Below are positions 1 through 64,000 of a stretch of DNA of 64,000 bases, one piece after another. A model generated the notes under the pieces. That model made no database searches, was not told where the DNA came from, and saw only the letters and a program-made list of their open reading frames with translations. The stretch is taken from NCBI GenBank assembly GCA_963827475.1, contig CAWHAZ010000001.1:1-64000 (forward strand), in the 5' to 3' direction. The position numbers and the translations under genes were made by a program. The stretch comes from an uncultured Chloroflexia bacterium (GTDB lineage Bacteria > Chloroflexota > Limnocylindria > QHBO01). Each line of letters starts with the position of its first letter. The stretch's first letter is position 1.

Positions 1-647
1 CCGTGAGCCGGACGGCGACGGCGGTCAGCAACTTCGGCTCGGCGACCTCCAGCTCTGGCTCGATCCCGTTCAGCCTGCCGCCCGGCAGCAACGCGGTCGT
101 GGTCATGGTCAGCGTCTCGTCGAGCTCGTTCACGACGACCTCGGTGACCTGGAAGCCGGACCCGGCCAACCCTGGCGCCGACCAGGCGCTGACCTTCGTC
201 GGCCGCCAGACGGCGCCCGGCGGCGGCGCGGTCGAGATCTGGGCGCTTCTCAACCCAAGCCCTGGCGTGTCCGGGTTCCGCGCTGACCCACACCCTGAGC
301 GGCAGCGTGAAGCGGGTCATGGGCGTCCACGCCCTGTCCGGAGTGGCGACGATCGGGACCCCGGTCGGGGCCGGGGCCAACGCGACCACGCTCGGGGTCA
401 CCGTGCCCTCGGTCACCGGCGGCCTCGTCCTCGACGTCCTCTACGGCCAGAACAGCACGACCGGCTACACCGCCGGCAGCCGGCCAGACCGAGCGCTGGG
501 ACACGAACACCACCGGCGGCCTGAACAACCTCCGCGGCGCCGGATCGGAGGAGGCCGGCGCCGCCATCGGTGTCGATGACCTGGACGGCGAACGCGAAGA
601 CCAAGATGGCGCTGCTCGGGGTGAGCTTCAACCCGGTCGCGCCCTAG
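1..647 (+). CDS. 3' part of a Ser/Thr/Gly-rich beta-strand extracellular protein (partial, about 2 frameshifts)
   Basis: ORFs 3..524 and 307..579 plus a third frame join into ...VEIWALLNPSPG...VMGVHALSGV...GQTERWDTNTT...SMTWTANAKTKMALLGVSFNPVAP*; its TAG overlaps the stop of the convergent gene (ctag 644-647). Confidence 0.55.
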
Positions 648-2302
648 GAGCTCCCCGGGCTCAGCCCGCGCTCGTAGACGGCGGCGCCCCCGACGAACGT
701 GAGCTGCACCGTCGCGTCGGCCGTCTGGCCGTCGGGAACGGCCCGGAGATCGCGATCGAGGACGACCAGGTCGGCGAGCTTGCCGACCTCGATCGTGCCG
801 GTATCGGTCTCCATCCGGCTGACCCACGCCGAACCGACGGTAGCCGCCGCCAGGGCGGTGTCCAGGTCGAGCCGCTGGTCGGGCCGCCACGGCGGGTCGT
901 CGCGCTGGGTGGGGAAGATTCGGCGGATCGCCACCTCCAGGATCTGGAGCGGATCGGCGGTGGTGACCGTCCAGTCGCTGCCGATGGCGAGGCGGGCACC
1001 AGTCCGCCGCAGGTCGCCGAACGCGTATCGAGCGTCATACCGATCCGGACCGATGTGCGGAAGCTGGATGTCGCGGGTCTCCTCGTCGAGGTGGGCCCAG
1101 AACGGCTGCATGTTGGCCGCCACCCCAAGCTGGCCGAAGCGGGGAATGTCGGCCGCATCGATGAGCTCGATATGGGCGATCGAGTGCCGCGCGTCCCGCG
1201 GTCCGTTGGCCGCCCGCGCCGCGGCCACCGCGTCCAGCGCCTGCCGCACGGCCGCGTCCCCGATGGCATGGAAGTGGCAGTCGAACCCGAGCCGTTCCAG
1301 CTCGGTGACCGCGGCGTCGAGCTCCCCCTGCTCGTACTCCGGCCGTGATCGATTCGTGCCCGGAGCACCGTCGGGTTCGAGGTACGGCTCGAGCAGGTAC
1401 GCGGTCTGGCTCTCGAACACGCCGTCGAGGAAGAACTTCACGACGTCCGACCGCAGGCCGATCTTCTCCGAGCTCTCGCGGCCGGCGAGCAGCCGGGGGA
1501 GGGGATCGGGCTCGCGGTCCTTGCCCCACGGCTGCCACTGCTGGGCCGCGACCACCCGAGCGGTCAGCCGGCCATCGGCCGTGACCTCCTGGTAGACCGG
1601 AAGCCACTCCGGGTTCACGCCCGGGTCGTGCCAGCCGGTGATCCCCCAGGCATGGAGCTGCCGCTGGCTGTCGAGCAGGGCCTGCACCAACGTTTCGTGC
1701 GAGGGCTCGGGGATCAGGCGGTCAACGGCGGCAACCGCGTCCTCGACCAGCGCCCCGGTCGGCATGCCGTCCGGGTCCCGTTCGAAGCGGCCGTGCTCCG
1801 GATCGGGCGTGTCCGGACCGATGCCCGCCAGCTCCAGGGCCCGGCTGTTGACCCACGCCGTGTGGCCGTCGTACGCGCTCAGGAACACGGGTCGGTCCGG
1901 CACCACCCGGTCCAGGGCCGACCGATGGGGCATCGGGCTGCCGAACGTGCCGTAGTGCCACCCGTCGCCAGTGACCCATTCGAGGTCCGGATGGGCGTCC
2001 GCCCACGCCTTCACGGCCGCGAGGTATGCATCCTCGTCGGGGAGGTCGTGGAGGTTGGCCTCCGTGTGCATCAGTCCGCCGTACACCGCGTGGCAGTGCG
2101 CGTCCTGGAACCCGGGGAGCACCGTCTCCCCGTTGAGCCGGACGACGCGGGTCGTTGGACCGATGACGCCCTCGACTTCCGCCGTGTTGCCGACCGCGCT
2201 GATCCGGCCGTCGGTCACCGCGACCGCATCGGCCGGCGCATTCCGGGGCGCAATGGGCTCGACCCGCCCGCCGGTCAGGACGAGGTCGGCCGGCCGACCC
2301 AC
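644..2302 (-). CDS. Amidohydrolase family 3 (YtcJ-like) metal-dependent hydrolase
   Basis: PGFQDAHCH, HAIGDAA, IAHIE, GSDW and GTIEVGKLADLVVLD motifs. Confidence 0.92.
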   Translation of the reverse strand: MGRPADLVLTGGRVEPIAPRNAPADAVAVTDGRISAVGNTAEVEGVIGPTTRVVRLNGETVLPGFQDAHCHAVYGGLMHTEANLHDLPDEDAYLAAVKAWADAHPDLEWVTGDGWHYGTFGSPMPHRSALDRVVPDRPVFLSAYDGHTAWVNSRALELAGIGPDTPDPEHGRFERDPDGMPTGALVEDAVAAVDRLIPEPSHETLVQALLDSQRQLHAWGITGWHDPGVNPEWLPVYQEVTADGRLTARVVAAQQWQPWGKDREPDPLPRLLAGRESSEKIGLRSDVVKFFLDGVFESQTAYLLEPYLEPDGAPGTNRSRPEYEQGELDAAVTELERLGFDCHFHAIGDAAVRQALDAVAAARAANGPRDARHSIAHIELIDAADIPRFGQLGVAANMQPFWAHLDEETRDIQLPHIGPDRYDARYAFGDLRRTGARLAIGSDWTVTTADPLQILEVAIRRIFPTQRDDPPWRPDQRLDLDTALAAATVGSAWVSRMETDTGTIEVGKLADLVVLDRDLRAVPDGQTADATVQLTFVGGAAVYERGLSPGSS

Positions 2303-2578
2303 CTATTCTTCGCCGACGGTCGTGATCCGTCGGCGAGTGGAGACCTCGACCTGCGACTCGCGCCCCTCGTGGGCGGGAAACTCGACCAGGGCGATGAGCC
2401 GGCTGGCCATGAACCGGCCGGTCCGGACCGGGGTGCCCGAGCGGGTCACCTCGCTGACCTCGACCACGCCCCGACTGGTGGCCACCTCCAGCCGCCGACC
2501 GGCGCGGGTGGCCTCGATCACGAACGTCTGGGTGCCCTGGCCGGTATCGACCACGGCCTCGACCCGATCGCCCTTCAC
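2303..2578 (-). CDS. Small hypothetical protein
   Basis: GTG start 6 nt after a TACTCT -10 box; abuts the amidohydrolase start; plausible beta-rich sequence. Confidence 0.65.
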   Translation of the reverse strand: MKGDRVEAVVDTGQGTQTFVIEATRAGRRLEVATSRGVVEVSEVTRSGTPVRTGRFMASRLIALVEFPAHEGRESQVEVSTRRRITTVGEE

Positions 2579-2650
2579 CGAGCCAGAGTAGCAGCCCCGC
2601 TCAGCCATCGGCCCACGGTGTCCGAGACACCGTCCTGACCCGCCGCTAGC

Positions 2651-4142
2651 ATGTTCGGCGTGCCCGAGACCGAGCCCGAACCACCACGACTTCCCGCCTC
2701 GCTCGCCGATCGCTACCAGCTCGACGAGCGACTTGCGATGGGGGGCAGTGCGGAGGTCTGGCGGGGCACCGACCAGGTCCTGCAGCGATCAGTGGCGGTC
2801 AAGGTCCTGCACCGCCACCTGCTGGACGATGACACGACCCGCGCTCGACTGACGCAGGAGGCCCAGGCGGCAGCCGCGCTGTCGCATCCGGGGATCGTCG
2901 CGATCTATGACGTCGCGGTCGATGCGGATGCGGCGGCCATCGTGTTCGAGCTGGTGGAGGGCGAGTCCCTCGGGGAGCGGCTGCGGCGCGAGCGGATCCT
3001 GCCGCCGCGTGCGGCTGCCCGAATTGGCGCCGAGGTGGCGGAGGCGCTCGAGCACGCGCACGAGCGCGGCGTGATCCACCGGGACGTGAAGGCGGGGAAC
3101 GTCCTGCTCGGCCCGGACGGCGAGGCGCGGCTCGTTGACTTCGGCATCGCCCGCTTGCTGGCCGATGAGAACACCCACCTCACCGCGCCCGGCACGATCA
3201 CCGGCACGCTCCGCTCGATGGCGCCCGAGCAGCTCCGCGGCGAGGACGTCGGGCCGGCGACCGACGTCTATGCCACCGGGGTCCTGCTGACCGAGATGCT
3301 CACCGGCGATCCGCCGTACCAGGTCAATACCCCCGTGGAGCTGCTCGAGGCCCAGCAGGCGCCGCCCCTGGTCATCGGCGACGCCCCGCCGGCGCTGGGC
3401 GAGATCGTCCGCCGCGCGCTCGCCCCGGATCCCCCTGATCGACAGGCATCGGCAGGTCAACTCGCCACCGAGTTGCGCAGCTGGCTGGAATCCGATGCCA
3501 GTCCGGCCGAGGCGAGCACCCCCGACGACCGAACCGAGCCGGCGGTGGCCATTCCCGCCTTCCTCGCCGCCAAAGCCATCGCCCCGGAACCACCCACCCC
3601 GGCGGCGGAGCAGTCCGAACCCATCCAAGCAGCCGCGGCTCCGGTCCCGCCCGCGACCTCGGCAGCGTCCTCCCGGCGGAGACGTCCGGGCGTCGCAGCG
3701 GCCCTGGGCCTGGCCGTATTGATTGCGGCTGCGCTCTTTGCCGTGGCGCAATCTCCGCCGGGAACGGCCGGGCTCGAATCCGAGCCACCAGCATCGGTCT
3801 CCCCATCAGTGGCACCAACCCCGATTCCGATCGCCCACACCGGCTCCGACCCCGTTGCCCGCACCGGTCAGCCTGGACGCCGCGCTCGAGCAGTTCGGTC
3901 AGATGGTTGCAGCGGGTCAGCAGAACGGGTCGATCGACGGGGACGCGGCCGAGGAGCTCCTCGAGCAGGCCGACAAGTTCCGCGACGAGGACCTGAGCGG
4001 CGGCGACATCAACAAGGCCTCCCGCGACCTCAACCGCGCGATCAACGAGCTCGAGGCCGAGGGCCAGATCGCCTCGGCCGAGACGGCTGACGCGCTGCGC
4101 CAGCAGGCCGCCGAGATCGAGGCCGCCGCGAGGCGCGAGTAG
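2651..4142 (+). CDS. Hanks-type Ser/Thr protein kinase with TM helix and C-terminal helical extracellular domain (frameshift ~3850)
   Basis: VAVK, IHRDVKAGN, DFGIAR, MAPEQ, DVYATG; the C-terminus continues in ORF 3723..4142. Confidence 0.93.
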
Positions 4143-4233
4143 CGCTCTGACTCCCGAAACGTCGCGGGTTCGCAATGCAACCCGGAGTCTTCACCCGCGC
4201 CCGCGTAACCCGCGGCCCGACCACCATCGGGTC

Positions 4234-4482
4234 ATGGCAGAGCTCACGACGACCAAACGAGAAAAGCTCAGATCGAACCAGTTCGCGTACGTCGATCGTG
4301 ACGGAGGCGAGCACCTTCCGATCCACGACGAATCGCACGTTCGCAACGCGATCGCGCGCTTCAACCAGACCGATTTCGAGAGCAAGACGGCGAAGGACGA
4401 GGCCCGGCGCAAGATCCTCCGGGCGGCGAAGCGATTCGGGATCGAAGTCGACGAGGACGCGAACGTCCGCAAGGCGAGCTGA
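4234..4482 (+). CDS. DUF6582-like small protein
   Basis: FAY...LPIHDESHVRNAIARFNQT...ARRKILRAAKRFGIEV. Confidence 0.8.
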   Translation: MAELTTTKREKLRSNQFAYVDRDGGEHLPIHDESHVRNAIARFNQTDFESKTAKDEARRKILRAAKRFGIEVDEDANVRKAS

Positions 4483-4511
4483 GCCCACCTCTCGGCTGGT
4501 CCGAGAGCGTG

Positions 4512-4650
4512 TGGTATGGTGGGTGCTCCCCCGGGTTTCCCAGGACGCTTCGGTCTGCGTCCCGGCCCTTTGCCGCTGAACCCCGATTCATCCATGCCCT
4601 GACCGGGCCCCGCATCGCTGCGGGAGGGCCTCGTCAGGAGAATTCCCACC
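4512..4650 (+). promoter_or_regulatory. Extended -10 promoter and structured 5' leader of the DEAD-box helicase
   Basis: TGgTATGGT 4512-4520; hairpins GGACGC/GCGTCC and CCTGAC...GTCAGG, the latter overlapping SD AGGAG 4636-4640. Confidence 0.55.
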
Positions 4651-6024
4651 GTGTCGTTCACTCAACTCGGGCTGTCGCCCGAACTGCTCCGCGCTGTCGC
4701 GGACTCGGGTTACACCGAGCCGACCCCTGTCCAGCGCGAGGCGATACCTCTCGTTCTCGCCGGCCGCGATCTGCTGGCCGGCGCCCAGACTGGAACCGGC
4801 AAGACGGCCGCGTTCGTGCTGCCCATCCTGCAGCGCCTCAGCGCTTCACCCCGCCCCGACGGCCGCCGTCGGGTCCGGGTCCTCGTCCTCGTTCCCACCC
4901 GGGAGCTGGCCATGCAGGTGGAAGAGAGCGTCCGCACCTACGGCCGGCATCGGTCCATCCGGTCGACCACCGTCTTCGGCGGTGTCGGATTCCATCCCCA
5001 GGTGCGGGCCTTGAGCTCGGGCGCCGAGATCGTGGTCGCGACCCCGGGTCGGCTGCTCGACCATGTCGGCCAGGGTACGGTCGACCTGGGCGGAGTCGAG
5101 GTCCTCGTCCTGGACGAGGCCGATCGCATGCTCGACATGGGATTCATTCGCGACATCCGTCGAATCCTCGCCCGATTGCCCGCCGAGCGGCAGAACCTGC
5201 TCTTCTCGGCCACGTTCTCGAACGAGATCCGCCGACTGGCCGATGGCCTGCTCGATCGCCCGGCCCAGGTTCAGATCGCCGCTCGCAATACGCCCTCCGA
5301 GCTGGTCGAGCAGGTCATCCACCCGGTTGACCGCGAGCGCAAGCGCGAGCTGCTGAGCCAGCTGGTTCGGTCGCGGAAGATCGACCAGGCACTGGTCTTC
5401 ACCCGCACCAAGCACGGCGCCAACCGGCTGGCGGAGCAGCTCGAGCGGGACGGCATCGCGGTCGCCACCATCCACGGCAACAAGAGCCAGCCGCAGCGGA
5501 CACGGGCCCTGGCCGACTTCAAGTCGGGGCGCGTCACCCTCCTCATCGCGACCGAGGTTGCCGCGCGCGGCCTGGACATCGACGCGCTGCCGCACGTCGT
5601 GAACTTCGAATTGCCGATGGTGGCCTCCGACTACGTCCATCGCATCGGGCGCACGGGTCGGGCGGGCGTGGACGGCATCGCCATCTCGCTGGTCTGCGTC
5701 GACGAGGGGCCGCTCCTCCGCGATATCGAACGGCTCCTCGGTCATGCCATTCCGGTCGAGGTCATCCCCGGCTTCGAGCCAGACCGGTCCATACGTCCCC
5801 AGTCCATCCGCCTGCGCACCGGCCACGGAAACGGTCGGCCACCACGAGGAGGCGGGCACGGCCGGCCACGTCCCGCGCCAGAGGGCCATGGGCGCCATGC
5901 CCCCAAGGCCCACGAAGCATCGATCGGTCGGTGGCCGGGCGGTTCTGAGGGACCCGCGCCGCGGTCCTCGCGGCGGCCCTCGCGGCGAACCGGCCGTCGG
6001 AACTTCGGTCGCGTCCGGCCCTAG
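4651..6024 (+). CDS. rhlE: DEAD-box ATP-dependent RNA helicase (RhlE-like)
   Basis: Q motif, [39 protein letters not shown], basic tail. Confidence 0.93.
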
Positions 6025-6114
6025 CAGCCGCGCAGGCCTGACCTGCCAGACCCGCTCCAATCCCTCCGAGGGGAGGGCGTTCGATGCCGCGGGGCATGCC
6101 GTAGCATCCGAGCG

Positions 6115-6546
6115 GTGGAGACGCAAGCTCGGCGCCTGCCGTTCGGGGTGTGGGTCGCAGGGGTTCTCGAGGCGGTCCTGTTCATCGTCCTCTTCCTCGA
6201 CGCTGTCGGGATTCGACCCGCGAACAGCTCCAGCATCGTCGCAACCCTTGGCGGCCAGGGCGGCGTCATCTCCGTCCTGATCGCTGGCCTGGCGATCGTC
6301 GGGGTGGCATCAGCTTTTGCGCTCATCAGGCTGCTGCCCATCGGCCTCGTCGCGACGACCCTGCTTGCCGGGTTCGCGCTGGTCAACGAGCTCGGCTCCC
6401 GCCTGGCGGGCCACTCCGACGACCTGCGCCTGGCGTTCCTGGTGATCATCATCCTGTACTTGAACCAGCCCGCCGTTCGGGAAGCCTTTGGGCGCAACCG
6501 CCCGCCGTCGCCGGCACCGATCCCGCGGGCGAGTGAAGGGGAATGA
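6115..6546 (+). CDS. Small 4-TM membrane protein
   Basis: Hydrophobic helices ending ILYLNQPAVREAFG; ATGA-coupled to the next gene. Confidence 0.75.
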   Translation: METQARRLPFGVWVAGVLEAVLFIVLFLDAVGIRPANSSSIVATLGGQGGVISVLIAGLAIVGVASAFALIRLLPIGLVATTLLAGFALVNELGSRLAGHSDDLRLAFLVIIILYLNQPAVREAFGRNRPPSPAPIPRASEGE

Positions 6547-8348
6547 GCACCGACCTCGAGCTCCTTCGCGCCTACGAGCCGATCATTCGATACACCCACG
6601 GCGAGCTCTTCTTCCCGGCAGCTGTCGAGCCATACCTGGCCGCGTGCGACCTCCTGGTCGGATCGACCGAGGGCCAGACCCAGCTCCTTGTCCCGAACGG
6701 GGACCTGGATCCCGCGACCCTGGCACGGCAGACGGCTCCGCCCGGGAACACGCTCTTCCTGCGACTGGTCCAGGAGCCGCTGGGTGGGCTCGCCCTCGCC
6801 CGATGGTCCCGTCGGCCGGAACGACCCGTGTTCCGGGCACCGGGCCGGCTTGCCCGGGTTGGGCTCTTCGCCCGAATCATTGACGCCGGATTCAACGGGT
6901 CGCTCCTCCTCCGAGGAAAGGTGCCCGGCGGAACGGCGGCCGCGGCCGCGATCAAGTACGACGCGGCCCGCGCCGACGACCCTCGATACGTCTACCACGG
7001 GCGCGTCGTGCGCCGAGGTGGCTGGATCGTCCTCCACTACCTCTACTTCTACTTCATGAATGATTGGCGCTCCACCTTCGCCGGAGCGAATGACCACGAG
7101 GCGGACCTCGAGCAGGCATTCGTCGTCCTCGAGGACGCGCCGGACGGCCCGCGCCCGGTGTGGTTCGGATGCGCTGCGCACGACTACTCGGGCGACGAGC
7201 TCCGCCGGCGCTGGGACGACCCCTTCATCACGCGCGTTGGCGATCACCCGGTGATCTACGCTGGCGCCGGGTCCCACGCGGCGTATTTCGAGGCCGGTGA
7301 GTACATCACCACCGTGCCCCTGCCGGCGTTCCGCGGCCTGCGGGGGCTCTTCGACTTCGTGCGCCATATCTGGCGCGACACGCTCCGCCAGGGCGATCCG
7401 GGCGATCTCGGCGCTCGGGTCGAAGCCGCCTTGAGCATCCCGTTCGTTGACTACGCCCGGGGAGACGGAAAGGCGATCGGCCCCGACCAGGGCGAGGAAT
7501 GGTCGATCGAGCCGGTTGACGACAGCGTGCCCTGGGTCGACGGCTACCGGGGGCTGTGGGGCCTCGACACGCGCGACCGGTTCGCCGGGGAGCGAGCGCC
7601 CGCGGGGCTGAAATACACCCGGACGGGATCGGTCAGACCCTCGTGGTATGACCCGATCGGATTTCTCGGGCTCGACAAGGTTGCGCCACCCCACCGCGTC
7701 GTCGGCGCCATCGACGAGCGCCTGGCCGAGCTCGAAATCGAGGGGCGCCGGCTCGATGACGAGATCGCCCAGACCGCGGACGGCCTGTCGGCCCGCGACC
7801 AGGCCGTGAGCGCCATGGCGTCGGACGGCTCGATGGTGAAGCTCCACGAGGTCCGATCCCGCGAGCTTGCCGCGCGCGAGGCCCAGCTGGCCTTGCTCCG
7901 CGCGCAGCGAGCCGAGTTCGACGACGAGCGAAAGGCGCTCGTCCAGCGGCGCCTCCAGGCGGTGGCCGGAGAGCAGGGAGACCCGCGGTCGCACCTGCAC
8001 AACGACCATCACCCCCAGTCCACGGCCGACCTGAACTACGGGCGGATTGTCGAGATCTGGTCGGCCGTGAGCGTCAGCCTTGGCCTCATCGCGCTCATGG
8101 CGCTCATCGTGTTCACCGACCTCCCGGTCTGGGCGGTGGTCCTCATGGCCGTTGGCGGATACCTCATCCTGGAGGCAGCCTTCCGCCGTCAGCTGATCAC
8201 CCTGCTCCTCCGCATCGCGTTGGCACTGGCCCTGGTCGGGGCAGTGATTCTGGTCGTGTCCTACGCCGCCGAATTGGTCGTCCTGGCCGTCGTCGGGCTG
8301 GCGGTCCTGACCCTGGTCGACAACATCCGGGAGATTCGCGCGAGCTAG
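6543..8348 (+). CDS. Hypothetical protein: Vps62/NPP1-like soluble domain, coiled coil and C-terminal TM helices
   Basis: LHYLYFYFMNDW...NDHEADLE, HPVIYAGAGSHAAY; hydrophobic C-terminus. Confidence 0.75.
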   Translation: MSTDLELLRAYEPIIRYTHGELFFPAAVEPYLAACDLLVGSTEGQTQLLVPNGDLDPATLARQTAPPGNTLFLRLVQEPLGGLALARWSRRPERPVFRAPGRLARVGLFARIIDAGFNGSLLLRGKVPGGTAAAAAIKYDAARADDPRYVYHGRVVRRGGWIVLHYLYFYFMNDWRSTFAGANDHEADLEQAFVVLEDAPDGPRPVWFGCAAHDYSGDELRRRWDDPFITRVGDHPVIYAGAGSHAAYFEAGEYITTVPLPAFRGLRGLFDFVRHIWRDTLRQGDPGDLGARVEAALSIPFVDYARGDGKAIGPDQGEEWSIEPVDDSVPWVDGYRGLWGLDTRDRFAGERAPAGLKYTRTGSVRPSWYDPIGFLGLDKVAPPHRVVGAIDERLAELEIEGRRLDDEIAQTADGLSARDQAVSAMASDGSMVKLHEVRSRELAAREAQLALLRAQRAEFDDERKALVQRRLQAVAGEQGDPRSHLHNDHHPQSTADLNYGRIVEIWSAVSVSLGLIALMALIVFTDLPVWAVVLMAVGGYLILEAAFRRQLITLLLRIALALALVGAVILVVSYAAELVVLAVVGLAVLTLVDNIREIRAS

Positions 8349-8373
8349 GCTGCCTAGGCCGCCCGGATCTCTC

Positions 8374-9033
8374 CTAGACCTGCTCCATCTGCACCACCGG
8401 CAGGACCACGCCGGTGGAGTGCACGGGGCAGTAGCCGTTCGGATTCTTGGCCAGGTATTGCTGGTGGTAGTCCTCGGCGAAGTAGAACGGTCCGGCGTCG
8501 GCGATCTCGGTCGTGATCGGTCCGTAGCCGGCCTTGGTCAGCTCGGACTGGTACATCGCCCGCGAGGCGTCCGCCGCCTCCCGCTGGGCATCGGTGTGGG
8601 TGTAGATGGCTGACCGATACGAGGTGCCCAGGTCATTGCCCTGGCGCATGCCCTGGGTCGGGTCGTGCTCCTCCCAGAACGCCTTGAGCAGCTGCTCGTA
8701 CGACACGCGCGCGGGGTCGAACACGACGCGCACGGCCTCCGCGTGGCCGGTCCCGCCGGAGCAGACCTCCTCGTAGGTCGGGTTGGGCGTGTAGCCGCCC
8801 TGGTAGCCAACCGCGGTGACGATCACCCCGGGGATGTTCCAGAACGTCTTCTCCACGCCCCAGAAGCAGCCGGCCGCGAAGTCGGCGATCTCCGCGCCTT
8901 CCGGGTAGGGACCCTGCAGCGGCTGGCCGTTGACGCGGTGCCGCTCGGCGGTCGGGATCGGGGCGGGCCGGCCGGGGAGTGCCTTGGCCGGGTCGGGCAT
9001 GGTCGACTTGCGACCGGTCAGGAACGAGAACAT
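8374..9033 (-). CDS. msrA: Peptide methionine sulfoxide reductase A
   Basis: [26 protein letters not shown]. Confidence 0.97.
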
Positions 9034-9052
9034 GGGGCCAGTCTACGCCCGG

Positions 9053-9253
9053 TCAGTCGAAATCCCAGATTCCGCGTCCGGCCGAGAAGTGCAGGACGAA
9101 GCCGCACCGCTTGCAGACCTGCAGGACGAGCTTGTGGCTGGTGATGCCCCATCGCGAATCCATCCGGCCCTGCTCGCGGTCGAACTCCGTCCCGCCGCAG
9201 AGCGGGCATTTCAGCACGGGCTTGGCCGCTTCCTCGGCGCGTTCCCAGGTCAT
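9053..9253 (-). CDS. Small zinc-ribbon protein
   Basis: CPLC...CKRC; SD AAGGAG upstream. Confidence 0.75.
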
Positions 9254-9263
9254 GGCATCTCCT

Positions 9264-10561
9264 TCAGGGCACGGTGCTGCCGGTGGTCACCGGTCGGACA
9301 ACGTCATCTGGATTCTCCGTCGAGGCGTCCGTATCCAGCCGGCGCATGTTCCGGATGCCCGGGACGAGGAGCGCCCCGATATTGACGCCCAGTGCGATCG
9401 CGGAGGCCAGGAGCAGGGTCGGGACCTCACCGATGGTGTCGGCCAGCGGCCCGATGATCACGAACGCGACCGGCTGGAACGCGAGCGACACCATCCAGTC
9501 GTACGACGAGACGCGCGACAGCGACGCCTGGGGAATCCGCTGCTGGAGGACGGTCTCCCACAGGGTGTTCGAGATCGAGATGGCCACCAGCGTGAGCATG
9601 GCCGTGAGCGCGATGACGAGCGACGGGCAGCGGGGGGATCAGCGAGAGGGTGCGCGTTGCCCCGATCAGCATCAGCGCAAATCCCACGGCCAGCGGCCGC
9701 GCCGGTTTCCAGCGGAGGGCCACCGCCCCGCCGATCAGGGCGCCGAGCGCTCCCACGGTCATGATCAGCCCCCACTCCGCGGCGCCACCCAGCTCGCGGT
9801 CGACGATCACCGGCCCCAGGACCATGAACGAGCCCATGGCCATGTTCGACAGCCCGAACACGATCAGCGAGCCGAGGAGCCAGTCGCGGGAGCGGACCTC
9901 GTGCCACCCCTGCGCGAGCTCTGACGCGAACGACTCCCGCACCTCGGTGGCCACCGCCCGGTCGATTCGCAGCAGCGCGAGGGTGATCATCGAGAAGACG
10001 TAGGTCACCGCATCGATGGCAAAGACGATTCCCGGACCGCTGGCGGCGACCAGGATGCCCGAGACCGCCGGACCGATGAGGAACGCCGCGCTCTGCGACA
10101 GGGTCATCAGCGCGTTCGCCTGTTGGAGCCGGCCGGGACTCGACGACCTGGGGCATGAGCCCGGTGGCTGCCGGAACGAAGAAGGCGGATGCCGCCCCAT
10201 GCAGGGCTGCGGCGACCACGATGTGCCAGACCTCAGCCCTCCCCGAGAACAACAGGACCGCCAGGCCAACCTGCACCGCGGCGCGCACGCCGTCGCTGGT
10301 CATCATCACCAGGTTTCGCGGCAGCCGGTCGGCCCACACCCCGCCGGCAAGGAGGAAGACCACGTTCGGCAGGAAGAATGCCGCGAACACGATCCCGATC
10401 TCCGTCGCCGAGCCACCGATCGCAAGCACGGCGAAGGCGATGGCAACGAACGACAGCCCGTCGCCGATGGCGGAACCGGTCTGGCCCAGCCACAGGTACC
10501 GGAAGTTGCGCTCCTCGAGGGCGCCGAAGTTCTTGCGAAGGCCCTGCGCCATCCGTGTCAT
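9264..10561 (-). CDS. MFS transporter (DHA3/EntS-like), 2 frameshifts
   Basis: NFRYLWLGQ, GGVWADRLPR motif A; split across ORFs 9458..10606, 9427..10269 and 9264..9599. Confidence 0.88.
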
Positions 10562-10599
10562 CGCCTCCGGATGATAGGCGCGATCCGCGGCCCGGGGGC

Positions 10600-10637
10600 T
10601 TGACACCCCAGCCTCGTAAGCCTAGACTAACGGTTAG
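10600..10637 (+). promoter_or_regulatory. Sigma70 promoter with overlapping ArsR-type operator
   Basis: TTGACA 10600-10605, 17-bp spacer, TAGACT 10623-10628; inverted repeats CGTAAG-N6-CTAACG and CTAAC-G-GTTAG. Confidence 0.75.
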
Positions 10638-10960
10638 TGATGGCTAACCAATACTCTGGCACTGGAAGCCCTCGGCGCGCTGGCCGACCCGACCCGCCGT
10701 CGGATCTATGAGCGGCTGCTGCCCGGTCCACTGGCCGTGCACCAGATCGCGGACGGCATGCCGGTGACCCGCCCCGCGGTCTCCCAGCACCTGCGGGTGC
10801 TGACCGAGGCCGGGCTGGTCACCGTTCGCGCCGAGGGGACGCGCCGCGTGTACGCGGTCAGCCCGGAGGGGATCGGTGCCATGCGCGCTTCATGGACGAG
10901 TTCTGGGGTCGTGCCCTGGAGGGATTCCGGGCGGCCGCAGAGGAAGCAGTGGAGGACTGA
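10637..10960 (+). CDS. ArsR/SmtB-family regulator (frameshifted)
   Basis: ALADPTRRRIYERL...VTRPAVSQHLRVLTEAGLV...GTRRVY...FMDEFW. Confidence 0.88.
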
Positions 10961-10961
10961 C

Positions 10962-11439
10962 ATGGCGACCCGATTCACGGCCTCGGATGCCCCCGAGTCC
11001 ATCGACCTGGTGATCCGCAAGACGGTCACCGTGCCGCTCGTCCAGAAGGCGGCGTTCAAGCTGTTCACCGAGGGGATGGGAACCTGGTGGCCGACGCTCA
11101 CCCACTCCGTTGCCGGGGAGGTGGCGATCGCCGGCATGGAGGACCGCGTCGGCGGCGAGATCTACGAGCAGACCCAGGACGGGAAGGTGACGTGGGGCAC
11201 GATCACCGCCTGGGAGGAGCCGGACGGGTTCTCGTCCACCTGGCATCCCGGCTACGGCGCGGAGCTGGCCACCCAGCTCACCGTCCGCTTCATCGCCGAG
11301 GGCCCGAGCACGACACGCGTCGAGCTCGAGCACCGCGGCTGGGAGGTGCACGGGGAGGAGACCGAGGAGCGATTCCAGGGCTACACTCGTGGGCTGGGAT
11401 CCCGTGCTGTCCCGATACGTGGAGCGCGCCGGCGGCTGA
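10962..11439 (+). CDS. SRPBCC/AHSA1-domain protein (frameshift near the C-terminus)
   Basis: AFKLFTEGMGTWWP, WGTITAWE, TRVELEHRGW, GWDPVLSRY; typical ArsR partner. Confidence 0.87.
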
Positions 11440-11485
11440 AGCGGCATCCCGATCCGGCTCCGCCGCCGGCGCTCGTCGACTGGCG

Positions 11486-12097
11486 TCAGGGCGACGCGGC
11501 GGCCCATTCGGCGGCGTCGGCCTCGTTCCACACTCGGCTCCAGCCGCAGCTCCAGGCGAAGGTCTCGTCGCCGGTGATCAGGTACCGCTCGCCCACCACC
11601 AGCACCGGGCCGCCTTCGAGAGCGACGACCTGCGGGTCACCGACCATGAGATCGGCCTGGAGCGTGGTGCTGGCTCCGTCCTCGATGCCCCAGAAGCCGT
11701 CATTCACCGTGAACGTGGCCTGGGTGCCGTTGATGGCGGTCACGGTCCCGTCGAATGCGAAGTCGCGGGCCTGAAGCTCCTCGATGCTGAACGCGAGGCA
11801 GATCCCGATCGCCCCGCCGCCGCTGCCTTCGTTGCCGGCGGGTGGCGTTGGCGCGGCCGTGCCGCCGAGGGTGACCGCCAGGGCCAGGACGGCCACCAGG
11901 GTCGCCCCCGCGGCGGCGATGGTCCATCGGGCCAGGCGGGTCTGGCCGGGATCGGCCTGTGGAAGGTTGTCGGACATGCGTGCCTCCTGGATCCGGGACC
12001 AGACACGGTCCCGGCTGCTGGGGGGCAGCTGGTCGTCGCGGAGCGGGTTCGCCCGCCCGAGCTCGTCGATCGGATCGCGTGTGGGGTCGTCGCTCAT
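11486..12097 (-). CDS. Putative single-pass anti-sigma factor
   Basis: ATGA-coupled to the ECF sigma gene; one TM; Cys-containing extracytoplasmic domain. Confidence 0.7.
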   Translation of the reverse strand: MSDDPTRDPIDELGRANPLRDDQLPPSSRDRVWSRIQEARMSDNLPQADPGQTRLARWTIAAAGATLVAVLALAVTLGGTAAPTPPAGNEGSGGGAIGICLAFSIEELQARDFAFDGTVTAINGTQATFTVNDGFWGIEDGASTTLQADLMVGDPQVVALEGGPVLVVGERYLITGDETFAWSCGWSRVWNEADAAEWAAASP

Positions 12098-12642
12098 GGT
12101 TTCTCCCGCGATGGTCGTCGGCTCGGACTGCCCTTCACCGATAGCCATGTCCGCCATCGGCTCGGACCTTTCACCAACGCCCCTTCGAATCTCGCGCGGG
12201 CCCGATGCAGCCGGATCGCCACGGCGTTGACCGATATCCCCAGAACCGCCGCGATCTCGGCGTGGCTGAGCTCCTCCCACGCCACCAGGCGAAGGAGCTC
12301 CTGGTCGTCGGCCGAGAGGCGGGCGAGCGCCTCGAGTGCCGGCTCGGTCTCGGGAGGAGGTGCGTCGATCGGTCGATCGGCCGTCTGCTCGAGTCTCTGC
12401 TGGAGGCGACCCCGGCGAAGGAAGCCGCGTCGCTGGTTGCCGAGCGTCTTCCGCGCGACCGCGTACAGCCACGGGAGGGCCTCGTCGCCGGCGGGCACGT
12501 CGTCGAGTCGGCGCCAGGCGACGAGAAAGACCTCGGCCACCACGTCCTCCGCGTCGGCCATGGTCGGGGAGCGCCGGGCGGCATAGGCCAGCAGCGCCCG
12601 GTGATGGGCCTCGAAGAGCTCTTCGAGGCGGTCGCCGGGCAC
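12094..12642 (-). CDS. ECF RNA polymerase sigma factor
   Basis: DAEDVVAEVFLVAWRR, PWLYAVAR, LSHAEIAAVLGISVNAVAIRLHRAR. Confidence 0.93.
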   Translation of the reverse strand: MPGDRLEELFEAHHRALLAYAARRSPTMADAEDVVAEVFLVAWRRLDDVPAGDEALPWLYAVARKTLGNQRRGFLRRGRLQQRLEQTADRPIDAPPPETEPALEALARLSADDQELLRLVAWEELSHAEIAAVLGISVNAVAIRLHRARARFEGALVKGPSRWRTWLSVKGSPSRRPSREKP

Positions 12643-12679
12643 GGGGAGTCGACGGCCCGCGGGGACTGGCATGTGCCGG

Positions 12680-13834
12680 TCAGACGCCGCCCGGCGGCTC
12701 CAGGTTCCGTCCGTGGCGGGTCATCACCTCGACCAGGCGGTCGTGGGGCAGGGCGTGCGCCGTGATCCCGTCCCGCCCGGTCATCGTCTCGGCCGCGACC
12801 AGGCAGTTGACGATGGCCTCCTCGACCGCCTCGACCGTGGCCAGCAGCAGGGGGGTGAGAGCCGCGCCGGCGACCATCTCGGACGGGACGGTGGTCCCGG
12901 GCCGGACCGGGCTCTCCTCGCTCGCCAGCCCGCGGTTGCCGGTGGCGAAGGCCAGGAAGATGTCGCCCGATCCCAGCGACGCGTAGCAGCCGACCCGCGC
13001 CGCGCCGAGCGCGGCCCGCTTGGCCAGGGCCACGCACTGGTGGGGGAGCAGCGGGGCATCGGTGGCCACGATGCCGATGATCGATCCCGCACCTGCCTCC
13101 GGGCCAGGCCGTCGGGCTGCGCTCGAATCCGTACGGGCTGCTGAGCTCGTCGAGGCCGATCTCCGCGCCGACCGGCACGCCGTCGATCCGCAGCTGATCA
13201 CGGTCACCGTAGTTGGACTTGCACCAGGGCGCCGACCGTCCAGCCGCCGCTGTCCGGCGGGAGCACGCGCGACGCGGTGCCGATCCCGCCCTTGAACTCG
13301 TGGCAGACCATCCCGGTCCCGCCGCCCACGTTGCCCTCGCCCACCGGACCGCTGCTCGCGGCCGAGATGGCCGACAGTGACGTGCTCGGTCCGGACGTGC
13401 ATCCCGTCGATGTCGTTCAACATCCCGTCCCACGTCTCGCTGGCCACCGGCAACGTCCACGGCAGGTGCTCCCCCGTGGTGGCGACCGCGGTCCGGACCA
13501 GCGCGTCGTGGACGACGCCGATGGCATGCGTGTTGCTCAGGCCGATGATGCTGCTCAGGAGCCCGCTCTCCTCGATCCACAGCAGGCCGGTCATCTCGCC
13601 GTTGCCGTTCAGCGAGAAGCTCCCGGCGAAGACCGGCTCGCGCCAGACGTCCCCATCGTGGGGGACGATGGCGGTCACGCCGGTGCGGATCGGTCCCTTG
13701 CCGACCACCAGCGGGCCGTGGCCGGAGATGAGGGTGGCGTGGCCCACCCGGACGCCCGCGACGTCGGTGATGGCGTTGAATGGGCCCGGACGGCCGTGGC
13801 CGAGGCGGATACCGAGGTCACGCGCCCGGGTCAT
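12680..13834 (-). CDS. P1/S58 family aminopeptidase (DmpA-like), frameshifted
   Basis: NAITDVAGVRVGH, NGNGEMTG, GSII...ATDAPL, SGDIFLAFAT. Confidence 0.9.
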   Translation of the reverse strand: MTRARDLGIRLGHGRPGPFNAITDVAGVRVGHATLISGHGPLVVGKGPIRTGVTAIVPHDGDVWREPVFAGSFSLNGNGEMTGLLWIEESGLLSSIIGLSNTHAIGVVHDALVRTAVATTGEHLPWTLPVASETWDGMLNDIDGMHVRTEHVTVGHLGREQRSGGRGQRGRRDRDGLPRVQGRDRHRVARAPAGQRRLDGRRPGASPTTVTVISCGSTACRSARRSASTSSAARTDSSAARRPGPEAGAGSIIGIVATDAPLLPHQCVALAKRAALGAARVGCYASLGSGDIFLAFATGNRGLASEESPVRPGTTVPSEMVAGAALTPLLLATVEAVEEAIVNCLVAAETMTGRDGITAHALPHDRLVEVMTRHGRNLEPPGGV

Positions 13835-14276
13835 CGGTCTCGGCGGCGAGGTGGTCGGCGTATCGGTCGAGGAGGTCGGCCGGGATCCGGGTCGGGCGCT
13901 GGTCGGACCGGCGGACGCAGACCCAGGTGGTCTCCACCTCGGCGAGCAGCTCCCCGTCCGGCTCGCGGCGGATCTCGGTGTGCCGCATGGCGCGGACCCC
14001 GCCCATGGCGCCAACCCGGGTGGTGACCCGGATGACGTCGCGGTACTCGGCCGGGCGGTGGTAGACGACCCGGTGCTCGCGGACGGCCCATCCGATCTGG
14101 TGCTTCTCGGTCCAGGCCCGACCGTAGCCCAGGACCTCCGCGTGCTCGGTGGCGACGACCTCGGCGTAGTTCAGGTACACCGCGTTGTTGACGTGGCCGT
14201 TCGAGTCCAGCTCGAAGGTCCGGACCCGCCACTGCTCGCTGTACTCGAGCCGATCCACGCTCGCATCGGTGCTCAC
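13818..14276 (-). CDS. Acyl-CoA thioesterase (4HBT/YbgC family)
   Basis: VRTFELDSNGHVNNAVYLNY. Confidence 0.9.
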   Translation of the reverse strand: MSTDASVDRLEYSEQWRVRTFELDSNGHVNNAVYLNYAEVVATEHAEVLGYGRAWTEKHQIGWAVREHRVVYHRPAEYRDVIRVTTRVGAMGGVRAMRHTEIRREPDGELLAEVETTWVCVRRSDQRPTRIPADLLDRYADHLAAETDDPGA

Positions 14277-14854
14277 GCCGATGAGGATACCGATGCGCCC
14301 TCCCGGTGGACGCGAAACGGGGGACCGTGGCCGGGGACGACGATGTCGGCGACCTCGAGGACGCGCGCCCGACTGGCCTCGAGGGCGGTCTGGTCATCGG
14401 CCAGGGGGTCGATCTCGGGAGTGCGATCGGCCCGCCACCACAGGTGGGTGCAGGCGACCGTCCCATCATCGGTCTCGACCAGGAGGGTGGCGTCCTCGTG
14501 GGTGTGGCCGGGGGTCAGGATCAGCGACACGTGCGGGGAGATGCGGTGGCCGTCACCCTGGTGATCGGTCCAGTCGGTGCCGTGGTACGCCGCCCAGAAG
14601 TCGACGACCGTGGCATTCGCGAACAGGGCGGCATTGACCGTGTGGTCGGGGTGGTGGTGGGTCAGGAAGACGTGGGTCACGTCCTCCGGGGAGAGGCCGA
14701 GGCTGACGAGCGGCGCCAGGATCTCCTCGCGGTCGGCGACCATCCCGGGGTCCACCACGATCCGGACGTCGCCGTCCTCGACCAGGCTGACGGTGCCGCA
14801 CACGCCCCGGTCGTCGACGTAGCCCTCGTGCAGGACGTGGAAGGTGGCCGCCAC
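14273..14854 (-). CDS. MBL-fold metallo-hydrolase
   Basis: THHHPDH, TPGHT, VPGHG. Confidence 0.92.
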   Translation of the reverse strand: MAATFHVLHEGYVDDRGVCGTVSLVEDGDVRIVVDPGMVADREEILAPLVSLGLSPEDVTHVFLTHHHPDHTVNAALFANATVVDFWAAYHGTDWTDHQGDGHRISPHVSLILTPGHTHEDATLLVETDDGTVACTHLWWRADRTPEIDPLADDQTALEASRARVLEVADIVVPGHGPPFRVHREGASVSSSA

Positions 14855-14870
14855 GCGGCAAGCCTAGCGG

Positions 14871-15267
14871 TCAGGCGGACTCTTCGGTCGGCTCCTTCAT
14901 GAAGTACTCGAGGTAGTCCGAGCAGCGGCCGTCATCGGTGAGGGTCATGCACCCAGATGTTGTGGTAGACCCGGGCCGGCCCACGGGCGGTGGCGCGGTA
15001 GCGGGTCTCGCAGCGGGCCACGGCGACGTCGCCCTCGACGGCGATCGGCTCGCATTCCAGGGTCCAGTCGCCCGGATCGTCGGGCTGCTCGAGCCAGGCT
15101 TCGACGATCTCGTCGAGTCCATCGGCCCCGTCGGCGGGCTCCTCCCACGGATGCCAGCGGTAGACCGCGTCCTCCGTGAACAGGCCCCTGATCAGGTCCG
15201 GTTCGTTCGTCCGCCACGCTTGCTCGTACCGATCGAGCCAGTCTGTGACCGCGGCTCGGGTGGTCAT
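14871..15267 (-). CDS. SnoaL/NTF2-like protein (frameshift ~14945)
   Basis: WLDRYEQAW...LFTEDAVY...YHNIW / DDGRCSDYLEYF. Confidence 0.85.
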
Positions 15268-15286
15268 GGGAACAGTATGAACCCGA

Positions 15287-15362
15287 CTGTCCACATGTGG
15301 ACAACGTGTGGATTGCCTCGCAATCAACCGAGAAAGTGGTGGATAACCCCTATTGTGGGGAT
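15287..15362. promoter_or_regulatory. Cluster of five DnaA-box-like 9-mers
   Basis: CTGTCCACA 15287, TGTGGACAA 15296, TGTGGATTG 15307, GGTGGATAA 15338 and TGTGGGGAT 15354, compared with TT(A/G)TCCACA. Confidence 0.8.
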
Positions 15363-15387
15363 GTTAGGGGCAGCCTATGATTCGTCT

Positions 15388-15497
15388 CGTCCCGAAGGGG
15401 CAGCACGATCCGGGTCTGAGATTGCATCAAGGTCCCGGTGACGACTCCGGAGATTGCATCAAAGGGTCGGGTGCCGTTCCTTCGGGACGTTTCTTTG
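15388..15497 (+). ncRNA. Putative novel small RNA: three-way junction with two identical GAGAUUGCAUCAA loops
   Basis: TATGAT -10 at 15376-15381; closing stem CGTCCCGAAGG/CCTTCGGGACG; two inner hairpins; G-U pairs work only on +; TTTCTTT tail. Confidence 0.72.
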
Positions 15498-16004
15498 TGT
15501 CCGGATTTCCAGAGCCTCCACCTGGCCCGGATCCGAGAGCACCGCCACCGTCGCGTAGCCCTCCCCGTCCAGCTGCCGCAGCGACGCCCGCAGGTTCCGA
15601 TCCTGGCGTCGAACGGCGCCCGCTGGCACGCGCCGGTGCTCCCTCCCGGCGTTCCGCGCCAGGCTGACCTCGAGCGGCAGGGCCAGGACGATGGCCACCA
15701 CCGGACGACCATGGCGAGCGGCGACCGCCAGCAGCGACCGGCGGGCCCAGGCCTGGACGTTCGTCGCGTCCACCACCGTCAGCCGGCCGGCGGCGAGACG
15801 GCGGTCGAGTTCCGCGTGGAGCCGGGCGAAGGCCTCATCGGTGGCGGACTGGTCGGTCGGGTCGCCGGAGACCGCCTCACGGTAGGCATCCGACGAGAGG
15901 ATCTCCGCAGGCTCGAAGTGCCGGGCGGCGAGCGTCGACTTGCCACTGCCGGCGACACCGATGAGCAGGACGAGGGCGTCGCCGGGGACGTCGAGGGCGG
16001 TCAC
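15459..16004 (-). CDS. AAA_33 / polynucleotide-kinase-like P-loop protein
   Basis: GVAGSGKST, LSSD, VVDATN; GTGA-coupled to SRAP. Confidence 0.88.
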   Translation of the reverse strand: MTALDVPGDALVLLIGVAGSGKSTLAARHFEPAEILSSDAYREAVSGDPTDQSATDEAFARLHAELDRRLAAGRLTVVDATNVQAWARRSLLAVAARHGRPVVAIVLALPLEVSLARNAGREHRRVPAGAVRRQDRNLRASLRQLDGEGYATVAVLSDPGQVEALEIRTQRNVPKERHPTL

Positions 16005-16669
16005 CCGGCCCGTTCCAGCAGCTCCGCTCCCTCGTTGCGGACGTTGTTCACGGCCGACGAGACGGGGTAGGCATCGAGCTCCTCGGCGGGGAACGGGAAC
16101 AAGAGGGTGCGCAGGTCGGCGAGGGCGGTCTGGCCCGACAGCCACGTGTCCCAGCTGTCCGGATCCAGGATGACCGGCATCCGGTTGTGGATCGGGGAGA
16201 CCAGCGCGTTGGGGATCGTGGTCAGGATCGAACAGGTGTAGACCCGCTCCCCGGTCTCCGAGTCCCGCCACACGGCCCACACCCCGGCCAGGGCCAGCGG
16301 GTCACCATCCAGCCGCCGAATGGCAAACGGCTCACGCCGGCCGTCGACCCGATGCCACTCGTAGAACGCGGCCGCCGGGATGATGAGCCGCCGCTTGGCG
16401 AAGGACGTCCGGAAGGCCGGCGTCGTCTCGACCGTCTCCGCTCGGGCGTTGATCAGCCGGGCCGCGCCCTTGCGGTCGTCGGCGTACCACGGTACGAGGC
16501 CCCAGCGGAACGGCTCGATGAGCCGCTCCCCGTGGTGCTCGACCACGCCCGCCACCTCGTCGGTGGGCGCCACGTTGAAACGCTGTCCGGGGAGGTCCAC
16601 CGTCGGCCGGGCTCGGAAGATGCGGGCCAGCTCCTCGCTGGAGTGCGGCTGGGCGAAGCGGCCGCACAC
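16001..16669 (-). CDS. SOS response-associated peptidase (SRAP/YedK/HMCES family)
   Basis: N-terminal MCGRF, FNVAPT, INARAET, FYEW, HNRMPVIL. Confidence 0.95.
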   Translation of the reverse strand: MCGRFAQPHSSEELARIFRARPTVDLPGQRFNVAPTDEVAGVVEHHGERLIEPFRWGLVPWYADDRKGAARLINARAETVETTPAFRTSFAKRRLIIPAAAFYEWHRVDGRREPFAIRRLDGDPLALAGVWAVWRDSETGERVYTCSILTTIPNALVSPIHNRMPVILDPDSWDTWLSGQTALADLRTLLFPFPAEELDAYPVSSAVNNVRNEGAELLERAG

Positions 16670-16672
16670 CGA

Positions 16673-16893
16673 TCAGTCGCGCTCCAGGCGGTAGCCCCGT
16701 GGAAGGGCGTCCCGCGCTGCCTGCAGGGCGGCGGCCAGCTCGTCGGGGCCGGCGCCGTCGGGACCGTGGAGCGTCAGTGGCACCCCGGGCGGGAGAACGG
16801 CGCCGCCCTCGGATTCCCACTCGGCTTCCGGTTCGGGAGTCGGCCGGGCTCGGGCTCGGGCTCGGGCTCGGGCGTGGCATCCGGCTCTGGCAT
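16673..16893 (-). CDS. Small acidic protein with PE repeats and EWESEGGA motif (one frameshift)
   Basis: TAGGCT -10 then ATG at 16893; (GGGCTC)n repeat; joins the 3' end of ORF 16673..17224. Confidence 0.5.
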
Positions 16894-16908
16894 CGGTCCA
16901 GCCTACGC

Positions 16909-18099
16909 CTAGACGACGTTCAGCTCGCGGAGCGGCCGGTTCTCGGCGATCCGCTCGTACCCGAGCGGGGAGAGGTCGATGGCCCGGTACGCGCCATGGA
17001 TGATGAGCTCGGCCAGGCCGCGTCCGACCGCTGGCGCCTGCTGCAGGCCGTGGCCCGAGAACCCGTTCGCGAACACCAGGTTCGTCATCTCCGGATGGGG
17101 GCCGATGATCGCGTTGTGGTCGACGGTGTTGACCTCGTAGTGGCCGGCCCACGCACGGCGCATCTTCACCGCCTCGAAGGCCGGCACACGGTGCGCCATG
17201 GCCGGCCACACCCGCTCCTCCCACGCCGGGAGGTCGACGGTCAGGTCCAGGGTGTCCGGATCTTCCTCCCCGTCACGCGGGGAGAAGCCACCGAGGTAGT
17301 GCGGCTCATCGGGGCGGAAGTAGACCCCGCTGGGATCGATGACCAGCGGGGCGTCGGGGATCTCCGTCTTGCACGAGAAGGCGTAGACGTTCCGCTTGCG
17401 CGGCACCACCGGCAGGTCGACACCGGCGAACCTGGCCAGCGCCCCGGCTCGCGGGCCGGCAGCGTTGACCAGCGTCCCGCACTCGATGAGCCGCCCGTCC
17501 GAGAGCATCACCGCGTCCACGCGCCCCCCGAACGAGAGGATGCCGGTCACCTCGCCGGTGACGTAGGTCACGCCCGAGGCGCGCGCCGACTGCTGGAAGG
17601 CCTGCATCAGGGCGGTCGCGTCGAACCACCCCTCTCCGGCGGTCCCCAGCGAGCCGCCGGCCAGGTCCTCGGTCGTCAGCCACGCGAACCGATGCGACAG
17701 CTCGTCCGGGGACAGGATCTCGACCGGGACCTGCAGATCGCGCTGGATCGCATGGTTGGCCCACAGCGTCGGCACCCCGGCCTCGGTGGCGAGGAACAGG
17801 TAGCCCCCCTCCACGAACCCGAAGTCGGGCACGGTCTCGAGCAGCGGGAACCACCACTCCGGGTGCTTGAGGACCTGCACCGCGAACTGGCTCATCTGGA
17901 TGTTGACCGGGGTCGAGAACTGCTGACGCACCGATGCGGCGGAGAGCGTGGTCGAGGCGGTGGCATAGGTCGGATCGCGCTCGACGACCATGACCGAGCC
18001 CCAGAAATCGGGGTCACGGGCCAGGAAGTAGGCGACCGCCGAGCCCACGACGGCGCCACCGACGATGACCACGTCGGCCCGTTGCGATGCGGCACTCAT
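16909..18099 (-). CDS. FAD-dependent oxidoreductase (DAO/sarcosine oxidase beta, FOXRED1-like)
   Basis: VIVGGAVVGS, SAASVRQQFS, ANGFSGHGLQQAPAVG. Confidence 0.92.
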   Translation of the reverse strand: MSAASQRADVVIVGGAVVGSAVAYFLARDPDFWGSVMVVERDPTYATASTTLSAASVRQQFSTPVNIQMSQFAVQVLKHPEWWFPLLETVPDFGFVEGGYLFLATEAGVPTLWANHAIQRDLQVPVEILSPDELSHRFAWLTTEDLAGGSLGTAGEGWFDATALMQAFQQSARASGVTYVTGEVTGILSFGGRVDAVMLSDGRLIECGTLVNAAGPRAGALARFAGVDLPVVPRKRNVYAFSCKTEIPDAPLVIDPSGVYFRPDEPHYLGGFSPRDGEEDPDTLDLTVDLPAWEERVWPAMAHRVPAFEAVKMRRAWAGHYEVNTVDHNAIIGPHPEMTNLVFANGFSGHGLQQAPAVGRGLAELIIHGAYRAIDLSPLGYERIAENRPLRELNVV

Positions 18100-18141
18100 C
18101 GGTCGAATCCTAGCCTGCGCCTCCAAGGCTAGACTCACCCG

Positions 18142-19818
18142 GTGGCCAGCCGACCGACCATCGTCACCGTCGACGACGACGTCCCGGTCCTGCGCGCCAT
18201 CGAGCGCGACCTGCGCACCTGGTACGCGAAGGACTACCGCATCCTCGCCGCGCCCAGTGGGGCGGAGGCGCTCGACGCGGTCCGCGAGCTGACTGTCCGC
18301 GGCGACCCGGTCGCCCTGTTCGTCGTCGACCAGCGGATGGCGAACATGACCGGCATCGAGTTCCTGACCGAGGCCATCGACCTCCAGCCGGATGCCCGAC
18401 GGGTACTCCTCACCGCTTACGCCGATACCGATGTCGCCATCCGGGCGATCAACGAGATCCGGCTCGACCAGTACCTGCTCAAGCCCTGGGATCCGCCCGA
18501 GGAGCGGCTGTACCCGATGCTCGACGACCTCCTCGCCGACTGGGCGGCCGGCTACCGGCCACCATTCGCCGGGCTGCGCCTGATCGCCGGCCGCTGGGCG
18601 GCCAAGGGCCACGAGATCCGCGACTACCTGACCCGCAACCAGGTCCCGTACCACTGGCTCGATCCGATCACCGATGAGGAAGGCCGGCGCGTCGCGGTGA
18701 GCGCGGGAGTGGCAGAGGACGAGATCGACCCCGCCGTCCCGATCGTCGTCCTCGAGGACGGCGCCGTGCTCCGCGACCCGACCGTCCGCCAGATCGCGGA
18801 GCGGGTGGGGATCCAGACCACGGCCGGGCTGCCGTTCTACGACCTGGTGATCATCGGTGGCGGACCGTCCGGCCTGGCGGCGGCGGTCTACGGGGCGTCG
18901 GAGGGGCTGAAGACGGTCCTGGTGGAGCGCGAGGCGCCCGGCGGGCAGGCGGGCACCACCAGCCGGATCGAGAACTACCTCGGGTTCCCGGCCGGCCTGT
19001 CGGGCGGCGACCTCGCCCGCCGGGCGCTGGCCCAGGCACGCCGGCTCGGGGCGGAGATCCTGTCACCGCGCGAGGTGACCGCCATTCGGAGCGAGGATCC
19101 GTATCGGTACGTGACCCTCGACGACGGGTCGGAGATCAGCTGCCATGCCGTGATCGTGGCCAGCGGGGTCAGCTACCGCCAGCTCGAGATTCCCGGCGCC
19201 GCGGAGCTGGCCGGGGCCGGCGTCTACTACGGGGCGGCGGTGACCGAGGCCGTGCTGTATCGGGACCTGGAGGTCGGGGTGGTGGGCGGCGGCAACTCCG
19301 CCGGACAGGCCGCGGTGTACCTCGCCCGGTTCGCGAAGCGCGTCCTGCTCATGGTCCGCACTTCGGAGCTCTCGTCGATGAGCCAATACCTCATCGACCA
19401 GATCGCCGCCATTCCGAACATCGAGGTCCGCTACCGCACCCAGATCACCGCCTGCAGCGGCGAGGGCCACCTCGCCAGCGCAACCCTGAGGTGCGAGGGC
19501 GACGGAGAGCCGACCTCCGAGACGTTGCCCCTCTCCGCCCTGTTCGTGTTCATCGGCCAGCAGCCCCGCACCGAGTGGCTGCCGGAGGACGTGGTCCGCG
19601 ACGAGTCGGGGTTCATCCCCACCGGGCCTGCCGTCGTGCTCGACGGCAAACGCCCGCCCGGCTGGCCGGACCGCGATCCGTTCCTGCTCGAGTCGAGCCT
19701 GCCCGGAATCTTCGCCGCTGGGGACGTGCGGGCCCGGTCAGTGAAGCGCATCGCCAGCGCGGTAGGGGAGGGCTCGATGGCCATCCAGTTCGTCCACCAG
19801 TACCTGGCCACGCTGTGA
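18142..19818 (+). CDS. Receiver domain fused to a thioredoxin-reductase-like flavoprotein
   Basis: VDDD...DQRM...LTAY...KPW REC domain; GGGPSG, IENYLGFP, GGGNSA, FAAGDVR. Confidence 0.93.
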   Translation: MASRPTIVTVDDDVPVLRAIERDLRTWYAKDYRILAAPSGAEALDAVRELTVRGDPVALFVVDQRMANMTGIEFLTEAIDLQPDARRVLLTAYADTDVAIRAINEIRLDQYLLKPWDPPEERLYPMLDDLLADWAAGYRPPFAGLRLIAGRWAAKGHEIRDYLTRNQVPYHWLDPITDEEGRRVAVSAGVAEDEIDPAVPIVVLEDGAVLRDPTVRQIAERVGIQTTAGLPFYDLVIIGGGPSGLAAAVYGASEGLKTVLVEREAPGGQAGTTSRIENYLGFPAGLSGGDLARRALAQARRLGAEILSPREVTAIRSEDPYRYVTLDDGSEISCHAVIVASGVSYRQLEIPGAAELAGAGVYYGAAVTEAVLYRDLEVGVVGGGNSAGQAAVYLARFAKRVLLMVRTSELSSMSQYLIDQIAAIPNIEVRYRTQITACSGEGHLASATLRCEGDGEPTSETLPLSALFVFIGQQPRTEWLPEDVVRDESGFIPTGPAVVLDGKRPPGWPDRDPFLLESSLPGIFAAGDVRARSVKRIASAVGEGSMAIQFVHQYLATL

Positions 19819-21239
19819 CCTCCGCGGCGAACGACGAGCGGCTCAACCAGCTCCGCGCATCGCCATTCTTCGCCGAGGTGGGGGACGATCCGCTCCGCCG
19901 ACTCGCGGCCGATGCCGAGCCGCTTCGCCTCCGGCCGGGCGAGGCGCTCCTCCGCGAGGGCGACCCGGCCGAGGAGCTGTTCGTCGTCGTCAGCGGCGAC
20001 CTGGAGATCCGCAAGCTCTCGGGGAATGCGGAGGTGGCCCTGACCCGGGTCGGCCCCGGGTCGATCCAGGGCGAGATGGCGGCCTTCGAGCGGGGCCGGC
20101 GGATGGCATCGGTGTACGCGGTGACCGATGCCGAGGTGCTTCGGCTGCCGCTGGAGTCGGTGCTGGCCACGATCGCGGCCGACCCGGACGTTGCCACCGC
20201 TCTGCTGCGGACGGTCACCTCGCGACTCCGTGGCATCGAGGAGGCGCTCCGCCAGCGCGAGAAGCTCGCGGCCCTCGGCACGCTGGCCGCCGGGCTCGCC
20301 CACGAGCTGAACAACCCCGCCGCGGCCATCCGCCGCTCGGCCGACGAGCTGGCGGAGGTCACCCGCGAGCGGAACGCGGCGGCGCTTGGCATCACCGTCG
20401 GCCATCCCCAGCTCGAGGCCCTGGTCGGGGCCACGCCCTCGGCCGCCGGGGAGGCGCTTGACCCGCTCGCCCGAGCGGACCGGACCGACGAGGTCGCCGC
20501 CGCCCTGCGCGCCGTCGGCTTTCCCGAGTCGGAGGGCCCCGATGACGCCGCCGGTCGGCTGACCTCGACCGGGTGGACGGCCGACGACCTGCGCCGCGCG
20601 CTGGCCGGCCTCGATCCGGCGGCCGTCCCCGCCGCCGTGCGCTGGCTGGCGAGCGTCGCTTCCGGAGAGGAGCTCCTGTCGGAGATCCAGATGGCGGCGG
20701 CGCGGATCAGCGCCATCGTCGGCGCGACGAAGGGATACGCCTACCTCGACCAGGCGCCGGTCCAGCGCTTCGCGGTCACCAAGGGCATCGACGACACGCT
20801 GGTCATCCTCGAGCACAAGCTGGAGGACATCGCCGTCCGCCGCGACTATGCCCCGGACCTGCCCGAGATCGAGGGCTGGGGCAGCGAGCTGAACCAGGTC
20901 TGGACGAACATCCTCGACAACGCGATCGACGCCATGCACGGCCACGGCGAGATCACCATCAGCGCGGTCGCGACCGATGCCGGCGGGGTCCAGGTCGACC
21001 TCTGCGACGACGGCCCCGGGATCCCGCCGGACGTCGTGGCCAAGCTCTTCGAGCCGTTCTTCACGACCAAGCCCCCTGGTGTCGGATCCGGGCTGGGGCT
21101 GCATCTCAGCCACAACATCGTGGTCCAGCACGGCGGCACGATCGAGGTTGACTCGCGACCGGGGCGCACCTGCTTCGCCGTCACGCTGCCGCCGACGCTT
21201 CCCAGCCCGATCGACGGGCACGGGAACGCCGCCGGCTGA
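19815..21239 (+). CDS. Sensor histidine kinase with an N-terminal cNMP-binding domain
   Basis: LREGDPAEELFVVVSG...GEMA; AHELNNP, NILDNAIDA, DDGPGI, FFTTK, GSGLGL. Confidence 0.93.
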   Translation: MTSAANDERLNQLRASPFFAEVGDDPLRRLAADAEPLRLRPGEALLREGDPAEELFVVVSGDLEIRKLSGNAEVALTRVGPGSIQGEMAAFERGRRMASVYAVTDAEVLRLPLESVLATIAADPDVATALLRTVTSRLRGIEEALRQREKLAALGTLAAGLAHELNNPAAAIRRSADELAEVTRERNAAALGITVGHPQLEALVGATPSAAGEALDPLARADRTDEVAAALRAVGFPESEGPDDAAGRLTSTGWTADDLRRALAGLDPAAVPAAVRWLASVASGEELLSEIQMAAARISAIVGATKGYAYLDQAPVQRFAVTKGIDDTLVILEHKLEDIAVRRDYAPDLPEIEGWGSELNQVWTNILDNAIDAMHGHGEITISAVATDAGGVQVDLCDDGPGIPPDVVAKLFEPFFTTKPPGVGSGLGLHLSHNIVVQHGGTIEVDSRPGRTCFAVTLPPTLPSPIDGHGNAAG

Positions 21240-21256
21240 TTCAGCCGGCGGCGTTC
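21224..21256. terminator. Bidirectional hairpin terminator
   Basis: 16-bp perfect inverted repeat GAACGCCGCCGGCTGA-T-TCAGCCGGCGGCGTTC between convergent genes. Confidence 0.65.
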
Positions 21257-21276
21257 GGGGACGCTCAGGTCAAAGG

Positions 21277-21645
21277 TCAAACGGGCTCGCGGCGGAACAC
21301 GTTGACGCCCCACAGGATGATCAGCTCGAGGATGCTCCAGCCGACCAGGGCGACCACGGCCGCCAGGTCGAGGATCGACCCGCTCGCGGCAAGCGCATCG
21401 GTGCCCAGGACGCCTTCGAACGGCGCCACGAACAGCTGGCTGAACGCGTAGATCCCCGATACCAGCGCGTTGCTCTCCTGCGCGTCGATCAGCAGCAGGA
21501 CGATCCGGCTCAGGATCAGGATCTGGACGACGCCGAACACCAGCACGACGACGCGTCGCGCCATCTCGCCGCCGCTGGGTCGGACCTCCACCGTATGGTG
21601 GCTTTCCGAGGCCGTCGGCGCGCTGGGGATCGGGTCCTGGGTCAC
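21277..21645 (-). CDS. YggT-family membrane protein
   Basis: ILILSRIVLLL...FSQLFVAPFEG...LDLAAVVALVGW. Confidence 0.8.
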   Translation of the reverse strand: MTQDPIPSAPTASESHHTVEVRPSGGEMARRVVVLVFGVVQILILSRIVLLLIDAQESNALVSGIYAFSQLFVAPFEGVLGTDALAASGSILDLAAVVALVGWSILELIILWGVNVFRREPV

Positions 21646-21800
21646 GACAGTTCGGTGTTCTTCACGGGTCATTACCTACCTCCCGGCTCGCCTTACGAGC
21701 CCTGGTTCGCCGCGAAGTCTCGGTCCCATAGGCGTCCGGGGGCGTTGCAATGCGCTCACGCCGGCGTTGCATCGGCATCGCAGTCTCCGAAGCGGCCGCC

Positions 21801-21829
21801 TTGACACGCTTGCTGCTCGGGCGTACGGT
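21801..21829 (+). promoter_or_regulatory. Sigma70 promoter of the T-box/trpB2 transcript
   Basis: TTGACA 21801-21806, 17 bp, TACGGT 21824-21829. Confidence 0.75.
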
Positions 21830-21844
21830 CCCGCGCACAACTCA

Positions 21845-22133
21845 AGACGGCGACGATCGGGACGAGTACCCGTTCTGGCGAGCCTCCAGGGAGCCGGGAG
21901 CAGTGAGACCTCGGCGGCGGCGCGATCGGTGAATGGGCCCGTGAGCTCCGGGAGCGAACCCTAGCGGCAGTAGCGCCCGGCGGAGAGGCACCGATAGCGA
22001 AGCCGAGGCCATCGCCAGGACGCGGAAGCGTCCGAGCCGTGGTCGAATGAGCCCGGTCGAGAACACCGGGGAACAAAGGTGGCACCACGAGAGACCCCCT
22101 CGTCCTTTGGGACGGAGGGGTCGCGTTGTTCTC
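21845..22133 (+). promoter_or_regulatory. T-box riboswitch, Trp-specific
   Basis: AGTA, AGGGAG and GTGAGA stem I motifs; GAA-TGG specifier (UGG 21934-21936); T-box AAGGTGGCACCACG; antiterminator and terminator GACCCCCTCGTCC/GGACGGAGGGGTC. Confidence 0.92.
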
Positions 22134-22147
22134 TGGAGGTCCACCTC

Positions 22148-23524
22148 ATGTCCATCGCAGCACCGGAAGCCACGCGCCGGTTCACGCTCCCCGAGAGCGA
22201 GCTCCCGACGCACTACTACAACATCGCCGCCGACTTGCCGGAGCCGCTGCCCCCGCCGCTTCATCCGGGCACGAAGGAGCCCATCGGTCCAGAGGCCTTC
22301 GCGCCCCTGTTCCCGATGGAGCTCATCAGGCAGGAGGTCAGCGCCGAGCGGTTCATCGAGATCCCGGAGCCGGTCCGGGAGGTGTACCGCATCTACCGCC
22401 CCTCCCCGCTGATCCGGGCACTCGGCCTGGAGCGGGCGCTCGATACCCCGGCCCGCATCTACTACAAGAACGAGAGCGTCTCGCCGGCGGGGTCCCACAA
22501 ACCCAACACGGCGGTGGCGCAGGCGTACTACAACCAGGCCGAAGGGATCCGACGCCTGACGACCGAGACCGGCGCCGGCCAGTGGGGCAGCGCCCTCGCC
22601 TTCGCCGGGGCGCTGTTCGGGATCGAGACCAAGGTCTACATGGTCAAGGTCTCCTACGACCAGAAGCCGTTCCGACGGAGCTTCATCGAGACCTTCGGGG
22701 CACAGATCATCGCCTCGCCCTCGACCGAGACGAACGCGGGTCGCCAGATCCTGGCGGCGGATCCGGATTCGACCGGGAGCCTGGGAATCGCGATCAGCGA
22801 GGCGATCGAGGAGGCGGCCACCCGCGAGGACACGCACTACTCGATCGGAAGCGCGCTCAACCACGTCCTGCTGCACCAGACGGTCATCGGTCAGGAGGCG
22901 ATCAAGCAGATGGAGATGGCGGGCGACGTGCCCGACGTCGTCATCGGCTGCGCGGGTGGCGGCTCGAACTTCTCGGGCATCGCCTTCCCGTTCCTCCGCG
23001 ATCGACTGACCGGGAATGCGACGACCCGCTTCCTGGCGGTGGAGCCGGCATCGTGTCCGTCCCTGACCCGGGGCGAGTATCGGTATGACTTCGGCGACAC
23101 CGTGGGCATGACCCCGCTGCTGAAGATGCACACCCTGGGCAGCGGGTTCCGGCCGGCGCCAATCCATGCCGGCGGGCTGCGCTACCACGGCATGGCGCCG
23201 CTGGTCTCGCACCTGTACGAGCTGGGCTTCCTCGAGGCCAGGGCCTATGGGCAGAACACGTGCTTCGAGGCGGCGGTCCAGTTCGCCCGGACCGAGGGGA
23301 TCATTCCGGCGCCCGAGTCGAGCCACGCCATCCGGGCGGCCATCGACGAGGCGCTCGAGGCCCGCGAGGCCGGGGAGTCGCGGGTGATCCTGTTCAACCT
23401 CTCCGGCCATGGCTACTTCGACATGGCGGCCTACGACCAGTACCTGGCCGGCCAGCTGACCGACGTCGAGTACGAGCCCCTGGCCGCCGCCGAAAACGGG
23501 GTCGAGCCCGCCGCCGTGGCGTAG
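22148..23524 (+). CDS. trpB2: Tryptophan synthase beta chain, type 2
   Basis: [45 protein letters not shown]. Confidence 0.95.
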
Positions 23525-23754
23525 GACCTTCGGATGTCTCCGCGTCGGGGTGCCAGGCCCTCATGGTGCCCCGACGCACCTCTTTAGGACCCATCGACCG
23601 CTCCAGACCGCCCCGGTCCACCCCCGCCGACTGATGTTGGGGGCTAGCCAGGCCTGGTACCGATGGGTACAGTCGTCGGGCGAGCTGGACAGAACCCAGC
23701 CGCCCGGCTGTCGCCTCGGCTGGTCAGTGCCCAACCATCCTGGAGGCGTCACCT

Positions 23755-24519
23755 GTGCGCAGCATCCGTCTGTCCATCCTCTCCGCACTCCTCCTTGCCC
23801 TGGCCACCGCCGGCACCGCCCTCGGTTGGGTGGCCCCGCAGCTGGCGGCCGAGTGTGCCGAGGACGAGAACCACTATTCGTGGACGATCAATCTGCATGC
23901 CGAGAGCAACCAGAACATCCAGTTGTCCTGGGTGTCGGATTTCTCGGTCGTCTTCGACACGCTTGACTTCGGGACCTCCGGGCCCCACTCGTTCGAGACA
24001 GTCCGCGGCGGAGCCACCCTGTACGTGCGCTACGCGTCCGACCACAACGCCAAGGCCAGCGCTGCCGCCAACGCGGAGCTGTGCGAGCCCCCGGTCGTCG
24101 TCAGCGCCCAGCTGGTCACGTGCGAGGGGTCTGAGGACACTCCGCGGATCCGGGTTCAGGCAACCATCCTGCTGACCCTGCTCCACCTGTTCCTCGACGG
24201 CGCGCCGGTTGAGTTCGACACGAATACCGGAGATGCCTTCGTCGAACCGGGCACTTATGCCTGGTCGATCGAGGACCTCGATGGGCGCGTCCTGGGCTCG
24301 GGCAGCCTCACGGTCGAACCCTGCGCCACCGAGGCGTCGGAGCCTGAGGGCAGCCAAGCCGGCGCCACCGGGACACCGGCCGGATCGATCCCCGACACCG
24401 CGGCCTCGGTGGTTGGCTTCAGTGGCCCGCTGACGACCGTTGGCTTCGGCCTCATCCTGCTCGGCTCTCTCGGCGCGTTGGCCTACGCCAACATGCGCGG
24501 GGCCCGCGAGCGCAGCTAA
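23755..24519 (+). CDS. Secreted surface protein with a sortase-type C-terminal signal
   Basis: Signal peptide; IPDTA, TM helix and basic tail RGARERS. Confidence 0.72.
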   Translation: MRSIRLSILSALLLALATAGTALGWVAPQLAAECAEDENHYSWTINLHAESNQNIQLSWVSDFSVVFDTLDFGTSGPHSFETVRGGATLYVRYASDHNAKASAAANAELCEPPVVVSAQLVTCEGSEDTPRIRVQATILLTLLHLFLDGAPVEFDTNTGDAFVEPGTYAWSIEDLDGRVLGSGSLTVEPCATEASEPEGSQAGATGTPAGSIPDTAASVVGFSGPLTTVGFGLILLGSLGALAYANMRGARERS

Positions 24520-24623
24520 GCAGTCCAGTCGGTCAGGCCCCATCGCCCTTGGGGCCTGACCATCAATCCGGCGCCAAGGCCATCGTGGCCTGAGGCGCCG
24601 CTGACGCAGCCCCCCTGGCAGAG

Positions 24624-24655
24624 ACGGGGTACGGACCGGTCCGTACCCCGTTTCC
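24624..24655 (+). terminator. Intrinsic terminator / 28-bp perfect palindrome
   Basis: ACGGGGTACGGACC|GGTCCGTACCCCGT followed by TTCCTGTT. Confidence 0.7.
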
Positions 24656-24677
24656 TGTTGTGGCGCTACCCTTAGGC

Positions 24678-24962
24678 ATGGCTCGCGCAACGTGGAACGG
24701 CGCCGTCCTCGCCGAGAGCGACGAGGTCGAGCTCGTCGAGGGCAACGTCTACTTTCCGCCGGGCTCGGTGAGGACCGAGTACCTGAAGCCCAGCGACACC
24801 CACACGGTCTGCTGGTGGAAGGGGACCGCCAGCTACTACACCCTCGTCGTGGATGGATCCGAGAACCCCGACGCGGCGTGGTACTACCCCGACGCGTCGG
24901 AGAAGGCGAAGAACGTCGAGGGCTACGTGGCCTTCTGGAAGGGCGTCACCGTCGACCGCTAG
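24678..24962 (+). CDS. DUF427 family protein
   Basis: VEGNVYFP, CWWKGTASYY, AAWYYP, VAFWKGV. Confidence 0.92.
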   Translation: MARATWNGAVLAESDEVELVEGNVYFPPGSVRTEYLKPSDTHTVCWWKGTASYYTLVVDGSENPDAAWYYPDASEKAKNVEGYVAFWKGVTVDR

Positions 24963-25753
24963 TCCAAGGCGCTTCCGGCCAGCTGCAGCCCGTAGCCGGC
25001 GATGCTCAGCTCGAGGAGGCTGGCGTCCACCTCGTAGCGCACGACATCGGCACTGAGGACGGTCAGCATCGCCTCCTCCATGTCCGCGGCTCCGCCCTCG
25101 CATGCCATCCGGGTCAGGGCGATCTCCCCGAATCGGATCGTGTCGGCCCGGACCTCCGCCCCGCCACTCCCCGAATTGCAGCCGGTATTGACCATGACCA
25201 GCTGGTCATCGGTGAAGACGAGGGTCGCGACCACGCCCTCCGGCACGGTGGACGCCGCGTCACCGGAGATGATCGCCCTCACGGTCCAGACCGGACCAAC
25301 GAGCGGCAGATCGGGATCGGCCACCTCGCGGTCGAGGAGCGTGATCAGGGTCTCGCCGTCTTCGAGCATCAACTCGTCGCCGCTGAGCTGGATCAATGGC
25401 TGCGACCCGAGGAACGCGAACAGCCACTCGTCCTGCTCGCTGAGCGCGGGCTCGCACCCGATCTCGGTCATCGCGCCCTCGGTGATCGCCAGCACCCCGC
25501 CGTCGATCCGGTACGCCGCCCCGAAGTGGTTGCACCCGGCATGGGCGGCGAGCATGTCGGCATCATCGAACGCGAGCCGAATCCTGGTCCCCTCGACGAG
25601 CGGCTGCGCCTGCCCGCCGACCGTGACCGACGTCGACAGGAACTCGCGTCCGGCCAGGTCCGGGCTGCCACCGCCCGGCAGGAAGGCGCAGCCCGCCGCC
25701 AGCATGGCCAGCAACGCGGCGAGACCTATTCGTGAGATGGTCATCCCGTGCAT
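24959..25753 (-). CDS. META/HslJ-domain lipoprotein (two domains)
   Basis: Lipobox LAAGC; AGCN and TGCN motifs; TEIGC and TRMAC. Confidence 0.9.
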   Translation of the reverse strand: MHGMTISRIGLAALLAMLAAGCAFLPGGGSPDLAGREFLSTSVTVGGQAQPLVEGTRIRLAFDDADMLAAHAGCNHFGAAYRIDGGVLAITEGAMTEIGCEPALSEQDEWLFAFLGSQPLIQLSGDELMLEDGETLITLLDREVADPDLPLVGPVWTVRAIISGDAASTVPEGVVATLVFTDDQLVMVNTGCNSGSGGAEVRADTIRFGEIALTRMACEGGAADMEEAMLTVLSADVVRYEVDASLLELSIAGYGLQLAGSALD

Positions 25754-25806
25754 GTGACGCTCCCCTCGCCAGTGCGGTTCCGATCATGCGCCGCTGAGGG
25801 GCTGCT

Positions 25807-26685
25807 GTGAAGTTCGGACTTCAGATCAGCTCGTTCACCTGGCCCGGCGGCGCGGCCGCCATCGGTCCCACGTTCGGCCGCGTGGTCCGCGCCGCGGACG
25901 ATGCCGGCTTCGACTCGATCTGGGTCATGGACCATTTCTTCCAGATCCGCGGGCTCGGGCCGCCGGAGGCGCCAATGCTCGACGGCTCGACCGCGCTCGG
26001 CTTCATGGCCGCCCACTCGGAACGGGCGCGGCTGGGGCTCATGGTCGGAGGCATCCACTACCGCCCGCCCGGCATCTGGATCAAGGCCACCACCACCCTC
26101 GACGTCCTGTCCGGCGGGCGGGCCTGGTTCGGGATCGGCGCCGCGTGGAACGAGGAGGAGTCGATGGGCCTGGGCTGGCCCTTCCCCCCGCTCCGCGAGC
26201 GGTTCGAGATGCTCGAGGAGACTCTCCAGATGGCGCACGCGATGTGGACCGATGGCAGCGGGACCCAGGGCCGCCACGACGGGAAGCACTACACCGCCAC
26301 CCGGCTCCTGAACTCGCCCCAGTCGATCAGCCGGCCACGGGTGCCGATCATGATCGGCGGAGGTGGCGAGCGGAAGACCCTGCGACTGGTGGCCCAGTAC
26401 GCGGACGCCTCGAACGTCTTCGGCGACCCGGACACTCTCCGCCGCAAGTACGCCGTCCTGCGCGAGCACTGCGAGCGGCTCGGCCGCCCGTACGAGGAGA
26501 TCGAGCGGAGCGTGCTGAAGTCGGTCGACCCGGAGCGCGACTCGGCGGAGGCCATCGTGGACCGATGGGGCGCGCTGGCCGAGGCGGGCGCCCAGCACGT
26601 CATCTTCAGCGTCCGCGGGGTGCACGACACCAGCCGCCTGGACTGGGTCGGCGCCGAGGTGTTTCCGCAGCTGCGGTCCCTGTAG
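25807..26685 (+). CDS. LLM-class F420-dependent oxidoreductase
   Basis: FDSIWVMDHFFQI, LDVLSGGR, IMIGGGGERKTLRLVAQYAD. Confidence 0.92.
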   Translation: MKFGLQISSFTWPGGAAAIGPTFGRVVRAADDAGFDSIWVMDHFFQIRGLGPPEAPMLDGSTALGFMAAHSERARLGLMVGGIHYRPPGIWIKATTTLDVLSGGRAWFGIGAAWNEEESMGLGWPFPPLRERFEMLEETLQMAHAMWTDGSGTQGRHDGKHYTATRLLNSPQSISRPRVPIMIGGGGERKTLRLVAQYADASNVFGDPDTLRRKYAVLREHCERLGRPYEEIERSVLKSVDPERDSAEAIVDRWGALAEAGAQHVIFSVRGVHDTSRLDWVGAEVFPQLRSL

Positions 26686-26697
26686 GCTGCGCGAACG

Positions 26698-27030
26698 ATG
26701 AGCTTTCCGAACACCGCGCCGATCAGCGGGTCCGAGAAGGGATGGGGCCTCGTCGTGGCGGTCATCGCCTTCCCGGTCGGGCTGATCGCGCTCGTGGGCC
26801 TGCTCGCCGGCCAGCGCTGGGCGCGGTGGCTGGGGCTCATCCTGGGGGCGGTGGTCGCGGTCCTCGGCGTGGTCGCGGCCGTCTGGCTGGTCGCGTACTT
26901 CCTTCCCGAGCAGGGATCGAGCTACCCGTACGGCCCGTGGTTCGTGTTCCTGGCCGGCCTGGCTGCGGTCCTCGGCGTGCTGGCGGCCCGGAAATTCCGG
27001 GCGGGGCTCCGGTCGATGGAGACCGAGTAG
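26698..27030 (+). CDS. Small membrane protein
   Basis: Three hydrophobic helices; TAGGCT -10 upstream. Confidence 0.65.
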   Translation: MSFPNTAPISGSEKGWGLVVAVIAFPVGLIALVGLLAGQRWARWLGLILGAVVAVLGVVAAVWLVAYFLPEQGSSYPYGPWFVFLAGLAAVLGVLAARKFRAGLRSMETE

Positions 27031-27064
27031 CTCCCAGACCGAGTCGTTCTCAGACCGATTCGTC

Positions 27065-29080
27065 TCAGGCGTCGGCGATGACGGCGCGGGCCGTTCGCTC
27101 GGCGAGGGTCATGATCGTCAACATGGGGTTCACCCCGGCGGCGGTCGGGAACAGCGAGCCGTCCGCCACGTAGAGGCCCGCGATCGGACCCCACGTCTCC
27201 CCGGTGCGCACGCGGCCGTGGGGGTCGCACGGATGGCTCCGCGGATCGGCGCCCGCCCGCGCCGTGCCCATCTGGTGGGCCGAGAAGAGGAACGCCCGAT
27301 TCGGGGCGAAGTCGGCTCGCGCGCGCCGGCCGAGGAAGGCGGCCCACTCCGTCTCCGTGCCCGGCGCCGCGTTGAATCGGTCGGGTGGGGTGCCGCCGAC
27401 GATGAGCTCGACCGCACCGGCGGCCCGCCCAAGCCGGCTGAGCTCCACGGTGGCGCGCGCCGCGGTTCGGCGGTCGGCATCCGCCAGCCGGTAGTCGATC
27501 CGCGGCCGGCCGCTCCGGCTCCATCGCACGCGGCCGGCGGACACGTCCCGCAGCGCGGCGCCCAGCGGGACCATGAAACGGGCCTCGCGCATCATGCGGC
27601 GGCCGGCGTCGCCGCCTTCCCACGGAAACGCGCTGGCAATGAGTCCCGGATGGGCAGGGCCGGTCTCGATGAAGAAGCCGCCGTGCGCAGGCCCCACCCC
27701 ATCCACCGCTGCCGGCCCGGGTCGCACGAATTCGAGCGAGCGCGCCGCCTGCAGCGGGCCCAGCCACATCTGCACCGGGTCGGGCATGCGGGCGATGACC
27801 ACGGTGGCCGGATGCAGCCGGAGGTTGGCACCCAGCTCGGGGTGCTCCACCCCGCTCGAGGCGAGGACCAGGGATGTGCGAAGCGCCCCCGCCGCGACCA
27901 CCACCTGCCGGGCGTGGATGCTGAACGTGCGGCCCGGTTCGCCAGCCGCCGATCCAAGCCGGCCCCGGACCCCGGCCGCGGCGCCTCCTTCGAACGTCAC
28001 CTGCTCAACGGTCGCGTCCGCCAGCACCCGCGCCCCACCCGCGTGGGCGGCGGCGAGGTGCGCGCGGAGGCCCGAGCGCTTCGCCCCGGCCCGGCACCCG
28101 AACCCGCAGGCCCCGCAGTCTGTGCAGGGACCGGCGTTCCGTTCGGTGAGCGCGTGCTCCCACCCCAGGGCCTCCGCCCCATCGAGGATCGCCTTGTCCT
28201 TCGGCGGCACCGTGGACGGCGGCTGGATTTCGAGCTCGGCGCGGAGGCGGACGAGGTCCGCATCGGTCTGTTCGCCGGCGAAGCCCTCCAGTCCGTGGTC
28301 GGCGGCCCACTCGTCGCGCAGCCAGTGGGGCGGCGCAAAGCAGGTCGTCCAGTTGGTCGTCGTCCCGCCGCCGACGCCGGTCCCGGCCACGATCGTGATG
28401 CCGAGGTCAGCGGTCGAGGTCGTGCCGCGGTCGAGATAGAGACGTCGGAACGCCTCGCCCTCGTTCACGGGCATCTCCGCCTCGGACAGGTACGGACCCG
28501 CCTCGACGACCAGCACGTCACGCCCCGCCTCCACCAGACGCGCGGCGACCACGCCGCCACCGGCTCCCGATCCCACGATCACGACGTCCGTCTCGAGGGC
28601 GAGCGGCTCCGACGAGGAACGGTCCACGGCCATCGGCACGATGGAGGCGGGTGGAGCGGCAACCGGTGCGGCCGGGGCGTAGCCGATCTCGGGCCATGCC
28701 GAGTTTCCGGCGCCATCGGCGCCGGCATCGGTCCAGGCCAGGAACAGGGACAGCCGCTTGAACGCCTGGAACGCCGTCCGGCGCTGAGCGAGCCGGCTGC
28801 CGGCCCATCCCAGCAGCAACCGATCCCGGCCTGGCCCGTCGAGGTCCGTCAGCCGGTGCCACCCGCCGCCGGTCAGCAGGTTCGCGACCGGCGTGTCGAG
28901 GGCGGTGACCACCAGTCGCAGCTGGCGGAGGTCATCCGGGTCGGCGACCGCGTTCAGGGTCTCGGCGGCCAGGACGGCGCGGCGGTCGTAATCGGCGGCG
29001 GCGAAACCGGGCGCGAAGGACTCGGCCAGGGTGGCCAGGGTGGCGAGCTGGCGCGGCGACCAGCCCTCGGGCGGGTTCAC
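27065..29080 (-). CDS. GMC oxidoreductase (long-chain alcohol oxidase-like)
   Basis: VGSGAGGG, GGGTTTNW, CxxCGxCxxGC, SAHQMGT, GVNPMLTI. Confidence 0.92.
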   Translation of the reverse strand: MNPPEGWSPRQLATLATLAESFAPGFAAADYDRRAVLAAETLNAVADPDDLRQLRLVVTALDTPVANLLTGGGWHRLTDLDGPGRDRLLLGWAGSRLAQRRTAFQAFKRLSLFLAWTDAGADGAGNSAWPEIGYAPAAPVAAPPASIVPMAVDRSSSEPLALETDVVIVGSGAGGGVVAARLVEAGRDVLVVEAGPYLSEAEMPVNEGEAFRRLYLDRGTTSTADLGITIVAGTGVGGGTTTNWTTCFAPPHWLRDEWAADHGLEGFAGEQTDADLVRLRAELEIQPPSTVPPKDKAILDGAEALGWEHALTERNAGPCTDCGACGFGCRAGAKRSGLRAHLAAAHAGGARVLADATVEQVTFEGGAAAGVRGRLGSAAGEPGRTFSIHARQVVVAAGALRTSLVLASSGVEHPELGANLRLHPATVVIARMPDPVQMWLGPLQAARSLEFVRPGPAAVDGVGPAHGGFFIETGPAHPGLIASAFPWEGGDAGRRMMREARFMVPLGAALRDVSAGRVRWSRSGRPRIDYRLADADRRTAARATVELSRLGRAAGAVELIVGGTPPDRFNAAPGTETEWAAFLGRRARADFAPNRAFLFSAHQMGTARAGADPRSHPCDPHGRVRTGETWGPIAGLYVADGSLFPTAAGVNPMLTIMTLAERTARAVIADA

Positions 29081-30777
29081 GCCAGAGCCCGGAGATCGGC
29101 CTCCACGTCGGCCAGCGGGCGAATGGCGCGCTCGCCGGTCGCCCGATCGGTCACCTCCGCTCCGCCGCCGGCCAGCGAGCGAGTCGAGATGGTGACGATG
29201 GTCGGCATGCCGAGCAGCTCGGCATCGGTCAGCTTCACGCCGGGCGACTCGTCACGGTCGTCGTACAGCACCTCGACCCCGGCATCAGTCAGGCGCTGGT
29301 AGAGGCCCTCGGCCGCGTCGGCCACCGCGGGGTCCTTCATCGCGCCGAGCGCCACCAGGTGCGCCGGGTACGGGGCGACTGCCCGAGGCCAGGCGATTCC
29401 CTTCTCGTCGTGGTGCTCCTCCACGATGCAAGCCACCGCTCGGCCCAGGCCGATCCCGTAGCTGCCCATCACCACCAGGCGCCGGCTGCCGTCCTCCGCG
29501 AGGTAGGTCGCGCCCAGGGCCTCGGTGAAGTCGGTTCCGAGCTTGAAGATGTTGCCGACCTCGATCCCGTGGCGCAGGACGACCGGCGTCCCGCATCGGG
29601 GGCAGGGGTCGCCGTCGCGGGCGTTGCGGATGTCCACGACCAGGTCCGCGCTGAAGTCCCGCGGGTGGTTGACGTTCCGCAGGTGGTACCCGTGTCGATT
29701 CGCGCCCGCCACCAGGTTCGGGGATCGGGCAGCGAGGTCGTCGAGCACGACCACCGTGTCGTGCGCGCCGATCGGGGACCCGTAGCCGGGCTCCATCCCG
29801 GCCGCCTTGATCTCGTCGGCGTGCGCGGTCCGCAGCCCGCCGACGGCCTGCACCGCGTTCGCCAGCTTGGTCTCGTTGACCTCGAAGTCGCCCCGCACGA
29901 TGGCCGTGACCAGGCGCCCATCGGTGGTCGTGAAGAACGTGGCCTTCGCCGTCCGCTCGGTGCCGATCCCCAGCTGGGCGGCCAGCGACGCGATCGTGTC
30001 CGTGCCCGGCGTAGCGACCTCCTCGTTCGGCAACGGCTCCTCGGGGGCTGGATCCGGCTGCGCCACCACCGCGATCTGCAGGTTGGCCGCGTACCCGCAG
30101 CTGCCGCACAGGACGAGGGTGTCCTCGCCGTGGTCGTTGAGGACCATGAACTCGTCCGCTCCGGTGCCGCCCATGATCCCGACGTCGGCCCCCACCACGA
30201 CCGTCTCCAGCCCGAGCCGGTCGAAGATCCGCGTGTAGGCGCCGCGATGGAGCTCGTAGCCATGGTCGAGCCCCTCGTCGTCCGCGTCGAGGGTGTAGCT
30301 GTCCTTCATGACGAACTCGCGGACGCGGATCAGGCCGCCCCGCGAGCGCGGCTCGTCGCGGAACTTGGTCTGGAAGTGGTAGACGATGGCGGGCAGCTGC
30401 CGGTAGGACTTCACGAAGTCGCGGACGAGGTCGGTGACGACCTCCTCGTGGGTCATGGCCAGCACCATGTCGCGCCCACCGCGGTCCTTGAACCGGAGCA
30501 GCTCCGGGCCGATCTTCGCGTAGCGCCCGCTCTCCTTCCACAGGTCGGCGGGCTGGACGACGGGCATCTCCATCTCCTGCCCGCCGATCGCGTTCATCTC
30601 CTCCCGGATGACCTGCTCGACCTTCTTGCTGACCGCGAACCCAAGCGGCAGGAGGCTGTAGATCCCCGATCCGAGCTGTCGGACGTAGCCGGCGCGGACC
30701 AGCAGCCGGTGCGAGACCATCTCGGCATCGGCGGGGTCCTCGCGCAGGGTCGTGAAGAAGAGGCGGGACAGGCGCAT
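29077..30777 (-). CDS. proS: Prolyl-tRNA synthetase (with INS editing domain)
   Basis: MTHEE, KFRDEPRSRGGLIRVREF, GIEVGNIFKLG, MGSYGIG. Confidence 0.97.
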   Translation of the reverse strand: MRLSRLFFTTLREDPADAEMVSHRLLVRAGYVRQLGSGIYSLLPLGFAVSKKVEQVIREEMNAIGGQEMEMPVVQPADLWKESGRYAKIGPELLRFKDRGGRDMVLAMTHEEVVTDLVRDFVKSYRQLPAIVYHFQTKFRDEPRSRGGLIRVREFVMKDSYTLDADDEGLDHGYELHRGAYTRIFDRLGLETVVVGADVGIMGGTGADEFMVLNDHGEDTLVLCGSCGYAANLQIAVVAQPDPAPEEPLPNEEVATPGTDTIASLAAQLGIGTERTAKATFFTTTDGRLVTAIVRGDFEVNETKLANAVQAVGGLRTAHADEIKAAGMEPGYGSPIGAHDTVVVLDDLAARSPNLVAGANRHGYHLRNVNHPRDFSADLVVDIRNARDGDPCPRCGTPVVLRHGIEVGNIFKLGTDFTEALGATYLAEDGSRRLVVMGSYGIGLGRAVACIVEEHHDEKGIAWPRAVAPYPAHLVALGAMKDPAVADAAEGLYQRLTDAGVEVLYDDRDESPGVKLTDAELLGMPTIVTISTRSLAGGGAEVTDRATGERAIRPLADVEADLRALA

Positions 30778-30802
30778 TGGCCGCCTAGGATACCGATGCG
30801 CC

Positions 30803-32095
30803 CTACGCCGCCGGCGCCGTCTCGTGGCCGGGCATGTGATGTTCGGTGGCGCGCAGCTGGCCGAGCGGGATGAGCGCCACGATCAGCAAGCCGGCGCTGG
30901 CGATCAGCAGGCCGTCGATCCCGCGCCATTCGGCGGCCACCCCGGCGACCACCGCGCCGATGATCTGGCCGAGAGCGAGGAACACCGAGTAGAGGCCCAT
31001 GATCACGCCTCGCCGACCGGGGAAGCCCTCGCTGACGTCGGAAAGGAACCCGACCGCGGCGGGCGTGGCCCCGGCCAGGACGAACAGGCCGGCGGCGGCG
31101 AGGAGCAGGGTGAAGGCCACGAACGGGGGGGCGCGGCCGATCGAGTGGTTCAGGCCGAAGAGGGCGACGACGAAGACAACGCCGCCGGCCAGCCCGATAC
31201 CAATGATCGTCGTCCGCCGCAGACGGGTGAAGCGGTTCCCCCAGTACAGCAGGCCCGAGAACAGGACCAGCAAGCCGACGCCCAGGACGAGGCTCGCCTG
31301 CCACGCCTCGATGCCCTGCATCAGGCGCTGGTCCGTGAACTCGGTCGACGGTTCCTGGACGAGCTGGAAGATGGCCTGGGTGCCCCACGAGCCGAGCAGG
31401 GCGTTGAGCGCGATCCAGGTCGGGGCCAGCAGCCACACCGCCCGGTTGCGCAGCACGTCGCGGTACCGCCCGAGGTGGAGCAGGGAGGCGGGCACCGTCT
31501 CCTCGCCCGGGGCGGTGGGGATGTGCTCCGGCAGGTCCTCGACCCCGTAGCGGAGGATCAGGAAGGTGATTCCGTACACGACCGCGTTGACGTAGAACGC
31601 TCTCGTGTCCAGGACCGACCACAGGAACCCGGCCACCACCGATCCAACTCCGACCCCACCCAGGGTCGCCACTTCGAAGCGGGCGACCACCTTGCCGCGC
31701 AACGCCTGGCTGCGGGAGGTGACGATAGCGATGTAGCCGAGGGCAGCCGGGACGCTGGCCGCCGCGGCCGCTCCCTCCAGGAACCGCGTGCCGGCCAGGA
31801 GCGGGACGCTGGTGGTCAGTGCGGTGAGGATGACCGCGATCGCGCCCATGATCGGTCCCGGTTGCATGAGCCGGTGCGTTCCGAATCGGTCGGCCAGCAT
31901 GCCGAAGAACGGGGAGAGGATCAGCTCGGCGGCGAAGTACAGCGCTCCCAGCACCCCGGCTGTGAAGGCGGACACCTCGGGTCCGCCGAACTCGGGCAGA
32001 TCGGCCAGGTAGTACAGGAGCAGGGCGCCGGTCAGTCCGGTCGAAAAGCGCAGCGTGAAGTTGCCCAGCAGGACGGCGTTGATCGACCCGGTCAC
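30803..32095 (-). CDS. MFS transporter
   Basis: FGMLADRFG motif A; about 12 TM helices. Confidence 0.9.
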   Translation of the reverse strand: MTGSINAVLLGNFTLRFSTGLTGALLLYYLADLPEFGGPEVSAFTAGVLGALYFAAELILSPFFGMLADRFGTHRLMQPGPIMGAIAVILTALTTSVPLLAGTRFLEGAAAAASVPAALGYIAIVTSRSQALRGKVVARFEVATLGGVGVGSVVAGFLWSVLDTRAFYVNAVVYGITFLILRYGVEDLPEHIPTAPGEETVPASLLHLGRYRDVLRNRAVWLLAPTWIALNALLGSWGTQAIFQLVQEPSTEFTDQRLMQGIEAWQASLVLGVGLLVLFSGLLYWGNRFTRLRRTTIIGIGLAGGVVFVVALFGLNHSIGRAPPFVAFTLLLAAAGLFVLAGATPAAVGFLSDVSEGFPGRRGVIMGLYSVFLALGQIIGAVVAGVAAEWRGIDGLLIASAGLLIVALIPLGQLRATEHHMPGHETAPAA

Positions 32096-32165
32096 GAAGG
32101 GGATGGAGTCTACGGGAGCGGGCGTAGGAGAATGACCCGGCCATTCACCGCAGTCGGAGGTTGCC

Positions 32166-32538
32166 ATGCCCGCGCGCGTCGTCCACTTCGAGCTCCCCGC
32201 CGACGATCCGGATCGCGGCGGCGAAGTTCTACGCCGATGCCTTCGGCTGGAAAGTCGAGAAGTGGGGTGGCCCGACCGACTACTGGCTGGTGACCACCGG
32301 CGAGGCGCCCGAGCCGGGGATCGACGGCGGCATCGGCCGCCGGCAGGATGCCGACGACCAGATCACGAACACGATTGACGTGCCTGACCTCGATGCCGCG
32401 GTGGCCGCCGTCGAGGCGGCGGGTGGACGGATCACCCGGGCCAGGGCGCCGGTGCCCGGCGCCGGCTGGCTCGCGTACGCGGTTGACACCGAGGGGAACC
32501 CGTTCGGGATGATGCAGGCCGACGAGTCGGCCGCTTAG
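32166..32538 (+). CDS. VOC/glyoxalase family protein (frameshift ~32215)
   Basis: VVHFELPADD / KFYADAFGW...GIDGG...DTEGNPFG. Confidence 0.88.
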
Positions 32539-32573
32539 CGGCAACGCCGCCTAGGGTCGAGCCTGCCTGGCGG

Positions 32574-34583
32574 CTACGCCGCCTCCTCGAGTCGGTCATC
32601 GGTCGGGGGCAGGGGCTCCGGGTCGTGGGGCGCGCGACGGCGCTGGACGACCAGGAACACGCCACCGGCGCCGAGCAGGAGCAGGCCCGCGCCGATCCCC
32701 AGCCGCTCGCGCCCACGATCATCGGCGGCGGCGAGCGTAGCGAGCACCGCATCGGCATGGTCGGAAGCCGTGGCGTGGTCTCCGGCTTCCCAGGCGACGC
32801 GCGCGGCGTCGAGGTCCAGGTCCGGCTCCGAGCCCAGCAGTCCAATCGCCTCCAACGGCTCCGGCTCAGTCGCCAGCCCGCTGGTCGCGTCAGCGATCGT
32901 CTCGAGCGCGAGCAGCTCCCGGTTGGCCTCGGTCAGGGCCTGCTCGAGCCCGTCGGTCCCCTCGAACGCATCGCGCAGCTGGCCCGGCGGATCGAGGTCC
33001 AGCTCCGCGGCCAGCGCCGTCAGGTCGGCCGCGAAGGCGAGGATCCGGTCGGCGGTGTCCAGGTCGGCCATCACGTCGTCGAACTGCCAGCTGCCCAGGT
33101 CGTAGCGGATCCCCTCGGGCAGCTCCCACTCACCGGCGGCGGCCACGACCTCCAGGTAGCGGGCGCGCGCGTCCGCGCGCTCGGTGAGCAGCTCGTTCTG
33201 CTCCGTATCGACGACCCACGTCGTCCACAGGTCGGCGAACTCGGTCCCGGCTCGCTCTTCGAGCAGATCCAGCAGCCGCTGCCAGCCGTCGAGGCTGAAC
33301 GCGACGCCGGTCCGTGGCTCCTCCGAGCTGTGGGACGGCTGGTACGCCATCTCCCCGTTCGCCACCCCGCGCCACACGGCGCGGAGGTTCTCGAGATCGG
33401 TTCGATCGAAGATCAGGGTGGCCAGGTGGTACGACGCGGCGTAGGCAAAGACCTCGACCGCGTCGTTCTCGGCGCCCACCGGCGCCCAGTCGTTCAGCGG
33501 GATGCGGGCCGCGAGCAGGTCATCGGTCAGCTGGAACGACTCGCCGCTGACCCCGATGGCCTCCGCCGACTGCACGGCGTAGAACTCCGCCCACGCCTCG
33601 CCGATCCATCGCTCGCGGAACAGGTCGTCGTTGAACCAGATGTGCGCGGCTTCGTGGAGGGTCACGGTCGCATCCGCGTCGTAGCGGACGTTGATCTTCT
33701 CGGTGACCTGGTTGTAGATGCCCGCGTAGTCGCCCAGCCGGTTGGCCGACTCCTCCACCCGCAGGACACCGACGACGGGCCACGGGAGACCGATGAGCTC
33801 GTACAGCGCCGGAATGCCGTCGACCAGGAGGTCCTGGGTCCGCTGCCCCCAGTCGGGGTCGTCGTCCCATGCCCGGATGACGACCGCGGCCGCTTCGCCG
33901 CCGATGTCCAGGCTGAACGGGGACTCGGTGTAAATCCCCGGTCGCTCGGCGGTGACATAGGCGAACCAGCTCTGGGCGTCCGCGACCTCCGCCGCCAGCG
34001 TGACCGATCCGTCGGCGTCGGTGGTCGCGGTCAGCGGGCCGCCGAACACCGACGGGGTGAAGTTCGGGGGCAGGAGCGCCGCCACGCTGTTGCCTTGCGC
34101 ATCCGAGGAGCCGAAGGCCCAGACGGGGAAGGCGACCACCGAGTGACCGATGCGGAAGTCACGGTCGGCCGCACCCCCGCGGTCGATCATGTCGAACGTG
34201 ACCTGGTACGCATAGGAGTCGCCGAGGAAGACCTGCTCGGAGAACCCGATGTCGACCTGGACCGAATCGGCGCCCGGGGTGACCGTGAGCTCGAGCGATG
34301 TGCCGTCGGAAGACGACGCGGCCACGTTGCTCGACCCGGGCGGGACGTGGATGCTGAGCCCCGCGTAGTACACCGGCCCCTCGGGGGCGTCGCGTTCGAA
34401 CGAGGTCGAGGTCGCGTCGATAGTGACGTGGACCCGGGCCTGGTCCGGCCGGACGTCGTAGGTGGCGTCCATGACCGTGATCAGGCCGCCGCCGGCTCGT
34501 GCCGTCGAGGGACCGATAGGCGCCAGGGTCGCCGCTGCGACCAGCGCGAGCACGGCGCCGGCCACCAGCCGGGATCGGGACAT
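32574..34583 (-). CDS. Membrane-anchored gluzincin (M1/MA-like) metallopeptidase
   Basis: Signal peptide, LHEAAHIWF...WIGEAWAEF, C-terminal TM followed by RRR. Confidence 0.8.
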   Translation of the reverse strand: MSRSRLVAGAVLALVAAATLAPIGPSTARAGGGLITVMDATYDVRPDQARVHVTIDATSTSFERDAPEGPVYYAGLSIHVPPGSSNVAASSSDGTSLELTVTPGADSVQVDIGFSEQVFLGDSYAYQVTFDMIDRGGAADRDFRIGHSVVAFPVWAFGSSDAQGNSVAALLPPNFTPSVFGGPLTATTDADGSVTLAAEVADAQSWFAYVTAERPGIYTESPFSLDIGGEAAAVVIRAWDDDPDWGQRTQDLLVDGIPALYELIGLPWPVVGVLRVEESANRLGDYAGIYNQVTEKINVRYDADATVTLHEAAHIWFNDDLFRERWIGEAWAEFYAVQSAEAIGVSGESFQLTDDLLAARIPLNDWAPVGAENDAVEVFAYAASYHLATLIFDRTDLENLRAVWRGVANGEMAYQPSHSSEEPRTGVAFSLDGWQRLLDLLEERAGTEFADLWTTWVVDTEQNELLTERADARARYLEVVAAAGEWELPEGIRYDLGSWQFDDVMADLDTADRILAFAADLTALAAELDLDPPGQLRDAFEGTDGLEQALTEANRELLALETIADATSGLATEPEPLEAIGLLGSEPDLDLDAARVAWEAGDHATASDHADAVLATLAAADDRGRERLGIGAGLLLLGAGGVFLVVQRRRAPHDPEPLPPTDDRLEEAA

Positions 34584-34680
34584 CGGGTACACCGTAGCCT
34601 GCACCGTGCGCGGGCGCGAATGGCCGCCTGGCGCCACCCCTAGGTGCGGATGCGCGGGATTCGGTTGGGCGGTATCGCGA

Positions 34681-35022
34681 TCAGGCGGATGCCGCCAGGG
34701 TGTCGAGCCCGAAGGCCGATTCGAGGGCCGCCATCGGACGGAAGCCGACCGCGGCGCGCGGCGGCTGGCCCTTCTGGAAGTAGGCCACGGTCGGGATGCT
34801 CATGATCCCGAAGTGCGCGGCCGTATGCGGGTTCGCGTCGACGTCGAGCTTGTACACCTCGACCTGGCCCGCGTACTTCTCGGCGATCTTGTCGATCTCC
34901 GGGGCGACGAGGCGACAGGGACCACACCAGGCGGCCCAGAAGTCGACGATGACCGGCTTCTCGGCGTTGGTCACCAGCTGCTCGAAGGTGGCATCGGTGA
35001 CCTCGGGGACGTTGGAGGACAT
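34681..35022 (-). CDS. trxA: Thioredoxin
   Basis: DFWAAWCGPC, GIMSIPT. Confidence 0.95.
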   Translation of the reverse strand: MSSNVPEVTDATFEQLVTNAEKPVIVDFWAAWCGPCRLVAPEIDKIAEKYAGQVEVYKLDVDANPHTAAHFGIMSIPTVAYFQKGQPPRAAVGFRPMAALESAFGLDTLAASA

Positions 35023-35063
35023 TGGTGGTCGGGTTCCTTTCGTGGTCTCGGGGGACGAGCGCT

Positions 35064-35378
35064 TCAGCCCGCGACCCGGTCGCCCGCGACGCGCTGGAGC
35101 GCGCCAACGAGGTCCAGGACGCTGCGGTCGGCAATGCGGTACAGGACGGTGCTGCCCTGGCGTCGGCTGGCCACGATGCCGGCGGCGCGCAGGACCGCGA
35201 GGTGCTGGCTCATGTTCGGGACCTGGCACCCGACGTTGCGGGACAGGTCGCCGACCGATCGCTCGCCACCGTCGGCGAGGTTCTCGAGGACGCAGAGCCG
35301 CTTCGGGTCGGCCAGGGCGCGGGCGACGGCCGCGGAACGGTCGCGCTGGGCCTCGGTTGGGGATGCGGCAAGTGCCAT
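35064..35378 (-). CDS. ArsR/SmtB-family regulator
   Basis: ALADPKRL...SVGDL...MSQHLAVLRAAG. Confidence 0.92.
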   Translation of the reverse strand: MALAASPTEAQRDRSAAVARALADPKRLCVLENLADGGERSVGDLSRNVGCQVPNMSQHLAVLRAAGIVASRRQGSTVLYRIADRSVLDLVGALQRVAGDRVAG

Positions 35379-35397
35379 CACGAACGTGATCGTATCA

Positions 35398-35421
35398 GTA
35401 GTTGCGCAAGTGCGCAAGTAC
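35398..35421. promoter_or_regulatory. Palindromic operator upstream of arsR-trxA
   Basis: GTAGTTGCGCA-AG-TGCGCAAGTAC adjacent to the TACGAT -10 of the arsR gene. Confidence 0.7.
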
Positions 35422-35477
35422 TGTGCGCGTGAAATTGCGACGGGCTAGATGTCGCGAACCACGCTCAGGCTGCGGGC

Positions 35478-35633
35478 ATGACTGTTCACCTGATCTGCCC
35501 CTGGTGCGCCGACGAGGTTGCGTTCGAGGTCGAGGCGAACTCCGACGAGCTGCTGTGCAGCGCGTGCGGGACGAGCTTCGACTTCGCGCCCGACCCGGCG
35601 GTGACCTACGCCCTGCTGTACGAGGCGGCCTGA
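35478..35633 (+). CDS. 51-aa zinc-finger microprotein (absent from the ORF track)
   Basis: MTVHLICPWCADEVAFEVEANSDELLCSACGTSFDFAPDPAVTYALLYEAA; high GC3; CAGGCT -10 6 nt before ATG. Confidence 0.75.
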   Translation: MTVHLICPWCADEVAFEVEANSDELLCSACGTSFDFAPDPAVTYALLYEAA

Positions 35634-35649
35634 GCCCTTCGGCGTGCGC

Positions 35650-36159
35650 CTAGGCGCGTGGCGCCTCGGTGATCTCGATCCGCTCGATGCGGTCGCCCGG
35701 GTTCGGGTCGCGCGACGGGTCGCGTTCGCGGATGGCGCGGACGACGTCCATGCCGTCGGTCACGCGGCCGAAGACCGTGTGCTTGCCGTCGAGATGGGGC
35801 GTCGGGCCAAACGTGATGAAGAACTGGCTCCCGTTCGTGTTCGCCCCGGCGTTGGCCATCGACAGGACACCGGCCCCGTCGTGGCGGCGCGACGAGCTGA
35901 ATTCGTCGCGGAACTGGTAGCCGGGGCCGCCGCTCCCGCTCCCGGTCGGATCCCCGCCCTGCGCCATGAATCCGGGGATGACCCGGTGGAACGTCGTGCC
36001 GTCATAGAAGCCAGCTCGTGCCAGGTTGACGAAATTCTCGACCGTCAGCGGGGCATCGGCCGCGAACAGCTCCACGTCGAACGCCCCTCGCTCGGTGGTG
36101 ATCCGCGCGGCATAGGTCTTGGACAGGTCGAGATCGCCGGACGGCGGTTGGTTGGCCAT
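35650..36159 (-). CDS. Cyclophilin-type peptidyl-prolyl isomerase
   Basis: FHRVIPGFMAQGGD, LSMANAG, GSQFFI, HTVFG. Confidence 0.96.
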   Translation of the reverse strand: MANQPPSGDLDLSKTYAARITTERGAFDVELFAADAPLTVENFVNLARAGFYDGTTFHRVIPGFMAQGGDPTGSGSGGPGYQFRDEFSSSRRHDGAGVLSMANAGANTNGSQFFITFGPTPHLDGKHTVFGRVTDGMDVVRAIRERDPSRDPNPGDRIERIEITEAPRA

Positions 36160-36261
36160 GTGGGAGGTCCTCGTCGCGGGCTGGTGGCCCGCGGATGCTA
36201 CTCGACCCCCAGCAGCTCCGCGATCGTGGCGCGGGAAAGGTTGCGTGGCTGCATCACGGGC

Positions 36262-36933
36262 TCAGTGCTGGACATCGACCACGATTCGGCTGGGATCGGT
36301 CAGGACGGTGGCCCGCATGCAGTCGCCGCCATTCAGGCCCACGTACCACGAGTTCACGGCCTCGAAGTCGCCGCGCTCGATGAGATGGACGAGCTGCGGG
36401 AAGCCGGGCTCGAATTCGGTGGGGCCGGTGTAGGTCACGCTGCCGTCATCGGCCAGCTTGGTCGCTCCCTGCAGGGTGATCTGCATGACCGGCGACCCGT
36501 TCACGGTCATCGGATTGCCGCTCCCGTCCTCGGTGAACGGCGGCGACGCCGTCCGCATGTCGAATTCCGGGGTCCCGTCCTCGAGGTACTCGAACGTGAT
36601 CCGGTCATAGCCGTCGTGCGTGCCGACCCTGACGTCGGCGGTATGGACCACCACCCCGCCCGTTGCGGCCAGGGTGACCGGTTCGCCGCAGATCCATGCG
36701 TCCGGCGCCGGGGGGCTGCCCGTCGCCTCGCTGGACTCCCCCGGCTGCGAGGGTGACGCCGACTCGGACGGGGAGGGCTCGACCGAGGGACTGGCCGACG
36801 CGGATGGGCTCGGGGCCTGGCTGGCGAATGGACCGATGCCGGTCTCGATCCCAAAGAGGGGCAGGAGGATCAGCACTGCCACGATCAGCGCGGCCACTGC
36901 AAGGATCGCCACGGCCACTCGGGTCCAGGTCAC
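36262..36933 (-). CDS. AMIN-like domain membrane-anchored protein
   Basis: TM plus Ser/Pro linker; DVRVGTHDGYDRITFE, GDFEA, PSRIVVDV. Confidence 0.82.
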   Translation of the reverse strand: MTWTRVAVAILAVAALIVAVLILLPLFGIETGIGPFASQAPSPSASASPSVEPSPSESASPSQPGESSEATGSPPAPDAWICGEPVTLAATGGVVVHTADVRVGTHDGYDRITFEYLEDGTPEFDMRTASPPFTEDGSGNPMTVNGSPVMQITLQGATKLADDGSVTYTGPTEFEPGFPQLVHLIERGDFEAVNSWYVGLNGGDCMRATVLTDPSRIVVDVQH

Positions 36934-36973
36934 GGTCTGGGATGGTACGCCGACTTCCCGGCACAATGCGCTG

Positions 36974-37942
36974 ATGGCCTTGCCGCGCGCCGCCGCCCCG
37001 CCGACCTGGAAGGTCGCCGGCGCATTGGGCATCGTCTACATCGTCTGGGGCTCGACCTACCTCGGTATCGCGGTCATGGTCCAGACCCTGCCGCCGCTGG
37101 TGGCGGCCGGCGTCCGGTACTCCGTGGCCGGCCTCATCCTGCTGGCGATCCTGATCGGATGGCACCGCCTGCGCGGCCAGCGGCTCGAGCGACCCAGCCT
37201 GCTCCACTGGCGATCGGTGGTCATCATCGGCGCCCTGCTCCTGGTGGGTGGCAACGGTGGGGTCGTGCTCGGCGAGGTGCTCATTCCGTCGGGGATCGCC
37301 GCGCTCATCATTGCCACCTCCCCGATCTGGATGATGATCTTCGAGGCCCTGGTCGTGCGCGAGCGGCCGAGCCGGCTGTCGGTGCTGGGGCTGGTGGCCG
37401 GCACGATCGGGGTGGCGATCCTGGTCGTTCCGCTCGAGGGGAGCGAGCCCATCAACCCCGTGGGCATCGCCCTCGTGGCCGGAGCGGCCATCACCTGGTC
37501 GATCGGTTCGGTCTACGCACGGCGCGCCCCGCTGCCGAAGTCGCCGTTCCAGGAAGCGGGCCTCCAGATGCTCGCCGGCGGCGCGATCATGCTGGCCGTG
37601 GGCGTCCTCCGGGGCGAGCTGGCATCCGTCGACCCGAGCTCGTTCTCGACCGCATCGGTCCTTGCCGTGCTGTACCTGATCATCTTTGGGTCACTGGTTG
37701 CCTTCACCGCCTACATCTGGCTCCTCAACAACATCGCCATCGGGGTGGTGTCGACGTCGGCCTACGTGAATCCCATCGTGGCGGTGGCGCTCGGGGTCGT
37801 GATCCTTGGCGAGGCGCTGACTCCGCGGACCCTGCTGGCCGCGGTGATCATCATCGGGGCGGTCATCGCCCTGGTCAGCGGTCGTCCGCGCACCGCCCCT
37901 GAGCCTGAGCCGATCGTCGAGCCGGAGACCCGACCGGCCTGA
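36974..37942 (+). CDS. EamA/DMT transporter (YedA-like)
   Basis: VYIVWGSTYLGI, GSLVAFTAY, AYVNPIVAV. Confidence 0.93.
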   Translation: MALPRAAAPPTWKVAGALGIVYIVWGSTYLGIAVMVQTLPPLVAAGVRYSVAGLILLAILIGWHRLRGQRLERPSLLHWRSVVIIGALLLVGGNGGVVLGEVLIPSGIAALIIATSPIWMMIFEALVVRERPSRLSVLGLVAGTIGVAILVVPLEGSEPINPVGIALVAGAAITWSIGSVYARRAPLPKSPFQEAGLQMLAGGAIMLAVGVLRGELASVDPSSFSTASVLAVLYLIIFGSLVAFTAYIWLLNNIAIGVVSTSAYVNPIVAVALGVVILGEALTPRTLLAAVIIIGAVIALVSGRPRTAPEPEPIVEPETRPA

Positions 37943-38016
37943 CCCGGTTTGAGCGTCATTCGAGACAGGCGTAGGGTTGGGGCGACCCGTCCGACACCGG
38001 AGGTACGCAAACGCCC

Positions 38017-38562
38017 ATGAAAGCTCGTAAATCCACTGTCGTTTCTCTGCTGGTGACGGTAGCCCTGGCGCTGAGCATGCTCTTCGCCGCCCCTGCCCAG
38101 GCAGCAGGGCCACAGCAGTTCTTCTTCGTTCCCCTGAGCGGCGCGAGCGAGGTCCCGGCCCGCGTAACGCCCGCGCGCGGCTTCGCGCTCTTCTGGCTGA
38201 GTAACGACCAGGAGAGTCTCAGCTACGCGCTCTTCGCCTTCAAGATCGACAATGTCGTGTTCTCGCATATCCATGGGCCGAACGGCCCGGCGGGAGTAAA
38301 CCAGCCAGTCGTGGCATTCCTGCTCCATGACGCTGATGCGCCCGGTCCTGGCAGCGGTCGACATGACGGCCTGCTGGCGAAGGGCACCATCACAGAGGCT
38401 GACCTGATCGGTCCATTGCTCGGAGCGTCAATGGAGACGTTCGTCGACGCACTGCTGGCCGGCACCACCTACGTCAACGTCCACACGAATGACGGAGACA
38501 CAACTCCGAACGAGGGTCCGGGTGACTTCCCGGGTGGGGAGTTGCGCGGGCAGATCGACTGA
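38017..38562 (+). CDS. Secreted CHRD-domain protein
   Basis: LSGASEVP, SHIH, YVNVHT, FPGGELRGQI. Confidence 0.92.
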   Translation: MKARKSTVVSLLVTVALALSMLFAAPAQAAGPQQFFFVPLSGASEVPARVTPARGFALFWLSNDQESLSYALFAFKIDNVVFSHIHGPNGPAGVNQPVVAFLLHDADAPGPGSGRHDGLLAKGTITEADLIGPLLGASMETFVDALLAGTTYVNVHTNDGDTTPNEGPGDFPGGELRGQID

Positions 38563-38583
38563 CCTGACCTCGCAGCCCGTCCC

Positions 38584-38613
38584 GATGAGCCCCGGCCGCG
38601 GCCGGGGCTCATC
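38584..38613. terminator. 30-bp perfect palindrome, probable terminator
   Basis: GATGAGCCCCGGCCG|CGGCCGGGGCTCATC after the CHRD stop. Confidence 0.6.
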
Positions 38614-38655
38614 CCTGCCCGAGGGAATCGCCGCGCGACTATCATCGGTCCCCCC

Positions 38656-39006
38656 ATGAGCACCGATCGGGTGGCCAACGCCCTCCAGTTCGGGGCCGGC
38701 ACCTCCACCGGCCACCAGGACGGCGTGCGCTGGATCGATTACCAGAACATCAGCTGGAACCCGGTCTTCTGCAAGCGGTGCGACATCTGCGTCGACATCT
38801 GCCCCAAGGGCACGCTCGTCCTGCGCGACGACGCCATCCTCGAGGAGGACAACTGCATCCTCTGCGGGCTGTGCGAGCGGTACTGCCCGGATCTCGCCAT
38901 CGAGATGATCCCGGCCGCGATTGCCGCCTACGCGGCGAAGGGGGAGGGCGACGGGGAGGTCGAGGGCGGCGTGGACGCCGTGACCGGACCAGGGGACGAG
39001 GGCTAA
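38656..39006 (+). CDS. 2-oxoacid:ferredoxin oxidoreductase delta subunit (2x4Fe-4S)
   Basis: CKRCDICVDICP and CILCGLCERYCPD. Confidence 0.9.
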   Translation: MSTDRVANALQFGAGTSTGHQDGVRWIDYQNISWNPVFCKRCDICVDICPKGTLVLRDDAILEEDNCILCGLCERYCPDLAIEMIPAAIAAYAAKGEGDGEVEGGVDAVTGPGDEG

Positions 39007-39010
39007 CCCG

Positions 39011-40144
39011 ATGCGCCGCCTGGTCCAGGGAAACGAGGCGGTGTTCCGGGGCGCGATTGCCGCCGGGGCGTCGTACTACGCCGGCTACCCGATCAGCCCC
39101 TCGACCGAGATCCTGAACATCGCGTCGGGCTGGGCGGCGGAGCACCCCGAGTTCGGGTTCCTCCAGGCGGAGGACGAGATCGCGAGCGCGAACGCGGTCA
39201 TCGGCGCCGCCCTCGCCGGGGCGAAAGCCTTCACCGCGACCAGCGGCCCCGGCTTCAGCCTCATGCAGGAGGGAATCGGCTACGCGCAGAAGGTCGGCGT
39301 GCCGTGCGTGTTCGTCGACGTCCAGCGGGTCGGGCCGTCGACCGGGATGCCGACCATGCCCGGCCAGGGAGATATCGCCCAGGTCCGGTACGGGAGCAGC
39401 GGCGACTACACCCCGATCGCGTTCTACCCGAACTCGGTGCCGGAGGCGTTCACCCTGGCCGTGGCCGCCTTCAACGCCGCCGAGGAGTCGCGCTCGCCGG
39501 TGGTCCTGCTGTCGGACACCTTCGTCGCCCACCTGAACGAAGTCGTGGACCTCGACGAGCTGGAGGCCGGGGTGAGCGCCGCCCCACGGGAGGTCCCGCC
39601 ATTGGCCAGCGAGGTCGCGGAACCACGCTTCTTCGCCGGGGTGCTGATGTACGAGCACGGCCCGAACGCCGGCGAGCCGGCCACCGCCGACGCGGACGAG
39701 TACCTGCGCCAGTTCTACGCGGCGAAGCACCGCCACCAGGAGGTCGCGGACCGATATGCCCTGTACCAGCACGGCTGGAACACTGACGCGAAGACGCTGA
39801 TCATCGGCTACGGGATCGTGTCCCGGGTCGCCGCCCCGCTGGCCCCGGACTACGCGCTGTTCCGGCCCATCCGGATCCACCCCATGCTGACCGATGAGCT
39901 GCGCGCCATCGCCGACCGCTACGACACGATCGTGGCGGTCGAGGCCAACGACGGCCAGTACGCCGACATGGCCGAGCTGGCCCTTCGCCGCGAGGTCAAG
40001 CGCGTGCCGCTGCTCGGGGGGCGGATCAGCCTCGAGGCGGTGAACGCCGGTCTGGAGCGCGTCCTCGGCGACGGCCCGGACGAGCCGCCCGTTCCTCCGG
40101 CGCCCACCGAGCGGGCCGACCGCGCTCCGCTGGGCATCGGTTAG
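39011..40144 (+). CDS. 2-oxoacid:ferredoxin oxidoreductase alpha subunit
   Basis: GYPISPSTE, QAEDEI, ATSGPGFSLMQE, QRVGPSTGMPT. Confidence 0.95.
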   Translation: MRRLVQGNEAVFRGAIAAGASYYAGYPISPSTEILNIASGWAAEHPEFGFLQAEDEIASANAVIGAALAGAKAFTATSGPGFSLMQEGIGYAQKVGVPCVFVDVQRVGPSTGMPTMPGQGDIAQVRYGSSGDYTPIAFYPNSVPEAFTLAVAAFNAAEESRSPVVLLSDTFVAHLNEVVDLDELEAGVSAAPREVPPLASEVAEPRFFAGVLMYEHGPNAGEPATADADEYLRQFYAAKHRHQEVADRYALYQHGWNTDAKTLIIGYGIVSRVAAPLAPDYALFRPIRIHPMLTDELRAIADRYDTIVAVEANDGQYADMAELALRREVKRVPLLGGRISLEAVNAGLERVLGDGPDEPPVPPAPTERADRAPLGIG

Positions 40145-40164
40145 TCAGCGGGAGCTCAGGAAAC

Positions 40165-41243
40165 ATGCCCGAGGCCGCCTTCGCCGAGCTCGACTTCAAG
40201 TCGAAGCTGAAGATGGACCTGTTCCCGACCATCTGGTGCCCCGGCTGCGGGATCGGGACGATCATGATCGAGCTGGCGATGGTCCTCGACGAGCTGGGCC
40301 TGGACCAGTCGAACACGGTGATCGTGACCGGCATCGGCTGCACCGGCCGGATGGGCTCGTACATGAAGTACGACGCGGTCTACACCCTCCACGGGCGAAC
40401 CCTGCCCGTGGCGGAGGCGATCAAGACCGTGCGGCCGGAGCTGAACGTGATCGTGGTCGCGGGCGACGGCGACACCGCGTCGATCGGCGGCAACCACCTC
40501 ATTCACGCCATCCGGCGCAACGCGCGGGTCACGGTCCTGTGCAACAACAACGAGATCTACGGCCTGACCGGCGGCCAGACGGGACCGACGACGCCCAGCG
40601 GGACGAAGACCCTGTCCTCGCCCGGCGGCAACCCGAACACGCCGATCAACCTGCAGGGCATCGTCCGCAGCTCCCCGCACGCGCTGTACGCGCGGACGAC
40701 GGTCTACCACCAGCCCCAGATGCGGACCGCGATCCGGGAGGCGATCCAGCACGACGGCTTCGCGTTCGTCGACATCACCTCGCAGTGCATCGAGAACAAC
40801 GGGCGGCGGATCGGCTTCGCCAACGCCAACGAGATGCTCACCTTCTACCGCAAGACCTACAAGCGGGCGCCCAAGGGCGCGGACCGATTGGGCCCGTTCG
40901 AGCTGGGGATCCTCTACCCGGAGGGCCACGCCGAGTTGACGAACGGCCAGACCGATGGCGCGGCACCCGCGGCCGAGCCGGCGGCGACCGATGCCGGCCG
41001 CTGCGGCGACCGCGGCCACGGATCCGGCCGAAGGCGCCCGGTGGCGACGCCGACCACCACGCGGCCGGGCGCCCATCGGTCAGCGACGACGAGAAGGCGC
41101 GCAAGCGCGCCGAGGCCCAGAAGCGGCTGGCGCTGATGCAGCGCCTCGACCCGGCGGTGAAGCTCCAGGTCGCCAAGGGCGAGCTGACCCTCGCCGACGC
41201 CCTGCGCGCGGCCGGGATCGACCCGGCCGAGCTCGAGTCGTAG
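40165..41243 (+). CDS. 2-oxoacid:ferredoxin oxidoreductase beta subunit with probable C-terminal extension (frameshifted)
   Basis: WCPGCG, GIGC, GDGD...NN TPP motif, YGLTGGQ; the tail continues in the frame of ORF 40236..41243. Confidence 0.9.
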
Positions 41244-41259
41244 GACGGGGAGCGGCGAC

Positions 41260-41826
41260 ATGGCGACCCGCATCGCGCTCGACGGCGTCGGCGGCCAGGG
41301 CGTGCGGCTCATCGCCGGCATCCTCGGCAGCCTCCTCGCCCGGATGGGCAAGCAGGTCACCGTCCTGCTCGACTACGACTCCTCGGTCCGTGGCTCGATG
41401 TCCGACGCGTTCGTGATCTTCGACGACGCCCCGATCGACAACCCGGTCGTCGAGGAGGCCGACATCCTCCTTCGCCTGGCGGACCGGGGGCATCTGCGGA
41501 TCAGCGGCCGCAAAGTCGTCACCGACCTCGGCCTGGGCCTGCCCGGCGACGAGCAGATCCCGTTCGCCTCGCTCGGCTCGGAGCACTTCGGCAAGGAGCT
41601 GTTCGGCAACATGATCGCCCTGGGCCGGCTGCTGAAGCTGGCCGGCATCGAGTACGACGAGGCGGCCATCCGGGACTCCTTACCACGGCGTTACCAGGAC
41701 GAGAACGTGGCGGCCATCCGGTTCGGCTATGACCTGACCGATGCCGAGATCGCCCGACTGGCCGCCGCCGCGCCGCCGTCGCGGTTCGAGATGAACGAAG
41801 CGGCCACGGCGGAGGTGCTTCCATGA
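41260..41826 (+). CDS. 2-oxoacid:ferredoxin oxidoreductase gamma subunit
   Basis: [21 protein letters not shown]. Confidence 0.92.
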
Positions 41827-42200
41827 CGAACCGCGACCCGGCGGTCGACTCCTGGATGGCGGCCTACGCCAACCCGAAGAAGGAGGTCGTCGCCCGCGTT
41901 CGCGAAATCGTCCTGGACGCGGATCCGCGGATCACCGAGACGATCAAGTGGAGCACGCCCACGTTCGTGTACCGCGGCAACCTCATGAGCTTCCAGCCCC
42001 GGGCGAAGCAGTTCGCCAGCCTCCTCTTCCACGAGGGGGCGTCGATCCCGGGCGACTTCCCCCGGCTTCAGGGCGGCGGCGACCACGCGCGCTACATGCA
42101 GATCACCGACGCGGCCGACGCGGACGCCGTCGCGGACGAGCTGCGGTCCATCGTGCGCGCCTGGTGCGACGCCCGCGACGCGGCCGCCACCGGGACATGA
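41823..42200 (+). CDS. DUF1801 (YdhG-like) protein
   Basis: [17 protein letters not shown]. Confidence 0.88.
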
Positions 42201-43294
42201 GCCTGGACGTCGCGACCATCCGGGCCGCGCCCAAGGTCCTGCTCCACGACCATCTCGACGGGGGGCTGCGCCCGCGGACGGTCATCGAGCTCGCCGCCGA
42301 AACCGGGTACGCGGCGCTGCCCACGACCGACCCTGACGCGCTGAGCGACTGGTTCTTCCAGGGCAAGCCGGACTCCTCGCTCGAGCTGTACCTCGAGGCG
42401 TTCGCCCACACGGTCGGGGTCATGCAGACGCCCGAGGCCCTCGAGCGGGTCGCCGCCGAATGCGTCGAGGACCTGGCGGCGGACGGGGTGGTGTACGCCG
42501 AGGTGCGCTTCGCTCCCGAGCTCCACGTCCAGCAGGGAATGACCCTTGACGAGGTCGTGCAGGCGGTCCTCGCGGGGTTCCGCCATGGCGCCGAGGGCCG
42601 CGGGATCACGATGGGCCTGCTGCTGAGCGCCATGCGCCAGGCCGCGCGCTCGGTCGAGATCGCGGAGCTGGCGATCCGCCACCGCGACAACGGGGTGCTG
42701 GGCTTCGACATGGCCGGTCCGGAGGCCGGCTACCCACCGACCCGCTACCTCGACGCCTTCCAGCTCATCACCCACGAAAACTTCCATTTCACCCTCCACG
42801 CCGGAGAGGCGTTCGGCCTGCCCTCGATCTGGGAGGCGCTCCAGTGGTGCGGCGCCGAACGCCTGGGCCACGGGGTGCGGATCGTGGACGACATCGCCGT
42901 CCAGCCCGACGGCCACGTGAAGCTCGGTCGCCTGGCGTCCTACGTCCGCGACACGCGCGTCCCGCTCGAGATGTGCCCGACCTCGAACGTCCACACCGGC
43001 GCAGTCCGCTCGTTCGCGGAGCATCCCATCGACCTCCTCCGCCGCCTGCGGTTCCGGGTCACGGTCAACACCGACAACCGGCTCATGAGCGGCATCAGCC
43101 TGACCGATGAGTTCGCCGCCATGGCGCGGTCGTTCGGGATCGGTCTCGATGACATGGAGTGGCTGACCCTGAACGCCATCAAGAGCGCGTTCCTGCCCTT
43201 CGACGGGCGGATCCGGATCATCAACGAGCAGATCAAGCCCGGATTCGCGCGGCTCCGGGCCGCGGCCTCGGCCGCGGAGCTGGTCGTCGGCTGA
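42197..43294 (+). CDS. add: Adenosine deaminase
   Basis: [32 protein letters not shown]. Confidence 0.95.
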
Positions 43295-43308
43295 GCGAGC
43301 CGGCGGCC

Positions 43309-44190
43309 TCAGCCGACGGCAGAGAGCGCGAGGGCGTCGAGGGCGGCGTCGAGACTCGCGGCCTGGGCCGCGGTCAGCGGCCGGAGCGGAGCTCGAACGT
43401 CCGGACGGACCGGAACGCCACGTCGGCCGAGGACGTGCTTGACGGCCGGCACGAAGGGCTGGGCTTCCATCGCCCGCCGCAGGGCGTCGAGGCGCGCCTC
43501 GCCGTTGGGGTCGGGAGCGTCGAGCACGGCTCGCACCTCATCGGGGAACGCCGCCGCGAGGCCGCTGACCGTGCCCACCGCACCGGCGGCGAGGGCGGGG
43601 ACGATGAGCGGCTCCGAACCGACGAGCACGGGCAGGCCGAGCTCGAGATACGGCGCCACGTCCGCCATCGGTGATTCGGAGACCTTCAGCCCGACCAGGT
43701 TCGGCGCGCGGTCGCGGACCGCGGTGATGACCTCCACCGGCAGGGGATAGCCGCTGCGACGGGTGAAGACGTAGACGAAGAACGGCAGCGGGGCGCAGGC
43801 CGCCGCCGCGGCCGCGAGGTGATCGGTCAGCGCCGCCGCATCCAGCGGGAAGTAGGGCGGGGGGATGACCGCCACCCCATCGGCGCCGGCCTCGGCGGCG
43901 TCGGCGGCCAGAGCCACCGTCTCCGCGGTCGTCTGCGCCCCGGCGTGGATGAGCAGCCGGCCCCGGGCAGCGGCGCGGAACGCGCGAGCCGCCGCGCGCC
44001 GCTCCTCGGTCGTGAGCAGGATCCCCTCCCCGGTGGTTCCGCAGCAGAACACGCCGTCCGCCCCGTGCGATTCGAGGAAGGCGACCATCGGCCCGATGGC
44101 CTCCAGGTCCAGCGCGGCGCCACCGTCCCGCAGGGGCGTGGCGGCGGCCACGATCAGCGGCGCATGCCCGAACGACCACGGCAGCGGCAT
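43309..44190 (-). CDS. Dihydrodipicolinate synthase-family aldolase
   Basis: GTTGE, PPYF, GLKVS Schiff-base lysine. Confidence 0.9.
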   Translation of the reverse strand: MPLPWSFGHAPLIVAAATPLRDGGAALDLEAIGPMVAFLESHGADGVFCCGTTGEGILLTTEERRAAARAFRAAARGRLLIHAGAQTTAETVALAADAAEAGADGVAVIPPPYFPLDAAALTDHLAAAAAACAPLPFFVYVFTRRSGYPLPVEVITAVRDRAPNLVGLKVSESPMADVAPYLELGLPVLVGSEPLIVPALAAGAVGTVSGLAAAFPDEVRAVLDAPDPNGEARLDALRRAMEAQPFVPAVKHVLGRRGVPVRPDVRAPLRPLTAAQAASLDAALDALALSAVG

Positions 44191-44263
44191 GGCGCCGACT
44201 GTACCCGAACCTCGGGCGGGGCTCGGCAAAGGGCCGCGGCCATCGGTGTACCATCGGTCAGCC

Positions 44264-44509
44264 GTGACGTACGTGATCGTAGAACCGTGCATCGGCGTCA
44301 AGGACGCCTCGTGCGTGGACGTGTGCCCGGTCGACTGCATTCACGCCACCGACGACGACACGATGTTCTTCATCGATCCCGACGAGTGCATCGACTGCGG
44401 GGCGTGCGAGCCGGAGTGCCCGGTGACCGCCATCTTCGCGGAGGACGCGGTGCCGGAGCAGTGGACCAACTACATCCAGATCAACGCCGACTACTTCAAG
44501 GCCAAGTAG
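44264..44509 (+). CDS. fdxA: 7Fe-type ferredoxin
   Basis: CIGVKDASCVDVCPVDCI, CIDCGACEPECPV. Confidence 0.93.
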   Translation: MTYVIVEPCIGVKDASCVDVCPVDCIHATDDDTMFFIDPDECIDCGACEPECPVTAIFAEDAVPEQWTNYIQINADYFKAK

Positions 44510-44522
44510 CCGAATCTCGCGC

Positions 44523-44835
44523 GTGGCCGTTCGCCTGATCGCCCTCTACGCGACCCCCGAGGACCCCGCCGCTTTCGACGCCCACTACCACGCAGGTCCA
44601 TGCGCCCCTCGTGCGCCAGTACCCGGGCCTCATCGACCTGCGCCTGACCCGGGCCGATGGCGTGGCCGAACGCTCGCCGGACTACTACCTCGTCGCCGAG
44701 ATGACGTTCGACTCGCGGTCCGCTCTCGACGCGGCGCTGGCCTCCGAGGCAGGAGTCGAGAGCGGGCGCGACCTGCGCAACTTCGCCGGGGCGGGGGTGA
44801 CCCTCCTGGTCGTGGACGACGCATCCGGCTTCTGA
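44523..44835 (+). CDS. EthD-family protein (frameshift ~44600)
   Basis: LYATPEDPAAFDAHY / YYLVAEMTFDS...DLRNFA. Confidence 0.85.
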
Positions 44836-44852
44836 CCGATGAGGAGACACCG

Positions 44853-45813
44853 ATGAGCGAGCCGGAAGCCCCGGTCGCGGTCGATCCCGCGACCCTCGAC
44901 TTCGCCCGGATCCGCTACGCCCGTGACGCCGCGACCGCGACCGCGACGGTGACCCTCGACCGGCCCGAGGTCATGAACGCGTTCGACTTTCGAACCCTCC
45001 GCGAGCTGGGCGCCGCCTTCGAGCAGGCGGCCTGGGACGACACGGTGGCGAGCGTCATCGTCACCGGGGCGGGGGACAAGGCGTTCTGCACCGGGGCCGA
45101 TCTCGACGAGCAGGCGGCGATGGGCTCGACCAGCGGGCAGTACTGGCGCTGGATGGGGGCTTTCATCGAGATGCACGACCGGCTGCGGAACATCGGCAAG
45201 CCGGTCATCGCCCGCATCAACGGGGCATGCGTCGGCGGTGGCAACGAGCTCCAGATGGCGTGCGACCTGGCGGTCATGGCCGACGACACGTACATCCGTC
45301 ACGTCGGCCCGGAGCATGGGTCGGTGCCCGCCGGCGGGCGCGACCCAGTGGCTGCCGCTCATCGTGGGCGACCGGCGGGCACGCGAGATCGTCATGCTCT
45401 GCGAGCCGATCCCGGCGGCCACGGCGCTCGAGTGGGGCCTCGTCTCACGGGTCGTGCCCCGGGGCGAGCTGGACGCCACGGTCGCCGAGCTCGCCGCGAA
45501 CCTGCGCCGCAAGCTGCCCGAGGCGCTGCGCTACACGAAGACCCAGCTGAACTGGTGGCGGGACCTGGTCTGGGCCCAGACCGTCACCCATGCCCGCGAC
45601 TGGCTGGCGGTCCACTCCACCGCGGACGAGACCCGCGAGGCGGTGGCCGCCTTCCACGACAAGCGCCCGCCACGCTTCGAGGCCCTCCGCGCCCTGCAGG
45701 CGGGTGGCGGACGGACGTGCCCCGACTGCGGGCAGGGCGGGCTCTCCGCGTACGCCGAGTACTGCGCCGTCTGCGCCGCCCCGCTGCCATCGGTGTTCGA
45801 GAGCATTCCGTGA
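44853..45813 (+). CDS. Crotonase-family ring-opening hydrolase (Oah/BadI/MenB-like) with a C-terminal Zn ribbon (frameshift ~45335)
   Basis: AFCTGAD, GGGNELQMACD, HVGPEHGSVP(A)GGATQWLP, CPDC...CAVC. Confidence 0.8.
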
Positions 45814-46604
45814 CTACGGAGACGCCAACCGAGCCGCTGGTCATCGTCGAGCGCGACGGGGCGCGGAGGATCGCCCTCGTCCGCTTCAACCGCCCCAAGC
45901 AGCTGAACGCGCTCAACGGGGAGGTGATGGACGCCCTGTGCGAGGCGCTCGAGCTCCTCGACCGCGACGAGGGGGTTCGGGCCATCGTGGTGACCGGGAG
46001 CGAGCGGGCGTTCGCCGCGGGCGCGGACATCGGGGAGATGGCCGAGGCCAGCCCGATCGACATGCTGCGCACGAACCGCATCGCCCAGTGGGACCGGGTG
46101 CGGCGGATCAGCAAGCCGATCATCGCCGCCGTCGCCGGCTGGTGCCTGGGCGGCGGCTGCGAGCTGGCGATGGCGCTCGACATGATCATCGCCGGGGAGA
46201 GCGCTCGATTCGGCCAGCCGGAGATCAAGATCGGGGTCATGCCCGGCGCCGGCGGGACGCAGCGGCTGCCGCGCGCCATCGGCAAGTCGAAGGCGATGGA
46301 GCTGATCCTGCTCGGCGAACCGATCGGTGCCGCCGACGCGGAGCGCATCGGTCTGGTCTCCCGGGTCGTGCCCGACGAGGTGCTGGTGGAGGACGCCATG
46401 GCCCTGGCGGCAGAGATCGCCAAGCGCGCGCCGCTGGCGGTTCGGCTGGCAAAGGAATCGGTCAATGCCGCCTACGAGATGAGCCTGACCGATGGCCTGG
46501 CCCACGAGCGGCGCCTCTTCTACCTGCTCTTCGCGTCCGAGGACCAGAAGGAGGGGATGGCGGCGTTCCTCGAGAAGCGGGAGCCCGACTTCGCCGGTCG
46601 CTGA
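45810..46604 (+). CDS. Enoyl-CoA hydratase (PaaF-like)
   Basis: AFAAGADI, GGGCELA, FGQPEI, PGAGGTQRL. Confidence 0.93.
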   Translation: MTTETPTEPLVIVERDGARRIALVRFNRPKQLNALNGEVMDALCEALELLDRDEGVRAIVVTGSERAFAAGADIGEMAEASPIDMLRTNRIAQWDRVRRISKPIIAAVAGWCLGGGCELAMALDMIIAGESARFGQPEIKIGVMPGAGGTQRLPRAIGKSKAMELILLGEPIGAADAERIGLVSRVVPDEVLVEDAMALAAEIAKRAPLAVRLAKESVNAAYEMSLTDGLAHERRLFYLLFASEDQKEGMAAFLEKREPDFAGR

Positions 46605-46630
46605 ACCGATGGCCGAGCGACAGGAGATCG

Positions 46631-47428
46631 ATGACCTCGACTCGGCCGCCCACCGATCCAGCCACTGAGGCGTTCTGGCACGAATTCCTGACGCGCGGCG
46701 ACCCCCGCGAGCGAACGGCGCGGCGAATCTTCAAGCACCTCCCCCACGAACCGCGGTGCCGGATGTGTGCAGCACCCTTCGCCGGCAGTTTTGCGCCGGT
46801 GATGCGTCTCATCGGCAAGCAGCAGGCGGCCGGCAACCCGAACTGGTGCAACTCGTGCGTCACCTTCATCAGTCGCAACCACGGCGGCGCCGAGGTGGAG
46901 ATGTCGATGCTGTTTGCCGACATCCGGGGCTCAACGACCCTGGCCGAGGGCATGACCTCGGCGGCGTTTCACGCGCTGCTGGACAGGTTCTACGCGACCG
47001 CCGCCAGGATCGTGTTCGCGCACGACGGCTTCGTCGACAAGTTCGTGGGCGACGAGGTGGTGGCGATCTTCTTCCCGCTACTGAGCGGCGAGCGCCACGC
47101 GGCGCGGGCGGTGGAGGCGGCCCAAGCGCTGCTGAAGGCCACCGGGCACGCCGATCGCAACGGGCCGTGGGTGCCAGTGGGGGCTGGTGTGCACACTGGG
47201 ACCGTCTGGTTCGGCGCGATCGGCGAGGGCACTCATGTCGAGCTCACCGCCGTCGGGGATGCGGTGAACGCCACGGCCCGGCTTGCCTCCATGGCCGGCG
47301 CGGGAGAGGTGCTCGTCACCGTTGACGCGGCGACTGCGGCCGAGCTCGATCCCGCATTCCCTCGCGAGACGCTCGAGCTGCGCGGAAAGGCGCAGTCGAC
47401 CGAGGTGGTGCGCCTGACCGTGCGCTAG
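46631..47428 (+). CDS. Class III adenylate/guanylate cyclase with an N-terminal Cys4 module
   Basis: CRMC...CNSC; FADIRGST, DKFVGD, GDAVNATARL. Confidence 0.92.
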   Translation: MTSTRPPTDPATEAFWHEFLTRGDPRERTARRIFKHLPHEPRCRMCAAPFAGSFAPVMRLIGKQQAAGNPNWCNSCVTFISRNHGGAEVEMSMLFADIRGSTTLAEGMTSAAFHALLDRFYATAARIVFAHDGFVDKFVGDEVVAIFFPLLSGERHAARAVEAAQALLKATGHADRNGPWVPVGAGVHTGTVWFGAIGEGTHVELTAVGDAVNATARLASMAGAGEVLVTVDAATAAELDPAFPRETLELRGKAQSTEVVRLTVR

Positions 47429-47438
47429 ACGCGGAGGG

Positions 47439-47816
47439 TCAGGCCGATTCGGGGGAAACCATCTGCTGGCAGGCCCAGACGTTGCCGTCAGGGTCGGTGA
47501 AGGTCGTGAACCATCCCCACGGTTGCTTGTCGACCTCGGTCGTCTCCACGCCTCGGCTCCCCAGCTCTCGGCGGACCTCCTCCACCGAGTCCACGACGAC
47601 CTGCAGGCCGGTCTGGGATCCGGGCGCCATGTCGGTGATGCCCGTCCCGATCACGATCGAGCAGGCCGATCCGGGCGGCGTGAGCTGCACGAACCGGAGG
47701 TCGTCGGTGATCCGGTGATCGTGGTCGGCGTTGAAGCCGACCTGGTCGACGTAGAACGCCTTGGCGCGGTCGACGTCCGTGACCGGCACGGCGACGAGTT
47801 CAAGCTTCATGTCCAT
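47439..47816 (-). CDS. VOC/glyoxalase family protein
   Basis: PVTDVDRAKAFY, FVQLTPPGS, DPDGN. Confidence 0.92.
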   Translation of the reverse strand: MDMKLELVAVPVTDVDRAKAFYVDQVGFNADHDHRITDDLRFVQLTPPGSACSIVIGTGITDMAPGSQTGLQVVVDSVEEVRRELGSRGVETTEVDKQPWGWFTTFTDPDGNVWACQQMVSPESA

Positions 47817-47890
47817 GGATGGCAGGTTACCCGGTCGGGCGCTCCCCACCACTCGCGGAAGGGCTGCGGTGCATCGCTGCCTGTCCTCCT

Positions 47891-48079
47891 CTAGCGTCCC
47901 GGCTCGGTCCGCGTGCGCAGCTGCTCGCGCATCACGCCGCGGAGCTGCTTCTCGGTGGCCGAGTCGAATGGGGGAGTCGAGCCGCGCAGGGCCCGCATGA
48001 GCCGCTCGCGGCGCTCGGCCCTCTCGCGTTCGTCGTCGATGCGGTTGAGGTAGTCGTCAGGGTGTTCGACCCAGAACAT
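47891..48079 (-). CDS. Small hypothetical protein
   Basis: 62-aa charged helical ORF divergent from the CGNR regulator. Confidence 0.5.
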   Translation of the reverse strand: MFWVEHPDDYLNRIDDERERAERRERLMRALRGSTPPFDSATEKQLRGVMREQLRTRTEPGR

Positions 48080-48110
48080 CGCCGGTGCCTCGATTCATGT
48101 TCGCGTGCTT

Positions 48111-48170
48111 GCTAACCGGCGTATACTGTATGGCAGTTAGCCCTAACCTGTCAACCGATGTTGGTGGTGA
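48111..48170. promoter_or_regulatory. Tandem TAACC-N17-RGTKA operator-like repeats
   Basis: TAACC 48113...AGTTA 48139 and TAACC 48144...GGTGA 48170, both with 17-bp spacers. Confidence 0.55.
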
Positions 48171-48194
48171 TTGGGCGACACGTGGAGAGGCACT

Positions 48195-48796
48195 TTGACG
48201 ACAACCCCAAACGTTCCGGCGGAGGACGCCAGCAGCCGTCCCCCGGCGCCTGGCGACCTGGAGCTGGTCCGCCAGTTCGTGAACACCTACGACGTCGATC
48301 TGGCGGAGCGGGAAGGGCTCACCGATCCGACGGTGCTCTCGACCTGGCTCGCGGATCGTGGACTCCTGCCCGCCGACCAGCGGCTGACCGATCGCGACCT
48401 GGCTTCGCGCACGGGCCTTCCGCGATGCGCTCCGGGACGTCCTCGCTGCCAACGCTGGTCATGGGGATGGTCCAGCAGCGCGACGGCGCCTCGACCACCT
48501 CGCATCGCACTACCCGTTGCGGGTCCGGATCAACGGAACCGCGCGCCTGGAGCCGGGTCGCGGACAGGGGCGTGGCGCCGGCCATGGGTCGGCTGCTGGC
48601 CACCGTGTACGACGCCATGTCGAGCGGCACCTGGGCCCGGCTGAAGCTCTGCACCAACGACGAGTGCCAGTGGGCGTTCTACGACCACTCCCGCAACCGG
48701 TCGGGGGCGTGGTGCACGATGGCGGTCTGCGGCAACCGGATGAAGGGCCGCGCCTTCCGCCGGCGGCACGCGGAGAGCGACGAGGTGGCTGGCTAG
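48195..48796 (+). CDS. ABATE/CGNR zinc-finger regulator (frameshifted)
   Basis: LVRQFVNT; RLKLC...C.WAFYDHSRN...WCTMAVCGNR. Confidence 0.9.
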
Positions 48797-48805
48797 AATC
48801 GGTCC

Positions 48806-49592
48806 GTGGCCGACACCGACTACGAGACCATCCGCTGGACCGTCGCTGACGGGGTCGGCACCCTCACCCTCAGTCGCCCCGATACGCTCAACGCCCTGAA
48901 CGCGACCATGCGCCGCGAGCTGCTGGCCGCGGTGAAGGGCGCGGGCCGTGACGAGGCGGTGCGCTGCGTGGTCCTCACCGGCGAAGGCCGCGGCTTCTGC
49001 TCCGGCGCGGACCTGCGCGGCGGGGATGGCGAGCGCCAGTTCCGGCGGGTCCTCGGCGCGCGAGTACAACCCGCTCATCACCGCCCTGCGCGAGCTGCCG
49101 AAGCCGGTGGTCGCGGCCGTGAACGGCGTCGCCGCCGGGGCCGGGGTGAGCATCGCCCTCGCCTGCGACCTGGTGTACGCCAGCGAGGATGCCCGCTTCA
49201 TCCAGGCCTTCGTGCGGATCGGCCTCGTGCCGGACTCCGGATCGACCCGAACCCTGGTCCGGACCCTCGGCCGGCACCGGGCAGCGGAGCTGATGTTCTT
49301 CGGGGAACCGATGTCGGCCGCCGAGGCGGCCACGGCCGGGCTGGTCAACCGGGTGTTCCCCGCGACGGAGTTCGCCGATGGGGTGCGCGAGGTGGCCCGA
49401 CGGCTGGCCGCGGCGCCGACGGCGGCCATCGGTCTGGCCAAGCGGTCGATCAACGAGGCCGAGGACGCCGATCTCGCCGCCTCCCTGGCCTACGAGGCCG
49501 CGCTGCAGGACGTGGCCGGGCGGACCGAGGACCACGCCGAGGGGCTCGCCGCCTTCGCCGAGAAGCGCGACCCCCGGTTCACCGGCCGCTGA
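48806..49592 (+). CDS. Enoyl-CoA hydratase/isomerase (PaaG-like), frameshift ~49055
   Basis: [26 protein letters not shown]. Confidence 0.88.
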
Positions 49593-49632
49593 GCAGCTGA
49601 TCAGCAGCCGAGCACGTCGAGCCGATGAGCCG

Positions 49633-50828
49633 TTGACCGAACTCGAGCGGATCGGCGTCCTGGGCGCCGGGACGATGGGGGCGGGGATCGCCCAGGTCGC
49701 GGCCGAGGCCGGGCTCGAGGTTCGGCTGCTGGATCCCGTGGACGGGGCGTACGAGCGGGCGCGCGACCGGATCGGCGGCTTCCTCGAACGGAAGGTGGCC
49801 AAGGGCCAGCTCCACGCCGGGGCCGCGGACGAAGTCATGACCCGCATCTCGCGAGGCGGGCTCGGTGGCCGACCTGGCGGCCACCGGATTCGTGATCGAG
49901 GCCATCCCGGAGGACCTCGACCTCAAGCGCGACGCATTCCGCCGGCTCTCGGCGGCCGCGCCGTCGGGCGCGGTCCTCGCCACCAACACCTCGTCCCTCT
50001 CGGTGGAGCAGATCGCGGTGGCCGCCGCGCAGCCCGAACGGGTGGTTGGCATGCATTTCTTCAACCCCGTGCCGCTCATGGCCCTGGTCGAGGTCATCGC
50101 CGCGCCCCGGACCGATCCGGGGGTGGTCGCGGCCACGACCTCCCTCGCCGAGCGGCTGGGCAAGACCCCGGTCGAGGCCGCGGACACGCCCGGGTTCATC
50201 GTGAACCGGGTGGCCCGCCCGTTCTACCTCGAGTCGCTGCGGATCCTGGGCGAGGGCGCGGCCGACGCCCCGACGATTGATGCGGCGCTGCGCGACGCCG
50301 GCTTCCGGATGGGGCCGTTCGAGCTGATCGACACCATCGGCCTGGACGTCAACCTCGCGGTCAGCCACAGCGTGTGGACCGGGTTCGACCGCGCCCCGCG
50401 GTACGCGCCGCATGCCCTCCAGGCGGTGCTGGTCGACGCCGGGCGGCTCGGTCGGAAGACCGGCGCCGGGTTCTACGACTGGTCGACCGATGGGGAACGC
50501 GGCGCCCCGTGGTCGGGGCTGCCGGCGGTTGCCACCGGGGCGAGCGCGCTCTCGGGGGATGCGATCACGGACCGGGTGCTGGCCACGATCGTGAACGAGG
50601 CCGCGTCCGCGGTGGAGGATCGGACCGCCCGTCCGGAGGCCATCGACACCGCCATGCGGCTGGGGACCAACTGGCCCCAGGGTCCGCTCGCCTGGGGCGA
50701 GGAACGGGGCCTGCGAGGGCGCGGTCGAGACGCTGGACGCCCTGGCGGCCACCGCGCCCGATGCCCGCTACGCGGTCGTGCCGCTCCTGCGCTCGCTGGC
50801 GGGGAGTGGCGGCTCGTTCTTCTCGTGA
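49633..50828 (+). CDS. 3-hydroxyacyl-CoA dehydrogenase (PaaH-like), frameshifted
   Basis: GAGTMGAGIA, ATNTSSL, GMHFFNP, PGFIVNR, MGPFEL. Confidence 0.9.
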
Positions 50829-51475
50829 GCGCCGCGCCCCCGCATCGGTATCAGGCGGTCGTCTTCGACATGGACGGGCTGCTGCTCGACACCGAGGTCG
50901 TCTGGCAGGAGGCGGAGGAGCGGCTGTTCGCGGCCCACGGCGAGGTCTTCACCCGCGAGGACAAGCTGGCCGTGATCGGGACCGATTTCGCGTGGACCGC
51001 GCGCTACTTCGCCGAGCGGCTCGGCAAGCCTCCGGACGAGGGCCCGGCGCTCATCGAGGAGATGGTGCTGTCGATGTACGACCTGCTCCAGCAGGACGTG
51101 GCCGGCCGCCCGGGCGCCCTCGAGCTGGTCGCCCGCCTTCGTGGCCGGCTGCCGCTGGCCCTCGCGTCCAATTCGCCGCGAAAGCTGGTGGACGCCGCGC
51201 TGGGATCGGCCCGCCTGACCGAGGCGTTCGATGTGATCGTGACCTCGGACGACGTGGCCAGCTCCAAGCCGGCTCCTGACATCTACCTCCTCGTCTGCGA
51301 GCGGCTGGGTGTGGCGCCGGCGGACGTCCTTGCCCTGGAGGATTCGTCCGCCGGGGTGGCGTCGGCCAAAGCGGCCGGGCTGGCCTGCATCGCGGTCCCC
51401 CAGTTCGCCGAGACCGATGTCGCCGCCGCCGACCGGATCATCGACTCGCTCGAGGAGCTCCTCCCCGAGTTCTAG
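50825..51475 (+). CDS. HAD-family phosphatase
   Basis: FDMDGLLLDTE, ASNS, KPAPD, EDS. Confidence 0.93.
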   Translation: MSAAPPHRYQAVVFDMDGLLLDTEVVWQEAEERLFAAHGEVFTREDKLAVIGTDFAWTARYFAERLGKPPDEGPALIEEMVLSMYDLLQQDVAGRPGALELVARLRGRLPLALASNSPRKLVDAALGSARLTEAFDVIVTSDDVASSKPAPDIYLLVCERLGVAPADVLALEDSSAGVASAKAAGLACIAVPQFAETDVAAADRIIDSLEELLPEF

Positions 51476-51513
51476 CAGCGGCCCTTGGGGAGGAGCCGCT
51501 GTCGTTCCGAGGC

Positions 51514-51600
51514 TTCGTGATAACCGCGGACGGATTTCGCTCCAGTTGCCCACTTCGTGGTAGGCGAGCTTGATGAGCGCGATTACCGCGTTACCACGAA
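51514..51600. repeat. REP-like nested inverted repeat (TTCGTGRTA x3)
   Basis: TTCGTGATA 51514, TTCGTGGTA 51554, TACCACGAA 51592-51600. Confidence 0.5.
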
Positions 51601-51669
51601 TGCGAACGAGCGCGCGAGCTACCCCGGGATCGTCGCGGTCGTGAGCGCGAGCCGCGTTAGGCTTGGGTC

Positions 51670-51897
51670 ATGTGTCGATCCATCCACGTCCTGCGCGAAG
51701 GCGCCGAGGTCGCGCCCGACGATGACATCACCGCCGCCGCGCTCCAGTACGTCCGCAAGGTGAGCGGCTACCGCAAGCCGTCCGCCGCCAACGAGGCCGC
51801 CTTCAACGAGGCGGTCGCGGAAGTGGCTCTCGCCTCACGCCACCTGCTCGACCACGTAGCGTCGACCCACCCCGCCGCCCACCGCCACCCCCACTGA
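51670..51897 (+). CDS. DUF2277 protein
   Basis: MCRSI...AAALQYVRKVSGY..PS.ANE.AF. Confidence 0.9.
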   Translation: MCRSIHVLREGAEVAPDDDITAAALQYVRKVSGYRKPSAANEAAFNEAVAEVALASRHLLDHVASTHPAAHRHPH

Positions 51898-51900
51898 CGG

Positions 51901-52720
51901 TCAGGCGTTGCGCCGCGCCAGGCGGAACGCGATCAGGGTCAGGGTCACCGTCCCGATCATGAGCAGGGTGGCGCCCGCGATGAGGATGGGGAGCTGGCCC
52001 GCGAACCGCATCCGGCCGTAGAGCAGGATCGGGAACGTGGCATCGCCCCCGGCCAGGAACAGGGCGATGGCGATCTCGTCGAACGAGACGATGAAGCAGG
52101 TCAGCCACGCGGACAGGAGCGACGGGCCCATCAGCGGCAGCACGATCCGCCGCAGCGTGGATCGGTAGGTCGCGCCCAGGTCCATGGCCGCGTCCTCGAG
52201 GTTGGCATCGAGCCCGACCATCCGCGCCAGCAGGATGAGCAGGGCAAACGGGAGCGCCACGATCGAGTGGCCGATGGCGATGGTGAGCAGCGAGCGCGGG
52301 ACGTCGACGAAGATGAACAGCAGGAACAGCGACACGCCCAGCACGATGAACGGGACGATCAGCGGCAGCGCCGACAGGCCGACCAGGGTGGCCCGTCCGC
52401 GGTAGCGGAACCGGACGGTCGCCACGCTCACCCCGAAGCCGAGGGCGGTGGCCAGGGTCGCGGCCAGGACGCCGACGATCAGCGAGTTGCGGGCCGACTC
52501 GATCATGACCTCGTCGGAGACGACGGCCCGGTACCAGTCCAGCGTCGGGAAACCTTCGATCGGGAAGATGAGGAAGGTGTTCGCGCTGAGCGAGAACAGC
52601 GAGCAGGAGGGCGATCGGCAGGTACAGCAGGAAGAGCATCACGAAGAACGTGGCCCGCAGCGGCACCCGGGTCCGTCCGATGCCGGCTCCCGTCGCCCGG
52701 GCACCCGTCGCGACGGTCAT
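51901..52720 (-). CDS. Polyamine ABC permease (PotC-like), frameshifted
   Basis: FLYLPI, LEDAAMDLGA, SFDE. Confidence 0.9.
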
Positions 52721-53579
52721 GCCGCCACCCGCCGCACATCGACCAGGCGCAGGGCGACGACCACCAGGACCAGGGTGACGACGAGCATGATCACCGACAG
52801 CGCGGCGCCGATGGCCCAGCTCCCGGCGCTGCTGAAGAACTCCTGGATGAGGTTCCCGTACATGATCCCCTCGGTCCCGCCGACCAGCGACGGGGTGACG
52901 TACTCACCCACGGTCGGGATGAACACCATGAAGAACGCGGCCAGCGCGCCGGGCAGGCTCAAGGGGACGGTGACCCGCGCGAACCGGCTCCACGGGCCGG
53001 CGCCGAGGTCGGCGGCCGCCTCGAGGTGCCCGCGGTCGATCCGCTGCATGGCGGCGTAGATCGGCAGTGCGGCGAACGGGATCCAGACGTAGGTCAGGGT
53101 GATCATCACCGCCGCGCGTGAGTAGAGGAGCAGGTCCAGCGGCTCGCTGATCAGGCCGATCGTCTCGAGGAACGTGTTGATGGCCCCTTCCTGGCCGAGC
53201 ATCATCCGCCAGGCCATGACCCGCAGCAGGTAGCTGATCGCGAACGGGACGAGGAGCAGCAACAGGTACAGCGGCGCCCGCTCCCGTGCCCGGAACGTGA
53301 GGAAGTAGGCGATCGGGATAGGCGAGCAGGGTCGACGCCGCGGCGATGCCGAGGGCCATGAGGATCGAGACGCCCAGCAGGCGCAGGTACGCCGGAGTCT
53401 CGAGCACGCGCTGGTACTGGAGCAGGGTCGGGTTCCACGGGTCGTCGAAGTCGATCGGCCCCAGCTCCGGGCCGGAACGAGATGGCGACGATCAGGACGA
53501 GGGGCAGGACGAAGAACAGCGCCAGCCAGAGATAGGGAGGGACGGCGAGGAAGCGAAGCGCTCCTCGCCGCCCCAACAT
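52717..53579 (-). CDS. Polyamine ABC permease (PotB-like), frameshifted
   Basis: PYLWLALFFVLP, SYLLRVMAW, LEAAADLGA, GEYVTP. Confidence 0.9.
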
Positions 53580-53620
53580 CGGTCTATGGGCGGGCTAGAC
53601 CGATACCGATTGGCTGACGG

Positions 53621-54698
53621 TCAGTCGGCCTTGACGCGCGTCCACATGGCGGTCCACGCGTCGCGCTGCTCCGGCGTGATGAGCGGGGTGAAGTTCGTGT
53701 TCTCGAGGATCGACGGGTTGTCGAGCCCGAGGACCTCGATGATGAACGGGTCGTCGATGCTCTCCATCACGTCGGCCCGCGGGCAGCCGTAGTAGTAGAG
53801 CGTCACCACGTTCGTGCACGTCAGCTCGGCGAGCTTCTGGTCGAGGAACTCGAGCGCCAGCTCCGGGCTGTCGGTCTCGGCGCTGATGCCGTAGAGGCCG
53901 GCCCACGAGTTCCGGCCCTCCTCGGGAGTGGCGTAGGCCACCGGCGCGCCTTCGGCCAGGGCGAAGGAGAAGCAGCCCTGCCAGGCGTACGCGACCCAGA
54001 TCTCCCCGCTGATGACCTCCGGGCAGAGGTTGTCGTACTCGGAGTCCCAGTAGTGCAGGTTCAGCGGCTTCTGGGCCGTCCACTCGGCCTCGATGTCGGC
54101 CAGCTGCTCGTCGGTGATGGCGGTCTCGTCGTAGCCGTGGATGTAGGACGACACGGTCACCGCAGCCGGCCCGTCATCCCACATCGAGATATGACCGGCG
54201 TAATCCGGGTTGAGCAGGGCGTCCCAGCTGGTCACCTCGGGGACCTGCTCGGTGTTGTACAGGATCGAGGTGTAGCCGACGTCCCACGGAATGAAGTACT
54301 GGACGCCGTCGACCTGCCCCATGGCCTTGTACTCGTCGGACACCGCGTCCCAGTTGGTGAGCTGGCTGGTGTCGATCTCCTGGACCAGGCCCTCGTCGAC
54401 GTAGAACTGCTGCCAGCCGGTGTAGAAGTGGAAGACGTCGGCCTGGCTGCCGCCCTGCATCAGGGTCAGGATGTCGGCGTCGCTCGAGCCGTACTCCCAT
54501 TCGAGGGTGACCTCCGGGTTGGCCTCGGCGAAGTCGGGATAGAAGTCCTCGGTTTCGTAGCCGGACCACTCGAGGACGAGGAGCTCCTGCGGCTCCCCGC
54601 CAATCAGGTTGCAGGCGCTCAACGTCAGGGCGGCGACGGCAGCCGATGGCAATGGCGAATCGCGCGGGCGGCGAGACCGGATGGGGACGGGCGAGCAC
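53621..54698 (-). CDS. Polyamine ABC substrate-binding lipoprotein (PotD/PotF-like), N-terminal frameshift
   Basis: SD AGGAGG, lipobox LSAC, EWSGY, YFIPW, SWDALL, PEEG. Confidence 0.88.
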
Positions 54699-54769
54699 GG
54701 GCAGACCTCCTCCTCGTCCGGCCGAGCGAGGGCTCTCGCCGGTCGTTCGGCCGATGCTACACCCGGGGT

Positions 54770-56237
54770 CTAGTGCTCGAACCGATATCCGAGAAGGCCC
54801 GGAACGCGGGCCAGGGCACGGACCGCGAGGCCCGGTTTGCGGCCGGCGTCCAGGGCGTCGTCGCGGCGAATCAGCGCCTCGCGGATGACGCGGGCACCGA
54901 CGAAGCGGAACGGCTCCGGGGGCAGGATCCGCTGCCGCCGGCCGACAAGCGGGAGGCGGGCCAGCGGGTCACGAGGGTCGTCGACCATCGCGGCCAGGAT
55001 GCGCCCCGCCAGCCGCGCCGGCCCCGCCCCGTTGCCGGCGAAGCCGTACGCGTAGTGCACGCGCCCGCCGCCCCGTGACCCGATCTCCGGGAAGCGGTCG
55101 GCGCTGATGTCGATCGGTCCGCCCCACGCGTCCTCGAACCGCACGCCACGGAGCATGGGGAACAGGTGGTCGAAGTTGGCCACCACCCGGCTCACCGCCC
55201 GTCGGTCGCGGTCGAAGGTGCCCCCGATGCGGCCGTCGAACCCCGCCGCACCGACCCCGCCACCGAACGCGATCCGGCCGTCGCGGGTCGTCCGGAAGTA
55301 GCTCACCGTGAACCGGGTGTCGCTGATGAGCTCGTCCCCGGTCCAGCCCAGCGCCGCCAGCCGATCCGGGATGGGCTCGGTGACGACCATGTAGCTGCCC
55401 CAGGCCAGCAGGTGAAGCCGATGCCCCGGCCACCCCGCCGCCCACGCATTGACCGCCAGCACCGCCTCGTGGGCGAGGACCGATCCGTGATCGGCGATCA
55501 CGCGCACGCTCGGCTGACCCGGGCCGCCACTCCCCGAATGGGTGTCCACCCGGCGGACATGGGTGTTCTCGTGGATGACCACGCCCCGCTCGAGCAGCAC
55601 GCGGCGGAGCCCCCGAGCCAGCCGCGCGGGTTGGATGGAGGCGGCGCTGGGCATGAACTGGCCGTCACGGAACGCCGGCGACGCGCAGACCCGCTGGACC
55701 CGCGCCTCGTCCCAGGTGACCAGCTGCCCGGCGCCGCCGAGGCGGGTGACCGCCTCCACCGACTTCGCGAACCCGCTGTCGACCGCGGGGAAGGCATGGG
55801 CCGCCAGGTAGCCGGCCTTGCGATACCACGCGTCCACCCCGTGCTCCGCGCACCACGCCCCGATGCCATCCACCACTTCGTCGGCTTCGGCGGCGATTTC
55901 GAGCCCGGCCGCGGGGCCGTACCGCTTCACGAGGTACGGGAGCTGCTCCCACCAGCCGTGGACGAAGCCGCCGTTCCGTCCCGACGGCCCGCCGCCGCAG
56001 ATGTCCTGCTCGCAGATCACGATCCGCATGCCCGGATCCCGCTCGGTCAGGAAGTAGGCGGTCCACATCCCGGTGTACCCGCCGCCGACGATCGCCACGT
56101 CCGCGATCTCCTGGCCGCGCAACGGGGGAGCGGGGAGCGCTCCGCCGGCCATCCGCTCTGTGGCCAGCGCCTCGCGCAGCCACCACGCCCGCCGGATTCC
56201 CGGCCGCGGCAGCGGCCAGGGCCGGTCCGATCGTCAC
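54770..56237 (-). CDS. FAD-dependent amine oxidase (PuuB-like)
   Basis: WWLREAL, VGGGYTG, GPSGRNGG, QPARLARGL, GFAGNG. Confidence 0.9.
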
Positions 56238-56721
56238 GTGGACGCGCGACCGGTGCGCGACGGCGGCGTGACCGCCGCCTCGATCGTCGAGATGCGGGCC
56301 AGGATGGCGTCGAGCTTGGCCTGCACCGGGTCCTCCGATTCGGCCGCGTTGGCGGGAACCCGGTAGCCGCGCTCTTGCAGTGCGGCGACCACGTTGCGGT
56401 AGAAGCTGCTCGTCCGGCGAGCCGTGGCGCGAGGCCAGACCTCGAGGAACAGGACGATCACCGCCGCGGTCCAGAGTGCCATGCCGAAGTTGGCGAGCAG
56501 GTCGGCCGCGAGGCTCGCCGGCCAGTGCATCGGCTGGACCAAATACGCCCGCGCCAATGGCAAAGCCGAGCACATGAATCCCCAGCCCAAGCACGAACGT
56601 CGTGATCAGTGCGCGGCGGAGGATCTGATCCTCATTCTTCCAGCCCTGCGCTTCGTCCAGGTGCTCCGCCAGCCAGTTGCAGCTCGTCGTCAGTGAATCG
56701 GTATTCCGGTTCGCCCGCCAT
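56234..56721 (-). CDS. Hypothetical 2-TM membrane protein (frameshifted)
   Basis: SD GGAGG; three frames join into MAGEPEYRFTDDE...ITTFVLGLGIHVLGF...LLANFGMALW... Confidence 0.55.
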
Positions 56722-56776
56722 GTTCCATCACCTCCGGTGTCGTGGCCGGATCGTACGCGGGCGGCATACTGTTGCG

Positions 56777-58011
<1,235 letters not shown>

Positions 58012-58022
58012 AGGAGGGAGAG

Positions 58023-58661
58023 ATGAAGGATCAGATGCGGCGCGGGATCTCGGTGACGGCCGAGGGAGAGGCGAGCGTTGCCCCGGACCTGGCGGTGGTG
58101 TCGTTCGCGGTCACGGGGCAGGGCGCCGAGCTCGGCCCGGCACGCGACGACGTCGTCCGTCGCTCCTCGGTCGTGCTGGCCACGCTTCGGGAGTTGAGCC
58201 TCGCCGACGCGGACCTCAATGCGCCGGACGTGGCGATCCAGCCCGAGTACGACTATCGCAAGGGCCAGAAGCTCGTTGGCTACCGCGTGACCCGGCAGAT
58301 GACGGCCAAGGTCCGCGACCTCGACCAGCTGGGGGAGGTCCTGGACCGCGTGGTGGCCGCCGGCGCGAACGAGGTCCACGGCGCGGAGATGCGCGCGTCG
58401 GACCCGTCGGCCGCGGAGCACGAGGCCCTCGGGAAGGCGGTTGCCGCCGCGCGGGCCAAGGCCAAGGCCCTGGCGACCGCGGCCGGCGTCACGTTGGGAG
58501 CGGTGGTTCGGATCGAGGAGGAGCCGGGGATGGGGGTCGGACCCATGCCACGTGGCCGGGTGATGGCCGCCATGTCCGAGTCCGCCGACGCGCCGACCGA
58601 GGTCGCCACCGGCGACCTGACCGTCACCCGCCGCGTGCGGGTCTGGTTCGCGATCGAGTAG
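58023..58661 (+). CDS. SIMPL (DUF541/BP26) domain protein
   Basis: [32 protein letters not shown]; only fused to the thiolase in the ORF track because of a frameshift. Confidence 0.9.
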
Positions 58662-59560
58662 GCGCCCCGACAGGTCTGCCGGCGACGAGTTCGTCGAGGA
58701 TCTGGGGAATGGAGTCCACCGCGAGGGTGAGGTGACCCTGCTCGGGGAGTAGGTGTGGGCACGCGCCACCGCAATGCTCCGCCATCCATGCTCCGTGGCC
58801 GAACGGGACCATCTTGTCGTGACCGCCCTGCCAGATGTGGACCGGAGCGGAGATCGACCCGACGTCGAAACCCCACGCCCTGGTGAAGGCCCAGTCGTCG
58901 TCGACCCACCCCCAGTAGCCCTCGCGGAGTGCCTCCCGGCTCCCGGCTGCCATGTATTCCGCGAACTCTCCGGTCAGCGATCCCCGGTCGACGTCGTCGA
59001 TGAGTCCCCCGAGGGCGTCGGCGACCTCTGGCCCCGTCACGTCGCGCCATTTCGCCCGGTCCCGCTCCGCGGAGCGGATGCTGTTCTGCGGATCGGCGAG
59101 CGTGGCCTGGAACTCCTCGATGTTCTCCGGGCCCATGCCCTCGAACCAGTCGAGGCCCTCGGCCGGGTAGGGCGCGACGCCGCCGATGGTCGCTGCCCCA
59201 GGAAACCGGTCGGGCGCGACCGCCACGCAGGCAATGGCGTGCGGCCCGCCTCCTGACCATCCGAGGACCCATGCCTGCCGAACACCGACTGCGTCGAGAA
59301 CCGCGATGGCATCCGTCACGTTGTCCGCTACCGATCGGCCCTCACGGCGGTCGCTGCTGCCATACCCCGCGCGGCTGAATCCGACCAGCCGCAGCCCTCG
59401 CGCCGCCGCTGCCACATCCCAGGACGGCGGCAGGATCCCGGAGCTGGGAGATCCGTGGTGGTACAGGACCGTCCCCGCAGGTCCGTCGGGATCGCCCCCG
59501 AGAATAGACGTCCAGCCGACGGCCGTCGGGTGTCGGGATGTGGGTGGCTTCGCTGCTCAT
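58624..59560 (-). CDS. Alpha/beta hydrolase (frameshifted)
   Basis: [31 protein letters not shown]. Confidence 0.88.
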
Positions 59561-59569
59561 GGCTCGATG

Positions 59570-60523
59570 ATGCCCTGCCGCGCCGGTGGACCGGGACGCG
59601 CCCGGTCGCGAGCTTCCACGCCAGCAGCCCGGCGCCGGTGGCCCGCCGAGCAGCACGCCCCAGCCCAAAGAGTCTAGCCCGGTGCCCTTCCCCCCCCTTA
59701 ACCCACCCCCCCCCCCCCTCCCCCCCCTCCTCCCCCCCCCGGCCGTTCGAAGTACAGCCACCACATCGTGAACACCATCACGAGCCCGCCGAAGAGGATG
59801 CCCACCAGCTCCGCGGTCAGCCCGGCGACGGTGAGCGAGGTGACCGCCAACGACGCCGACAGAATGGACTCGCCCAGGACGATGATCGTGAACAGGCCGT
59901 AGCGCTCGGTGATGTGCTCGGGATGCCACGGCGTGCGGGCGGCCCGTTGGGCCCAGACGGGCACGACGAGCTCGATCGCGAACAGGCCCATGAACCCGAA
60001 CACGAACCACGGGGGCGCAGCCAGGACGAGAACGACCCAGCCGACCTGGAGGATGGTGATCGCGGTCGCGAAGCGGAGCGCGGCGGGGCGGCTCGGAGGG
60101 TCGTCGCGCGCCACCCGCAGCCACAGGTAGACCTGGGCCAGCCGCATGATCACGTAGCCGGCCAGGACGACTCGCCAGTCGCCCTCCGCGAACGCGCGCA
60201 GGGACCCCGGCCGCGAGGACGAGGGCTCCCGCCAGCTGGACGAAGACCAGCAACCGATACGCGACGTCATCGGTGTCATAGGCCGAGGCGAACCAGGTGA
60301 AGCCGATCCAGGCCCACCAGATGGCGCCGAAGACGAAGACGTACTGGAAGACGGTCCTCCCGATTTCCCCGACGAACAGCCCGTGATGGAGCTCGCTGCT
60401 CACCTGGGCGACGGCGACCACGAAGACGAGATCGAAGAACAGTTCCAGCGGGGTCGCGACCCGATGCGCCTCGTCCGGCGACCGGCCGGTCATCGGCCTG
60501 GCCAGCTGCGCGAGCCGGCTCAT
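59570..60523 (-). CDS. ltrA: Low temperature requirement protein A (LtrA); 3' part corrupted by a poly-C tract
   Basis: ATPLELFFDLVFV, WWAW, HITERYGLFTIIVLGE, WWLYF. Confidence 0.85.
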
Positions 60524-60527
60524 GCGC

Positions 60528-61517
60528 TCAGCCGAGCTTGAGCTGGGGCAGGACCCGCTCCCCGTAGGCGCGGATGAACTCCGACTGGTTGCGCCCGACG
60601 TTGTGGACGTGGACCTCCCAGAAGCCCATGTCCACGAACTCCTGGATGTGGGCCGCGTGCTCGTCGAGATCGGCGGAGATGAGCATCCGGTTGGCGTAGT
60701 TCTCGATCCGCACCAGCTTCGCCATGTTGGCGAAGTCCTCCGGGTTGCGGATGTCCTGCTTGGGGAAGGGCATCCCGCCGTTTGGCCACTCCTTCACCGC
60801 CTGGGTCTCCGCCGCTTCCTGGGTCTCGGCCCACGAGACGTGGATCTGGAGCAGCTTGGGCATGGCGTCGGGGTCCTTGCCTTCCCCGCGGGCCCCCTCC
60901 GCGAACTTGCCCCACAGCATCTCGAGCTTCTCGTCGGCCGCGCCGACGGTGATCATCCCGTCCGCCCATCGGCCGGTCCGCTTGGCGTTGAACGGGCCGG
61001 ACGTGGCGACGTAGATGGGAACCGGCTTGTTCGGCCGGGTGTAGAGCCGGGCGGACTCGAGGGTGAAGTACTCCCCGTCGTGCTTGACCACGTCCCCGGT
61101 GAACAGCTTCGAGATGACCTCGATGGCCTCGAACAGCATGCTGCTCCGCACCCCGATCTCCGGCCACTCCCCGCCGATGACGTGCTCGTTCAGCGCTTCC
61201 CCGGCGCCCAGGCCCAGCCAGAAGCGGCCCGGGTACATCGCGCCCAGGGTTGCGGCCGCATGGGCGATGACCGCGGGGTGGTAGCGGAAGCCCGGGGTGG
61301 TGACCGCCGTCCCGAATGGGAGCGTCGTGCGCTGGCCGAGCGCCCCCATGAACGCCCAGGCGAACGCGGACTGCCCCTGGTCCGGGGTCCACGGATGGAA
61401 GTGCTCGCTGACCATGAAGCCGGCGCTGAAACCGGCGGCCTCGGCCTCCTCCGCCCAGCCCAGCAGCTCGGTCGGATGGAACTGCTCGAGCATGGCCGCG
61501 TAGCCGATCTTCGTCAC
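60528..61517 (-). CDS. F420-dependent LLM oxidoreductase (G6PDH-like, TIGR03557-type)
   Basis: EQFHP, SEHFHPW, GTAVT, LGLGAGEALNE. Confidence 0.92.
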   Translation of the reverse strand: MTKIGYAAMLEQFHPTELLGWAEEAEAAGFSAGFMVSEHFHPWTPDQGQSAFAWAFMGALGQRTTLPFGTAVTTPGFRYHPAVIAHAAATLGAMYPGRFWLGLGAGEALNEHVIGGEWPEIGVRSSMLFEAIEVISKLFTGDVVKHDGEYFTLESARLYTRPNKPVPIYVATSGPFNAKRTGRWADGMITVGAADEKLEMLWGKFAEGARGEGKDPDAMPKLLQIHVSWAETQEAAETQAVKEWPNGGMPFPKQDIRNPEDFANMAKLVRIENYANRMLISADLDEHAAHIQEFVDMGFWEVHVHNVGRNQSEFIRAYGERVLPQLKLG

Positions 61518-61541
61518 CTTCGTAGCCTACCCTCTGGACCG

Positions 61542-62062
61542 ATGGACGAACCGATCGACGGACCCCTGCGACTGGACCGATATGCCGGCGCCGCCGACTT
61601 CCTGGCCGCTGCCGGCGGGTGGCTGGAGCAACGCGAGGCCGAGCACAACTTGATCCTGGGCATCGCGTCCACGGTCATCGACCATCCCGACCTGTACGGC
61701 GGGTCGCCATACCTCGCGACCGTGACCGCGGATGGGACGTTCGTAGCGGCCGCTCTCCGGACGCCGCCATGGAACCTCGTCCTGTCCGAGGTGGACGACG
61801 AGCGCGCGCTTGATCTGCTCGTCACGGACCTGGCCGCGATCAAGCCGCCTGGCGTGGTTGGGCGACCGGACGTGGCGACCGGATTCGCGAACCGATGGGT
61901 GGGCGTCCACGGCGGCCGCTGGGAGATCGGCATGGAGGAGCGGCTCTTCGAGCTCAGCGCGGTCATTCCGCCGCGCGAGGTTCCCGGCGCGATGCGGCCC
62001 GCCACGCCTGCTGACCGGGCGCTGCTGGTCGATTGGATCCGGGCGTTCGGCCGCGAGGCATC
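61542..62062 (+). pseudogene. GNAT acetyltransferase, 5' part only (truncated at the junction)
   Basis: WLEQREAEHNLILG, AALRTPP, PGAMRPAT...W..AF; C-terminal GNAT domain missing. Confidence 0.7.
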
Positions 62063-62311
62063 GGCCGGGAGCTCGACGTGCTCGCCGCCGTCGTCTTGGG
62101 CGGCGCAAGCCTTCAAGGCGGCATCGGCACGGTCAGCGGAGCGGTCTTGGGTATCGTGCTGCTGGCGATCCTTCAGAATGGCCTCACGCTGCTTGGCGTG
62201 TCGTCCTACTCTTTCGGGTTTGTCACCGGCATCATCATTCTCGTCAGCGTGAGCGCGACGGCCCTCGCCGCCAAGCGCCAGCAACGAAGGACCATCGGCA
62301 ATGTCGGCTGA
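62057..62311 (+). CDS. Sugar ABC permease, 3' fragment (RbsC-type)
   Basis: GRELDVLAAVVLGGASLQGGIGTV. Confidence 0.85.
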   Translation, partial: GIGRELDVLAAVVLGGASLQGGIGTVSGAVLGIVLLAILQNGLTLLGVSSYSFGFVTGIIILVSVSATALAAKRQQRRTIGNVG

Positions 62312-63360
62312 AGTTACTACCTCCACCTCGTCCCAGGTGACCCGGACGTCCATAGCGGATCTGCTCGGACGGGACCCGACCGTCACGATGCTTAGCGCTT
62401 TGATCTTGCTTGCCGCGATCGTGTTTGGCGCGCTGTCACCGTCGAATTTTCTCTCGGGAGATACCCTCCGCGCCATAGCCTTCCAGATGCCAGAACTCGG
62501 GATCCTGGCGCTTGCCATGATGATCCCGCTGATGAGCGGAGGCCTGAATCTTGCGATCATCGCGACGGCGAACCTTTCCGCACTCGTAATGGCTGCCATC
62601 CTCACCAAGATGTTGGGACCCGACAGCGCGCCCCAGACAGTGGCTGGGGTGATCGTGCTCGCCTTGGGGACGGGACTGGTGACGGCGCTGCTGGTCGGGC
62701 TGATCACGGGGTTGATCGTGGCGTTTTTGGCGTTCATCCCATCTTGGTGACGCTTGGCACAATGACCGCTTTCAAAGGGATCGCGGTCTATGCCACCAGC
62801 GGCGGGGTCATCGGCGGTTTTCCGCCAGCGATCCTGTTTTTGGGCAATGGCACCTTGCTCGGATTTCCAGTGCCGATGCTCATTTTCATCCTCTGCGCCA
62901 TCCTCGTTGCGGTGATCATGAACCATGCTCCCTTCGGCGTATCGGTGCGCATGATCGGTTCAAACGAAAAGGCTACCCGTTATTCGGGCGTGGCCACCGA
63001 ATGGATGCTGGTAGGCGTTTACGTTGTGTCGAGTGCGCTTTGCTGGGTGGCGGCGGTGGTCATGATGGCGCGATTCAACTCCGCGCGTGCCGGTTACGCC
63101 GAATCCTATCTCCTCATCACCATCCTGGCGGCGGTGCTCGGAGGGGTGGATCCCAACGGCGGCTTTGGCAGGGTATTGGGGCTCGTCCTCTCGCTCATTT
63201 TGCTTCAGCTGATCTCGACCGGCTTCAACCTGCTGGGCTTCAGCCCGCACCTGACCCAGGCCATCTGGGGCGCCACGATGATCGTGGCCATCGCCCTCTC
63301 CCTGGTGCGCGACCAGTGGATCGCCCGCCTCTGGCTGAAAAAACGTAGCTGGAGAGTTGA
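62301..63360 (+). CDS. Sugar ABC permease (RbsC-type), frameshifted
   Basis: QMPELGILALAM, GGLNL, VTLGTM, AAVLGG..P.GGFG. Confidence 0.88.
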
Positions 63361-63932
63361 CGATGGACTACCCGGCCCTGGTCACCGCCGTTCTGGAGGA
63401 AAACAGGCAGGTGCTCGAAGCTGTGAATCCACAGCAACTGGAGCGGTTCCTTGAAGAGATACTCCGGGCGAAGACGCTTCACCTCTATGGCATGGGACGC
63501 ATGCAGCTTTCGGTTCGAGCGTTCGCAATGCGCCTCAAGCATATGGGATTCGACACTTACGTCGTCTATGACACGACGAGCCCGCGAATTGGCGCCGGAG
63601 ACTTGCTCATCGGGCATTGTGCGGTGACCAATGTCGAGTTGAACGTCATCCGTCTAGCGAAGGCGGCCGGCGCCAGGGTCGCATTGTTGACCGCTCACCC
63701 GGAGAATGAGCACGGTCAACTCGCTGACCTCTGCCTAAGGGTGCCAGGTCAGATTTTCGGTGGCTCCGAGGAGGTGAAATCGATCCAGCCGATGGCTTCG
63801 TTGCTGGAACAAGCCCTCTTCCTGTTCACGGATATCGTCGCGATGCTGCTGATCGAGAGAAAAGGAGTATCGCTGCAGTCGATGCAGGAAAGTCATACCA
63901 ACCTGGAGGGCCTTCCCCAGTCGTTTGCCTGA
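63357..63932 (+). CDS. SIS-domain protein (6-phospho-3-hexuloisomerase-like)
   Basis: GMGR, AFAMRLKHMG, SIQPMASLLEQ, HTNLE. Confidence 0.88.
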   Translation: MTMDYPALVTAVLEENRQVLEAVNPQQLERFLEEILRAKTLHLYGMGRMQLSVRAFAMRLKHMGFDTYVVYDTTSPRIGAGDLLIGHCAVTNVELNVIRLAKAAGARVALLTAHPENEHGQLADLCLRVPGQIFGGSEEVKSIQPMASLLEQALFLFTDIVAMLLIERKGVSLQSMQESHTNLEGLPQSFA

Positions 63933-64000
63933 CCCCCCTGAAGGCAGATCGTAATGACATTAGCCGGTTCCGCTGATCATAAGAATCGGAGGCATCTCCA

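What the first reader, a model, noticed from the sequence alone, without database searches (positions are those of the whole stretch)
15376..15497. Candidate novel small RNA with two identical 13-nt loops (GAGAUUGCAUCAA)
Seen in sequence: a TATGAT -10 box (15376-81) sits 6 nt before a closing stem. CGTCCCGAAGGGGCAGCAC (15388-406) pairs with GTGCCGTTCCTTCGGGACG (15471-89), followed by TTTCTTT. Inside are two hairpins with different stems (CCGGG/CCCGG and CGACTC/GGGTCG) that carry the same loop 13-mer at 15418-30 and 15450-62. The G-U pairs work only on the + strand. Divergent stems with conserved loops is the pattern of protein-sponge RNAs (CsrB/RsmZ) and multi-seed sRNAs (6C, AbcR). I do not recognise it as SRP, 6S, tmRNA, tRNA or a riboswitch. 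Inference: an independently transcribed ~105-nt RNA that binds a protein dimer or pairs with mRNAs carrying UUGAUGCAAUCUC, which contains an AUG.
Basis: partly seen in the sequence, partly recalled or inferred. Interest (0 to 1): 0.88.

Follow-up and report, generated by a model that had tools for sequence, protein, structure and literature searches.

The report
Small RNA family with DnaA-box promoters
This is a real, previously undescribed small RNA gene of soil Chloroflexota (class Limnocylindria), one of four copies in this genome, and every copy sits behind an array of binding sites for the replication initiator DnaA, which suggests a link between chromosome replication and RNA-based gene control.

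Summary
Window 15389-15497 (+) encodes a ~109-nt RNA with a 13+3 bp closing helix, a U-run, and two inner hairpins that each show GAGAUUGCAUCAA. No Rfam 15 family matches.

It belongs to a conserved multi-copy family:
- Four paralogs lie in this genome.
- The model matches 50 of 50 sampled genomes of the same family and 38 of 44 of a sister family.
- A third family carries a ~177-nt variant.
- Outside the class, only weak hairpin-like hits appear.
- Record titles place it in Chloroflexota, Ca. Limnocylindria.

Covariation supports the fold and the + strand: 14 of 21 pairs change on both sides, and 0 of 500 shuffles reach the observed score. Most copies have one motif loop, so the duplicated loop is a genus-level elaboration. 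Soil metatranscriptome contigs hold the element.

The new point is the promoter. Every copy has a TTG -35 and a TATsmT -10, preceded by three or four 9-mers (TGTGGAyAA-like) at about -93, -82 and -51. The same 9-mers are 25-fold enriched in the dnaA-dnaN spacer of 26 related genomes. They are very probably DnaA boxes.

The RNA's target is unknown. No CsrA, Hfq or Ro gene was found in this 90%-complete genome, and I found no convincing mRNA target.

The parts
15287..15295 (-). Box 0. An inverted DnaA-box-like 9-mer, read CTGTCCACA on + and TGTGGACAG on -.
   Evidence: PWM hit. An inverted box at about -103 is seen in some copies only: 5 of 51 short copies at -104/-103 and several.
15296..15304 (+). 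Box 1, TGTGGACAA, at -93 from the RNA 5' end.
   Evidence: It is one of only 8 perfect TGTGGAYAA sites in the 1.92-Mb genome. The position is conserved in 60 aligned upstream regions and in the named MAG set.
15307..15315 (+). Box 2, TGTGGATTG, at -82 and 11 nt after box 1.
   Evidence: This is the most frequent box position (33 of 51 short copies start exactly at -82).
15338..15346 (+). Box 3, GGTGGATAA, at -51. It is preceded by conserved GAAAGT and lies 6 nt upstream of the -35.
   Evidence: (CGGGGATAA 21 times, GGTGGATAA 14 times).
15353..15358 (+). -35 element TTGTGG. Only TTG is conserved.
   Evidence: TTG is conserved in the 60 upstream regions. It matches TTGACA at only 3 of 6 positions, so the consensus scanner reports no promoter. 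Sister-family copies have TTGACN.
15376..15381 (+). -10 element TATGAT, with a 17-nt spacer to the -35 and 7 nt to the G at 15389.
   Evidence: TAT..T is conserved at this fixed distance.
15389..15497 (+). The small RNA, long form with two motif loops, about 109 nt.
   Evidence: Model R1 scores 64.7 bits, E 1e-13. It is conserved in all 17 other genomes of the genus that were searched. Soil metatranscriptome contigs cover 15403-15497 (depth 271) and 15339-15504.
15389..15405 (+). 5' arm of the closing helix: P1 at 15389-15401 and P1b at 15403-15405.
   Evidence: 98.5% of cells pair in helix 1, and 6 of its 13 pairs change on both sides.
15410..15438 (+). Hairpin 1, with the loop GAGAUUGCAUCAA at 15418-15430.
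   Evidence: Stem pairs covary (GC 14 and CG 8 at one pair).
15442..15469 (+). Hairpin 2, with the loop GAGAUUGCAUCAA at 15450-15462.
   Evidence: One pair shows A-U, G-U and G-C within the genus. In most other genera this hairpin carries an unrelated loop.
15472..15488 (+). 3' arm of the closing helix.
15490..15496 (+). U-rich tail TTTCTTT. Together with the closing helix it forms the likely intrinsic terminator.
   Evidence: One search finds a terminator-like site on + at 15475-15489 plus a T-run. The contig in run X13 ends at 15497 (contigs cannot prove an RNA end).

Best explanation
Window 15389-15497 (+) is a gene for a stable, trans-acting small RNA. It is one of four paralogs in this genome and belongs to an undescribed family found across the class Ca. 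Limnocylindria (Chloroflexota).

Shown here:
- The RNA starts directly with a 13-16 bp helix formed by its 5' and 3' ends. With the following U-run, this helix also serves as the terminator.
- The helix encloses one to four hairpins. At least one displays the invariant sequence GAGAU-NN-CAUCAA.
- Each gene has its own promoter.
- Three or four 9-mers of the type TGTGGAyAA sit at fixed positions upstream (-93, -82, -51, and sometimes an inverted one near -103).
- The same 9-mers cluster in the dnaA-dnaN spacer, which looks like the replication origin.

Inferred:
- The 9-mers are DnaA boxes, and DnaA controls transcription of the RNA. Activation is most likely, because box 3 abuts a weak -35 (TTG only).
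- The RNA level therefore reports the state of the replication initiator.
- The displayed loop is the working part. It acts on other molecules without Hfq. It either pairs over short stretches with mRNAs, as the loops of actinobacterial 6C RNA do, or it binds a protein.
- The second identical loop in this genus doubles the valency.
For: Family and conservation:
- BLAST finds the element in 36 of 36 other genomes of the family.
- Model R1 matches 50 of 50 family genomes, 38 of 44 of sister family f3 and 2 of 49 of f2.
- f2 genomes G047 and G059 carry a ~177-nt variant with two motif loops.
- This genome has four copies, in unrelated contexts next to metK, upp, an F420H2-quinone-reductase-like gene and SnoaL/AAA_33.

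Structure and strand.

Promoter array:
- 60 distinct upstream regions align without gaps over about 95 nt.
- In named MAG loci, 50 of 51 short copies and 21 of 31 sister-family copies have at least 2 boxes in the 130 nt upstream. All 82 have at least 1, at -93/-82/-51. Background is 0.088 per 130 nt.

Identity of the boxes:
- A matrix built from the sRNA boxes hits 109 times (10.5 per kb) in the 400 nt after the dnaA stop of 26 genomes, against 33 hits (0.41 per kb) elsewhere in those loci. Every locus has at least 2.
- That spacer has abutting boxes followed by an AT-rich stretch before dnaN.
- TGTGGATAA is the reverse complement of the E. coli consensus TTWTNCACA (passages of PMC12371093).
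- In this genome the two densest box clusters are two of the sRNA promoters.
- 3 of the 8 perfect TGTGGAYAA sites lie 81-93 nt upstream of sRNA copies.

Expression: RNA-library contigs from three studies hold the element. One 118-nt contig at depth 271 covers 15403-15497 only.

Chaperones: no Hfq, CsrA or Ro/TROVE gene was found.
Against: - No experiment and no strand-specific read data exist. Contigs cannot show strand, ends or level, and RNA libraries can hold DNA.
- One RNA-library contig (X7, 15339-15504) begins 50 nt upstream of the proposed start. Contigs in X1 and X3 run into the flanking genes.
- The consensus promoter scan finds no promoter in the window copy.
- DnaA binding is inferred from sequence likeness only. 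Another factor with a similar site is possible. Box 3 is most often CGGGGATAA, which departs from the consensus at two positions.
- No target was found. There is no extended complementary site in the genome. Duplex scans give only unremarkable hits. No conserved site lies near dnaA or dnaN in 26 loci.
- The two freely varying bases in the middle of the loop fit a structured protein-binding motif (GAU/AUC mini-helix flanked by G.A and A.A) at least as well as a contiguous seed.
- The matrix was trained on family f1 copies, so only the sister-family set and the dnaA spacers are independent tests.
Confidence: 0.6

Rival explanations
1. The RNA part is the same, but the loop is a protein-binding site. 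The RNA would be a decoy or scaffold for an unidentified RNA-binding protein. The two-loop and four-hairpin forms would bind two copies or a dimer.
For: - The invariant flanks GAGAU and CAUCAA surround two free bases.
- RNAalifold pairs GAU with AUC inside the loop in all copies. That leaves G.A and A.A opposite each other, a shape typical of protein-recognised helices (my inference).
- No extended mRNA complement exists.
- The closing-helix sequence is itself nearly invariant, beyond what pairing alone needs.
Against: - No candidate protein is known. CsrA, Hfq and Ro were not found.
- The GAU/AUC pairs never vary, so they say nothing about pairing.
- Loop variants specific to each paralog persist across genera (GAGAUCAC.., GAGAUGAC..). 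That is what distinct mRNA targets would give.
Confidence: 0.25
2. The locus works mainly as DNA, as a DnaA-titrating or DnaA-modulating site like datA or DARS of E. coli. Transcription through or beside it would only tune DnaA occupancy, and the RNA product itself would be unimportant.
For: - These loci are the densest box clusters outside the origin in this genome.
- There are 2-5 loci per genome.
- The best-scoring copy lies 212-262 kb from dnaA in 6 of 6 genomes where both are on one contig.
Against: - The transcribed part is more conserved than the boxes.
- It shows compensatory changes that keep an RNA fold.
- It keeps an invariant loop across three families.
- It appears in RNA libraries.
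- A pure titration site needs none of this.
Confidence: 0.1
3. The upstream 9-mers are sites for another transcription factor, for example a response regulator that binds direct repeats 11 bp apart. They would not be DnaA sites, and the RNA would have no link to replication.
For: - The 11-bp spacing of boxes 1 and 2 and the 31-bp distance to box 3 place them on one face of the helix, as for OmpR/PhoB-type regulators (my knowledge).
- Box 3 is often CGGGGATAA.
Against: - The same matrix is 25-fold enriched exactly in the dnaA-dnaN spacer of 26 of 26 genomes.
- There the boxes occur in both orientations, next to an AT-rich stretch.
- The core matches the DnaA consensus.
Confidence: 0.12
4. The element is only a terminator or repeat for the convergent downstream gene, or a cis-antisense RNA against the 3' end of the AAA_33 kinase gene.
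For: - Downstream genes are convergent at all four copies.
- The AAA_33 reading frame ends inside loop 2.
Against: - The U-run is on the + side only.
- The conserved promoter faces the other way.
- The neighbouring genes differ between paralogs, and in two genus members also at this locus.
- The G-U pairs fit only the + strand.
Confidence: 0.03

Closest known systems
6C RNA (B11) of Actinobacteria, Rfam RF01066
   Same: A small, highly structured RNA of a high-GC bacterium. Several hairpins display the same conserved loop sequence. It acts without Hfq or ProQ through its loops, and its targets include replication genes such as dnaB (abstract of PMC6486639).
   Different: The 6C loops are C-rich and pair with G-rich sites, whereas here the loop is GAGAU-NN-CAUCAA. 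There is no Rfam match. It is in a different phylum, has multiple copies per genome, and has a DnaA-box promoter. No target is known.
CcnA of Caulobacter crescentus
   Same: A non-coding RNA whose transcription is tied to a master cell-cycle or replication regulator. CcnA lies at the origin of replication and is presumably activated by CtrA (abstract of PMC8959179).
   Different: The regulator here would be DnaA, not CtrA. The genes are not at the origin. There are four dispersed paralogs. There is no sequence or structure likeness. CcnA's targets (ctrA, gcrA) are known, and here none is.
EcpR1 of Sinorhizobium meliloti
   Same: A trans-acting sRNA that connects to replication initiation and the cell cycle (search listing and start of the abstract of PMC4414408; dnaA as a target is recalled).
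   Different: EcpR1 is stress-induced and acts on dnaA mRNA. Here DnaA would act on the sRNA promoter, and no complementary site near dnaA or dnaN was found.
DnaA as transcription factor, and non-origin DnaA-box clusters (E. coli datA, DARS, dnaA promoter; B. subtilis box clusters)
   Same: Arrays of consensus-like 9-mers outside the origin, in promoter regions, in either orientation (consensus TTWTNCACA and the datA/DARS motifs appear in passages of PMC12371093; the rest is recalled).
   Different: The known cases control protein-coding genes or act as DNA only. My searches turned up no sRNA gene family with a fixed DnaA-box array.
CsrB/RsmZ protein sponges
   Same: Repeated hairpins showing one conserved loop motif.
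   Different: The loops have no conserved GGA. No CsrA gene was found. Most copies have one loop only.
Y RNA / YrlA
   Same: The 5' and 3' ends form a long conserved helix. The start GUCCCGAAGG recalls the GGUCCGAAGG of vertebrate Y RNAs (recalled, not tested).
   Different: No Ro/TROVE gene was found. No Rfam Y_RNA or YrlA match appeared at E up to 10. The helix here is perfect, without the bulge that Ro binds (recalled).

Membership tests
Any Rfam 15 family (SRP, 6S, tmRNA, riboswitches, 6C, CsrB/Rsm, Y RNA, Chloroflexi-1 and others) | A match to the family covariance model at or above its gathering score. | tested here: not met
   - 0 matches in the whole window at gathering thresholds.
- At E up to 10 in 15200-15650, only MIR393 (18.6 against 60 bits, minus strand) and a 17-nt piece of Acido-Lenti-1 (10.9 against 37 bits) appeared.
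- The paralogs and the f2 variant gave only a weak snoRNA match (19.9 against 40 bits) that lies away from the RNA.
CsrB/RsmZ-type sponge | Multiple loops carrying GGA (A(N)GGA), and a CsrA/RsmA protein in the genome. | tested here: not met
   The bases before the loop vary (CGGAGAU, CAGAGAU, CACGAGAU, CCGCGAU). PF02599 was not found in the 90%-complete genome.
6C RNA | Two hairpins with C-rich loops (CCCC), and actinobacterial distribution. | tested here: not met
   The loop is GAGAU-NN-CAUCAA. There is no RF01066 match. The host is Chloroflexota.
Y RNA / YrlA | A Ro (TROVE) protein partner, usually encoded nearby, and a bulged Ro-binding helix. | tested here: not met
   PF05731 was not found. 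There is no Rfam match. The closing helix has no bulge.
Hfq-dependent sRNA | Hfq present, and a terminator with a long U tail plus A/U-rich single strands. | tested here: not met
   PF17209 was not found. The tail is interrupted (UUUCUUUG, UUUCGUUG).
Independent bacterial sRNA gene (generic) | Its own promoter, its own terminator, intergenic position, conserved structure, and a detectable transcript. | tested here: inconclusive
   - Conserved -35 and -10 elements at a fixed distance, and a U-run.
- Covariation.
- Unrelated neighbours.
- Present in RNA-library contigs of three studies. Strand and ends are not shown, and the consensus scanner calls no promoter at this copy.
DnaA-regulated promoter | DnaA boxes (TTWTNCACA-like) in or next to the promoter. 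| tested here: met
   Three or four boxes lie at fixed positions. In the named MAG set, 82 of 82 copies have at least 1 hit and 71 of 82 have at least 2. The same matrix is 25-fold enriched in the dnaA-dnaN spacer.
DnaA-regulated promoter | DnaA protein binds, and it changes transcription. | not testable with these tools
   This needs EMSA or footprinting and in-vitro transcription or a reporter.

The most novel reading that the evidence does not exclude
The RNA family is the post-transcriptional arm of the DnaA regulon, or even a direct feedback regulator of replication initiation, in a whole class of slow-growing soil bacteria. DnaA would switch on four dispersed sRNA genes. Their shared loop would then act on cell-cycle or nucleotide-supply mRNAs, or on a replication protein. 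That would give an RNA-based way of coupling initiator status to the rest of the cell that has not been described in any bacterium.
Probability: 0.15. Interest if true: 0.85.

Novelty: new variant of a known kind. Interest (0 to 1): 0.64.

Why it matters
DnaA is known as the replication initiator and as a transcription factor for a modest set of protein-coding genes. A conserved, multi-copy small RNA whose every promoter carries a phased DnaA-box array would add a riboregulatory layer to that regulon.

- It would give a concrete, testable handle on cell-cycle control in Limnocylindria, an abundant soil lineage without cultured members.
- The promoter fragment, the DnaA protein and the ~65-110-nt RNA are all small enough to synthesise and test in vitro.
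- It supplies a new structured RNA family for Rfam, with three size classes: about 65, 83-110 and 177 nt.
- It supplies a working description of the origin region and DnaA-box type of this class.

Tried and rejected
- Known RNA family: Rfam at gathering and at permissive thresholds gave nothing credible.
- Extended mRNA target: the full complement of the loop, with up to 1 mismatch, occurs only as the antisense of the sRNA genes. Six sites have 2 mismatches and none lies at an obvious gene start.
- Genome-wide RNAduplex scan and a scan of 4,479 crude SD-preceded starts with three loop variants. Several hits cover start codons (GAUG..AUCUC), but many of the frames look spurious and none was checked in relatives. 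I draw nothing from them.
- Feedback on dnaA or dnaN: the best duplex sites in 26 dnaA loci are scattered, with no conserved position.
- Likeness between the loop and the AT-rich part of the origin. It is seen in this genus only (..ATGCTTCAAGG..). Other genera have GTATTCTTCTCT. I take it as chance.
- Mobile element: no match in phage or plasmid collections.
- Coding: the frame 15377-15667 (+) starts inside the -10 box and is not conserved. I did not pursue it.
- Weak model hits in another Chloroflexota family (f11, 5 of 9 genomes, 28-32 bits, 36-64 nt) look like plain GC hairpins. I did not fetch them, so this is a guess.
- Parts of the 1-kb stretch without cover in runs X7 and X13 are not used as evidence.
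- Literature: searches found no paper on a DnaA-box-driven sRNA or on non-coding RNAs of Limnocylindria. One search was badly posed and returned generic sRNA papers. PMC10532879 (passages) was irrelevant. Supplementary files were not consulted.
This is the same report with that field added, one spelling fixed and one membership row tidied.

Full report
**Observation.** TATGAT lies at 15376-15381. A G at 15389 opens GUCCCGAAGGGGC, which pairs with GUUCCUUCGGGAC at 15476-15488, and TTTCTTT follows. Inside are two hairpins, each with GAGAUUGCAUCAA, at 15418-15430 and 15450-15462. These are the only two occurrences in the 64-kb window. The count alone is weak, because 7 of 100 shuffles give two matches at up to 2 mismatches. 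Single-sequence folding keeps the closing stem but pairs the interior differently. The reverse strand folds with a similar z-score. The case therefore rests on comparison with relatives.

**Not a known family.** Rfam 15 gives no match at gathering thresholds in the whole window. At E up to 10 there are only chance-level hits. The paralogs and the longer variant give the same negative result.

**A conserved multi-copy family.**
- BLAST of 15270-15500 against 60 relatives matched all 36 other genomes of the same family (f1), often at 2-5 places per genome.
- I collected 62 copies. Of these, 29 real copies are short (61-78 nt) with one hairpin. The long ones are about 100-106 nt (108-116 with the 9-nt tail I added) and have two hairpins.
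- A covariance model of the short form (R1, from 27 sequences) finds four copies in this genome: C5:253790-253862 (+), C5:344609-344680 (-), C7:33458-33533 (+), and the window copy, which is the only long one.
- Across 150 genomes of the class it matches f1 50 of 50, f3 38 of 44, f2 2 of 49, f4 0 of 6 and f5 0 of 1.
- The f3 copies are 82-89 nt, with the same closing arms and the loop GCGAUCGCAUCAA but quite different inner stems.
- Two f2 genomes (G047, G059) that BLAST had touched carry a ~177-nt form. It has the same arms and four hairpins, two with the loops GAGAUUCCAUCAA and GAGAUAGCAUCAA.
- In 150 genomes spread over the phylum, only one other family gives hits. They are weak and short, at 28-32 bits and 36-64 nt.
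113 of these carry Chloroflexota, Chloroflexia, Limnocylindria, Limnocylindrales or Anaerolineaceae labels. Six carry other labels (Steroidobacteraceae 2, Verrucomicrobiia 2, Zixiibacteriota 1, Gaiellaceae 1) and one carries none. I take the odd labels as binning or labelling noise but did not test that.
- Phage and plasmid collections hold nothing similar.

**Structure and strand.**
- On 84 model matches from 100 named loci (78 distinct rows), 93.3% of cells form standard pairs.
- 14 of 21 pairs show changes on both sides, in 193 cells.
- None of 500 shuffles reach the observed values, and sliding the partner by 1-3 columns drops pairing to 38-63%. The alignment was fitted to the model, which favours the structure. 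However, the f3 group has wholly different inner-stem sequences that still pair.
- RNAalifold on MAFFT alignments, which are not fitted, gives the same closing helix for the short form. For 25 long copies it gives a closing helix plus two separate hairpins.
- Two closing-stem pairs are G-U in most copies, so they exist only in the + sense. Model scores on the minus strand are far lower (64.7 against 23.0 bits here).
- The invariant loop core is GAGAU-NN-CAUCAA. The two middle bases differ between paralogs, and these differences persist across genera.

**The promoter and the boxes.** Sixty distinct upstream regions align without gaps for about 95 nt.
- The conserved elements are TTG at -36, TAT..T at -13 and GAAAGT.
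- There are three 9-mers at -93, -82 and -51. In some copies an inverted one lies near -103.
- In the window they are CTGTCCACA (15287-15295, inverted), TGTGGACAA (15296-15304), TGTGGATTG (15307-15315) and GGTGGATAA (15338-15346).
- The -35 is only TTGTGG, and the simple consensus scanner therefore reports no promoter here.

A position matrix from the 180 boxes was then tested on other sets.
- Named MAG loci: 51 of 51 short copies have at least one hit in the 130 nt upstream and 50 of 51 have at least two.
- Sister-family copies, which took no part in training: 31 of 31 have at least one hit and 21 of 31 have at least two.
- The hits fall at the same three positions, against a background of 0.088 hits per 130 nt.
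- Loci around dnaA from 26 family genomes: 109 hits in the 400 nt after the dnaA stop (10.5 per kb, at least 2 in every locus), against 33 in the remaining ~3.1 kb of each locus (0.41 per kb).

That spacer holds two abutting boxes, a short GC-rich repeat and an AT-rich stretch just before dnaN. This is what a bacterial origin looks like (my knowledge). TGTGGATAA is the reverse complement of the E. coli consensus TTWTNCACA (passages of PMC12371093). The C variant TGTGGACAA is the form I recall from high-GC Actinobacteria.

Genome-wide in this organism:
- The matrix gives 921 hits (0.48 per kb).
- The two densest clusters are the promoters of the window copy (4 boxes) and the C7 copy (3 boxes).
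- Three of the eight perfect TGTGGAYAA sites lie 81-93 nt upstream of sRNA copies. By my own arithmetic from base composition, about six such sites would be expected by chance in the whole genome.

I conclude that the boxes are very probably DnaA boxes. Whether DnaA activates, represses or is merely titrated is inference. A box abutting a weak -35 favours activation.

**Expression.** Fourteen of 20 listed public runs that hold part of a 1-kb stretch around the element are on record as RNA. I laid four runs.
- In one soil metatranscriptome (X13), a 118-nt contig at depth 271 covers 15403-15497. Adapter letters abut 15403.
- In a second study (X7), a 165-nt contig covers 15339-15504.
- In two rhizosphere runs of a third study, contigs also cover the flanking genes.
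- The contigs carry the base variants of genus relatives.

Contigs show presence in RNA libraries. They do not show strand, ends or level. The X7 contig begins 50 nt upstream of the proposed start.

**Function.** The four copies sit in unrelated neighbourhoods, with convergent downstream genes. A cis role is therefore unlikely. No Hfq, CsrA or Ro gene was found in this 90%-complete genome. No extended complement of the loop exists outside the sRNA genes. Duplex scans gave nothing I trust, and there is no conserved site near dnaA or dnaN.

Two readings of the loop remain:
- Short, chaperone-free pairing with mRNAs, as for the loops of 6C RNA (abstract of PMC6486639).
- A structured protein-binding motif, in which GAU pairs with AUC and G.A and A.A flank it.

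The nearest functional parallel for a regulator-driven cell-cycle RNA is CcnA of Caulobacter (abstract of PMC8959179).

**Novelty and verdict.** My searches found no description of this RNA, of non-coding RNAs in Limnocylindria, or of an sRNA family with a DnaA-box promoter. Supplements were not seen, and subscription journals are not covered.
- The element is real and conserved.
- It is a new RNA family.
- Its fixed association with DnaA boxes is a new variant of how sRNA genes are wired.
- The emphasis on two identical loops and on Csr-type sponges does not.

Claims that include unpublished genomes are the tallies. These genomes are G016, G021, G031, G110, G117, G134 and G141. The alignments, model, matrix and spacer counts exclude them.

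Noticed in passing
window 15459-16280 (-): The reading frame of an AAA_33-domain kinase-like gene (Pfam E 7.7e-30) runs tail-to-tail into the sRNA. Its stop codon lies inside loop 2 (15459-15461), so about 38 nt of the two genes overlap in antisense. In two genus members (L007, L017) a different sequence follows the sRNA.
   Followed up: partly
window 15311-15325: A perfect palindrome GATTGC-CTC-GCAATC lies between box 2 and box 3. It shares GATTGC with the RNA loop. It is not kept in other genomes of the genus, so it is probably chance.
   Followed up: partly
window 16001-16669 (-): An SRAP (SOS-response-associated peptidase) gene, Pfam E 6.4e-67, lies about 500 nt downstream of the sRNA, next to the AAA_33 gene. 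I did not examine any link to the DnaA-box locus.
   Followed up: no
L072 729-967 (G000:C4, dnaA-dnaN spacer) and L200-L228: The likely replication origin of this family has two abutting boxes (..TCCACACC-GTCCACAC..), then CCTAC, a GAC/GGA-rich repeat, and an AT-rich GTATTCTTCTCT-like stretch just before dnaN. The rpmH-dnaA spacer of this genome shows no boxes.
   Followed up: partly
G000:C5:123746-123775 and G000:C5:56276-56316: Other DnaA-box pairs occur in this genome: TTATCCACA with GGTGGATAA, and TTATCCACG with TGTGGAAAA ahead of a -10-like GATATACT. They may be further DnaA-controlled promoters.
   Followed up: no
L061 181-372 (+) and L040 about 85-255 (-): Family f2 genomes G059 and G047 carry a ~177-nt version of the RNA. 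It has the same end helix and four hairpins, two with the motif loop, and DnaA boxes upstream. Model R1 misses it in genome-wide searches, so the 2 of 49 count for f2 understates its presence.
   Followed up: partly
G062, G022, G061, G063, G090, G030: The best-scoring short copy lies 212-262 kb from dnaA in 6 of 6 genomes where both are on one contig. This could be conserved synteny or a preference for the origin-proximal region.
   Followed up: partly
window 15389-15401 and 15476-15488: Both arms of the closing helix are themselves near-palindromes (CCCGAAGGG; CCUUCGGG with a UUCG core). Each could form its own small hairpin, or two molecules could pair. The terminator scan indeed picked the local 3' hairpin at 15475-15489.
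   Followed up: no
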